Source of the DNA: a virus
Lineage: Duplodnaviria; Heunggongvirae; Uroviricota; Caudoviricetes
DNA length: 25,906 nt
Virus record (IMG/VR): IMGVR_UViG_2740892258_000020
Direction: 5' to 3' (one strand)
The notes under the pieces were generated by a model that was not told the origin of the DNA, did no database searches, and saw only the letters and a program-made list of their open reading frames with translations. The translations under genes and the position numbers were made by a program. This document shows, one piece after another, positions 1 through 25,906 of the stretch (its first letter is position 1; every line of letters starts with the position of its first letter).

Positions 1-774
1 TCAATCTGTCAATGCAACACCCCTTTCAACTGCAAGCCCCCAGGTAAAGCAGTCATGCCCGCGCCCCGCCAGCGCCCCGGATTTGTACGCCTCAAGCGTT
101 ACATCAGCCGGGATGGTGGTTTCGCCGTATTCTTTGCGCAGCAGTTCGATAGATTCAGCGATCAGCGCGTCGGTCAGGTCGCGTGAGCAAAACAGGTATT
201 TCACGCCACCATAAACACGGTGGAAGCCCGTAATGTTGTATTCGTAAATGTCCTCCATTGAGTTAACGCTACCTTCCTCAAACTTGTCTGTAATCGCTTC
301 TACAGCCTCTTTGGTTGGGCCATCCGTCCACGAAACATAGAGCGCGTTATAGTCACGCATACGGACAGAAAACTTCACTCCGGGGAAATGCTTTTTCAGC
401 AGAATACGGATGTTTTTAGCGGCTAGCTTGGTGGTGTTGCTTTCGGTGGCCGTGGTCAGCAATCCGGCGTTTTCCGGGTCAGCGCTGGCGCGTTCGTTCG
501 CCAGCTGGCGGGCATCTTCTTTCGCCTGGTGTCTCGCTTCGCGCTGGTCGGTCACACTCTGCACAACCTGACGGCGGGCGCGGAGTTCATCGAGTGGAAG
601 GGTCTTATCGATCACCTGGTAAAAGCGCAGGGAAGTTTCCAGCAGCGGGGCGCAGGTTGGGGCATTCAGGCCGAGGATGGTATAGCTGATTTTGCCGTCA
701 GCCAGATTAACCGCGCTTACTACATACTCGTTTTTAAAAGAGGTGAGGCACTGGCCGACAGTTAAAGTAGTCAT
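1..774 (-). CDS. hypothetical protein (257 aa) in GC-rich flank outside the prophage structural module
   Basis: ORF 1..813 on minus strand; start most likely the internal ATG at 774..772, which has AGGAGT 7 nt upstream (the ORF-track start at 813 is a GTG). Stop at 1..3. No domain recognised. Confidence 0.55.
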
Positions 775-857
775 GATGTTACTCCTGATAATCGCCGCTT
801 TGGGCTGTGTCACCGGGCGGCGGTATTGCCTCCCGATGAATTAAGTATCGCTCTTTT

Positions 858-1018
858 TGCCCTCAAAATTATGGGCGTTGGCCTCAACACGATTTTACGT
901 CACTTAAAAAACTCAGGCCGCAGCCGGTAACCTCGCGCATACAGCCGGGCAGTGACGTCATCGTCTGCGCGGAAATGGACGAACAGTGGGGCTATGTCGG
1001 GGCTAAATCGCGCCAGCG
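858..1018 (+). mobile_element. IS1 internal fragment (insB-coding portion), about 160 bp, lacking both inverted repeats
   Basis: Near-identical to the IS1 sequence as I recall it (ATTATGGGCGTTGGCCTCAACACGATTTTACGTCACTTAAAAAACTCAGGCCGCAG...GGCTAAATCGCGCCAGCG); one frame reads [23 protein letters not shown] as in InsB. Similarity stops abruptly on both sides. Confidence 0.7.
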
Positions 1019-1218
1019 AGCGTCTGCCCGTTCCATACCGGCATACAGCGCATCGCCGAGCAGAAATCACTGAGAACATCCCACGCCTTACGCTGTGTGG
1101 TCAGCCAGGCATTACAGGTGATGCGCGGCTCCGTGCCACCAAAGCCATCCGGCACCGACTGGTCGCAATACTGGCCGATGACATAATTCCTGCTTCAAAG
1201 ATTGAGAAGGAGACGAGA

Positions 1219-1617
1219 ATGTACGGAACATGCGAAACGCTATGCCGGGAGCTGGCAGCAAAGTATCCGGGAGACGCGCCGCTGATGCTGGTTATCTGGT
1301 CCCCGGAAGAAATTCAGGCCCTCGCTGACGGAATGGATATTTCCCTGTCCGATCATGAAATCAGGACTGTCCTGGCGCGCCTGGAGGACATCCCGGAAGA
1401 CCAGCGGACTGAATCCGGTATTTCTTCCGGTGCGGCGATGGAGATCATCAATAACGTGAGAGAAAACCGCCAGGTGACCGTCCCTGCTGAACTGCTGGCG
1501 TCCCTGATTCAGACCGCCGAACAGGCACTGTGGAAACGTGAGTGGGCCGCCCGTGTGTACCACGGTGTATCTGTAATTTTAAATAACTCTCCCTGGATAA
1601 AATCTTCAGAAGCATAA
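1219..1617 (+). CDS. hypothetical protein (132 aa); C-terminus probably altered by the rearrangement junction near 1567
   Basis: ATG at 1219 preceded by GAAGGAGACGAGA (GGAG-type RBS). The ORF-track start at 952 lies inside the IS1 fragment in a different frame from insB. GC-rich coding sequence switches to AT-rich after ~1567. Confidence 0.5.
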   Translation: MYGTCETLCRELAAKYPGDAPLMLVIWSPEEIQALADGMDISLSDHEIRTVLARLEDIPEDQRTESGISSGAAMEIINNVRENRQVTVPAELLASLIQTAEQALWKREWAARVYHGVSVILNNSPWIKSSEA

Positions 1618-2408
1618 AAAAGAGGCTGGCCCGGTATTCTCTCAAATAAAAAACGAGCATTTTTAAATCGACTGACATCCGGAAGAGTTGATACTTTAAA
1701 AGTAAGCCCTAATCCGTCAATTTTATAACCTGGAGATGAGGCTTCAAGGCACGCGCTTATTGCAGTGGAATCGTCATTTATACCATCACCAACAGCTCCA
1801 AAATCTTTGGGGCTAATAGCATCACGCATTTTATCCTGGAACGTTCGGTACACAGCCCCAGAACCATACTGAATAAACCAACCAAAACCACCAACAACCC
1901 CGGAGATTGCAGCATCGACATAATTACGCATTGAGCGATTATTTACAGCGTCCTGCTCAAATGATGGATCTGCAAGGTTAGAAATTTTGTTTTGCTTTGC
2001 ATCGTAATATTTTGCAAGCAAAGATGGTTTCATCAATGCACGTCTGAACCACCCAAAACATTGCTGGATCAGCATCGTCAGGTAGTCAAAGGCATCTTCA
2101 TGCACTTCGGGGAAAAATTTTCCCTGATTGCGAAGGTCTGTCTCCTGCACTACATCAAGCACACGATCTATCGTAATTCGCCATCCAGTAGCAAGCGGAG
2201 ACGGAAGAACCACAGAACCGCCACTATAAGTGCCCGCCCCAGTTACCGTATAACCGGTATCCAGAACCAATTCTGTTACGTTTCCGTTCAGGTCAGACAC
2301 CTGAACAACCAGGTCTGATTTTCTGAAAACTCGAAAAGTATACGGAAACGATGTCGTAACGCCGTTACCGGTGTATTCGTTGTGGTCAACTTCGGTTGAG
2401 ACCGTCAT
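1509..2408 (-). pseudogene. truncated tail fiber/tailspike: N-terminal virion-attachment domain plus the start of a pectate-lyase-like beta-helix (depolymerase) domain; genuine sequence ends near residue 280 (~1567)
   Basis: N-terminus MTVSTEVDHNEYTGNGVTTSFPYTF...DLVVQV is the recurring podovirus tailspike N-terminal pattern; PKDFGAVGDGINDDSTAI is a typical start of a right-handed beta-helix depolymerase domain. Only ~90 residues of that domain are present before the ORF runs into unrelated GC-rich sequence. GGAG RBS 8 nt upstream of the ATG. Confidence 0.6.
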
Positions 2409-2461
2409 GTTAAATCTCCAGATAGTCGCAGCACCCGTTGCGCCGCATATCTGGTTATTCT

Positions 2462-2483
2462 ATTACCTGGAAAACCACATATG
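2462..2483. promoter_or_regulatory. conserved 22-bp element ATTACC-N5-AACCACATATG, copy 1, upstream of the tailspike gene
   Basis: ATTACCTGGAAAACCACATATG here and ATTACCAATTTAACCACATATG at 22241..22262; both lie 30-75 bp upstream of a minus-strand late gene start. Confidence 0.45.
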
Positions 2484-2511
2484 GATAGAAAGGCTGTAAA
2501 TACGAATAGAT

Positions 2512-2527
2512 ATTACCTTTCAGGTAA
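2512..2527. promoter_or_regulatory. operator-like palindrome ATTACC-TTTCA-GGTAA, site 1, in the tailspike / 85-aa gene divergent region
   Basis: Inverted repeat TTACC-N5-GGTAA; one of five copies in the window, all intergenic. Confidence 0.55.
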
Positions 2528-2564
2528 TTTGCAAAACGTGCTGGATAGCAAACAAATTATTTGC

Positions 2565-2584
2565 TACTGTATAAATATACAGTT
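2565..2584 (+). promoter_or_regulatory. LexA (SOS) box immediately upstream of the 85-aa gene
   Basis: TACTGTATAAATATACAGTT matches the E. coli LexA consensus TACTGTATATATATACAGTA at 18 of 20 positions with the CTGT-N8-ACAG core intact; it ends 20 nt before the ATG and overlaps the likely -10 region. Confidence 0.7.
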
Positions 2585-2603
2585 ATTGCATGGAGAAGAT
2601 AAG

Positions 2604-2861
2604 ATGCAGCAGTATCACTATCCACTGGAAGACGGATTTACCGAAAGGATTCACACGCCGGGAGGCGTCAGGTCACTGGTGGAGGGATCGCACTTGATGA
2701 AATTACTCCGGGATCTCGATAAGGATGGATTTAATGTCGATGGCCCACTTGCCGAACTGACTGCACTGATTAACTACGTCACCAGCTCACAGATGTCTAT
2801 GCAGGATCTGCAAACACATCTCGACTATTGTGCCGAACAATTACGAAAACAAACCCGGTAA
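2604..2861 (+). CDS. small protein (85 aa) that is a standalone copy of the Bro-N antirepressor C-terminal domain; predicted SOS-inducible
   Basis: ATG at 2604 with GGAG 9 nt upstream (ORF-track start at 2481 is an unlikely extension). Residues ~15-75 (IHTPGGVRSLVEGSHLMKLLRDLDKDGFNVDGPLAELT...DLQTHLDY) align with the C-terminus of the 4247..4942 protein (IHSPSGVLGLTENSLLMNLLNQLQEDGHDVSGAAAELT...DIQTHAEY). Confidence 0.6.
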   Translation: MQQYHYPLEDGFTERIHTPGGVRSLVEGSHLMKLLRDLDKDGFNVDGPLAELTALINYVTSSQMSMQDLQTHLDYCAEQLRKQTR

Positions 2862-2868
2862 ATTTAAA

Positions 2869-2884
2869 GGCCGCAAGAGCGGCC
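2869..2884. terminator. shared hairpin GGCCGC-AAGA-GCGGCC between convergent genes; U-tract on the minus-strand side
   Basis: Perfect 6-bp GC stem directly after the stop of the minus-strand toxin-like gene and 8 nt after the stop of the 85-aa gene; followed on the minus strand by TTTAAATTT. Confidence 0.45.
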
Positions 2885-2885
2885 A

Positions 2886-3392
2886 TTAACAGTCGTAAAA
2901 TTCCGGGTCCCACAAACTTGCATCGCGCGGCATGGATTCTAAATTTTTCAGCCGCAAAATTCTGTCACACTCGACAAGAAGTTTTTGTTTTTGTTCGTCA
3001 ATTTCTACTTTTTTGTGTGCTGGCTCATCCCAGTAATCCAGAAGAAACGCATGTCGCTCAGACGTTACAAGATAAATCACATACACATCACTGGTTGGTA
3101 TTTTTTTATGCTTGTTGGTGGTCTTGTCTTTCTTCCCGGATGCCCAGTTTTTCCAGCATTGTTCCGTACCGCTCTCACCAAACTTGTCAGTATAGTTTCC
3201 GATGTTTACGTGAACGTGGCGTATGTGATATTCCAGCATCTCTTTCGGTGGATCCCGAAACAGAGTGTCCTTTCCGAAATCCTTATGATGACCGTAGCGC
3301 CAGTGATCTATGAACGCGTTTTTGATAGGTATTAGCTCAGGGTCCTTCCCAAAAATTCCAGGGTGAACCAACCCCTGGAATTTATTCAGCAT
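2886..3392 (-). CDS. YafO-family toxin-like protein (168 aa), probable mRNA-interferase type toxin
   Basis: Motifs resembling E. coli YafO as I recall it: PGIFGKD (YafO PDIFGRD), HVHVNIGNYTDKF (YafO IHLANENNPF), VYVIYLVTSERHAFLLDYWDEPAHKK (YafO HLVYCQGAFDEQAWLLIAILKPEPHK), plus a Lys-rich insertion. Start at ATG 3392..3390 with AGGAG 10 nt upstream; it overlaps the stop of the upstream gene by 11 nt. The ORF-track start at 3497 would give an implausible Arg/Ser/Cys-rich N-terminus. Confidence 0.5.
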   Translation of the reverse strand: MLNKFQGLVHPGIFGKDPELIPIKNAFIDHWRYGHHKDFGKDTLFRDPPKEMLEYHIRHVHVNIGNYTDKFGESGTEQCWKNWASGKKDKTTNKHKKIPTSDVYVIYLVTSERHAFLLDYWDEPAHKKVEIDEQKQKLLVECDRILRLKNLESMPRDASLWDPEFYDC

Positions 3393-3801
3393 CGTCGTAG
3401 AGCTCCTGAGCCATATCTTCGGCAGTGCGTGCAAACATCCTGCGCGAGATTGCATGAGATTTCTCGACGGACATCTTTGGGACCTCATGCATAACATTTT
3501 TGGGAGTTGTGTAATAGCCTATTACAATTTTCACACCTGACTTATGATTAATATCAGCATAATATACTTCTTGTTCAGACGTTTCACGACGAACATAATC
3601 TGCCAGTTTTCCACATTTAAATTCCCCTCCCTGATGTTTTAAAATCTCCTCAACTGCACTATTTTCAGTGAAATACCGAATAAGAAATTTCTGTCCAGAC
3701 TCTTCAGCATGAGGTATAACAGTATTATTGGAAGCCCGAACAATGGCCTTACTCAATATTTCATGGTCTTTATTTTTTTCTGATTTCCTCAAATGCTGCA
3801 T
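3382..3801 (-). CDS. unknown 139-aa protein translationally coupled to the toxin-like gene; candidate antitoxin or sensor partner
   Basis: ATG at 3801 with GAGAG upstream (ORF-track start at 3837 is TTG). Its stop lies inside the first codons of the downstream gene. Does not resemble YafN/Phd-type or RelB/RHH antitoxins that I can recognise. AT-rich. Confidence 0.6.
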   Translation of the reverse strand: MQHLRKSEKNKDHEILSKAIVRASNNTVIPHAEESGQKFLIRYFTENSAVEEILKHQGGEFKCGKLADYVRRETSEQEVYYADINHKSGVKIVIGYYTTPKNVMHEVPKMSVEKSHAISRRMFARTAEDMAQELYDDAE

Positions 3802-3933
3802 TACTGTAGCTCTCTTCGTGTTCACGGGCACCCCCAACTACCTCTAGGGTAAACATTCTATCGAAAGTATACGCATACTGGCAAAAAAATAGGCAGGTAT
3901 TTTCTGAAATGGGATCAATCAAACCACATAGGG

Positions 3934-3977
3934 TTGAAATAACGTGAGTTATGCATTTATTATTACCTTTGCGGTAA
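3934..3977 (+). promoter_or_regulatory. sigma70-like promoter (TTGAAA-17/18-TATTAT) overlapped at the -10/+1 region by operator palindrome site 2 (ATTACC-TTTGC-GGTAA, 3962..3977)
   Basis: Good -35 and -10 hexamers with correct spacing; palindrome begins inside the -10. Points toward the Bro-N gene. Confidence 0.5.
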
Positions 3978-4069
3978 ATTTACATCGCACTCCTCTTGTG
4001 CCATAGTAATCGGGCACTGGAAAAATCCAGTGCCGGGATTGGCGTCCCGGATTACTAAAAGGCGCATTC

Positions 4070-4090
4070 ACCGCGCAAGCGGTTTTTTTA
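4070..4090 (+). terminator. intrinsic terminator-like hairpin (CCGC-GCAA-GCGG with GNRA loop, then 7 T) inside the 5-prime leader of the Bro-N gene
   Basis: ACCGCGCAAGCGGTTTTTTTAT about 100 nt downstream of the promoter and about 155 nt upstream of the Bro-N ATG; preceded by two further stem-loops (4011..4036 and 4034..4050). Confidence 0.4.
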
Positions 4091-4246
4091 TGCGTATAGC
4101 ACGGCCACATTCGTATTATGGTGGGCTGTGTGGGGGCACCGAAAGGTGCGCCGGGTCCTTTTAGCCGGTTACGCCAACCCTGCACAGTTCACCACCAACC
4201 GATTGGCGTCGGTAGTGGTGATTAACCAGACTAAAAGGTAACCACT

Positions 4247-4942
4247 ATGACAGCTACAAAAAGCACGTCCATTTTTTCTTTCGAATCCCAAGCCGATATA
4301 CGGGTAATCGTCATTAATGGTGAGCCATGGTTTATCGCTTCAGATGTTTGTCGGGCTATAGGCATAGCAAATCATCGAGATGCTGTTCGAAAACTTGATG
4401 ATGATGAGAAGGGCGTCGCTTCAACCGACACCCCTGGCGGTGAGCAAGAATCGATCATCATCTCCGAGTCAGGCCTCTACACACTGATCCTCCGCTGCCG
4501 CGACGCAGTGACACCAGGCACTATCCCCTACCGCTTTCGTAAATGGGTTACAGGTGAGGTTCTTCCTCAGATCCGCCGCACCGGAAGTTACATTAAAAAC
4601 TCGCTCCCGCAGGAAGAACGCATAAAGATGGTTGCCGACCAGGTAGCCAACGCCACAGCATCAGCAGTGATGCAGGCAATGAAGATAGAGAACAAAACCT
4701 ACAGTGCCCCACTGAAGCCCGGCTACCGCAGCCTGATTCATTCGCCGTCTGGTGTTCTCGGCCTGACGGAGAACTCACTGCTGATGAATCTGCTGAACCA
4801 GTTACAGGAAGACGGGCACGACGTATCGGGCGCGGCGGCGGAGCTGACCACCATGTTCTGCTACATCGTCGGTGTGAGCAAGTGCCTGCGTGATATCCAG
4901 ACGCACGCGGAGTACATCAACGACAAGGCTGGGTTCTTCTGA
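4247..4942 (+). CDS. Bro-N domain phage antirepressor-like protein (231 aa) with a C-terminal domain shared with the 85-aa protein
   Basis: N-terminus FSFESQADIRVIVINGEPWFIASDVCRAIGIANHRDAVRKLDDDEK...ESGLYTLILRCRDAVTPGTIPYRFRKWVTGEVLPQIRRTG is the canonical Bro-N (phage antirepressor N-terminal) signature. Confidence 0.8.
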   Translation: MTATKSTSIFSFESQADIRVIVINGEPWFIASDVCRAIGIANHRDAVRKLDDDEKGVASTDTPGGEQESIIISESGLYTLILRCRDAVTPGTIPYRFRKWVTGEVLPQIRRTGSYIKNSLPQEERIKMVADQVANATASAVMQAMKIENKTYSAPLKPGYRSLIHSPSGVLGLTENSLLMNLLNQLQEDGHDVSGAAAELTTMFCYIVGVSKCLRDIQTHAEYINDKAGFF

Positions 4943-4979
4943 CGGGCGGCGGCACATGGATGTGCCTTTAAAATAATCA

Positions 4980-5023
4980 TTGGCGATGTGATGTAGATTC
5001 GCGTAATATTACCTTACGGGTAA
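4980..5023 (+). promoter_or_regulatory. sigma70-like promoter (TTGGCG-18-TAATAT) overlapped by operator palindrome site 3 (ATTACC-TTACG-GGTAA, 5008..5023)
   Basis: Same promoter/operator geometry as at 3934..3977; about 60 nt upstream of the 210-aa gene. Confidence 0.45.
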
Positions 5024-5082
5024 GAAAGCGTTTTTAATCTTCCCTTCAAAACGCGTCCTGTAGCCAAACATGGGAGGACGAA

Positions 5083-5715
5083 ATGAAAACAAATACAACA
5101 AGAAAAGCGATGCCATACATTATCCCAGAAGCAGATTTCGACAGAAAACTGAACATGTCTGAGAAGAACACTAGTCACACCGAAAGCTACTTAGCGAAAG
5201 GTGTGGTTGATTTCGTTCTTCCGGGATTCACAACACCTTATGGTTATCGCCTTGTAAAATCTTGTAATGGCGATCATTACAGAATGATTACTACCAGCGA
5301 TACTCCAGAAACGGTGTATGCGGTTAAGTTAATCTTTCGGGAAGATATCGTCGAAGCTAAAAGAACATGTACGCAGATCATGGTATGGCGTACGCCTAAT
5401 GTTATTCATGACCGTGCTGTTCATGGTTTGCCTCAGATTTTTTTTCAGTTCTTCCTAGAGCAATATGCGATCGTTGTATCTGATGAGCAACAAACAATCG
5501 ATGGGAGAAGATTCTGGGAAAGAATGATTTCTTGGGCTATAAACACCCCGGGATATAATGTATACGTTTCAGATGGCTCTGAAGAAGATAGACCTCTTAG
5601 CTTCATGACATCATGGGATGATTTCTATAGCCAGTGGGCTGATTTCTGTTGGGGCAGTGATAAAGATGTGCATACCCACAGACTACTGGTTATAAGCAAA
5701 GATAAACTGCATTAA
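5083..5715 (+). CDS. hypothetical cargo protein (210 aa), monocistronic
   Basis: ATG with GGGAGGA RBS 5 nt upstream; followed by a strong intrinsic terminator; AT-rich; no recognisable motif. Confidence 0.7.
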   Translation: MKTNTTRKAMPYIIPEADFDRKLNMSEKNTSHTESYLAKGVVDFVLPGFTTPYGYRLVKSCNGDHYRMITTSDTPETVYAVKLIFREDIVEAKRTCTQIMVWRTPNVIHDRAVHGLPQIFFQFFLEQYAIVVSDEQQTIDGRRFWERMISWAINTPGYNVYVSDGSEEDRPLSFMTSWDDFYSQWADFCWGSDKDVHTHRLLVISKDKLH

Positions 5716-5719
5716 TAGA

Positions 5720-5742
5720 AGCCCGCAGCGCGGGCTTTTTTG
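5720..5742 (+). terminator. rho-independent terminator AGCCCGC-AGC-GCGGGCT followed by TTTTTT
   Basis: Perfect 7-bp GC-rich stem and six T immediately after the stop of the 210-aa gene. Confidence 0.75.
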
Positions 5743-5813
5743 TGGACGAAACAAAAGTCAGTGCTACACTCATTGACGCCACATTGAGGTGGCTTATAGA
5801 TGGAAATTTCACA

Positions 5814-5975
5814 ATGAAAAAAGCATTTGCTGCACTGTTCGTTTTGTTGTCTCTGGTAGCTTCAACTCAGGCCTTTGCCGGTCGTTGTCAGCACGACAGC
5901 GATACTGCTGCTGACGGCTCCCGCTGCGGTGGGCGTTCTGCGGATTCCCGCCCGGGTGGCGGTGGCATTCGTTAA
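5814..5975 (+). CDS. possible small secreted peptide (53 aa): Sec-type signal peptide then a Gly/Asp/Arg-rich 31-aa mature region with two Cys
   Basis: MKKAFAALFVLLSLVASTQAFA|GRCQHDSDTAADGSRCGGRSADSRPGGGGIR. Upstream TTGACG-16-TATAGA promoter-like hexamers; weak or no SD. Bracketed by terminators at 5720..5742 and 5981..5998. Confidence 0.35.
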   Translation: MKKAFAALFVLLSLVASTQAFAGRCQHDSDTAADGSRCGGRSADSRPGGGGIR

Positions 5976-5980
5976 AAACA

Positions 5981-5998
5981 AGGCCGCGAAAGCGGCCT
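5981..5998. terminator. bidirectional hairpin AGGCCGC-GAAA-GCGGCCT; T-run on the minus-strand side terminates the 283-aa gene
   Basis: 7-bp stem with GAAA loop; on the minus strand followed by TGTTTTTAAC. Confidence 0.65.
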
Positions 5999-6004
5999 GT
6001 TTGA

Positions 6005-6856
6005 TCACTGTGCAGTTTTCGCTGATCGATTTTCAGCTCTAAATTCAAGAACCGTTTCAATATTTCTTTCCTTCAGCATATCAATAACATTTTTATTCAT
6101 TTGACTATCACTGGTTAATAACTGGTAAACGTTGCTTCTCTCTTTATCAGAGTTTTCTTTAACAGCTGCTTTGCATGCCAAATGCTTATTGAAATTTTCT
6201 ACATCGCTAGTACAGGAATTTACGGCTGCTGATGAAATATCAGACGCTGAAGAAACACCATCATCCAAACGTTTTATAGCATTTTCTATACATGAGTTAA
6301 GGGAATAAACGACAACTGAGCGATACCCTTCAGACGCACACCATTCTAAATTTCTTGAAGGATCGAGTGGTTTTACTTCGCTGGATTGAATTAACTTGTC
6401 AAAAACTGACTTATATTCAATCTGTTTTTTATCTATAGCCCATACTTCAGTAGCTGATTTATAATTCCCCGTATGCCTATTAACATCAAATCCATGTTTT
6501 ATAAGCAAATCTGCCCATGAAAGATTTATTGATTCATTGTTATGAGGCCATTTTCCTGTCAGAACCGCCCCCATAGACCCCATATATCCGCCATATGATG
6601 GTATAGCACCATGGCTCAGTAACTTCTCAGCAACCACAGGGCAATTAATTACATAAGAGGCGTAAAGCCCATTCCATAAAGCCCCTCTATAGTAATCGCC
6701 ACGATTAGGTTCTTTTAAGTCGATAGCCTTTGATAATTGTTCACACGTTTTGCATGCATCAAAGTTATCCTTATTGCATTGCAATGAACTGGCAGCTGTA
6801 GGATTTACAGAGACTATTGAAAGCACTATGCCAAAAAACAAATTTATTTTTTTCAT
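6005..6856 (-). CDS. secreted/periplasmic cargo protein (283 aa) with N-terminal signal peptide, many Cys, and possible ankyrin-like repeat motifs
   Basis: MKKINLFFGIVLSIVSVNPTAASS signal-like N-terminus; motifs PVVAEKLLSHGAIP and ADLLIKHGFDVNRHTG resemble ankyrin repeat consensus (tentative). AT-rich; ATG 1 nt after the stop of the upstream ejection-protein gene. Confidence 0.7.
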   Translation of the reverse strand: MKKINLFFGIVLSIVSVNPTAASSLQCNKDNFDACKTCEQLSKAIDLKEPNRGDYYRGALWNGLYASYVINCPVVAEKLLSHGAIPSYGGYMGSMGAVLTGKWPHNNESINLSWADLLIKHGFDVNRHTGNYKSATEVWAIDKKQIEYKSVFDKLIQSSEVKPLDPSRNLEWCASEGYRSVVVYSLNSCIENAIKRLDDGVSSASDISSAAVNSCTSDVENFNKHLACKAAVKENSDKERSNVYQLLTSDSQMNKNVIDMLKERNIETVLEFRAENRSAKTAQ

Positions 6857-6857
6857 C

Positions 6858-9800
6858 CTATTTCATCTGCTCTTCAACTTTATTTAGTAACGGTGATATT
6901 GCCCACAGGTTCTGAAAAGGTAGCATTTTACGGACCGCGTGGGTTTGCTGGCTGTCAAATTCTCCGTTAAGTACACCATTCGCAACCGTCGCGGCATCAC
7001 CGCCAAGATCAAAGGTAGGACCAAGTAAAGCACCAATAGCATTACGACTCTGAAACCTTGATACCGGAGGCGCACCAAACATCGCGCCAAGACCAAACCT
7101 ACCGCCGCTTATGTTCTCAACGGTATTCAGCGGCTCAGAGAGCCAGCCAAGCATTCCGCCCCGGTCGATCCCCTCTTTCACAAGGTTATTCCAGCTGTAG
7201 TCAATATCGCGACCGCTTAACTTCTGTTTCATCATATAGACCATTGAGCCAAGCGCAATCGTGCCAAGCGCACCAAGATAGAATGCAGCATCGCCCTGCT
7301 GGATACCAGATACCAGCACCCTGTTATGCTGTGCGAAGATAAACGTTTTGAACTGCGTGATCATCTTCCAGCCTTCTTTACTAAAAAACAGCGGTGTATC
7401 ACCTACGCCAGGCGTTACAATCACTGAGTCTACATCTTTCAGCACTGCAGACTGGAAAATCTCTCTAGCGAAACGGTCATCCCACAGATGACTATGCCCG
7501 GTTAACAGCCCGTCCATATCCTCTCCGTGCTTCCCGAATTGCTCCCCGATTCGGCGCAGAACATCTTCATTGATGCCGACCTGTGCCATCTTCCGCATTT
7601 CACTTTTGGAGAGCGTGCCACCAGCAGAAACTTGGCGAGCCGCGTCAAGTATCCTCGACTGCACTATCATCCCGGACCATGATTTAAGTGCGCTGTTCCA
7701 CTGATTCATCAGCGTCCAGTTACCGAATTTCTGCGTCATCCAGTTCAGGCCTCGCTCAGCGGCGCTTCTCCGGCTATATGGGTCAGTAAGATCCGCTATA
7801 GCCTTTGTACGCGTAGACAGGACATAATCAAGCCCAACGGCCATTTCTCGCAAATCCCTGGTTGCAATTTTCACTGAGTCCATATTTTTAAGCATGCTTA
7901 CCATTGGTCCGAGAGATTTTCTCAGGCCATGCTGCATCATCGGTCGCATCAGATCAGTTGCAGCGGAGACAGTCATTCCACCAAGCAAACGGAGGAAGTT
8001 AATATTCCTAGCAACTCGCCCGGCACGAACAAAGAAACTGCGTGGATCTTGAGGTGCACCGTAAGTACCAAGCAGTCGATCACGCATAGCCGTAATATCC
8101 CTAATATCAGCCTCCCGTTGCTTCTCAAGAACTGCACGTCGTTTAGGCGTTTTAGCCTCTTTTATTAGCCGGGTATATTCCTCACTAACCTGACGGATTT
8201 GCTCCCCCATATCTTTACGGCCAAACTGCGCAGTCAGCTCAATTTCTGGTGCCACCTGCCGGAGATAACTTTCCATGATGTAGTTAACATCTGATTCAAG
8301 AAAATCTTCTATACGCTCATCAGGAATAAGCAGCGTTCTGCTTTTAGTGAAACCAGCCCGACCAACGAGTCTCTCTGGGATAATATCGGCTGGTACAAGC
8401 CCGGAAGGTGCACCTATTATTTTATTCACGATCTCGTCAGCAGCGTCCTCTGCTTCCTCTCGGGATAGAGGCTCCATCTGCTTCAGTGCTCGTTCGCGGC
8501 TTGCATTCAGCCTTGTGGTTGAATTTGCCCGTTTTTGCAGTCGGCGAAGCTCAGAACGATATTTCCGTGGATTATCCAGCAACTCCATATGGCGCTGATA
8601 GACAGGAAGCTCACTCTTTGCCTGCGCTATATCATCAAGGCGTGTTTTAAGGTCAGAGCTTTCTTTCATCATTCTTGCCTGAAGTTTTTCTGATGAAGTC
8701 TCGGCCAACTCTTTTTCTATTCTTGTAAGACGCGCCTGTGTGTCAGTCTCCTGAGATATAAGCTTATTTCGTTTATCCAGTTCTTCCATGAGTAGAATTT
8801 TTTTACCAGACCATTTCTCCGCTTCAGCGATTTCACTAGCGAGAGCATCAGCGCGCGGTGCCGATTCCTCTGCAGTTTTTAGCAATGAATTTATCCTTTC
8901 AATTCGCTGACCTGCCTTGTCAGCACCTTTGGCACTAATCCCTTGTATCCAGTTGGCAATTCGCCCTCTGAATTCAGTGCGGTCGGAAAGTATCTTATCG
9001 AACTTATAAATGCGGGGAAGATAACTTTTCGCCGTCACGACATCGATATCCTCAGGAAGGATCCCCAGTTCCTGCATACGGGCTTTTGTGGTCTCGAAAA
9101 TGGGGCGGATTCTGGCAGCTGCTTGTGAAACCTCAGGAATATCACTCTGATCACCACGGCGCATAGCCATGCCAACAGCTTCATTGAAATCAATAAAGTT
9201 CATCCTCTTCACGCCGCGGGCGCTAACAGATTTGCTGTACTGCTGGTAAGCATCACGAGTGGCTTCCATCTGCTTATAAAGCATGGCGTCGTATTGCTTA
9301 ATCTTAGTCTCGACTGCCGTAAACGTAGCCAACCCCTCATCATTTTTGGCGAAGAAATAGTTATTTTCGGCAAGCTGCTGGTTAATCTGACGGGAGACAA
9401 GAGATGGTGATTGCGCCAAGCGGCCAGCAGGAGTGACACTCAACGTTTTGTTAGCAAGTCCAAGTCCAGCGAGCTGTTCCTGATCGAGTGTGGTATTGAA
9501 AACCTGAGCTGCACCAATGCTTTGAGGAGAATCCATACCTCGCAAATGATTACCTACTGAGTTAACCACTGCCTCGCGCGCGCCAGGTCCAGCAAGTAGC
9601 TGTGCACCAGCACCAAGGATCCCACCAACGAGAGCATCAACAACAACGTTCGATACGCTCTCCATCGGTGAGCGAGCTTCCTGAGTGGCCTGTAATGCGG
9701 CCTCTGAAGCAACACTGCCAGCAGCATTCGCCAGGGCAAAACGCCCGGCTGTTTCTGCAATACGACCGCCACGAACGACAGCGCCGAACGGAATAAACAT

Positions 9801-10247
9801 AGAAATCGCATTGAATGGATCTGCTAATCTCATTGCTACAGAAGAGACTGTACCAGCAAATCCCAAGCCTGAATTGTATTCCATGTCAGCTCTCTGCTGA
9901 TCGATTCGATGTTTAATTGCCATTGTTTCTTCAGGCGAACCGGAGTTGATAAACGAATCTGCAAAATCTTCATAGCCTTTAATATCTGCTGCATCGTTAT
10001 CAAATGGGTTATATCCTTCAACCCTGTCAAACTGACTGAAAGGAGCACTGGCAATAAAGCTACCCAGCGTGTTATCTATACGAAATGCTGCTTGTCTAGA
10101 CCTTTGAACGCGTTGATCACTGGTAAATGGGTTCACAGCAGAAAGCAAAGAAGGTGTTTCCATATAGAAATTACTGTCATCAGGTGCTGCTATTTGCTGA
10201 ATATCCTCGCCAAGCAACTCTTTAGGATCCTGTTCATATATCGGCAT
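6858..10247 (-). CDS. large internal virion / DNA ejection protein (1129 aa), T7 gp16-position analogue
   Basis: Last and largest gene of the tube/core gene run; long coiled-coil-like central region (KTAEESAPRADALASEIAEAEK...); start overlaps the upstream gene stop. Assignment by position and size. Confidence 0.55.
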   Translation of the reverse strand: MPIYEQDPKELLGEDIQQIAAPDDSNFYMETPSLLSAVNPFTSDQRVQRSRQAAFRIDNTLGSFIASAPFSQFDRVEGYNPFDNDAADIKGYEDFADSFINSGSPEETMAIKHRIDQQRADMEYNSGLGFAGTVSSVAMRLADPFNAISMFIPFGAVVRGGRIAETAGRFALANAAGSVASEAALQATQEARSPMESVSNVVVDALVGGILGAGAQLLAGPGAREAVVNSVGNHLRGMDSPQSIGAAQVFNTTLDQEQLAGLGLANKTLSVTPAGRLAQSPSLVSRQINQQLAENNYFFAKNDEGLATFTAVETKIKQYDAMLYKQMEATRDAYQQYSKSVSARGVKRMNFIDFNEAVGMAMRRGDQSDIPEVSQAAARIRPIFETTKARMQELGILPEDIDVVTAKSYLPRIYKFDKILSDRTEFRGRIANWIQGISAKGADKAGQRIERINSLLKTAEESAPRADALASEIAEAEKWSGKKILLMEELDKRNKLISQETDTQARLTRIEKELAETSSEKLQARMMKESSDLKTRLDDIAQAKSELPVYQRHMELLDNPRKYRSELRRLQKRANSTTRLNASRERALKQMEPLSREEAEDAADEIVNKIIGAPSGLVPADIIPERLVGRAGFTKSRTLLIPDERIEDFLESDVNYIMESYLRQVAPEIELTAQFGRKDMGEQIRQVSEEYTRLIKEAKTPKRRAVLEKQREADIRDITAMRDRLLGTYGAPQDPRSFFVRAGRVARNINFLRLLGGMTVSAATDLMRPMMQHGLRKSLGPMVSMLKNMDSVKIATRDLREMAVGLDYVLSTRTKAIADLTDPYSRRSAAERGLNWMTQKFGNWTLMNQWNSALKSWSGMIVQSRILDAARQVSAGGTLSKSEMRKMAQVGINEDVLRRIGEQFGKHGEDMDGLLTGHSHLWDDRFAREIFQSAVLKDVDSVIVTPGVGDTPLFFSKEGWKMITQFKTFIFAQHNRVLVSGIQQGDAAFYLGALGTIALGSMVYMMKQKLSGRDIDYSWNNLVKEGIDRGGMLGWLSEPLNTVENISGGRFGLGAMFGAPPVSRFQSRNAIGALLGPTFDLGGDAATVANGVLNGEFDSQQTHAVRKMLPFQNLWAISPLLNKVEEQMK

Positions 10248-12994
10248 TATTTGCCCCCTGCGTATATATTGCTCGGAAGGTAATTGGCTGAACCATAACC
10301 GAATGGTTTGGTCAGATCTGGAGGAGTATATCCATCTTTATTGCTGAACTGCGGCAGCGGATTGCCTTCTCTCCGCACTCTAGCCTCATCAACACGCTGT
10401 TGCTGGAACTGAATGGTTTGCCTGTACATTGGAGATGTCAGCTGATCCGGCTTGAAACGAACAGGGAGACCATTTTCTCCAATATAATTTCTCGGTTCTA
10501 TCGCTCCGTTTGCGTCAGGCTGTAAAACCATAACAGCATAACTCCTATCCCTTGCCGTAAGGCCATCAGAAACAAGTATTAAGTCCGTATCACTGCGAGG
10601 ACCGCCAAAGGATTTTGATTTAAGCTCGCGTTTTTCCTGCTCCCACTGCCCCTGTATCCAGTTACCAGCACCATTATTTACTCCGTACAATGCCTCAGGT
10701 GCATACTTCATAACCTCTGCTTTGCCATTAACTGTAGAAACTCCCCAGGTGGTTCTGATCATGGCATTGGTCATTTTCTCAGCCTGTTCTGCATCGCCAC
10801 CTGTCTGTACAAAGTTAGCATCGTAAATTGTCTGGTAATCTCGCTGATAGGCCGCATTTGATTTTCCTGGATCGGTAATATCCGGAGACCACGAACCAAA
10901 GGAAGTCAGACTGCTGGCGTTATTTTGTGCAGCAGTTGCCCTCGCCGCGACATATTTTTTGTCTCGCATGGCAGTGGAAAGCATCTGTTTCATTCGGTCA
11001 TCCTGTTGGAACACCTGGCTGTAAGCCATATCAACAGCCTTATCCTCCGGCACGCCAGCGCGGGAATAATCGTAAACCTTGCCGTAAAATGCCATCGTAC
11101 TTTTATCAAGTGTTGCCGCTGCCGCCGGATTATTATCAAATAACTGACCGTAGAATTTTGCCATCGGGACAACCAGCGCAGGATCTCTTGATGTTGCTCC
11201 ACTGTTAAGCATTGTTTTAACCTGAGTTGGTATCATGCCGCTTTTAGTTGTGACGGTGACCAGTGTATTGATGCTCTGCGGATCAGATATGGAAAACGAA
11301 GGCGCGATATCCTGCGCGAAATAACGGTCTACCGCTGCCTGATTGTTTTTGTCGTTCGGGTCCAGCGGGAAGTTATTTTGCATTGAAGACACGAACCTGT
11401 TTCTTCCCTGCTGAATCTCCCACTCCCTATCCATCTCTTTAAATTTGGCCTGCATTTTCTCCCAGCGTTGCTGGTTAGCTGCAAATCCAGGAGCGTTTGG
11501 ATCCTGTGGACGTAAACGTTCAAGAATGTCTTGTCGTCCTTCTGGAGTGAGGTCTTTAGCGGCACCAATGACACCTCCATATTGTATCTGCGCCTGCATA
11601 TCCTTCCACTTCATAGCGCCAATGCGCGGACCATTGGCCCGGATAAAATCGTCCTCAGAAGGTAACTTCTCAGGTTTCAATCCTTCATCAAGGGCTGAAT
11701 ATGCATCTTTAACTACGGTGCTAAGCTGGTCCGCATACTGCTGGCGGTACTGATTTCTCAGCTCATTAGCCTGCCTCAATGCCTGTATTTGCATTTGAGG
11801 GCTCATAGCGTCAAATGCCGCATTGCCCGTATAACGCTTAGGTGAATCAAGGTTAGTTAGACCAAGGGATGCCGAGATACCAGTTTCAAGCTGTTCGGTG
11901 CTATAAGGCATACTGCCATTTTCGTGTTTAATAATCCCAGCACATAAAGCAGCTAGTGTCTTTGGGTTAGAGATATCAAGCTGATCATTCTCCCCAACAC
12001 CAAGCTCACTACACAATGCCCTAATATAAGCATCAGTATTATTACCATCACTAGCCGGAGCATAGCGATTAACAATCTCGCTAACGGTGTCATAGCCTTG
12101 ACGCTGGTAAGACAACATATTTTTACCCAACGCGCGGATTCCATGCTCAGGGGTAGCAAACGTTGCAAAACGTCCATCGCTACCGATCTGACCTTCCCAC
12201 GGGTTAGATTTGCTCGCTTCAATATTACCAGGGTTATTATTACGTAAACCACGAGCATCCAATGAATTACCATGTGATATTGCACGACTCACACCATCAA
12301 GATCCCCTGGCTCTCCATTAACCTGAAGAAACTCGTTGTATTTTTGAGCGATATTTCCTATCCATGCTTGCTGCCCCATTTGTTCCTTGAGCTGAGTTTT
12401 CTGCTGAACACGCCACCCATCAGGAAGCCCATGTGCATCAGCGTATTGATCAATAGATTCAAATCGCTGCTTGGCTAAATCGACAAATGCTTGGTTATCG
12501 CTATATAGCCCCGCAGACTGAGTGACAGCCAATGCATTTCCTGACAAATACGTTTGATCTTGGAATTGCTGAAACTGCCCAACTTCATATCGACGTGCCT
12601 GATTGTAATAAGACTGCATAGACTGCTGGAGTTGAAAGGATAATTTATTCCTTTCCTCACTTTCAGGAATTGAGCCTAATAATGCCTGAGCCCTTTCCTG
12701 CATATTTTTCATAACAGCGTCACTCTGACCAAGAGCGTTTTTACCCTGTTTAGAAATCAGCCCATTTTCAGGGTTGTTAATCTGGTCATCTGCAAATTGG
12801 TTAAATTGCAGTAACGCCTCCTGAGCCATAGCAACATTCGCTTTCTGCCTGGCTTCACCATATGCCACCGCATACTGATCTGCGACATTCGCCAGCACCT
12901 GACCTGCTTGAGGAACATCGAAGGTCTGAAAACCACCGGTTTGCACACCACGACTTTGCACCTGGCGTCCGGATGTAGTAGGAACAACTGGCAT
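10247..12994 (-). CDS. internal virion protein (915 aa), T7 gp15-position analogue; contains a conserved-looking block (LRNNNPGNIEASKSNPWEGQ...FATFATPEHGIRALGKN) that may be a cell-wall-interacting domain
   Basis: Position and size in the ejection-protein run; Gln/Asn-rich. Domain call is tentative recollection only. Confidence 0.5.
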   Translation of the reverse strand: MPVVPTTSGRQVQSRGVQTGGFQTFDVPQAGQVLANVADQYAVAYGEARQKANVAMAQEALLQFNQFADDQINNPENGLISKQGKNALGQSDAVMKNMQERAQALLGSIPESEERNKLSFQLQQSMQSYYNQARRYEVGQFQQFQDQTYLSGNALAVTQSAGLYSDNQAFVDLAKQRFESIDQYADAHGLPDGWRVQQKTQLKEQMGQQAWIGNIAQKYNEFLQVNGEPGDLDGVSRAISHGNSLDARGLRNNNPGNIEASKSNPWEGQIGSDGRFATFATPEHGIRALGKNMLSYQRQGYDTVSEIVNRYAPASDGNNTDAYIRALCSELGVGENDQLDISNPKTLAALCAGIIKHENGSMPYSTEQLETGISASLGLTNLDSPKRYTGNAAFDAMSPQMQIQALRQANELRNQYRQQYADQLSTVVKDAYSALDEGLKPEKLPSEDDFIRANGPRIGAMKWKDMQAQIQYGGVIGAAKDLTPEGRQDILERLRPQDPNAPGFAANQQRWEKMQAKFKEMDREWEIQQGRNRFVSSMQNNFPLDPNDKNNQAAVDRYFAQDIAPSFSISDPQSINTLVTVTTKSGMIPTQVKTMLNSGATSRDPALVVPMAKFYGQLFDNNPAAAATLDKSTMAFYGKVYDYSRAGVPEDKAVDMAYSQVFQQDDRMKQMLSTAMRDKKYVAARATAAQNNASSLTSFGSWSPDITDPGKSNAAYQRDYQTIYDANFVQTGGDAEQAEKMTNAMIRTTWGVSTVNGKAEVMKYAPEALYGVNNGAGNWIQGQWEQEKRELKSKSFGGPRSDTDLILVSDGLTARDRSYAVMVLQPDANGAIEPRNYIGENGLPVRFKPDQLTSPMYRQTIQFQQQRVDEARVRREGNPLPQFSNKDGYTPPDLTKPFGYGSANYLPSNIYAGGK

Positions 12995-13572
12995 CAGTAA
13001 CCTCCTATTTTGAATCGGGAGTCAGAATTCATAAAACCTGAGTTAGATAACATTGGCGTCCCACCACTAGATGTACTTCCTTTAGAGAACGGACTCCACG
13101 TTCCGCCGCCCAACTTATATGCACCGTATGCTTTTAGTGGTGCTGTTAACAAAGTGCTGGTCATCGATGATTTAGCAGCCGACTGAGCAGCAGCCCCCTG
13201 TGCCTGAGCATTCATTCCCTGAACCTGATACCCATATGCCTCACGCTGAGCATTATTCACTGTCGTTAACGCATCAAGAGTGCCGAACTGAGCATTATCC
13301 GCAAAAACGTCAAGAGCTGTTCCGCTACTTAATTCCGCACCGGTAGCCCCCATAGTGGCCGCCGCAGTGCCTGAGCGTTGACGCATTTCACGACGACGCT
13401 GATCTGCTTCAATATTCCCACGATTGATTGAATCCTGTGCCTGAGCTTCAGCAATTTCAGCATTCCGATCAGCTATGGCTGACTGGTATTTTGCCTGCTT
13501 GCTCTGGCTGTACATTGACGCGGCTGTGGATGCCACTGTGACGGCAACCAAAGCGATGGCTGGGTTACACAT
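12994..13572 (-). CDS. internal virion protein (192 aa) with hydrophobic N-terminal segment, T7 gp14-position analogue
   Basis: MCNPAIALVAVTVASTAASMY hydrophobic N-terminus, Ala/Gln/Gly-rich body, size close to T7 gp14 (196 aa), correct position. Confidence 0.45.
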   Translation of the reverse strand: MCNPAIALVAVTVASTAASMYSQSKQAKYQSAIADRNAEIAEAQAQDSINRGNIEADQRRREMRQRSGTAAATMGATGAELSSGTALDVFADNAQFGTLDALTTVNNAQREAYGYQVQGMNAQAQGAAAQSAAKSSMTSTLLTAPLKAYGAYKLGGGTWSPFSKGSTSSGGTPMLSNSGFMNSDSRFKIGGY

Positions 13573-14036
13573 TATTTTCTCTCCATGTGAAATCTGTGGA
13601 AATTAAGACCAATAGCACCATAAGGCGCGGCTTCTTCAAGCCTGAATCCAAGCCAGTGCAGCCATGCTTTGGCAACATGGTTTCGCTCGTCGACGTAGTT
13701 TTCCAGGCGCGGATAAACTGCCAGCATCTGCTGCAATACAGGGCGGCAGTGGCGCAGAAATGTCTTCTGATATTTTTCAATACGGCTGGTCCCGACCAGC
13801 CAGGGCGTACCATTGCCACCGATCATTGACGCCGGAGATACGCCAAACATGGTTACCAGTTCTCCGTTCGCGAACCCTGACCAGGCCATAGTCGCAGTAC
13901 GCAGACCAACACGCAGCGCATCTTCGGTAGTCATCAGTGATACCGCATACAGTTCGTCAATATCAGCCTGACGAACATCCGGCAAAATCATCTGAAGATG
14001 CTCTTCGGTTGCGGGAATAATTTGAACATCGATCAT
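13572..14036 (-). CDS. small virion-associated protein (154 aa), T7 gp13-position analogue
   Basis: Position between the tail-tubular-B-like and gp14-like genes with 1-nt overlaps on both sides; no motif confidently recognised. Confidence 0.35.
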   Translation of the reverse strand: MIDVQIIPATEEHLQMILPDVRQADIDELYAVSLMTTEDALRVGLRTATMAWSGFANGELVTMFGVSPASMIGGNGTPWLVGTSRIEKYQKTFLRHCRPVLQQMLAVYPRLENYVDERNHVAKAWLHWLGFRLEEAAPYGAIGLNFHRFHMERK

Positions 14037-16507
14037 CAGAATCCCCCAACAGTAAGGCGAGGAATAACGGCAAGAACAGACAGCGGCAACGGATCAAGCT
14101 GACGGATTTTTACACGTCCGTTTTTGCCCCAGTTACTGTCCAGTTTCACTTCTACTTTTCCGGTAGCATCATCAACAGGATCATCGTAGAACTCGAATTC
14201 ACGCTGTGGATATTCGTACCATTTACCGCCGGGCGTAGTCGCCCAGATGCCGCGACTGGCATTCACAACCAGAGTAACGGAGGGGATCACCTGTTTTTTG
14301 TCCAGCAGCGTTTCCTGTCCGTTAATGTTGATATCCAGTGTTTCGAATTCAGCAGTTATTGGCAGGCCGATGTGCACTACAGCCCCCGGAGATTCCAGCG
14401 TGACGGCACCTCCGGAAACCACTTTCTGTGGTTCCACGTTCGCATCAGAGAGAATGTTTACGGTCTGGCCTTCAAGATGAGACAGGCCTCCAAATGTCCG
14501 GCGCGCCATCTGCCAGTTCGTGGTGGCCACATTCCTGAGGGATGGCGGGACGTTCCTGTTAGCACGAACCACTACAGCGGTATTGCTGGTTACAGAAATA
14601 ATGTCGCAACGTAATTCTTTTGACACTTCATCGCCAGTATCAGGATCAGTTCCGGTATAAGGGAACTGTAGTTGCGCGCCGACATCACTACTGGTGAAGT
14701 ACGCACCACCAGAAACACTGATTGTATATTCCGCACGGTAATCCCATTCACCAGAACCACCAGTGATGGTCATCGTTCTGTCAGACGTATTTCTTCCATC
14801 ATAGCTAAGGCCAGAATCAACAAAGAAAGCATCTTCATCGCTGGTAAATAAACGGCTGGACAGTCGCTCGATGTATCTCACTGTTTGCCCGTTAACGGTT
14901 CGGTTAATGACGAAATACACCGCATCTTCATTGCCTTCGCTGATACTGCATGTGCTTTCATATTTTCCGGTACTGGACTGTGGTGCCCATGCAAAAACCT
15001 GTTGATCACGCAAATAGGTCATCACCAGTAATTTACCGTCATCACGAATGCAGAAGGCGCTGGAGTAAGGGACAATAGAGAAGCACCAGTCAACAATGCT
15101 GTGCTTCTGAAAAAGATGATTGGCAAGGATAGTAAGGTCGTTCCCCTGATAGCCGTCAACATCGAATGAGTAGGCCAGATCACGGACAACACTGCCTTTC
15201 TCCTGGACGAACAGAGCAATATTCGCCACGGCAATTGGTGGGACATTGCTCGAACCATTTGATCCCTGAGAGCTGAATGCAAATGATGATGGAGTTAATA
15301 CTTTGTTCTGGTCGCCGGTGATGACGTACTCACCTCCGGAAGTCAGTGCCACCAGCGAACCGACATCAATCAGGTGGCGGATCTCATTAACCTGACGCCC
15401 GGCATAGGTGTAGATAATTCTGTCGTCATCCTGCGTAGGATTGCTTTTGCCAAAATCCTTATAATCCCCAGTACGGCTGGCCCAGATAGTCTGAGGGAAC
15501 GCTGTCGATGCGGCGAAGTAAAGACGTTGTTGATAATAAACAACCGTGCCAGGATAACCGTTAACACTGTTCCAGGCATATTTAGCCCATTTATAGCTGG
15601 CATTATCCTCGCCAACGACCTGCGAAGGGATATAGGAAATCACCTCAGCAGTTGCAGTAGTGCCATTTACAGCAGTTATACGGGCAATGCCAAAACCACT
15701 GTGCAGATACTCCCACTCAATGCCAGTATCATCATCACCGGATCCGCCCCAGCCATCCCATGATGTGCCTTCTGTATGCGAAGGGCGCAAAGTGCCTGTT
15801 TTGCCTGCTGTAACGGCGCGATAGTAGTTACTGTCTGCACGGCGAATATCGCCAATCGACGTACTCTTACTGGTTTCCCATACCGGCACAGAATCCACTG
15901 CAGGCTGTTCCAGATAGAACAATTTGCCTACCTGCTCCGCGCCAAAAATAGAGGCGCTTGCCGTTAACGTAATTGTCCCGGTGCTGGCGCTGGCATAAAC
16001 CGTCACTGACTCATCAATATTGATATCTTCAAATGGCCCGTTCTTCGTTACCACATCAACCAGTTGCCAGTTGTCATGCGCATAGCGGCGCAGCTCTTTC
16101 GGCGGGTATGCCGGGTGAACCAGCGTAAGCACGTCGGCGCTTTGCGTGAATTTAATTCGGAACAGATCGGCTTCAGTATATGGCGTGGCAATTTCATAAA
16201 TAACATTGCTGCTGTTCAGCACCAACGCACCATCTTTGATAACGCGCATGTACTGGTGTCCGAACTCCAGAGCATAAGTCTGAACCGTCGAGAATTGGAA
16301 CGGGATCAGGCGGCATTTCCGATTTGGGTATTTGGCGGCACCGACAAAACGCGTACCAGGTCGATTCTCAACGCCGCCATACTGCCGCACGATAAAGTTA
16401 TCGCACTTGCGCAATGCTACCTGGTACTTCGCCATGTCAATACGCCCGTACAACGACGGTCCAATCTCACCACCGGCAAAGCTGGGCTGGATCCAACTGA
16501 TAGCCAT
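14036..16507 (-). CDS. tail tubular protein B-like (nozzle) protein (823 aa)
   Basis: Size and position match T7 gp12; N-terminus (PSFAGGEIGPSLYGRIDMAKY...GGVENRPGTRF) loosely resembles the gp12 N-terminus as I recall it. Confidence 0.5.
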   Translation of the reverse strand: MAISWIQPSFAGGEIGPSLYGRIDMAKYQVALRKCDNFIVRQYGGVENRPGTRFVGAAKYPNRKCRLIPFQFSTVQTYALEFGHQYMRVIKDGALVLNSSNVIYEIATPYTEADLFRIKFTQSADVLTLVHPAYPPKELRRYAHDNWQLVDVVTKNGPFEDINIDESVTVYASASTGTITLTASASIFGAEQVGKLFYLEQPAVDSVPVWETSKSTSIGDIRRADSNYYRAVTAGKTGTLRPSHTEGTSWDGWGGSGDDDTGIEWEYLHSGFGIARITAVNGTTATAEVISYIPSQVVGEDNASYKWAKYAWNSVNGYPGTVVYYQQRLYFAASTAFPQTIWASRTGDYKDFGKSNPTQDDDRIIYTYAGRQVNEIRHLIDVGSLVALTSGGEYVITGDQNKVLTPSSFAFSSQGSNGSSNVPPIAVANIALFVQEKGSVVRDLAYSFDVDGYQGNDLTILANHLFQKHSIVDWCFSIVPYSSAFCIRDDGKLLVMTYLRDQQVFAWAPQSSTGKYESTCSISEGNEDAVYFVINRTVNGQTVRYIERLSSRLFTSDEDAFFVDSGLSYDGRNTSDRTMTITGGSGEWDYRAEYTISVSGGAYFTSSDVGAQLQFPYTGTDPDTGDEVSKELRCDIISVTSNTAVVVRANRNVPPSLRNVATTNWQMARRTFGGLSHLEGQTVNILSDANVEPQKVVSGGAVTLESPGAVVHIGLPITAEFETLDININGQETLLDKKQVIPSVTLVVNASRGIWATTPGGKWYEYPQREFEFYDDPVDDATGKVEVKLDSNWGKNGRVKIRQLDPLPLSVLAVIPRLTVGGF

Positions 16508-17115
16508 CAGGACAACCTCGCAATGGTAAACTCATCAACCGGTGGCTGTGGTTCCTGTGATTCATTCTGGCTATGCGAGCCAGCACTAAGAATCACGCGA
16601 TTGTACATATTGAGGGCAAACGTACCGAGGTCTGCATTCCCAGTCAGCGCCATGTTAATAGCTGCCGCAAGACGCCAGGCCAACGCCTCCATAAAAATGG
16701 CATCAAACATGTTCACATCTGTAACGCGAGAGACATACTTGAGCCATGCCTGAGGCTGGTCTGTGTAGATCAACTTTCCTGTTCCGTTGGTGTCTGCACC
16801 AACTTCGTACTGAACGCGCATTGCTGCTGTTGGATTGCGTACACCAGGAAGCATAATTTCAGTAATGCGCAGACAATCTGACGGGTACTGGTACGCATAT
16901 TCCCAGTCAGGCGGTGGATTGCTCGTATCTGCAAGCGCCACGCGTTTGGTAGCAAAGTTCCAGTCAAAATCAGAAAGCACAGCATCACGACAGGCCTCAA
17001 AGTGCAGCGAACATTCCCCCGCTTCCTTGCTGGCTTCCGTCAGGCTGTTAATGCTGCGGCTGTTGCCAATATTGGACAGCGCACGATTACAGATCTCTAC
17101 TACAGAGGCCATCAC
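16507..17115 (-). CDS. tail tubular protein A-like (adaptor) protein (202 aa)
   Basis: Size and position match T7 gp11 (196 aa), immediately upstream of the gp12-like gene with overlapping stop/start. Confidence 0.45.
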   Translation of the reverse strand: MMASVVEICNRALSNIGNSRSINSLTEASKEAGECSLHFEACRDAVLSDFDWNFATKRVALADTSNPPPDWEYAYQYPSDCLRITEIMLPGVRNPTAAMRVQYEVGADTNGTGKLIYTDQPQAWLKYVSRVTDVNMFDAIFMEALAWRLAAAINMALTGNADLGTFALNMYNRVILSAGSHSQNESQEPQPPVDEFTIARLS

Positions 17116-17441
17116 TCACCTCCGTTACCGTACAGAGTTTCAGCCGCTGATTTTTCTACATCCCCGGAAACAGGAGCGATCGCCATATCAGTGATCTGCA
17201 GATCGGCGCTGCGATTAACGCCATCGTTAGTTTCTCTGGCAGACAGGCCTCGAATAACAGCCTTTGCAGTTATCATCACTTCCGTTCCGACGCCCTTAGG
17301 TTGCGCCTTCAGCTTATTCAATGTGTCGTTATTAAGAGTGATGCACAGCCCCCACGGGTATTCATCGCGAGTTCTGGTTTCTCCGCTCTCATCCTGGTAG
17401 CTGTCAGTGCCGGTTTTGAGGTTTACGAGTTCCATATACAC
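17112..17441 (-). CDS. hypothetical virion-module protein (109 aa)
   Basis: Compact ORF in the late operon; 4-nt overlap with the downstream gene. Confidence 0.5.
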   Translation of the reverse strand: MYMELVNLKTGTDSYQDESGETRTRDEYPWGLCITLNNDTLNKLKAQPKGVGTEVMITAKAVIRGLSARETNDGVNRSADLQITDMAIAPVSGDVEKSAAETLYGNGGE

Positions 17442-17485
17442 TCCTGCAATAAAGGGGCCGAAGCCCCTTGTCTGATCCGCGAGGC

Positions 17486-17830
17486 TTACACGCCCAGTTC
17501 TTTACGCTTATCTGCGATCTTCTCGCGGAGCGTTTCGGCTTTGGCGTTATGGTGTGGCTTCTCGTTAAAGAGCAATTCGTACTCTTCACGGAGCTTATCC
17601 AGTTCACCATCATCTGACACATCGTTGATGATTTTGGTGCTGGTTGCTGCCATAGACACCTTTCCTGCTACCTTTGCTTTTGCCTGTCTGGCTGCATCGT
17701 TAACAGGTTCCAGTGCGCTACCAGGCTCACCTTCGTATTCGATTTCTGCCCCCTCCGGCCACAGAGTGTTATGGATATGAGAGAGGCGCAGAACGCGGTA
17801 TCTTGGTTTCTCACCTGACATCGATATCAC
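17486..17830 (-). CDS. hypothetical virion-module protein (114 aa)
   Basis: ORF in the late operon between capsid-associated and tail genes; followed by a UUCG-loop hairpin (17452..17467). Confidence 0.5.
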   Translation of the reverse strand: MISMSGEKPRYRVLRLSHIHNTLWPEGAEIEYEGEPGSALEPVNDAARQAKAKVAGKVSMAATSTKIINDVSDDGELDKLREEYELLFNEKPHHNAKAETLREKIADKRKELGV

Positions 17831-17831
17831 C

Positions 17832-18269
17832 TTAACCAGTTACTTTTGAGAGGATCGGATACGGCGTATTGGCATCAACATCAAGACTGATACCAGCAGT
17901 GAATTCGCCAGCCGTTAGTGGGCCAGTTGCGACGGAGTAGTTAACACGCAGATATCGCTGAACACCGGCAGGCACCTTTGCAGAAACAACTCGTTTACCT
18001 GCTGTCAGGGCGGTCTTTGCCAGTGCGCCACTATCATAAATAGTGGTCCATGAGCTGTTATTCTCACTCGTCTGCAACTGGATGTTTACAGTTGCATCAC
18101 CGCTTGCCGCGGCGGCTGTGTTAACCAGCGCCCAAAACTCAAGCGGGTAACCCACGCCGATATCACGACGTTTTCCGTCAATTGGACCGAGATCGATTAC
18201 GTCAGTAGAAGCCGCGGTATTCGTAACCGCCTGAGCTTCGGAGAACATCAACAGTTTGTCGGTGATCAT
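17832..18269 (-). CDS. capsid-associated protein (145 aa), possibly decoration or head-completion
   Basis: Directly follows the major capsid gene; Thr/Ala/Gly-rich, beta-rich composition. Function by position only. Confidence 0.45.
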   Translation of the reverse strand: MITDKLLMFSEAQAVTNTAASTDVIDLGPIDGKRRDIGVGYPLEFWALVNTAAAASGDATVNIQLQTSENNSSWTTIYDSGALAKTALTAGKRVVSAKVPAGVQRYLRVNYSVATGPLTAGEFTAGISLDVDANTPYPILSKVTG

Positions 18270-18320
18270 CTTCTTTCTCCATTAGTGGGTCTGTTACGAC
18301 CCACAGGTTAATAACAGGCG

Positions 18321-19313
18321 TTACACCACGCGGGCTTCTGTTTCCAGAAGCGCATCAGTTTCACGGATTGGTACACCACGGAATGAAGTCCACCACTCGC
18401 CTTCTGTCTCTTTTACGCTGATCGCCAGAGATGTTTTCTCCAGAGATTGCAGATCAAGAGCCTGGCCTACAGTGCGGTTCATGTAGAACACCGGGCGACC
18501 CATGCCACGATTTGGAATGCGATGCAGTGCTTTAACCATCAACTTCGCAATATTTGCGGCAGAGGAAGGTTCTGAAAGATTGCTGACATCGATGTTTGCA
18601 ATGCGAACAACATAACGCCAGTCACGCAGAGCAAGTCCGTTGTCCCATTTGTAATGGGTACGGTAGCCTTCGTACTTGCCGCCATTAGCATCTTCCAGTG
18701 TCACCTGGCCTTTATCTTCCATCTGAATGCCAGCCTTCTGCCCTTTCGGGAAGATGCCATGCACTGTGTTTTCGCCCCACACCACTAACCAGATTGAGGT
18801 GTTATCTGTACCCGTGCCACCAGCATCAATGATGTTCTGAGCATTACCTGCAGACAGGCTGGAATAGCGGGAGGACAGTCCCATAAACTGCTGAGGGTTA
18901 ACGCTGGAATCACCATAAAACAGCGTCTGCGCCATCTGCTGATTCATCGCTTCAATAAATGCGCGGTCTTCAGACAGGCGGAATTCGGCGGTATTACCGT
19001 TCAGATCAGCCAGTGACTTATCGACTTCAGCATAGGTTTCCAGCATTCCAACGGAATCGGTGACCTGCACTGTGGTTGATTTGCTTGGCTGTACGCCATA
19101 GTTCAGCAAACGCCAGGTGGCTGAAGGTAAACCAGAACGAATGGTGGTTCGGTGTCCGGTAGGAAGGTTCCCTTCGACAAAAGGCATATCCTGAAGGATC
19201 GGGTTAGTTTGACCGAGAAGCTCGATAATCTTATCGACTTTCCCGTTTTTATCGACGCGCTTACCCCAGTCAGCCAGCGTTAGCGCAGTTAAGCCTTTAA
19301 CAGCCATTGTCAT
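18321..19313 (-). CDS. major capsid protein (330 aa)
   Basis: Position immediately after the scaffold-like gene and size typical of HK97-fold capsid proteins; GC and codon usage match the structural operon. Confidence 0.6.
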   Translation of the reverse strand: MTMAVKGLTALTLADWGKRVDKNGKVDKIIELLGQTNPILQDMPFVEGNLPTGHRTTIRSGLPSATWRLLNYGVQPSKSTTVQVTDSVGMLETYAEVDKSLADLNGNTAEFRLSEDRAFIEAMNQQMAQTLFYGDSSVNPQQFMGLSSRYSSLSAGNAQNIIDAGGTGTDNTSIWLVVWGENTVHGIFPKGQKAGIQMEDKGQVTLEDANGGKYEGYRTHYKWDNGLALRDWRYVVRIANIDVSNLSEPSSAANIAKLMVKALHRIPNRGMGRPVFYMNRTVGQALDLQSLEKTSLAISVKETEGEWWTSFRGVPIRETDALLETEARVV

Positions 19314-19321
19314 TTCCTCTC

Positions 19322-20023
19322 TTATTTGCCATAGAGCACTTCGGCCGCACTACGCTGGCCTTCATTACCACCGGTGACCATGCCATCTTCAGACATCGCC
19401 TTTCCGATTTTCACGAACGTTTTGACCAGATCAGGGTGATTACCCAGCCCGGTGGTGTTCAGATATTCTTTGAGTTCAGGTGTCCCGAACTGGTCAAGCG
19501 CACGCTGTGCGGCGCTAAGGTTAGAAATCAACTTGTCGCCACCGATTTCTTTGTCAGCTTTTACATCCGCAGCCCACTGCTCGGTTGTTTTCTGCCAGGC
19601 TTCTGCCTGGCGCTGCTGAACACCTGCCAGAATCTTCGGATAAGCATCAACCAGCTTTTGCGCTTGCTCGTTGGTCAGGTTAAGTTCTCGCGCCACCGGC
19701 TCGAATTCCTTCAACGCTTCTGTATCCAGCTCTACGCCTTCGGCAGCCTGAAACTCGTACTTCTCAGGCGCACCCTCTGGTTTATCGCCGTCCTTTTTTT
19801 CATCCTGCTTATCGTTTTCAGGCTTTTTGTCATCAGCAGGTTTATCGCCATCAGCAACAGGTTGTGGCTTATCACCTTCCTGTTGTGATGGATCACCAAC
19901 TGGAGCAGGGTTATCACCTGCAGGCGCTGACGGTTCTGACGCAGCCGGAGCTGCTCCACCATCGACTGGTTGCTCATTGCAAAGACGGCTATACAGCAAA
20001 CGCTCAAATAAATTCATGATCAC
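19322..20023 (-). CDS. scaffolding protein (233 aa)
   Basis: Highly acidic, Pro/Asp/Lys-rich N-terminal half and predicted-helical C-terminal half; lies between portal and capsid genes; 4-nt overlap with the upstream gene. Confidence 0.6.
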   Translation of the reverse strand: MIMNLFERLLYSRLCNEQPVDGGAAPAASEPSAPAGDNPAPVGDPSQQEGDKPQPVADGDKPADDKKPENDKQDEKKDGDKPEGAPEKYEFQAAEGVELDTEALKEFEPVARELNLTNEQAQKLVDAYPKILAGVQQRQAEAWQKTTEQWAADVKADKEIGGDKLISNLSAAQRALDQFGTPELKEYLNTTGLGNHPDLVKTFVKIGKAMSEDGMVTGGNEGQRSAAEVLYGK

Positions 20024-20316
20024 TCCTGTTCACTGGCCTCTTTGGCCATCTTCAAATACTGTTCAGGACAATGCGCCATAACGCGCTGAAACAGTTCCAG
20101 CGCCAGATTGCGTTGCCCCTCATTAAATGCCATTGCCATAGCGTCCATCGGTGAGATAGCGGAAAACACACGGCCTTTCTCCAGCACCGACCAGACAACG
20201 CGACGCCCCTGTTCACTGCTCATGACAAAGCGAATGTCATCAATTTCACGCTGTGCCATGTCACGTTGCTTACGGGCGTTTTCTTCTTTCAGTTGATCGT
20301 CTTCGTAATCTGTCAT
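20020..20316 (-). CDS. small acidic protein (98 aa) between portal and scaffold
   Basis: ORF with ATGA-type overlaps to the portal stop and the scaffold start; function unknown. Confidence 0.5.
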   Translation of the reverse strand: MTDYEDDQLKEENARKQRDMAQREIDDIRFVMSSEQGRRVVWSVLEKGRVFSAISPMDAMAMAFNEGQRNLALELFQRVMAHCPEQYLKMAKEASEQE

Positions 20317-21992
20317 TGTGATTGCCCACCCTGACCACTAACTGCATTCGCCATAGCTGACAAAACACTCGGATCCGAAGTTTTAGCTTCGCTTAGCGTC
20401 TTGGCACCCTGTGCCGCCGCCATCCCCATCGCCATCATTTGTTGCTGCTGTTGCTGCTGTGCCCGTTGCTGGCGAGCCTGCTCAACCTGTTCCTGCGGAA
20501 CAATGACGGTTGGAGACACTCCGGACATATCAGCGAATGCATCGATCGCCTGATCAACGTTGAGTTTGTCGAGAGCTTCTGGTTTCGCTTGCGCAAGTTG
20601 ACCAATGAAGTTAACCGTGGACGCCAGACTGGACAGGCCGATAGACTTCTGCGCCTGAGCCATGACGGAAATGTATTCGACCTTCAGGGGCATACCTTCC
20701 ATCACGTCTGGCGGTGGCGGCAGCATGTTTTTACGCACCATCATCGAGAAAGAGCGGTCAATGAGAGGATTAAGACATTCGTCGTTCAGACGCTCCAGAA
20801 CCGGCCCCAACATCAGAAGTTTTTCTTCTTTCATTTCGATCACCGCTTCAACAGGCATCGAGCGGGTATTGATGTTCTGCAACATCATGAACAGATCGAC
20901 AAAGTAGGCGCTGTTAATGATTTGACGAGTGTCCTGAATGTCTGCCACCAAATCTGCTGTACTGGGGTTAACCAGATAAGCAGGCCTGAAACCATCCTGA
21001 CCAGTAATCTGATCGATATACGTGATGTCGCCAGGAAGAAGGGAGGCACGCTGATTCTTGAGGGAAGTCGGAGCAACCATCGGCGGATTGGTGGCTTTAT
21101 CAATCAACTGCGACTTGCGCTTCTGGAGAAGCTGCAATGCCTTAACAGGTCCAAGCGCCAGCATACCCGGGCATGATGATCCATAAACATCTTCGCCGTT
21201 AACTTCCCAGCGCGGAGCCATAATTGGAAACTCATCGAATCCGGACTCACGCAACAACTTGTCGTTATCGCCACCAACCTCGTAATAAACCGATTTGAAT
21301 GGCTTGTTCTTGCTATCCAGCTTCGATGTATCGCGGTCAATGTTCGGGTAAACCGAATGCATCACTTCAATCCACTTCTCGTAGGTGCCGCTTTCCCACA
21401 TGCTTTTTACGGATTCGCTGACGTTATTTAGCCCGAACTCCTGAACAAGCTGACGAACAGTCATAGAGAACTTGCGAAAACAGGTGTCCACACTGCCACG
21501 AGGTGAGTTAGCCAGGTAGTAACTGCCTATCGGGAATGGCATTGTGCGAATGATGTCCTCGTCATCCTCCAGCACCGCCATTGCACCAGTGCTGTATGTG
21601 CCGAGGCTTCCGTATAACTGCGGAAGAGACTGGTAGAGATTCGACTTATTGAACATATCGTTCATGCGGTTCTGCACCGCCTCGAGCCACAACTTAACAG
21701 GACCATAATCCATCATTTCAGGATCTGGCGTAGCCAGGCGAAACCACGGACGCGCAGGGCTTGTGATGCCTGACATCATGCCGCTGGCGAGAGTGCGCGC
21801 CGCCATAGTCCCGGTCGAATCAATAATGCGTGTATTGCGTCGATCGTTACGGTTGACTTCAGAAGTCAGAAAGCGGGAACCACGCGGGTTGATGTAATCA
21901 CTCAACTCGCGCCAGTGCGGCTCGAACGACTGACGCTCGCTTTCAAGTTGTGCGAACTGTTTGTTCAATCGCTCTTTAGTTGTTTCCGCCAT
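20313..21992 (-). CDS. portal (head-to-tail connector) protein, T7 gp8-like (559 aa)
   Basis: Size close to T7 gp8; C-terminal region (EQARQQRAQQQQQQQMMAMGMAAAQGA) strongly resembles the T7 gp8 C-terminus (EEQKQQKMAQQSMQMGMDNGAAALAQGMAAQA) as I recall it. GGAG RBS. Confidence 0.8.
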   Translation of the reverse strand: MAETTKERLNKQFAQLESERQSFEPHWRELSDYINPRGSRFLTSEVNRNDRRNTRIIDSTGTMAARTLASGMMSGITSPARPWFRLATPDPEMMDYGPVKLWLEAVQNRMNDMFNKSNLYQSLPQLYGSLGTYSTGAMAVLEDDEDIIRTMPFPIGSYYLANSPRGSVDTCFRKFSMTVRQLVQEFGLNNVSESVKSMWESGTYEKWIEVMHSVYPNIDRDTSKLDSKNKPFKSVYYEVGGDNDKLLRESGFDEFPIMAPRWEVNGEDVYGSSCPGMLALGPVKALQLLQKRKSQLIDKATNPPMVAPTSLKNQRASLLPGDITYIDQITGQDGFRPAYLVNPSTADLVADIQDTRQIINSAYFVDLFMMLQNINTRSMPVEAVIEMKEEKLLMLGPVLERLNDECLNPLIDRSFSMMVRKNMLPPPPDVMEGMPLKVEYISVMAQAQKSIGLSSLASTVNFIGQLAQAKPEALDKLNVDQAIDAFADMSGVSPTVIVPQEQVEQARQQRAQQQQQQQMMAMGMAAAQGAKTLSEAKTSDPSVLSAMANAVSGQGGQSQ

Positions 21993-22006
21993 TTCAATGA
22001 CTCCGG

Positions 22007-22213
22007 TTACTGACCAAGCAGCGTTTTACCGCTGGTATTAGCGGTTGATGTGTCGCCCTGAGAACCGGTAAGCAGCGTAGAACTACGACCAGCAGCAGCG
22101 CGACGGCGACGTGTTTCTTCGTCGCGGGCATCAACAACGGCGGCATCCTGCTCCTGTGGTGCTGCCTGAACTTCTGGTGTTGCAGGCACTGATGGTGAGC
22201 TACCCATGCACAT
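22007..22213 (-). CDS. small low-complexity protein (68 aa) immediately upstream of portal
   Basis: ATG preceded by CGGAGTCATTGAT, nearly the same translation-initiation context as portal (CGGAGTCATTGAA); Ala/Pro/Gln/Arg-rich; coding status uncertain. Confidence 0.4.
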   Translation of the reverse strand: MCMGSSPSVPATPEVQAAPQEQDAAVVDARDEETRRRRAAAGRSSTLLTGSQGDTSTANTSGKTLLGQ

Positions 22214-22240
22214 ATCAATGACTCCGTACGCAATTAAATT

Positions 22241-22262
22241 ATTACCAATTTAACCACATATG
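22241..22262. promoter_or_regulatory. conserved 22-bp element ATTACC-N5-AACCACATATG, copy 2, upstream of the portal operon
   Basis: ATTACCAATTTAACCACATATG; see copy 1 at 2462..2483. Confidence 0.45.
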
Positions 22263-22281
22263 ATTTATTTATCGTAGAAGG

Positions 22282-22318
22282 TTGACATTTAACGCGTTAA
22301 TTATTACCTTTCAGGTAA
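22282..22318 (+). promoter_or_regulatory. TTGACA -35-like hexamer followed by operator palindrome site 4 (ATTACC-TTTCA-GGTAA, 22303..22318); possible plus-strand promoter for the tRNA/moron unit
   Basis: Consensus TTGACA at 22282..22287 with the palindrome centred where a -10 would be; the -10 match itself is poor. Confidence 0.4.
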
Positions 22319-22650
22319 CCAAAGGGCTCATTCTGGTTACTAACCTGACTGGCTTGTCGTTAAATTAAACAGGTGGAGTGAGCTTTTATTTTGAGCAGTA
22401 CGGCGTATGGCACATGCGCCGATAGCGGTCTGGATACGTTTAAGGGGCACCCTCCCTTGCTCGGGCAAACGAACCAGGTAGCCGGAATGTGCAAGTCGAG
22501 CGGTTTTATTCCGCGCACGGGGATTCACCATCCCGGCGATTCGGTGTGACGCCTCGGAAGAGACGAGGGTACAACGATGAGAGCATTTATGGAGCCGCGA
22601 CAAAGTGTGGCGCCTTAACAGGCTAAGTGCTCTCAGCGTTGTGGCATTAG

Positions 22651-22727
22651 CTCAGTTGGACAGAGCAACCGCCTTCTAAGCGGTTGGTCGCAGGTTCGAA
22701 TCCTGCATGCCACGCCAGAATCACGCC
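22651..22727 (+). tRNA. tRNA-Arg, anticodon UCU (reads AGA), phage-encoded
   Basis: Full cloverleaf: acceptor GTGGCAT/ATGCCAC, D-arm GCTC-AGTTGGACA-GAGC, anticodon stem ACCGC/GCGGT with loop CTTCTAA, T-arm GCAGG-TTCGAAT-CCTGC, discriminator G and encoded CCA. Similar to but distinct from host argU as I recall it. Confidence 0.9.
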
Positions 22728-22760
22728 TAAGGACCGTGATGCCAGAAGTTCCAGGTGCTT

Positions 22761-22804
22761 GGCGGTGATGGTTTCCCTTGAAGGACTATCACCGCCCTTT
22801 TTAC
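22761..22804 (+). terminator. terminator-like hairpin (9-bp stem GGCGGTGAT/ATCACCGCC, large loop) followed by CTTTTTA, downstream of the tRNA
   Basis: Perfect inverted repeat and T-run about 35 nt after the tRNA 3-prime end. Confidence 0.5.
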
Positions 22805-22880
22805 AGCAGGACGCCATTGCGATGACTTCATGCTGTAAACCCGTACAGCCACGGAAGGCATAACTCATTGCTTCCAGTTC

Positions 22881-22904
22881 GCCCGGTTCGCCGGGCATTT
22901 TTTT
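22881..22904 (+). terminator. strong intrinsic terminator GCCCGG-UUCG-CCGGGC followed by 7 U, 12 nt upstream of the 140-aa gene start
   Basis: Perfect 6-bp GC stem, UUCG tetraloop, TTTTTTT run. Confidence 0.7.
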
Positions 22905-22915
22905 AAGGTGAGATC

Positions 22916-23338
22916 ATGAAAACAATTGATATGTTGGCTAAGTATCTAAATGAATGGCCATTAAAATATTCTCGTATCGTTCAGGCTGAAGACTGCGTTT
23001 TTTATGGCGTTTTTGCTGGTAATGAAATGCATTACGAAGTAATTCAGAGTGAGGGACTGGCCGGGTTAACGCTTAGCGATGACCATGGAATAGGAGTTAC
23101 TTGCCATGACTGGATTTCAGCGCAGAAAACTGAAATGGAAAAAGGCAATGTGTTTGATATTTCTCGCGCTGTATACGCCAAAGAAAAAAGTGATGATGAT
23201 TACATGCGCGAAAACTTATACAACATGAAGTTACAATGCCTGGCTGAAGTGCTTAGTAAAAGATCTTTACTTGATGTGGTTGGTGCTGAGCAGGACGCCA
23301 AGGCAATCAACGCCGCATTCGATAAAATAACCTTCTAA
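22916..23338 (+). CDS. hypothetical moron protein (140 aa), opposite strand to the flanking terminase and portal genes
   Basis: ATG with AAGGTGAG RBS; AT-rich; followed by terminator at 23361..23385; no domain recognised. Confidence 0.65.
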   Translation: MKTIDMLAKYLNEWPLKYSRIVQAEDCVFYGVFAGNEMHYEVIQSEGLAGLTLSDDHGIGVTCHDWISAQKTEMEKGNVFDISRAVYAKEKSDDDYMRENLYNMKLQCLAEVLSKRSLLDVVGAEQDAKAINAAFDKITF

Positions 23339-23360
23339 CGCCGTGACATGTCACAATCAG

Positions 23361-23385
23361 CCCGCCGATTCGCGGGCTTTTTTAT
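23361..23385 (+). terminator. rho-independent terminator AGCCCGCCGATTCGCGGGCT followed by TTTTTTAT
   Basis: GC-rich stem and T-run downstream of the 140-aa gene; overlaps the 3-prime end of the convergent large-terminase gene. Confidence 0.6.
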
Positions 23386-24857
23386 GCAAAAGGATCATAG
23401 TCTGTGATGGCTTTGCCTTGCTGGTTCTGCTGCCCGGGAATTCGCAGACGCTTCGACACAGGGAACGCAAACGTCAGCAGTAGCGCATCGCCTTTACCAG
23501 GAGAACGCCCAAGTCGCTCTTTGATATCTTCCTTCGGTTCGATAACGATTTTACCGTCCACGCGAACTTTGTACTCTGCCGTCGACAGGTCGTCCGCTGT
23601 TTCCTGGTCATCCAGCATGCCGCCGAGCCTCAGCCATGTCTTGCATGAGTTGAACATCTCCCCACGCTTGTTGAGCATCTGCGGGTCAGTAGACGCGCCA
23701 CCGAACGGAACAAGTTGCCATGTACGACCCCAGCCGTCACCGATTGACTTCAAACCGGTTCCGTAACCGAAGTCGATGAACACCGCGTCAGCCTGATACT
23801 GGTCTTCAAAGTCAGCGATACGCTTCGCCATAATCAGATCGTCGGTAGTCTTGTTGCCAGTCCACAGCACCTTACTGTGTAGCCCCTGCCGCAGGTATAT
23901 CACCGCGTCATCAACGCCTGAATATGCCGGGTCAACACCGATTATCACCGGAGCATGTGCCACCTGCGCAGCGGTTACCACCCGTTTCATTGCCTCGTCA
24001 GTAAGACCGGTAGGGATAAACTGCAATTCAGATGCATCAGGGAATATGCCACGCACACGGATTTTAACGAAGTCGCTATCTTCCCCATAGTCATCAACCC
24101 ATTTCTGCAACTGCTGTTTGTTGGTGCCTTCCACCGTCCTGCTGTCAATCTGCGCAGTTTTCCAGCGGTGTTTGTATTTGCGGAAACATTCACGGAAACG
24201 CCCGGTGTTACGTGTAGGGTTTCCGAAAGCCACCCAGATAATCTCAGTGTCTTCGTCCGTTAGCGCACCCTCGGCAACTTCCCACACCAGATCCGCAATG
24301 TTCGACGCTTCATCAAATACCACGATGATGCGTTTACGCTCGTTGTGTAGTCCGGCGAATGCCTCAGTGTTGTGCTCAGACCAGGGGATTGCGTCAGCTC
24401 GCCACCGCTTGTCGTGCCCAGGGTCATTGCTGTACATCGCGGTAGCGGTACAGGTAAACCAGTCTTTCGTGATAGCAAGGTTTGACCACTTGATAATTTC
24501 CGGCCAGGTCTTCGTTCGTAGCTGGTTGTCGGTGTTGGCGGTCACCACGACCTTACAATCCTCGCAAGTGGACATGCCCCAGTTGATCAGCATTGAGATG
24601 AATGCGGATTTACCAATACCGTGACCAGAAGCACGTGCCAGCATAAGCGGCTGATATCGCGTCTCTGGATTCTGCAGGTGATCACGTATCTCTCGGAACG
24701 CATCGGCCTGCCACTGACGTGGACCGGTGGCATGTGCCAGTTCAGTACCCTCTTCCCCCCACGGGAACGCATAGAGGGCATAGCCAAGCGGATCGTGAGT
24801 GAACCCTGCAATATCCTCGATTAACTGCTCTTCAGGAGATAACGCTGTATCTGTCAC
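23382..24857 (-). CDS. terminase large subunit (491 aa)
   Basis: Walker A-like ARASGHGIGKS, Walker B-like IIVVFDEAS, and a C-terminal nuclease-like region (VIIGVDPAYSG...VFIDFGYG); 4-nt overlap with the small-subunit gene. Confidence 0.9.
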   Translation of the reverse strand: MTDTALSPEEQLIEDIAGFTHDPLGYALYAFPWGEEGTELAHATGPRQWQADAFREIRDHLQNPETRYQPLMLARASGHGIGKSAFISMLINWGMSTCEDCKVVVTANTDNQLRTKTWPEIIKWSNLAITKDWFTCTATAMYSNDPGHDKRWRADAIPWSEHNTEAFAGLHNERKRIIVVFDEASNIADLVWEVAEGALTDEDTEIIWVAFGNPTRNTGRFRECFRKYKHRWKTAQIDSRTVEGTNKQQLQKWVDDYGEDSDFVKIRVRGIFPDASELQFIPTGLTDEAMKRVVTAAQVAHAPVIIGVDPAYSGVDDAVIYLRQGLHSKVLWTGNKTTDDLIMAKRIADFEDQYQADAVFIDFGYGTGLKSIGDGWGRTWQLVPFGGASTDPQMLNKRGEMFNSCKTWLRLGGMLDDQETADDLSTAEYKVRVDGKIVIEPKEDIKERLGRSPGKGDALLLTFAFPVSKRLRIPGQQNQQGKAITDYDPFA

Positions 24858-25450
24858 TGATTGCCATCCTGGCGTTCTTTCAGTCTCTTCCTGGCTGCCG
24901 CTATGCGATCAGCAATTGTCACATTCACATTAACATCCAGGCGTTCTTTGAATGCGTTGACGTCGACGTGCTTACCAATCAGTTCGAGGTTCTTCACCTT
25001 GTCAGGCCATTTAATTTTTTTGAGGATTGTCTCTATCGAATCCTCGTTCATGTTCATGATGGTCGATGACAGATCAAAGCCACTAAGCGTAGTGCGCCAG
25101 ATTTTCGGCCACTCGCGGATTGGCTTAAGGCTCCCATCGTCGTTGAGGATGTCGATCACGTCCATCTGGTCGATCTCCACCAGGCGCATGAGAACGTAAT
25201 CAGCACTGACGCGCATTCGTTTGTTGCGCTCTTCCATCAGCTCGGCAATCCGTTTTTGAATGCGTTCATCGCGCATCATGAGACTGGCTTTAACTGCCGC
25301 TGTATTTGGGGAGAATCCTGCGTTAATCGCTGCCTGAGTCTGGTTTTCAGGCGTTTTGATGTATGACTGGCAATAAGCCTCCTGCATTGCTGTTAGTGGC
25401 TTAAATTGCGTTGATTTGCGTTTATAGGCTTTAGGTTCAGCAGGCATCAT
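24854..25450 (-). CDS. terminase small subunit (198 aa from ATG at 25450; ORF extends in frame to 25546)
   Basis: Immediately upstream of and overlapping the large terminase; region TAMQEAYCQSYIKTPENQTQAAINAGFSPNTAAVKASLMM matches the small-terminase pattern (conserved AA..AG.S..A..A motif). The upstream in-frame extension is low-complexity and contains palindromic repeats, so the shorter start is preferred. Confidence 0.75.
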   Translation of the reverse strand: MMPAEPKAYKRKSTQFKPLTAMQEAYCQSYIKTPENQTQAAINAGFSPNTAAVKASLMMRDERIQKRIAELMEERNKRMRVSADYVLMRLVEIDQMDVIDILNDDGSLKPIREWPKIWRTTLSGFDLSSTIMNMNEDSIETILKKIKWPDKVKNLELIGKHVDVNAFKERLDVNVNVTIADRIAAARKRLKERQDGNQ

Positions 25451-25466
25451 AACCACCGTGGTAATA

Positions 25467-25483
25467 GTTACCGTTGTGGTAAT
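25467..25483. promoter_or_regulatory. operator palindrome site 5 (GTTACC-GTTGT-GGTAAT) within a tandem array of GGTAAT/TTACC half-sites upstream of the small-terminase gene
   Basis: GTGGTAATAGTTACCGTTGTGGTAATAGTACC (25458..25489) contains TTACC-N5-GGTAA flanked by further GGTAAT and TACC half-sites. Confidence 0.45.
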
Positions 25484-25567
25484 AGTACCATGCAAAATAA
25501 AGCCGCCATAGTTGGCGGCAGTATTCAAAACCATCAAATTCATCATGCATAACCCACTCGTGACATG

Positions 25568-25906
25568 TCACAATATTAATTTCGTTTCATGCCAGCCTTT
25601 GGTCACCCAGCATTGCGAGTCACCATTACACGGGCATGAATTCACAGGAACTCTCTCGCCGCACTTACCGCAACGTTTTCTGCTGATCGATTTTATACGC
25701 CCGTGCACGCGAGCATCATCCTGGCGGATAAGTAACGCAATATACTCACCAAATTCGTAAGGCGCACGCCCGGGGCGACGCGTGGCACAGTTACGCTCCA
25801 GCATTTCAATTTCCTGAGCATCAAGCACAATCTCCAGTTTACGCACACCAGATGCAGCTTGTCTGGCTCTCTGAGCGGCTTTGCGCTCTGCTGCTGATTT
25901 AGCCAT
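25568..25906 (-). CDS. Cys-rich small protein (112 aa), possible zinc-binding protein; ATG is the last three bases of the window
   Basis: Basic, helical N-terminal half and C-terminal cluster CGKCGERVPVNSCPCNGDSQC (CxxC-x8-CxC). Upstream region is outside the window. Confidence 0.55.
   Translation of the reverse strand: MAKSAAERKAAQRARQAASGVRKLEIVLDAQEIEMLERNCATRRPGRAPYEFGEYIALLIRQDDARVHGRIKSISRKRCGKCGERVPVNSCPCNGDSQCWVTKGWHETKLIL

Follow-up and report, generated by a model that had tools for sequence, protein, structure and literature searches.

The sequence analyzed here (the window) is the complete stretch of 25,906 nt and originates from an epsilon15/phiV10-like phage (Uetakevirus). The portal gene (20313–21992, PF12236) and the large terminase gene (23382–24857, named via its homology to phiV10 gp2) are both located on the minus strand. 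Between them we found a plus-strand insert, as the first-pass annotation of this DNA had proposed, with a promoter-like site, a composite non-coding unit of ~490 nt and an ORF of 140 aa. The non-coding unit is composed of a leader, an RNA of ~240 nt (a conserved core plus a closing helix, P5, up to 22641), a tRNA, a small hairpin and a terminator, T1.

Putative promoter, tRNA and predicted terminators of the plus-strand unit

At the upstream end of the unit we observed a putative repressor-controlled promoter of the sigma70 type (22282–22318, plus strand), to which the hexamers, the operator repeats and the conservation in SPN1S-type phages point. The −35 hexamer TTGACA (22282–22287) is perfect and is separated by a 17-nt spacer from the −10 hexamer TACCTT (22305–22310, read from the sequence), which has only three of six consensus matches; transcription would start at about 22317–22320. 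A generic consensus promoter scan gave no call at 22282–22318 because the −10 hexamer is weak. This hexamer is overlapped by the perfect palindrome TTACCTTTCAGGTAA (22304–22318), of which an identical second copy occurs at 2513–2527 and near-copies at 3838, 3963, 5009 and 25468, and the operator motif matches six times in the window compared to 0.5 matches expected by chance. The epsilon15 record holds a repressor-binding site (‘repressor; lysogeny’) at about the aligned position of this operator, and the combination TTGACA-17-TACCTT with the palindrome is also found in SPN1S-type phages, in agreement with the operator-associated TTGACA described before. As the sole visible promoter lies under a phage operator, the unit resembles an early lytic transcript and not a gene expressed in the lysogen, and the label ‘moron’ given earlier to the 140-aa gene is doubtful for this reason.

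The tRNA of the unit is a tRNA-Arg(UCU) with encoded CCA (22641–22717, plus strand; GCCA at 22714–22717), which runs antisense to the flanking late genes. It was recognized by ARAGORN, with the anticodon Arg(tct), and by the Rfam tRNA model RF00005 with 73.3 bits (gathering score 29), which corroborates the identity assigned in the first-pass annotation, while the coordinates given there (22651–22727) are off by 10 nt. Comparing it to argU of E. coli K-12, 64 of 77 nt are identical (83%) and the differences are mostly located in the acceptor and anticodon stems. The same tRNA is annotated here in several Uetakeviruses and in a Klebsiella prophage with the same portal–terminase arrangement, and the only oddity with respect to an ordinary phage tRNA-Arg(UCU) is that its nucleotide 1 closes P5 of the upstream RNA. 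AGA and AGG make up 21.5% of the Arg codons in the genes of the window; in E. coli genes they account for roughly 6–7%. Given such AGA/AGG-rich genes, a phage-encoded tRNA-Arg(UCU) is useful to the phage.

Downstream of the tRNA we found a small conserved hairpin, ATCACG-CCTAAGGAC-CGTGAT (22720–22740), which also follows the tRNA-like domain in lambdoid leaders, and then three predicted terminators on the plus strand, compared to 1.6 sites expected on both strands in the same scan, each with a GC-rich hairpin and a U-tract. T1 (22761–22802, hairpin 22761–22796) has 14 pairs, GGCGGTGAT...ATCACCGCC, followed by CTTTTT, and probably marks where the non-coding unit ends; lambdoid leaders show GGCGGT...ACCGCC with a U-tract and ACA at the corresponding place, including compensatory changes. 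T2 (22881–22904, hairpin 22881–22896) consists of GCCCGG-TTCG-CCGGGC and AT7, and its counterpart in epsilon15 is annotated as a rho-independent terminator. Both hairpins had been noticed before; the third, T3 (23359–23384, hairpin 23359–23378), is also annotated in phiV10 and ends the plus-strand unit before the convergent large terminase gene.

T2 directly precedes the ribosome-binding site of the 140-aa accessory ORF (22916–23338, plus strand). Its U-tract ends at 22904 and the ATG starts at 22916, which agrees with the close spacing seen earlier, and because only 11 nt lie in between, it is reasonable that the gene would need read-through or antitermination for its expression. The terminator(s) followed by a first ORF are a conserved layout in lambdoid leaders as well. 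The encoded protein belongs to PHROG 4846 (‘unknown function’, E = 1e-91) and has no match in Pfam, PADLOC or the PDB. Other Uetakeviruses have different ORFs at this place, which is thus a variable cargo position.

A conserved structured RNA upstream of the tRNA

The region between promoter and tRNA starts with a less conserved 5′ leader (22319–22400, plus strand), which contains a hairpin, GGTAACCA...TGGTTACT, and a module, GTCGTTAAAT...GGAGTGAGCT. This module recurs 5′ of the core in other Uetakeviruses and 3′ of the terminator in lambdoid leaders. The leader is followed by the conserved RNA core (22401–22570, plus strand), for which a sequence profile (nhmmer) gave one copy in the window at E = 9e-36 and a covariance model, R1, a score of 145.5 bits (E about 1e-42). 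From 5′ to 3′ the core comprises helix P1 (22401–22409/22413–22421, with a GCA loop), helices P2a (22429–22433/22474–22478) and P2b (22437–22440/22468–22471), an invariant 19-mer, GGTAGCCGGAATGTGCAAG (22477–22495), a variable hairpin (22500–22514), helix P3 (22520–22524/22530–22534), a pseudoknot between CACC (22526–22529) and GGTG (22543–22546), and helix P4 (22552–22556/22564–22568) with a GAAGAGA loop. Two of these elements, GGGAT-TCACC-ATCCC at 22520–22534 and CCTCG-GAAGAGA-CGAGG at 22552–22568, are the hairpins that the first-pass annotation had picked out, and in related phages compensatory changes maintain the pairing of both. The core is closed by P5, in which CAACG-AT-GAGAGCATT (22572–22588) pairs with AAGTGCTCTC-AG-CGTTG (22625–22641); this helix encloses a variable insert and uses nucleotide 1 of the tRNA for its final pair. 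Membership of the RNA family, defined here by R1, rests on helices P1–P4, pairing of the P3 loop with GGUG as a pseudoknot, the invariant sequence GGUAGCCGGAAUGUGCAAG and the orientation of the early transcript, and the core of the window shows all of these.

For evaluation of the fold we aligned 31 diverse copies with MAFFT in a structure-blind manner; 92.1% of the pair cells are paired in this alignment, compared to 31–47% with slid partners. Double (compensatory) changes were observed in 17 of 32 pairs and none of 500 shuffles was as good. The result was repeated with 72 distinct sequences, and overall the slid controls ranged from 30 to 47% and the pairs with compensatory changes numbered 16–17. 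The pseudoknot covaries at one pair (CACC:GGUG to AACC:GGUU). Several G·U pairs are invariant across the alignments, from which we conclude that the plus strand is the RNA strand. For P5, the strands pair with −27.9 kcal/mol with their own partner and with −21.5 kcal/mol when swapped (0 of 10000 permutations as good). When covariation in P5 was counted column by column, with an ungapped alignment, it did not exceed that of shuffles, but register shifts blur the columns of this count. Minimum free energy folding of 331 nt gave weak values on both strands compared to shuffles (z = −1.84 for the plus and −2.4 for the minus strand); the case for structure is comparative, not thermodynamic. In an alternative fold obtained by RNAalifold the 3′ half of P1 pairs with the invariant 19-mer, and as this alternative is beyond the reach of covariation, the fold may be dynamic. 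The 16-mer used to retrieve the IMG/VR loci is invariant among them partly by construction, and it is also invariant in 11 full-length homologues found by BLAST. When the window, the region 22150–23000 and the leader of mEp460 were searched, no family of Rfam 15 matched the RNA at the gathering threshold, nor did any at E ≤ 10, and besides the tRNA only unrelated matches came up; in the literature outside the P1 and epsilon15 genome papers we found no paper describing it. We are highly confident that the core is a real, independent structured RNA of a family outside Rfam.

Occurrence in unrelated temperate phages

The RNA was found in three settings, Uetakeviruses, N-less lambdoids and P1/P7, which are unrelated types of temperate enterobacterial phages. 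The scan with R1 resulted in 101 matches in 100 sources, with scores of 137.2 bits for P1, 152 bits for Kosakonia and 132.8 bits for a prophage of APEC O78. About a third of the complete E. coli genomes (1839 of 5426) carry the RNA, and in RefSeq E. coli it is unannotated in all 2470 places. All copies for which the host is known derive from enterobacterial hosts or their phages, with the taxonomic breadth beyond phage collections and E. coli being sparsely sampled. When the pattern GGCACATGN{5,8}AGCGGTC was applied to genome contigs, 119 of 120 loci were chance matches and only the one in Kosakonia sacchari (L137) was real.

We compared the genomic context of 132 loci. There is no adjacent tRNA in 87 of them, while the core is located 5′ of a tRNA-Arg in 29 and ~17 nt 3′ of a tRNA-Ile2(CAU) in 16; without exception it runs in the direction of the flanking tRNAs and the early operon. 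The elements of Uetakeviruses and lambdoids are arranged in a conserved order: the core comes first and is followed by P5, a tRNA (or a domain resembling one), the ATCACG hairpin, T1 and the first ORF. In the lambdoid setting, observed in at least 59 loci and also in RefSeq-annotated prophages, this is the leader of the leftward early transcript (pL), directly after cI and the cI terminator. The core begins ~7–10 nt past the −10 hexamer in two loci (L019 and L049) and 40–100 nt past it elsewhere. Downstream of the RNA, ~88% of the sampled loci have terminator-like hairpins as well as ORFs in the same orientation for which no separate promoter is visible. In P1 the core occupies the stretch from trnI to ban that had been left unannotated, within the C1-controlled ban operon with its dicF-like region and three tRNAs. 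There we found no terminator-like site between the core and ban/dbn, and the only strong terminator of the operon is located upstream of the core.

Some related phages are devoid of the core. In epsilon15 only a remnant of it scores (33.8 bits), yet T2 and its gene are retained. HK022, ST64B and the K-12 element e14 gave no significant match to R1, and for ST64B and e14 we rejected the presence of the core. ST64B keeps the tRNA-like domain and T1 behind a different 5′ part, and judging from this phage the structured RNA looks like a replaceable module.

Discussion

Our preferred reading, which we hold tentatively and with somewhat less than even confidence, is that the early RNA is processed and then functions by itself rather than as a cis-acting leader. 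Upon induction or infection the unit would be transcribed from the repressor-controlled promoter, and RNase P, by cutting at the 5′ end of the tRNA, would free the structured RNA and define its 3′ end; the slot of the tRNA is taken by the tRNA-like domain in lambdoid leaders. The freed RNA would then act on a conserved host component via the single-stranded invariant 19-mer and the pseudoknot, and not as a tRNA leader. The tRNA would separately provide AGA decoding for the AGA/AGG-rich phage genes, and only polymerases which pass T1 and T2 would reach the 140-aa ORF. In this model we infer the start site, the processing by RNase P, the stability of the RNA and the termination at T1.

The strongest competing explanation is a cis-acting leader which mediates protein-independent processive antitermination, similar to put or EAR, through T1 and T2 or through the terminators of the lambdoid leaders. 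We regard it as possible, though clearly less likely than not. While being transcribed, the core would bind the elongation complex shortly past the early promoter and enable the expression of the 140-aa ORF or the early-left operon. In favor of this, the RNA is promoter-proximal, and the same strand of Uetakeviruses and lambdoids has one to three terminator-like hairpins behind it, with ORFs next that leave no room for a promoter. A cis-acting read-through element would explain the layout of ~88% of the sampled loci equally well. Among the early-left ORFs examined, the first encodes a yfdP-type or a 130–167-aa protein, and by eye none is lambda N-like; the strictly invariant unpaired segments would fit the binding of a conserved machine such as RNA polymerase. 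However, the P1 core lies mid-operon without any terminator-like site before ban/dbn, in epsilon15 T2 and its gene persist with only the remnant of the core, and in ST64B the tRNA-like domain and the terminators persist without it.

The comparison with HK022 bears on the same question. The put RNA of HK022 has ~70 nt and two stem-loops (PMC9378689). Like our core, putL and putR lie just past the early promoter of an N-less lambdoid (the leftward one in the case compared here), upstream of terminators and the early operon, and both are structured RNAs with no obvious protein partner encoded nearby. In contrast, the core described here is over twice as long as put: it spans ~170 nt, folds into four helices with a pseudoknot and is joined by ~70 nt that form the closing helix. 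It also occurs mid-operon in P1 without a downstream terminator. The put RNAs lie downstream of both pL and pR and suppress termination in cis in a manner dependent on the zinc-binding domain of the RNA polymerase beta-prime subunit; the core was found at pL in at least 59 loci, with no copy on the opposite strand or the rightward operon in the flanking sequences scanned. Within the HK022 genome nothing significant was detected by blastn, nhmmer or the covariance model, and with neither size and fold nor similarity in agreement we rejected an identity with HK022-type put.

A further structured RNA that promotes read-through of distal terminators from within an operon is EAR, the eps-associated RNA of Bacillus. 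The mid-operon location in P1 resembles this situation, although there is no sequence or structural relation and P1 has no downstream terminator. It is possible, though clearly less likely than not, that the core represents a second class of phage RNA, protein-independent and without structural relation to the known one, which reprograms the host elongation complex; the mode may be that of a put-like processive antiterminator or of a conditional gate at the leader terminators.

C4 of P1/P7, CI of P4 and IsrK (clan CL00128) are phage regulatory RNAs found in leader regions of early or immunity operons, and their maturation is carried out by RNase P. By analogy to CI of P4 and C4 of P1, an RNA released by RNase P could pair, in cis or in trans, with the leader it came from and promote rather than prevent termination, or block translation; the early operon would then be under an immunity-like brake. 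In line with this, a tRNA or a domain resembling one (GTGGTGAA...CACCACAAC) lies directly 3′ of the RNA and terminators follow further along the same leader, and two invariant segments, GCACAU of the P1 helix and AUGUGC of the 19-mer, are mutually complementary. The complementarity is only 6 nt long and internal to the RNA, however, and no extended antisense target was identified: the complements to invariant segments that we found in the window were only 8–11 nt long, which we judged to be about chance. The window does hold a module of the C4/IsrK type elsewhere, with matches of the C4 and isrK models confined to 4014–4199, but no member of the clan matched within 22150–23000 or the mEp460 leader, which speaks against membership in this clan. 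As the fold is also a different one and the P1 copy has no downstream terminator, we consider a C4/CI-type function improbable.

The remaining explanations for the conservation are very improbable. The first-pass annotation had left three options for the region upstream of the tRNA, and only that of an independent structured RNA is strongly supported, on the basis of covariation, of the many cores without a tRNA and of the P1 core downstream of a different tRNA. A mere 5′ leader of a tRNA precursor or a decayed second tRNA, without a function of its own, would fit the co-oriented tRNA next to the region and the T-arm-like hairpins within the P5 insert of some variants, but is contradicted by the comparative data: ARAGORN made no call and neither RF00005 nor the tRNA clan matched at E ≤ 10 in 22330–22640, the core is conserved with compensatory changes in phages that have no tRNA there, and in P1 it lies 3′ of a different tRNA. 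An equally small probability applies to a protein-coding gene or a site acting at the DNA level (a binding site or a single-stranded DNA structure), although ORFs are annotated over the region (mEp460 gp37, phiSTEC1575 genes 15 and 16, Tyrion gp54) and a candidate minus-strand ORF of 87 aa spans 22340–22603; stop-free frames are common in such a GC-rich stretch. The annotated ORFs and their strands differ between records, and the spacings of the conserved anchors fall into all three classes modulo 3, on which ground we rejected the coding reading. In addition, the compensatory helix changes include G·U pairs, which are A·C mismatches on the other strand, and the co-orientation with flanking tRNAs and the early operon has no exception.

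Two other groups of phage RNAs were considered. GOLLD and ROOL are ornate conserved prophage RNAs of unknown function which are typically found beside tRNA genes. Likewise, 45 of 132 loci have our core right beside a tRNA of the same strand; in contrast to GOLLD and ROOL, it is much smaller (~240 nt within a unit of ~490 nt) and has a fixed place in repressor-controlled early transcripts. The covariance model of neither family matched at the gathering threshold or E ≤ 10. We rejected an identity with the Pas sRNAs, which are Hfq-type sRNAs of ~84 nt from late regions (bioRxiv 10.64898/2026.05.13.724894).

If our interpretation is upheld, an abundant and strongly constrained RNA has been left unannotated in the well-studied phage P1 and in about a third of the complete E. 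coli genomes. The protein annotations overlapping it are probably spurious, and the tRNA, the terminators and the promoter are ordinary parts of the finding. A role at the elongation complex, if true, would explain early-left expression in N-less lambdoids by a module which would have spread to P1 and epsilon15-like phages; it would be no less novel if a processed RNA used the 19-mer to target a conserved host machine in trans. The RNA would be among the first products transcribed on derepression of these prophages, and it is a concrete candidate for how N-less lambdoids pass the terminators of the early-left leader or, alternatively, a new phage RNA targeting a host function.

Genomic setting and putative promoter of the RNA/tRNA unit

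By its sequence, the window belongs to an epsilon15/phiV10-like podovirus of the genus Uetakevirus: positions 21900–23500 are 94–98% identical to phages PAS61, HEMP4, phiV10, ZX5 and others, and the gene order is that of the phiV10 record. The portal gene (20313–21992; PF12236, E = 3e-187), the gene for a 68-aa gp3 homologue (22007–22213) and the small and large terminase genes are located on the minus strand, while an RNA/tRNA unit lies on the plus strand between the large terminase gene and gp3. The TTGACA reported for this unit in the first-pass annotation is present at 22282–22287 and is followed after a 17-nt spacing by TACCTT, which overlaps a perfect operator palindrome, TTACCTTTCAGGTAA (22304–22318). 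Owing to its weak −10 hexamer, this candidate promoter was not called by a generic scan of the window. A second exact copy of the palindrome is found at 2513–2527, with further copies carrying 1–2 mismatches at 3838–3852, 3963–3977 and 5009–5023, around a C4/IsrK immunity module, and at 25468–25482, giving six sites in the window versus 0.5 expected; the equivalent site in epsilon15, as judged by alignment, is an annotated repressor-binding site. From the promoter hexamers and the repeated, overlapping operator, the plus-strand unit is most simply read as an early, repressor-controlled transcript, and the repeats suggest that one repressor controls both the RNA/tRNA promoter and the other operator-bearing units. 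Of the additional operator copies (TTACCTNNNAGGTAA), three flank the immunity module and one matches that of the RNA/tRNA promoter exactly. In the module, RNAs of the IsrK-like (76.7 bits) and C4 antisense (77.7 bits) types stand in tandem at 4014–4199, directly upstream of a Bro-N domain protein (4247–4942), a probable antirepressor, an arrangement that amounts to an immI module of the P1/P7 type in a Uetakevirus.

The sole tRNA called by ARAGORN in the window is a tRNA-Arg(tct) at 22641–22717, scoring 73.3 bits against the Rfam tRNA model; the tRNA proposed earlier is therefore real, with its coordinates placed 10 nt too high. It encodes CCA, is identical to E. coli K-12 argU at 64 of 77 positions and is an ordinary phage argU-like tRNA. 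AGA (53) and AGG (36) account for 21.5% of the 414 arginine codons in 23 window ORFs, compared to only ~6–7% in E. coli, which makes a benefit of the tRNA to the phage plausible. The strongest local demand was observed in a 210-aa ORF (5083–5715; AGA in 9 of 13 arginine codons), and both codons are also frequent in the large genes at 6858–12994. A terminator scan found hairpins with U-tracts at 22761–22796 (T1), 22881–22896 (T2) and 23359–23378 (T3), all on the plus strand, the first two being the terminators previously noticed before the 140-aa gene (22916–23338). The T1–T2 interval (84 nt, 22797–22880; hairpin ACAGCA...TGCTGT) is kept in Uetakeviruses and some lambdoid leaders (ACAGCAGGACGCCATTGCGATGAC...), independently of the presence of a tRNA.

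A conserved structured RNA upstream of the tRNA

Using 22214–22640 as query for sensitive BLAST, we observed that this region is common to all Uetakeviruses, and that 22400–22640 is ~82% identical to lambdoids (cdtI, mEp460, Stx2c- and some Stx2a-converting phages, 2H10, Ayreon), where it comes directly after the cI repressor gene, in the same orientation. In the alignment of these homologues a 19-mer, GGTAGCCGGAATGTGCAAG, is invariant, helices show compensatory changes (CCTCG/CGAGG to CCTGG/CCAGG; ACGA/TCGT to ACGC/GCGT to GGGAT/ATCCC; CGGCG/CGCCG to CGGCA/TGCCG), and a loop-to-downstream pairing co-varies (CACC:GGTG to AACC:GGTT). A scan of IMG/VR with a 16-mer of the invariant block gave at least 120 loci, and once the window and loci from phage records were added, at least 109 distinct sequences of the core (22401–22570) were obtained.

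We tested helices P1, P2a, P2b, P3 with its pseudoknot, and P4 in a structure-blind MAFFT alignment of 31 diverse copies. Standard pairs occupied 92.1% of the pair cells, compared to 31–47% when the partners were slid by 1–3 columns; changes on both sides occurred at 17 of 32 pairs, and 500 shuffles produced no pairing or covariation score as high. A covariance model of the core, R1, built from the trimmed alignment (156 positions, 28 pairs), scored 145.5 bits for the window (22401–22571, E about 1e-42), 137.2 bits for phage P1, 152 bits for the Kosakonia sacchari chromosome, 132.8 bits for the APEC O78 prophage and 33.8 bits for epsilon15, which holds only a remnant; nothing significant was found in HK022, ST64B or K-12 e14. 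In the R1-based alignment (101 hits, 72 distinct), which is biased toward the model, 92.0% of the cells were paired, 16 of 28 pairs showed double changes and 0 of 500 shuffles were as good. For P5 (22572–22588 with 22625–22641), a simple column count gave no support, owing to register shifts; the 5′ and 3′ strands of one and the same sequence paired at −27.9 kcal/mol versus −21.5 kcal/mol for swapped strands, with none of 10 000 permutations as good, and folding energies thus support P5 as a long closing, fifth helix. RNAalifold also proposes an alternative pairing between two invariant segments, GCACAU in P1 and AUGUGC in the 19-mer, on which covariation is uninformative.

On the plus strand several invariant pairs are G.U; on the opposite strand they would be A.C, which identifies the plus strand as the one encoding the RNA. 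The conserved anchors are spaced by 34–58 nt and 48–58 nt with all classes modulo 3 occurring, which rules out a conserved reading frame in the core; ORFs that public records place opposite the tRNA-Arg or over the structured RNA (phiV10 p04, L001 3748–3999; mEp460 gp37, L003 2443–2811; L013 2426–2803; L007 2406–2567) are probably spurious. Of the three options first offered for this region, an independent structured RNA proved right, with covariation on 31 and 72 sequences and a family extending far beyond the window; apart from the tRNA coordinates, the first-pass annotation was essentially correct.

Distribution and conserved order of elements

At 29 of 132 core loci a tRNA-Arg(tct) starts ~164 nt after the 16-mer, at 16 a CAT-anticodon tRNA ends ~17 nt before the core, both on the same strand, and 87 have no adjacent tRNA. 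The CAT-anticodon group comprises phage P1 and relatives. In P1 (NC_005856) the core fills the 286 nt that separate trnI from ban, where no feature is annotated, inside the ban operon, which is under C1 control (Pban/Op72, dicF-like region, trnA, trnT, tciABC, trnI, gap, ban, dbn). At 59 loci the core is preceded, on its own strand, by a LexA/S24-type cI repressor; in RefSeq-annotated prophages ymfT(cro) occupies one strand and ymfK(cI), terminator, promoter, RNA and yfdP-yfdQ-yfdR the other. In the APEC O78 prophage a promoter that agrees with the consensus at 11 of 12 positions precedes the core by ~50 nt, and in L019 and L049 the core begins at most ~10 nt from the −10 hexamer. By BLAST, the core (173 nt) was found in 1839 of 5426 complete E. 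coli RefSeq genomes, at 2470 places (554 on plasmids), with no annotated feature beneath it among the matches listed. It is absent from E. coli K-12, which may be why it escaped notice. One locus, L030, carries two copies (4804–4957 and 3997–4152, minus strand of the locus) in the same orientation, ~650 nt apart, with an antisense membrane-protein ORF inserted between them; in L092 the promoter-proximal segment is duplicated in a related way around a similar insert.

Uetakeviruses and lambdoids share the order core, P5, tRNA-Arg or tRNA-like domain, small hairpin (ATCACG...CGTGAT), T1-type hairpin (GGCGGT...ACCGCC plus U-tract, with compensatory changes), further hairpin or terminator, and first ORF. 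P5 contains a variable insert; in some variants (L255 3690–3783; SPN1S, L009) this is ~95 nt long and includes a pair of T-arm-like hairpins, CTGG-TTCAATT-CCAG and GTCCG-TTCGATT-CGGAC. The tRNA-like domain of lambdoid pL leaders (GTGGTGAA..GCRCAGGCTGATGYGC..GCCGGAGATCAGCACCGG.CACCACAAC) takes the exact slot of the tRNA-Arg and shows some compensatory changes (L255 3798–3930; L003 about 2744–2875; L019 and others), with no ARAGORN tRNA call and no Rfam match. ST64B (NC_004313 27238–28053, minus strand) retains this domain, the T1-type hairpin and a long hairpin, and a different ~400-nt 5′ module, which may represent another leader RNA distinct from this one, replaces the core; K-12 e14 (ymfK-ymfJ gap) retains only the first part of the ST64B-type leader. 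In some lambdoid leaders (L092, about +129 after the 16-mer; L036; L049) a boxA-like sequence (TGCTCTTTAACAA / GCTCTTTAATAA) directly follows the core and adjoins a hairpin able to terminate transcription in either direction.

Possible function of the RNA

The existence, structure, strand, distribution and context of the RNA are established by these observations; it is a widespread family with no Rfam model match and no description found. Membership tests placed it outside tRNA, put, GOLLD/ROOL and the C4/CI/IsrK clan, an Rfam scan of the region matched no known family upstream of the tRNA, and our literature searches found no prior description, although King 2011, Lobocka 2004 and Kropinski 2007 may mention it in passing. 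Like GOLLD/ROOL it is a prophage RNA adjoining tRNAs; the Pas sRNAs, reported recently, are distinct from it.

The core always lies in first-derepressed transcripts (lambdoid pL, P1 Pban, the operator-covered promoter of the window), and in position it resembles put, the RNA antiterminators of HK022. It is possible, if somewhat doubtful, that it acts likewise in cis, driving read-through of the following terminators: in ~88% of sampled loci terminator-like hairpins follow the core and precede co-oriented genes without their own promoter, as expected of such an element, and a put-like RNA has independently been suggested for related N-less lambdoids (PMC12315714). However, the P1 copy sits mid-operon among other RNA genes, carries only the core of the conserved order and has no terminator-like site before ban/dbn; terminators are kept without the core in ST64B and in epsilon15, where a remnant with an internal deletion and no tRNA (L002 1814–1901) accompanies the T2-type terminator and downstream gene 50; the RNA adjoins tRNAs or the tRNA-like domain and is followed by a conserved terminator of its own; and the unpaired 19-mer is invariant across unrelated phages. 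Because these features are more typical of an excised RNA gene, we tentatively favor an early RNA that is processed and functions independently. A C4/CI-like leader regulator, which the location in an early leader beside an RNase P-type site recalls, appears unlikely. Hardly credible are a plain tRNA leader or decayed tRNA, as once suggested, with no tRNA match upstream of 22641 by ARAGORN or Rfam, and, equally, a coding or DNA-level explanation of the conservation.

As a processed early RNA, the structured RNA would be cut out of the early transcript. The last base pair of P5 in the window uses G22641, the first tRNA nucleotide, so RNase P cleavage there would leave the upstream RNA with a precise 3′ end, and the released RNA may then act on a conserved partner.

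Follow-up and report, generated by a model that had tools for sequence, protein, structure and literature searches.

The 12-bp palindrome GTGACATGTCAC, which occurs twice around the terminase genes of an Escherichia coli prophage, is probably (with a rough probability of 0.6) the specific DNA-binding site, or operator, of the Cys-rich 112-aa protein encoded next to one of the copies. We infer binding, with all its consequences, from the linkage of the palindrome to the gene, its enrichment, its spacer specificity and the predicted fold of the protein. The original prediction had suggested a regulator-binding site, and comparison across phage genomes supports this suggestion well, as the palindrome is inherited together with the 112-aa gene. 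The assignment would provide a concrete DNA target for a widespread phage family for which neither a Pfam family nor literature was found, and it would explain a conserved landmark of epsilon15/phiV10-type genomes. The placement of such an operator would be unusual, with copies at the stop codon of the regulator itself, at the ends of operons and within genes.

The repeat and its surroundings in the prophage

The window, that is, the whole stretch of 25,906 nt analyzed here, is a phiV10/epsilon15-like (Uetakevirus) prophage identical to that of E. coli IHE3034. Phages of the epsilon15/phiV10 type are employed as reporters for E. coli O157, and ExPEC strains such as IHE3034 commonly carry them as prophages. 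The 16-bp repeat CGTGACATGTCACAAT occurs in the window exactly twice, at 23342–23357 and 25559–25574, both on the plus strand, and its core GTGACATGTCAC is a perfect palindrome over 12 bp at 23343–23354 and 25560–25571. Both locations had been described correctly: copy 1 lies past the 3′ end of terL, and copy 2 lies between the 112-aa gene and terS. The features considered below are as follows.

25568..25906, minus strand: gene of the 112-aa protein, the proposed binder (PHROG 536; phiV10 gp55, epsilon15 gp49, N15 gp46)
25560..25571, strandless: palindrome copy 2 (site A), GTGACATGTCAC, holding the TGA stop of the 112-aa gene (25570–25568, minus strand)
25494..25519, minus strand: intrinsic terminator-like hairpin, GCCGCCAACTATGGCGGC then TTTATTTT, 40 nt downstream of site A
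25437..25550, minus strand: remnant ORF between site A and the terminator, recognized by comparison with relatives
23343..23354, strandless: palindrome copy 1 (site B), a sequence match conserved in relatives
23359..23384, plus strand: intrinsic terminator, AGCCCGCCGATTCGCGGGCT then TTTTTT, 4 nt after site B
22916..23338, plus strand: 140-aa moron ORF (PHROG 4846, function unknown)
20253..20264, strandless: one-mismatch copy, GTGCCATGTCAC, within the 98-aa ORF after the portal gene

Site B falls between the plus-strand 140-aa ORF, whose stop is 4 nt away, and the terminator stem, likewise 4 nt away; on the minus strand, it lies 27 nt beyond the terL stop. The terminator at 23359..23384 ends the plus-strand moron and is placed between the moron and the terL stop. 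The hairpin at 25494..25519 closes the early operon ahead of terS, and the epsilon15 record annotates a terminator at the same place. The remnant ORF between site A and this hairpin was left by the deletion of a 70-aa gene, which 21 of 75 relatives retain in intact form. It comprises 8 codons in most relatives (M-H-D-E-F-D-G-F-stop) and 37 codons in the window, owing to a 1-nt deletion. A conserved leader peptide was considered for the 8-codon ORF (MHDEFDGF-stop) and rejected, as the 70-aa gene itself ends in ...YDEFDGL. The one-mismatch copy is present in phiV10 and absent from epsilon15, and a Yersinia phage carries the GTGCCATGTCAC variant 33 bp away from a perfect copy; it is possibly a weak site, or a chance occurrence.

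The observed pattern count was matched in none of 100 dinucleotide shuffles, in which the pattern was taken as given. In a fairer test, a direct 16-mer repeat of any kind arose in 23 of 300 Markov-1 random windows, and none of these repeats contained a 12-bp palindrome. The repeats had been called unlikely to arise by chance, and conservation together with enrichment excludes chance, with conservation as the main strength of the argument. When related phages were searched for the 16-mer, the conservation proved to be confined to the 12-mer, the four extra flanking bases being found in this lineage only. The motif is also not common in the host: 109 kb of the IHE3034 chromosome, taken from outside the prophage, hold no copy.

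Linkage of the palindrome to the 112-aa gene

Comparison of phage loci assigns the repeat to the Cys-rich 112-aa gene and not to the terminase genes. The position of site A relative to the stop codon is kept in 75 of 80 close relatives. Among 33 species-level loci with protein identities of 40–81%, GTGAC-NN-GTCAC overlaps the stop codon of the homolog in 20, lies within 50 nt of it in 24 and occurs within ±10 kb in 32. In N15 and in Klebsiella phages the motif overlaps the stop of the homolog, in ZF40 it follows 2 nt later, and the next gene in these phages is not a terminase. Distant members of the family, GC-rich or GC-poor, that were reached through P0261, P0263 and P0294 show the linkage as well; P0270 yielded no viral loci, and an alignment built from diverse members was too heterogeneous to scan for loci. 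In the reverse test, 32 of 120 viral stretches picked by the 14-mer alone carry the gene, and the motif overlaps the gene's stop codon in 20 of these 32. Many motif-bearing viral stretches showed no such gene within the few kb fetched, and given stretches of this length, the association could not be closed in the direction from motif to gene. Site B is kept after terL in 56 of the 80 relatives, and also in epsilon15, phiV10, Tyrion and a Klebsiella phage. The gene and its site form a compact unit that has been passed among temperate phages of very different kinds, with one to three further palindrome copies in each genome.

The motif is strongly enriched, with 50 copies in 611,652 nt compared with 0.58 expected, and 59 permuted arms gave a mean of 0.75 copies in the same sequence. 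All 50 copies have a spacer of 2, and no copies were found with spacers of 0, 1 or 3–7. The GTGAC arms are invariant, and the central dinucleotide changes with the β-strand sequence of the protein as a clade-level covariation: RKLExVL is paired with AT, NEIRARL with GC (5/5 sites) and TRRDWVL with TG/CA, the exceptions being L102, L107 and L114. Six divergent phrog_2479 genes contain the motif inside their coding sequence with identical codons for C-D-M-S, and these fixed codons indicate selection at the DNA level. A role as an RNA structure was rejected: on its own, the palindrome has a folding energy of −1.2 kcal/mol, which is no improvement on shuffled sequences, and the adjacent hairpins are separate elements. 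This weak folding favors a role at the DNA level.

The prediction for the 112-aa protein is a basic helix at the N-terminus, followed by a ribbon-helix-helix (RHH) domain and then a Cys-rich C-terminal region, which probably binds zinc. The predicted fold contains the β-α-α arrangement of approximately 45 residues found in the RHH superfamily (Arc/MetJ/CopG), and the best structural matches are RHH repressors and antitoxins of the Arc, Mnt, CopG, MetJ, TacA and ParD group. A Foldseek search against viral structures returned only a fragment of the same protein, and sequence homology to solved structures gave nothing significant. Thirty members of the family showed no Pfam match even at E ≤ 10, and a literature search revealed no paper on either the protein or the 12-bp motif. 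The family comprises 233 clusters at 50% identity, labeled in databases only as "hypothetical" or "transcriptional regulator". The protein would bind as an RHH dimer, with the center of the palindrome read by the two-stranded β-ribbon and the invariant GTGAC arms by the conserved basic helix at the N-terminus (K9, Q12, R13, R15). The perfect palindrome and the covariation of its center with the β-strand are indirectly consistent with a dimer that places paired β-strands in the major groove.

Site placement and alternative functions

In the Uetakevirus layout, to which this prophage conforms, an ORF stop, the palindrome and an intrinsic terminator succeed one another at the 3′ ends of transcription units. 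The phages epsilon15, phiV10 and Tyrion carry three sites each (one each at the ends of the early operon, the moron after terL and the late operon), every one of them 0–27 nt past an ORF stop and 0–22 nt before a terminator hairpin. Both copies in the window match this layout; the third Uetakevirus site is missing from this prophage, and its loss coincides exactly with the point at which the tail module differs. Of 67 copies, 38 have a terminator-like hairpin no more than 60 nt away, compared with 19% of random positions. Approximately 43% of the copies have no nearby terminator, and many copies in lambdoid prophages and N15 lie inside genes, N15 repA included.

The position of the sites leads us to propose, with low confidence, that the bound protein serves as a roadblock or insulator. 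It would act on elongating RNA polymerase and strengthen the separation of the early, packaging, moron and structural units. Since one site covers the protein's own stop codon, the protein may also control its own synthesis by feedback, in the manner of LacI at O3. Such boundaries, if they exist, would explain how a phage without a known late activator or polymerase separates its transcription units (no Q homolog was found), as well as the build-up of morons at these points. The spread of the copies, some inside genes and some without terminators, fits a DNA-organizing role as well as it fits a roadblock.

Other functions can be envisaged for sites in these positions. Site A could be a promoter-proximal operator of the late (terminase) operon or a Q-like antitermination site, where the protein activates a promoter or modifies RNA polymerase to read through the next terminator. 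The 112-aa gene is the last early gene before terS, Vibrio phage K303 has one copy 19 nt before terS, and at site A a promoter-like GTGACA-18-CATGAT is followed by the terminator 40 nt downstream. This arrangement resembles λ Q with qut/PR′-tR′, in that the 112-aa gene directly precedes its presumed site, followed by a terminator and the late genes. However, the weak promoter-like match followed by a terminator occurs at site A only and is not conserved in other genomes, and the candidate −10 element lies within the 70-aa gene, which 21 of 75 relatives have intact. A late-activator site was rejected because no conserved −10 element occurs at a fixed distance from the palindrome; the site, unlike that of λ Q, is not tied to a promoter. 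Moreover, the family has no Pfam Q match or other Q-family similarity, ZF40 and N15 possess their own Q genes besides this gene, the late units are equipped with separate repressor-operator promoters located downstream, and read-through at site B and at the late-operon end would yield only antisense RNA. We regard a late-activator or antitermination function as improbable. We consider it equally improbable that the palindrome acts as a site or hot spot of recombination at which phages swap gene cassettes, even though accessory genes (morons) are preferentially inserted at both sites. Similarity breaks off 0–4 nt from the palindrome. Site B adjoins six unrelated downstream classes, one of them the 140-aa moron, and two upstream classes in 56 close relatives; site A has two downstream classes, with the 70-aa gene present or deleted, and LexA-box morons in other genera. 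The mosaic breakpoints anticipated at these positions are present, and the loss of the third Uetakevirus site at the tail module points in the same direction. The idea that recombination exchanges the terminase cassette is unsupported in its original form: the junctions are sharp for other DNA, but terS-terL is not exchanged. Its divergence tracks that of the neighboring gene across 90 loci, with no foreign cassette between the sites, and the cassette swap was accordingly rejected. In addition, the sites lack an associated recombinase, copies inside genes retain fixed codons and have no junction, operon ends tolerate moron insertion anyway, and a conserved functional site beside variable DNA would look alike. 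Least probable of all is that the repeats are a pac/cos signal of the terminase genes that they bracket, or a chance repeat, the latter being excluded by the conservation and enrichment described above. The repeats do flank terS-terL, and the phiV10 GenBank record starts inside copy 2. This start is arbitrary, being just the base after the last gene, and a phiV10 genome end at the palindrome was rejected on this ground. The packaging signal proposed originally is not supported, as the motif follows the 112-aa gene into N15 (a cos phage), P2-like prophages, ZF40 and lambdoid prophages. These carriers have unrelated terminases, often kilobases away from the motif, and the sites neither co-vary with nor consistently adjoin the terminase genes, as pac or cos sites do.

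Comparison with MatP–matS and other known systems

The arms of the palindrome are those of host matS (GTGAC-RNY-GTCAC), and its spacer is one base shorter. The matS consensus is the 13-bp GTGACRNYGTCAC, with a 3-bp spacer (PMC6907758). The identity of the half-sites raises the question of mimicry of, or competition with, the chromosome-organizing system of the host, and cross-talk with host MatP/MukBEF is conceivable on this account. The same protein may, at the same sites, serve an architectural purpose like that of MatP–matS, binding a few dispersed sites, perhaps bridging them via its Cys-rich domain, and organizing or insulating the phage DNA; alternatively, it may interfere with host MatP/MukBEF. 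We regard both purposes as unlikely. The spacer is 2 in 50 of 50 copies and 3 in none. The 30 family members show no PF06303/PF17414 match even at E ≤ 10, and hhalign of the family against MatP gave a non-significant probability of 0.1%; the homolog search for MatP recovered near-identical MatP sequences only, so that no useful MatP profile was available. MatP consists of a four-helix bundle, an RHH domain and a coiled coil, and the model of the 112-aa protein lacks both the bundle and the coiled coil. Unlike MatP, the protein is phage-borne, has a Cys-rich C-terminus and has one site fused to its own stop codon. The family is also present in viral contigs with 57–63% GC, whose hosts may or may not possess MatP. 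A wider, similarly doubtful formulation is a portable "mini-MatP" module of temperate phages of Proteobacteria, composed of a 105–135-aa RHH/Cys-rich protein and a stop-fused, matS-like GTGAC-N2-GTCAC. Two to four sites would then partition the phage genome into insulated units through an RNA polymerase roadblock, DNA bridging or both, and would mark module and moron exchange points as a by-product. It is very improbable that a host protein, MatP or SlmA, binds the sites in place of the phage protein. The arms equal those of matS, and the outer GTGA/TCAC resembles the 12-bp SlmA site GTGAGTACTCAC, but the spacer differs from that of matS, the SlmA site has other bases at positions 5 and 8, the 109 kb of host DNA hold no copy, and the sites are strictly linked to the phage gene across hosts.

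If the 112-aa protein is the binder, its close parallels include the RHH repressors (Arc, Mnt, CopG, MetJ, TacA, ParD), which are likewise small RHH proteins with a short adjacent palindromic site. The operators of Arc, Mnt, CopG, MetJ and antitoxins overlap the promoter upstream of the gene. In contrast, the site of the 112-aa gene lies at its 3′ end, in or next to the stop codon, the other copies are found at operon ends or inside genes, and the protein has an extra Cys-rich domain and no toxin partner. RHH centromere binders (ParG, omega, pCXC100 ParB) also have sites next to their genes. The phage system differs from these in its single palindromes instead of arrays and in the lack of an adjacent ParA (the ParA genes of N15 and K303 are elsewhere in the genome), and most carriers are integrated prophages. 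Integron-like attC sites are long imperfect palindromes at the 3′ end of each cassette, used with an integron integrase; here, the palindrome is perfect and 12 bp long, there is one site per junction, and the prophage annotation includes no integron integrase. LacI at O3, together with roadblock repressors in general, offers a model for a 3′-end site that both feeds back and blocks read-through, since O3 also overlaps the end of the regulator's own coding sequence. Abo et al. (2000) reportedly described LacI on O3, which is located at the 3′ end of lacI, as a roadblock that leads to truncated mRNA and SsrA tagging. The 112-aa protein belongs to an unrelated family, and its sites would form a set of boundaries, unlike the auxiliary operator of LacI.

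The repeat pair and its surroundings

The window carries two exact copies of the 16-mer CGTGACATGTCACAAT, each enclosing a perfect 12-bp palindrome (GTGACATGTCAC; GTGAC-NN-GTCAC). On the - strand, the 112-aa Cys-rich gene, predicted to encode a ribbon-helix-helix (RHH) protein, is followed by terS and then by terL.

Features of the window discussed in the text
25568-25906, - strand: 112-aa Cys-rich (RHH) gene
25559-25574: copy 2 (site A), palindrome at 25560-25571; includes the TGA that ends the 112-aa gene
25437-25550, - strand: scar left by deletion of the 70-aa gene (MPKIRYDLEDMRDN...FYDEFDGL); lies between site A and the terminator
25519-25494, - strand: terminator, 40 nt past copy 2
25467-25483 and 25449-25465: operator-like palindromes directly before terS
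24854-25546, - strand: terS, start uncertain
23382-24857, - strand: terL
23359-23384, + strand: terminator, 4 nt past copy 1
23342-23357: copy 1 (site B), palindrome at 23343-23354; 4 nt beyond the stop of the 140-aa ORF
22916-23338, + strand: 140-aa ORF, in the + strand island
22647-22898, - strand: 83-aa ORF matching PHROG 4647 (phiV10p04)
22641-22717, + strand: tRNA-Arg(tct), in the + strand island
22303-22319: operator-like palindrome before the portal unit
20253-20264: one-mismatch variant GTGACATGGCAC of the palindrome
about 5981-6003: late-operon end with terminator aggccgctttcgcggcc
2512-2528, 3962-3978 and 5008-5024: operator-like palindromes

Both copies share a common layout, in which, on the strand of the unit ending there, an ORF stop is followed by the palindrome and then by a terminator. 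The original prediction held such a pair to be unlikely by chance, and a chance origin is excluded for practical purposes. No shuffle reached the observed count of this pattern. In a less flattering control, 23 of 300 Markov-1 random windows contained some direct 16-mer repeat, and none of the repeats in these 300 windows enclosed a 12-bp palindrome. The only other direct repeat of at least 16 nt in the window is the repressor-operator-like TATTACCTTTCAGGTAA, at 2511 and 22302. The window is 100% identical to the prophage integrated beside guaA in E. coli IHE3034 and APEC O18, and 95-97% identical to phiV10-type Uetakeviruses. Since two 50-kb pieces of the host chromosome and 9 kb of prophage flank contained no copy, the motif is not a host-wide repeat.

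The tRNA-Arg(tct) gene overlaps the 3' part of the opposite-strand 83-aa ORF, and it is unlikely that both are expressed as annotated. The RefSeq start of terS (25528) lies upstream of the 25519-25494 terminator, and the Terminase_2 domain begins approximately 50 residues inside it; a start at the ATG pair 25450/25447, after GGTGG and overlapping an operator-like site, looks more plausible.

Linkage of the palindrome to the 112-aa gene

Judged by its distribution, the palindrome is best assigned to the 112-aa gene rather than to terS or terL. The 12-mer is present in 78 of 80 close IMG/VR relatives (both copies in 51), and in divergent phages the motif still lies at the end of the homologous gene, though the next gene differs. 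A LexA-box UmuD-like moron (inserted accessory gene) follows in Klebsiella ST11-OXA245phi3.2, and NinB in Pectobacterium ZF40, where the site lies 2 nt past the stop of gp22; at the ends of N15 gene 46 and its Klebsiella Kpn74 counterpart, the site is GTGACTGGTCAC. Among 33 species-level loci (one genome per species, 40-81% protein identity), GTGAC-NN-GTCAC begins 3 nt before the stop-codon end in 20, and the motif lies at most 50 nt away in 24 and within ±10 kb in 32. These loci contain 50 copies in 611,652 nt versus 0.58 expected. As a control for this enrichment, 59 arm permutations averaged 0.75 copies and never exceeded 4; spacers of 0, 1 or 3-7 between the arms gave zero copies, and the half-site alone was not enriched. 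Distant family members from viral contigs (42% or ~60% GC) carry GTGACCTGTCAC, GTGACCGGTCAC or GTGACTGGTCAC, placed -3, +29 or -38 nt relative to the stop or ~1 kb off, and three copies occur over the 36 kb of Vibrio phage K303 (31% identity). Conversely, 32 of 120 viral stretches chosen solely by the 14-mer TGTGACATGTCACA held a family member, and in 20 of these the member's stop codon and the motif overlap. In the P2-like Yersinia phage vB_YenM_42.18 (stretch L086), the site is absent from the gene's stop codon; a perfect copy and the one-mismatch variant also present in the window lie 33 bp apart (8648 and 8681), 3.4 kb downstream.

The protein falls into PHROG 536, labeled "transcriptional regulator", a label for which no experimental basis was found; it matches no Pfam family, and its homologues are annotated "hypothetical protein". 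A profile search yielded 233 family clusters at 50% identity, mostly of 105-135 aa. The AlphaFold2 model, built with a 30-sequence alignment (pLDDT 83), comprises an N-terminal helix, a helix pair matching both RHH helices, a long helix and, C-terminally, a Cys-rich region, while the β-strand preceding the RHH helix pair was assigned only in a low-confidence single-sequence model. Conserved elements are a basic stretch (K9, Q12, R13, R15), the second-helix motif "PY..EYI..LI", and four cysteines (C79, C82, C91 and C99). The arms of the site are invariant across clades, and the central dinucleotide varies together with the predicted β-strand, with a few one-base exceptions.

Predicted β-strand and centre of the site
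RKLE(I/L)VL: centre mostly AT
NEIRARL (Yersinia): centre GC, 5/5 sites
TRRDWVL (N15 clade): centre TG/CA
QELRLKV (Vibrio): centre AC and GC

Such covariation would be expected of an RHH dimer whose ribbon reads the palindrome centre. That the neighbouring gene's RHH protein uses the palindrome as its operator is given a probability of about 0.8. The regulator-binding site proposed originally is thus well supported by linkage to the RHH gene, the binding itself being predicted, while the packaging signal proposed alongside it can in practice be discarded.

Placement of the sites and their mosaic flanks

Epsilon15, phiV10 and Tyrion possess three sites each: site A at the RHH gene's stop codon, where the early operon ends; site B after terL, where a moron on the opposite strand ends; and site C where the long structural operon finishes. 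All of them lie 0-27 nt past an ORF stop and 0-22 nt ahead of a terminator hairpin. At the late-operon end of the window, near 5990-6003, the same terminator as in phiV10 and Tyrion is preceded by CAGTGATCAAAC in place of their palindrome; the window has therefore lost site C at the point of difference in the tail module. The operator-like palindromes of the window, ATTACC-N5-GGTAA(T), match the "repressor" protein_bind features of epsilon15, whose record places repressor operators (ATTACC-N5-GGTAAT) ahead of terS, the portal unit and the tail-fibre gene. This arrangement suggests that every late unit has its own repressor-controlled promoter. From the operator and palindrome positions, the genome thus appears to consist of units starting at such a promoter, several of which end in a palindrome and a terminator.

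Of 67 motif copies, 38 have a terminator-like hairpin no more than 60 nt away, versus 19% of random positions. This unit-end layout is not fully general across phages. A Serratia prophage carries its site between the scaffold/protease and capsid genes, and of the three N15 copies one lies at the stop of gene 46, one in the gap separating gene 33 from the antirepressor operon, and one inside repA (gene 37). The intragenic copies of lambdoid prophages reside in two unrelated early-region genes, PHROG 2479 and a "...LLGDCDMSQ..." family, always read as C-D-M-S with identical codons despite ~30% protein identity. Because the codons are identical in six divergent PHROG 2479 genes that retain the motif, the pattern argues for selection on the DNA sequence itself. 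Folded as RNA, the palindrome forms a weak hairpin (-1.2 kcal/mol). GC-rich relatives repeatedly carry, at conserved positions, 13-bp sequences of the form GTGAC-N3-GTCAC (GTGACACCGTCAC, GTGACCGCGTCAC); their spacing is matS-like, and they may be a coding coincidence.

Sites and related elements in other viral stretches (L-numbers, each with its own coordinates)
L100 232, L103 4164, L104 3890, L105 2039, L108 3487, L109 1353: intragenic copies, lambdoid prophages
L207 4755, L209 3380, L178 6515: further intragenic copies, lambdoid prophages
N15 28550, 33237, 39269 (L125 28550, 33237; L087 5267): N15 copies, all with TG/CA centre
L130, L132, L137, L149, L156: 13-bp N3 sequences ~710-820 nt upstream of the gene stop
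L132, L135, L143, L144, L155: 13-bp N3 sequences ~7-8 kb upstream
L092, L093, L098, L099, L085: LexA-box insertions just past site A
L105, L108, L109: LexA-box insertions past the gene stop
L009 4357-4569: scar of the 70-aa gene

Among close relatives, six unrelated sequence classes lie beyond site B. One lacks a moron, and the other five each have a different gene on the opposite strand, which in four cases ends 4 nt from the palindrome; before site B, two sequence classes occur. Site A is followed by the 70-aa gene or its 8-codon deletion scar (M-H-D-E-F-D-G-F-stop in most relatives), which in the window is frameshifted to 37 codons by an additional 1-nt deletion. In other genera, LexA-box morons or terminators come after site A. 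The identity of terS-terL to the window follows that of the RHH gene in 90 of 90 loci examined, none of which holds a foreign terminase cassette between the sites. Of the recombination site suggested for exchanging this cassette, the mosaic junctions at the palindromes are thus upheld and the swap itself is not; the palindromes are therefore indel hot spots, not terminase-cassette ends. A scar similar to that of the 70-aa gene (MKYEFDGF or MKDEFDRF) occurs on the other strand beside site B in moron-less relatives and epsilon15, and a UmuD-like gene under a LexA-box promoter (TACTGT-N8-ACAGTA) is inserted immediately behind the RHH gene or its palindrome in several genera.

Predicted action of the RHH protein and known systems

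Bound to the palindrome as its operator, the RHH protein of Uetakeviruses would act on transcription at unit boundaries. Its most likely role may be that of a roadblock or termination aid, a tentative assignment at clearly less than even odds. The protein may in addition feed back on the mRNA that encodes it, since site A covers the stop codon of the RHH gene; LacI at O3, which exerts feedback on its own mRNA, serves as a model for this site. An activator or antiterminator at site A, to which a promoter-like match (GTGACA-18-CATGAT) could point, is unlikely because this match is unconserved and overlaps a gene in relatives, and because ZF40 and N15 encode separate Q proteins. The main alternative is an architectural role of the binding. 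The sites are few, dispersed and partly intragenic, and their arms are the same as those of the host matS, GTGACRNYGTCAC (PMC6907758), but the spacer differs and specific homology of the RHH protein to MatP was not found.

An RHH protein with a palindromic operator is of an already known kind. The literature search returned neither the 12-mers in a bacterial or phage context nor a paper describing the 112-aa protein. The new elements are the protein family itself, with its RHH and Cys-rich C-terminus, the fusion of the site to the regulator's own stop codon, its placement at operon ends and inside genes, and half-sites shared with the MatP-matS system. A portable matS-like or insulator module is a possible, and more interesting, reading.

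What the first reader, a model, noticed from the sequence alone, without database searches (positions are those of the whole stretch)
25458..25489. Tandem half-site array in the small-terminase 5-prime region
GTGGTAATAGTTACCGTTGTGGTAATAGTACC contains alternating GGTAAT and TTACC half-sites, forming both GGTAA-N3-TTACC palindromes and one TTACC-N5-GGTAA operator-type site. It lies within the low-complexity in-frame extension (TITTTVTITTVV) upstream of the more plausible small-terminase start, so it is more likely regulatory DNA than coding. It may couple terminase expression to the same regulator as the cargo promoters, or be part of a pac-like recognition region.
Basis: seen in the sequence. 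Interest (0 to 1): 0.4.

Follow-up and report, generated by a model that had tools for sequence, protein, structure and literature searches.

The report
Prophage repressor operators before terminase gene
The repeated GGTAAT/TTACC half-sites are non-coding binding sites for the prophage's own repressor, placed on the promoter and ribosome-binding site of the small-terminase gene; the matching site is already annotated in the related phage epsilon15, so the feature is ordinary.

Summary
The window is an epsilon15/phiV10-like (Uetakevirus) prophage with its late genes on the minus strand.

Read on that strand, the region has this order:
- an intrinsic terminator (25519-25493);
- an extended -10-like element, TGGTACTAT (25490-25482);
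- operator O1, ATTACC-ACAAC-GGTAAC (25483-25467);
- one base;
- a weaker operator O2, ATTACC-ACGGT-GGTTAT (25465-25449), which covers the Shine-Dalgarno GGTGG and touches the first ATG;
- terS.

The real repeat unit is TTACC-N5-GGTAA. The GGTAA-N3-TTACC "palindrome" is only the junction between O1 and O2.

The epsilon15 GenBank record annotates the orthologous site, and six more of the same consensus, as repressor-binding sites. The motif occurs 5 times exactly in the window against 0.43 matches expected at the threshold used (up to one mismatch; 7 found). It also flanks the rep gene in an identical E. coli prophage.

In 27 distinct relatives the half-sites are invariant, while the spacers, the junction base and the O1-O2 distance vary. 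The long reading frame is intact in only 7 of 93 loci and shows no third-codon-position bias.

Verdict: regulatory, not coding. It is most likely a repressor lock on terminase expression. A pac role is unsupported. The kind is already known and interest is low. One practical by-product: RefSeq and the phiV10 record place the terS start too far upstream.

The parts
25467..25483 (-). Operator O1, ATTACCACAACGGTAAC. It is a full-consensus Uetakevirus Rep operator (ATTACC-N5-GGTAAY) and the ortholog of the epsilon15 'protein_bind repressor' feature at 12..27.
   Evidence: Exact TTACC-N5-GGTAA match. Coordinates. epsilon15 annotation and sequence. Half-sites are invariant and the spacer varies in 27 distinct relatives. 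PWM rank 5 of 25,886.
25449..25465 (-). Operator O2, ATTACCACGGTGGTTAT. It is a weaker site with one core mismatch (GGTTA), centred 18 bp from O1. It covers the SD and overlaps the first ATG by 2 nt.
   Evidence: One-mismatch hit. PWM rank 7 of 25,886, which is marginal in absolute score (7.5 bits against 6.7 for the best background position). The internal N5 spacing is kept in relatives even where 1-2 nt are inserted between O1 and O2. The mismatch sits in the left half in epsilon15-type phages (TTACT) and in the right half here. The site is more degenerate in SPC32H (TTGCT) and L013.
25482..25490 (-). Candidate extended -10 promoter element, TGGTACTAT (TGn + TACTAT). Its last two bases are the first two of O1. 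The predicted transcription start falls in the O1 spacer.
   Evidence: TG, T-12 and A-11 are invariant in 27 distinct relatives, while the 'n' base and the third hexamer base vary. There is no -35 element, the consensus scan did not call it, and no transcription start has been mapped. This part is inferred.
25493..25519 (-). Intrinsic terminator, GCCGCCAACTATGGCGGC plus TTTATTTTG. It ends the upstream (early-right) operon and lies inside the long 'extension' ORF.
   Evidence: Terminator scan gives a 7-bp stem with 6 GC pairs followed by a T-run. RNA fold -14.5 kcal/mol, z = -4.7. The ortholog is annotated as a rho-independent terminator in epsilon15 at 39646-39672.
25453..25457 (-). Shine-Dalgarno GGTGG for terS, lying inside O2.
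   Evidence: It lies 5 nt upstream of ATG2. The orthologous GGTGG is annotated as the ribosome-binding site in phage Tyrion at 92..96.
24854..25447 (-). terS, the small terminase (Terminase_2 / PF03592). The conserved start is ATG2 at 25447; ATG1 at 25450 is an optional extra codon.
   Evidence: Pfam PF03592, E = 7.5e-30. PHROG homology begins at residue 35 of the long ORF. epsilon15-type relatives have a single ATG aligned with ATG2, and relative L131 has lost ATG1. Codon-position bias is 54/15/4 (third/first/second) inside this CDS.
2512..2528 (.). Rep operator ATTACCTTTCAGGTAAT in the divergent ant / tailspike intergenic region.
   Evidence: Exact match. It is orthologous to the epsilon15 annotated site 19895..19911 and to SPC32H position 20013.
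2604..2861 (+). ant, an 85-aa antirepressor, 88% identical to SPC32H Ant.
   Evidence: BLASTP 73/83 identities, E = 6e-57. PHROG 450/1760.
3962..3978 (.). Rep operator ATTACCTTTGCGGTAAA, about 270 bp upstream of the BRO-N/Ant-like gene (4247-4942).
   Evidence: Exact match. Gene identities.
3837..3853 (.). One-mismatch operator-like site, about 14 bp upstream of the RefSeq-equivalent start (about 3824) of the gene that precedes the YafO-family toxin gene.
   Evidence: PWM score 13.9, rank 6.
5008..5024 (.). Rep operator ATTACCTTACGGGTAAG upstream of an accessory gene (5083-5715). A TAATAT -10-like hexamer abuts it in the same register as at terS.
   Evidence: Exact match. The promoter reading is by eye only.
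22303..22319 (.). Rep operator ATTACCTTTCAGGTAAC between the terS-terL block and the gp3/portal operon. It is the ortholog of the epsilon15 annotated site 2931..2947.
   Evidence: Exact match and epsilon15 annotation.
25568..25906 (-). Upstream gene, the epsilon15 gp49 / phiV10 p55 homolog (PHROG 536, 'transcriptional regulator', Cys-rich C-terminus). It is the last gene before the terminator.

Best explanation
The array is a pair of adjacent operators for the prophage's CI-like repressor (Rep, the epsilon15 gp38 / SPC32H Rep family). It lies in the short non-coding gap between the terminator of the early-right operon and terS.

O1 (25467-25483) is a full-consensus site. It abuts, and overlaps by two bases, a conserved extended -10-like element (TGGTACTAT) and covers the predicted transcription start. 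O2 (25449-25465) is a weaker site that covers the Shine-Dalgarno sequence and touches the start codon.

In the lysogen, Rep bound here keeps RNA polymerase off the terS-terL promoter, or blocks anything that reads through the terminator. Terminase, which could cut the integrated prophage, is therefore not made. When the antirepressor Ant (encoded at 2604-2861) strips Rep from DNA, this promoter opens together with the other Rep-controlled units (ant/tailspike, the gp3-portal operon, the accessory genes).

What is shown:
- the motif, its enrichment, its orthology to an annotated repressor site and its conservation pattern;
- the non-coding status of the region;
- the presence of a cognate Rep and Ant.

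What is inferred:
- that Rep actually binds here;
- that TGGTACTAT is the promoter;
- that repression works by occlusion;
- that O2 is functional.
For: 1. Orthology. The epsilon15 GenBank record marks TTACCAAAACGGTAAT (12..27), immediately upstream of its terS, as 'protein_bind: repressor'. It marks six more sites of consensus ATTACC-N5-GGTAAT in the same way. The window's O1 aligns with that site column for column.

2. Enrichment. There are 7 sites at up to 1 mismatch (5 exact) in the window against 0.43 expected, and no shuffle reached 7. In 271 kb of terS loci from other genomes the exact motif occurs 10 times, always just upstream of terS and only in the epsilon15-like relatives.

3. Same motif at the immunity region. 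In E. coli IHE3034, whose prophage is 100% identical to the last 1363 nt of the window, TTACC-N5-GGTAA sites flank a rep gene identical to phiV10 p40. That Rep matches the SPC32H Rep crystal structure 5D50 at E = 4e-42 and is 42% identical to epsilon15 gp38. An Ant 88% identical to SPC32H Ant is encoded in the window.

4. Conservation pattern. In 27 distinct sequences from Escherichia, Salmonella, Klebsiella, Citrobacter, Kluyvera, Erwinia and others, ATTACC, GTAA, TTA, the TG and the TA are invariant. The N5 spacers, the junction base and the O1-O2 distance (+0, +1 or +2 nt) vary. Among 54 distinct close relatives, all 5 variable positions inside the array fall outside the half-site cores.

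5. Not coding.
- The upstream in-frame ATG exists in only 7 of 93 loci.
- Five lineages have stop codons 3-36 nt upstream of the start.
- Variable sites upstream are 3/3/6 by codon position (third/first/second), against 54/15/4 inside terS.
- A strong terminator sits inside the supposed extension.
- Family homology starts at the downstream Met.

6. O2. It ranks 7th of 25,886 positions with a matrix trained without terS sites. Tandem operators 17 bp apart also occur at the epsilon15 and SPC32H OR region.
Against: No binding, footprint or transcription-start data for this site could be retrieved. The three primary papers (Kropinski 2007; Kim & Ryu 2013; Kim et al. 2016) are not in the held library. 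The epsilon15 annotation may itself be a sequence-based prediction.

The promoter call is weak in itself. The hexamer is TACTAT (4 of 6), there is no -35, and the consensus scan did not flag it. Its last bases are also part of the operator.

O2's score is barely above the best background positions (7.5 against 6.7 bits). Part of its conservation can be explained by the SD and start codon. It is more degenerate in SPC32H and L013, and its distance from O1 is not fixed.

The rep gene is not inside the window. In addition, the left end of the window is fused to plasmid DNA, so whether this particular copy sits with a working Rep is unknown.
Confidence: 0.85

Rival explanations
1. Rep bound at O1-O2 acts as a roadblock, in the manner of a 'stoperator'. 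terS is normally transcribed by read-through or antitermination from the operon upstream, and there is no promoter in the gap. The operators stop elongating polymerase or leaky read-through; they do not occlude a promoter.
For: The operators lie directly downstream of a terminator. A promoter-like GTGACA-N18-CATGAT (9 of 12) lies between the upstream gene and that terminator, an arrangement reminiscent of lambda PR'-tR'. The upstream gene falls in a PHROG annotated 'transcriptional regulator'. The local -10 has no -35.
Against: TG, T-12 and A-11 are invariant in 27 distinct relatives while the bases between them vary. That pattern fits a -10 element, and other operators in these genomes do not show this flank. 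No antiterminator has been identified: Pfam, NCBIfam and PDB sequence searches of the upstream protein found nothing.
Confidence: 0.2
2. The array is coding. It is the N-terminal extension (…GTITTTVTITTVV…) of a longer small terminase starting at ATG 25546 or TTG 25528, as annotated for phiV10 and by RefSeq PGAP.
For: The frame is open in the window. The phiV10 GenBank record and RefSeq (IHE3034) both annotate a 224-aa form that starts at the TTG.
Against: - The ATG at 25546 is in frame in only 7 of 93 related loci.
- Stops interrupt the frame in L006, L008, L010, L012 and L153.
- 1-2 nt indels occur between O1 and O2.
- 6 of 12 upstream polymorphisms are at second codon positions and only 3 at third, against 4 of 73 and 54 of 73 in terS.
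- An intrinsic terminator lies inside the extension.
- Pfam and PHROG homology begins at the downstream Met.
- epsilon15, TL-2011b, EC.W1-9, Tyrion and SPC32H all annotate the short form.
Confidence: 0.03
3. The array is, or doubles as, part of the packaging-recognition (pac) region bound by the small terminase, as pacL lies at the gene 1 promoter of SPP1.
For: TerS belongs to Terminase_2. The epsilon15 record links its TerS by HHpred to the Bacillus phage SF6 small terminase. From my own knowledge, not tested here, SPP1/SF6 pac spans the 5' end and promoter of the terS gene. Repeats next to terS are a classic pac signature.
Against: The same motif occurs at 5 or more other places in the window and 8-12 times exactly per related genome, including on both sides of rep. 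A pac signal should be unique. The motif is a dyad-symmetric site of the type bound by a helix-turn-helix dimer. No virion-end data could be found. The record start points of related phages scatter across this region and look conventional.
Confidence: 0.05
4. The array works at the RNA level. The complementary half-sites fold the terS leader into a hairpin that sequesters the SD and start codon.
For: The 51-nt minus-strand RNA 25490-25440 folds at -16.9 kcal/mol (z = -2.5), with GGUGG and AUG paired.
Against: Any tandem palindromic operators give such a fold. The version that starts inside O1 is not better than shuffled sequence (z = -1.07). RNAalifold on 14 diverse relatives keeps only the trivial O1 self-hairpin plus a 3-pair stem (-4.7 kcal/mol overall). 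It finds no compensatory change, and the SD-sequestering stem is not conserved. Spacer changes that break CCAC:GUGG pairing (ACAAC to AUAAC or AAAAC) are not compensated.
Confidence: 0.05

Closest known systems
Repressor-binding sites of Salmonella phage epsilon15, as annotated in GenBank AY150271.2 (Kropinski et al. 2007). The repressor family is that of Salmonella phage SPC32H Rep (PDB 5D50/5D4Z), which is inactivated by the antirepressor Ant.
   Same: - Same 17-bp dyad, ATTACC-N5-GGTAAT.
- Same position, between a terminator and terS.
- Same genome-wide distribution: terS, the gp3/portal operon, the ant-tailspike intergenic region, both sides of rep, and the replication region.
- A homologous Rep (in the identical IHE3034 prophage) and a homologous Ant (in the window).
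   Different: The window belongs to the phiV10 / E. coli branch, whose GenBank and RefSeq records do not annotate operators and read this DNA as terS coding sequence. O1's right flank is C where the consensus has T. The second, weaker site O2 is not annotated in epsilon15. Here O2 has a perfect left half and an imperfect right half, the reverse of epsilon15.
Phage P1 C1 repressor regulon, which has many operators scattered over the genome (from my own knowledge)
   Same: A single prophage repressor is proposed to shut many separate transcription units directly, late and accessory units included. It does not rely only on two operators at the immunity region.
   Different: P1 operators are asymmetric 17-mers bound by a monomeric C1 of an unrelated fold. 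Here the sites are dyad-symmetric, and Rep is an HTH_3-type protein reported to act as a tetramer (PMC9638917). No sequence relationship exists, so this is an analogy only.
Mycobacteriophage L5 gp71 'stoperators' (from my own knowledge)
   Same: Repressor sites lie in short intergenic gaps of late operons, downstream of possible read-through transcription. This fits the roadblock rival.
   Different: Stoperators are asymmetric, orientation-dependent and number about 30. Here the sites are symmetric, few, and mostly next to -10-like hexamers.
SPP1/SF6 pacL-pacR region at the 5' end of the small-terminase gene (from my own knowledge)
   Same: The TerS family is related (Terminase_2), and short repeats overlap the terS promoter region.
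   Different: The repeats here are the immunity operator and are not unique in the genome. No terminus data link them to packaging.

Membership tests
Uetakevirus (epsilon15/SPC32H-type) Rep operator | 17-bp dyad ATTACC-N5-GGTAAT | tested here: met
   O1 is ATTACCACAACGGTAAC, with an exact 5+5 core. O2 has one core mismatch. PWM ranks are 5 and 7 of 25,886.
Uetakevirus (epsilon15/SPC32H-type) Rep operator | Positional orthology to a site annotated as repressor-binding in the type phage | tested here: met
   The epsilon15 protein_bind 'repressor' feature at 12..27 aligns with O1, between the same terminator and terS.
Uetakevirus (epsilon15/SPC32H-type) Rep operator | The same motif forms the operators around the repressor gene of the same phage | tested here: met
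   This was tested by proxy. rep is outside the window, but the IHE3034 prophage is 100% identical over the last 1363 nt of the window. It has exact sites at L168 6087, 6799 and 6861 around rep. The same holds in phiV10, Tyrion, epsilon15 and SPC32H.
Uetakevirus (epsilon15/SPC32H-type) Rep operator | A cognate Rep (HTH N-domain plus tetramerisation domain) and antirepressor Ant are encoded by the element | tested here: met
   Rep in IHE3034 is identical to phiV10 p40 and matches PDB 5D50 at E = 4e-42. Ant at window 2604-2861 is 88% identical to SPC32H Ant. Rep was not seen in the window itself.
Uetakevirus (epsilon15/SPC32H-type) Rep operator | Half-sites under selection while spacers are free | tested here: met
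   Shown by 27 distinct sequences and by the polymorphism map of 54 close relatives.
Uetakevirus (epsilon15/SPC32H-type) Rep operator | Physical binding by Rep and Rep-dependent repression of the adjacent gene | not testable with these tools
   This needs EMSA or footprinting and reporter assays. The primary papers are not held.
Extended -10 sigma-70 promoter | TGnTATAAT-like element with conserved TG, T-12, A-11 and T-7 | tested here: inconclusive
   The element is TGGTACTAT. The key positions are invariant in 27 relatives. However, the hexamer matches only 4 of 6, its last two bases are shared with O1, the consensus scan made no call, and the motif has low information content.
Extended -10 sigma-70 promoter | A transcription start about 7 nt downstream | not testable with these tools
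   No transcript data are available.
pac site of headful phages with a Terminase_2 TerS | A recognition sequence that is unique in the genome | tested here: not met
   The motif occurs 5 times exactly in the window and 8-12 times exactly per related genome.
pac site of headful phages with a Terminase_2 TerS | Virion DNA ends or the first packaging cut map to the site, and TerS binds it | not testable with these tools
   No terminus data were found.
Protein-coding N-terminal extension of TerS | Reading frame and start codon conserved in relatives, with substitutions biased to the third codon position | tested here: not met
   The long ORF is intact in 7 of 93 loci, and stops and frameshifting indels occur in relatives. 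Upstream variable sites are 3/3/6 by codon position (third/first/second), against 54/15/4 in terS.
Structured RNA leader / translational operator | A conserved secondary structure with compensatory changes | tested here: not met
   RNAalifold found 0 compensatory pairs among 8 predicted pairs: the O1 self-hairpin and a 3-pair stem.

The most novel reading that the evidence does not exclude
The adjacent O1-O2 pair, centred 18 bp apart, may be a dedicated 'terminase lock'. On this reading one Rep tetramer, whose two DNA-binding pairs come from different dimers, clamps the promoter, SD and start codon of terS at once. This would protect the integrated prophage from in-situ terminase cutting. The same DNA might also serve as the entry point for TerS, so that repressor and small terminase would compete for one site and so link release from immunity to the start of packaging.
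Probability: 0.06. Interest if true: 0.45.

Novelty: already known. Interest (0 to 1): 0.12.

Why it matters
The conceptual value is small. The finding confirms that epsilon15/phiV10-like prophages place their immunity operator directly on the terminase promoter region, as the epsilon15 annotation already implied.

The practical value is modest but real:
1. The phiV10 GenBank record and RefSeq/PGAP annotations of E. coli prophages start terS 26 codons too early. They translate a terminator and two operators as protein.
2. The TTACC-N5-GGTAA map gives a ready list of Rep-controlled units in these common E. coli, Salmonella and Klebsiella prophages: terS-terL, the gp3/portal operon, ant/tailspike and the accessory genes. 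That list is useful for anyone engineering phiV10-type reporter phages or studying their induction.

Tried and rejected
- Primary literature. I tried to read Kropinski 2007 (PMC2698709), Kim & Ryu 2013 (PMC3807360) and Kim et al. 2016 (PMC4983836 / PMID 27099293). None is held. Statements about Rep biochemistry therefore rest on secondary descriptions (PMC9638917; PMC9986798) and on my own memory.
- Packaging strategy. Literature searches for the packaging mode or ends of Uetakeviruses found nothing usable.
- Third operator. I considered one formed by GGTACT at 25484-25489 and rejected it. Its register and left half do not fit. The conserved TG..TA there reads better as a -10 element.
- N3 palindrome. 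I considered GGTAA-N3-TTACC as a unit and rejected it, because it is not enriched and is explained by the O1/O2 junction.
- RNA hairpin. Rejected for lack of conservation.
- Co-variation with heteroimmune relatives. This test was not possible. Every epsilon15-like relative retrieved, including prophages from Pseudomonas lundensis and Samsonia, uses the same or a near-identical half-site pair.
- Upstream gp49-like protein. Pfam, NCBIfam and PDB sequence searches were empty. A single-sequence AlphaFold model had pLDDT 43 and was not used.
Full report
**What the window is**

The 3' kilobase of the window matches phiV10-like and epsilon15-like podophages (genus Uetakevirus) at 92-98% identity. The matches include TL-2011b, O157 typing phages 9 and 10, vB_EcoP_ZX5 and phiV10. 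More distant matches (79-87%) are Tyrion, SPN1S/SPC32H and epsilon15. Window 1,827-25,000 aligns at about 98% to the late region of the same phages, in reverse orientation. The genes around the finding are therefore on the minus strand:
- a gp49/p55-like gene at 25906-25568;
- terS, ending at 24854;
- terL at 24857-23382.

**The observation**

On the minus strand the region contains, in order (coordinates):
- the stop codon of the upstream gene (25570-25568);
- a 12-bp palindrome, GTGACATGTCAC (25571-25560);
- an intrinsic terminator, GCCGCCAACTATGGCGGC plus TTTATTTTG (25519-25493), with a 7-bp stem, 6 GC pairs, -14.5 kcal/mol and z = -4.7;
- TGGTACTAT (25490-25482);
- O1, ATTACC-ACAAC-GGTAAC (25483-25467);
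- a single T;
- O2, ATTACC-ACGGT-GGTTAT (25465-25449);
- ATG ATG CCT..., with ATG1 at 25450 and ATG2 at 25447.

That pattern is not enriched in the window: 2 matches against 0.48 expected, and 6 of 100 shuffles did as well. TTACC-N5-GGTAA is strongly enriched: 5 exact sites and 2 with one mismatch, against 0.43 expected, and 0 of 100 shuffles reached 7.

**Identity of the motif**

The epsilon15 GenBank record (AY150271.2) carries seven 'protein_bind: repressor / lysogeny' features. Their sequences share the consensus ATTACC-N5-GGTAAT. The first of them, at 12..27 (TTACCAAAACGGTAAT), lies between a terminator annotated at the end of the record and terS, which starts at 47. In a multiple alignment it falls on the same columns as the window's O1.

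Whole-genome scans give 8 exact sites in phiV10, 12 in epsilon15, 9 in Tyrion and 10 in SPC32H. In each genome the sites occupy the same places:
- upstream of terS;
- upstream of the gp3/portal operon;
- in the ant-tailspike intergenic region;
- on both sides of rep;
- two sites 62 bp apart ahead of the replication-proximal genes.

The window's other exact sites fall at the homologous late-region positions:
- 2513, in the ant/tailspike intergenic region;
- 22304, before gp3/portal;
- 3963, upstream of the BRO-N gene;
- 5009, upstream of an accessory gene.

A one-mismatch site at 3838 lies just upstream of the gene that precedes a YafO-family toxin gene.

**The regulator**

rep lies outside the window. 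However, the last 1363 nt of the window are identical to a guaA-integrated prophage of E. coli IHE3034. That prophage encodes a 194-aa HTH protein identical to phiV10 p40, with TTACC-N5-GGTAA sites on both sides of the gene. This protein is 42% identical to the epsilon15 repressor, with the N-terminal HTH region best conserved. It matches the SPC32H Rep crystal structure 5D50 at E = 4e-42.

The window itself encodes an 85-aa protein (2604-2861) that is 88% identical to SPC32H Ant, the antirepressor. According to a secondary account, SPC32H Rep binds DNA as a tetramer whose DNA-binding pairs come from different dimers, and Ant breaks up the tetramer (PMC9638917).

**Coding or not**

Five lines of evidence say the array is not translated.

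1. The upstream in-frame ATG (25546) exists in only 7 of 93 related loci. In most phiV10-type relatives a 1-nt difference puts a stop 84 nt upstream of the start, with no ATG in between. Five more distant lineages (L006, L008, L010, L012, L153) have stops 3-36 nt upstream, inside or next to the operators.
2. One- and two-nucleotide indels occur between O1 and O2.
3. Among 54 distinct close relatives, 73 variable sites inside terS split 54/15/4 by codon position (third/first/second). The 12 variable sites in the 84 nt upstream split 3/3/6.
4. A strong terminator sits inside the putative extension.
5. Pfam Terminase_2 and PHROG 51 homology begin at the downstream Met.

The conserved start is ATG2 (25447). 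epsilon15-type phages have only that ATG, and one relative (L131) has mutated ATG1 to ATT.

Annotations disagree on this point. epsilon15, TL-2011b, EC.W1-9, Tyrion and SPC32H use the short form. phiV10 and RefSeq PGAP (IHE3034) use a TTG at 25528 and so translate the terminator and both operators.

**Conservation pattern**

The 27 distinct sequences come from Escherichia, Salmonella, Klebsiella, Citrobacter, Pseudocitrobacter, Kluyvera, Scandinavium, Superficieibacter, Pseudescherichia and Erwinia prophages and from IMG/VR contigs. The invariant columns are TG, TA, ATTACC and GTAA of O1, TTA of O2 and parts of its right half. The N5 spacers (ACAAC, AAAAC, ATAAC, AAAAT, AAATC, ATATT, TTCAT, TGCAT, ACGAC), the junction base and the 'n' of TGn all vary.

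Within the close relatives, the five polymorphic positions inside the array are 25488, 25485, 25476, 25466 and 25458. All lie outside the half-site cores. By my own arithmetic, not a tool result, the chance of this is about 0.02, from C(20,5)/C(40,5).

Two more distant prophages, from Pseudomonas lundensis and Samsonia erythrinae, also carry an exact TTACC-N5-GGTAA just upstream of terS. In 271 kb of terS loci from 80 genomes the exact motif occurs nowhere else.

**Is O2 real?**

A weight matrix built from 37 operators at other genome positions ranks O2 7th of 25,886 window positions. Its score, 7.5 bits, is only just above the best background positions, 6.7 and 6.1 bits.

In favour of O2:
- It sits exactly next to O1.
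- Its internal N5 spacing is kept when bases are inserted between the two sites.
- The single mismatch is on opposite sides in the two main lineages: TTACC...GGTTA here and in Tyrion, TTACT...GGTAA in epsilon15.
- Adjacent operator pairs 17 bp apart occur at OR of epsilon15 and SPC32H.

Against O2:
- It overlaps the SD and the start codon, and these alone would conserve part of it.
- It is more degenerate in SPC32H (TTGCT) and L013.
- It is the only adjacent pair in the window.

I treat O2 as probable, not established.

**Mechanism**

The conserved TGnTA(C/G/T)TAT directly upstream of O1 has the form of an extended -10 promoter. TG, T-12 and A-11 are invariant, while the two least important positions vary. 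Other operators in these genomes lack the TG..TA flank. If this element is the promoter, transcription would start in the O1 spacer. O1 would cover about -8 to +9 and O2 about +11 to +27, which is the classic geometry for promoter occlusion.

This step is inference. There is no -35, the hexamer matches only 4 of 6, and the consensus scan did not call it.

The main alternative keeps Rep as the regulator but makes the pair a roadblock to transcription that comes through the terminator. A promoter-like GTGACA-N18-CATGAT lies between the upstream gene and the terminator, which recalls the lambda PR'-tR' layout.

On either reading, the biological logic is that a lysogen must not make terminase, and the Rep/Ant switch opens terS together with the other operator-bearing units.

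**Other rivals**

- pac site. The motif is the immunity operator and is present many times per genome, so it cannot by itself specify a unique packaging start. No terminus data were found.
- RNA hairpin. The leader can fold so as to bury the SD (-16.9 kcal/mol, z = -2.5), but this follows automatically from tandem palindromes. It is not better than shuffles for a transcript that starts in O1 (z = -1.07). It also has no covariation support: RNAalifold found 8 pairs, the O1 self-hairpin plus a 3-pair stem, with 0 compensatory changes.

**Comparison with known systems and novelty**

The site is the ortholog of a repressor-binding site already annotated in the type phage epsilon15. It belongs to the Rep/Ant immunity system characterised in SPC32H. 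Functionally, a single repressor acting at many scattered sites resembles the P1 C1 regulon or, on the roadblock reading, the L5 stoperators. Both comparisons are analogies only.

What goes slightly beyond the existing annotation:
- the second weak site over the SD and start codon;
- the conserved TGnTAnTAT element;
- the evidence that the phiV10 and RefSeq terS starts are wrong.

I rate the feature 'already known' and of low interest.

**Limits**

No experimental binding or transcript data could be consulted or produced here. The epsilon15 features may themselves be sequence-based predictions. rep was seen only in an identical prophage, not in the window. The left end of the window (about 1-1555) is conjugative-plasmid leading-region DNA fused to a truncated tailspike gene, so the genomic setting of this particular copy is uncertain.

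Noticed in passing
window 25560-25571 and 23343-23354 (one-mismatch copy at 20253-20264); L004 2142, 19517, 39612; L086 2262, 19493, 39101; L167 2702, 20377, 41755: The perfect 12-bp palindrome GTGACATGTCAC occurs three times in each of epsilon15, phiV10 (one copy there with a single mismatch) and Tyrion, always at the end of an operon next to a terminator: after the gp49-like gene, after terL and after the last structural gene. It is not the Rep operator and I cannot name its binding factor. In the window its enrichment is weak (3 hits at up to 2 mismatches against 1.06 expected), but the positional conservation across phages is striking.
   Followed up: partly
window 25542-25571 (- strand) with terminator 25493-25519: A promoter-like GTGACA-N18-CATGAT (9 of 12) lies directly after the gp49-like gene and about 20 nt before a strong terminator. 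The layout recalls lambda PR'-tR' downstream of Q. The upstream 112-aa protein has a Cys-rich C-terminus and falls in PHROG 536 ('transcriptional regulator'), but it has no Pfam, NCBIfam or PDB match, and its single-sequence AlphaFold model was unusable (pLDDT 43).
   Followed up: partly
window 1-~1555 and 1509-2408: The first ~1.55 kb is DNA from the leading region of conjugative plasmids (LPD29 and DUF1380 proteins; at least 5000 plasmid records match). It is fused to an endosialidase-type tailspike gene that is cut off after about 299 codons. No record in the phage, plasmid or E. coli collections spans the junction. The window is therefore either a real phage-plasmid recombinant or an assembly chimera.
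   Followed up: partly
window 25448-25528; L168 311-985; L086 41-715: RefSeq PGAP (E. coli IHE3034, WP_024187282.1) and the phiV10 GenBank record both start terS at a TTG 26 codons upstream. They thereby translate a terminator and two operators. Comparative data favour the ATG at 25447.
   Followed up: yes
L086, L167, L168, L004, L169 (e.g. L168 3718/3780 and 6799/6861; L004 35907/35969): Outside the terS site, Rep operators often come in pairs exactly 62 bp apart (start to start). This is seen to the left of rep in phiV10, Tyrion and IHE3034, once among the three left-side sites of epsilon15 and SPC32H, and ahead of the replication-proximal genes in all five genomes. The spacing, close to six helical turns, would suit one tetramer bridging two sites.
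   Followed up: no
window 2885-3824 (- strand) and 3837-3853: A YafO-family toxin gene and a preceding small gene sit between ant and the BRO-N gene as prophage cargo. A one-mismatch Rep-operator-like site lies just upstream of the pair's start.
   Followed up: no
L015 1463 (Pseudomonas lundensis) and L016 1417 (Samsonia erythrinae): Prophages from hosts distant from E. coli (a Pseudomonas and Samsonia erythrinae), with only 66-67% TerS identity, still carry an exact TTACC-N5-GGTAA immediately upstream of terS. In L015 it lies directly over the AAGGAGG ribosome-binding site. This suggests that the operator-terS linkage and the immunity specificity are old and widespread.
   Followed up: no
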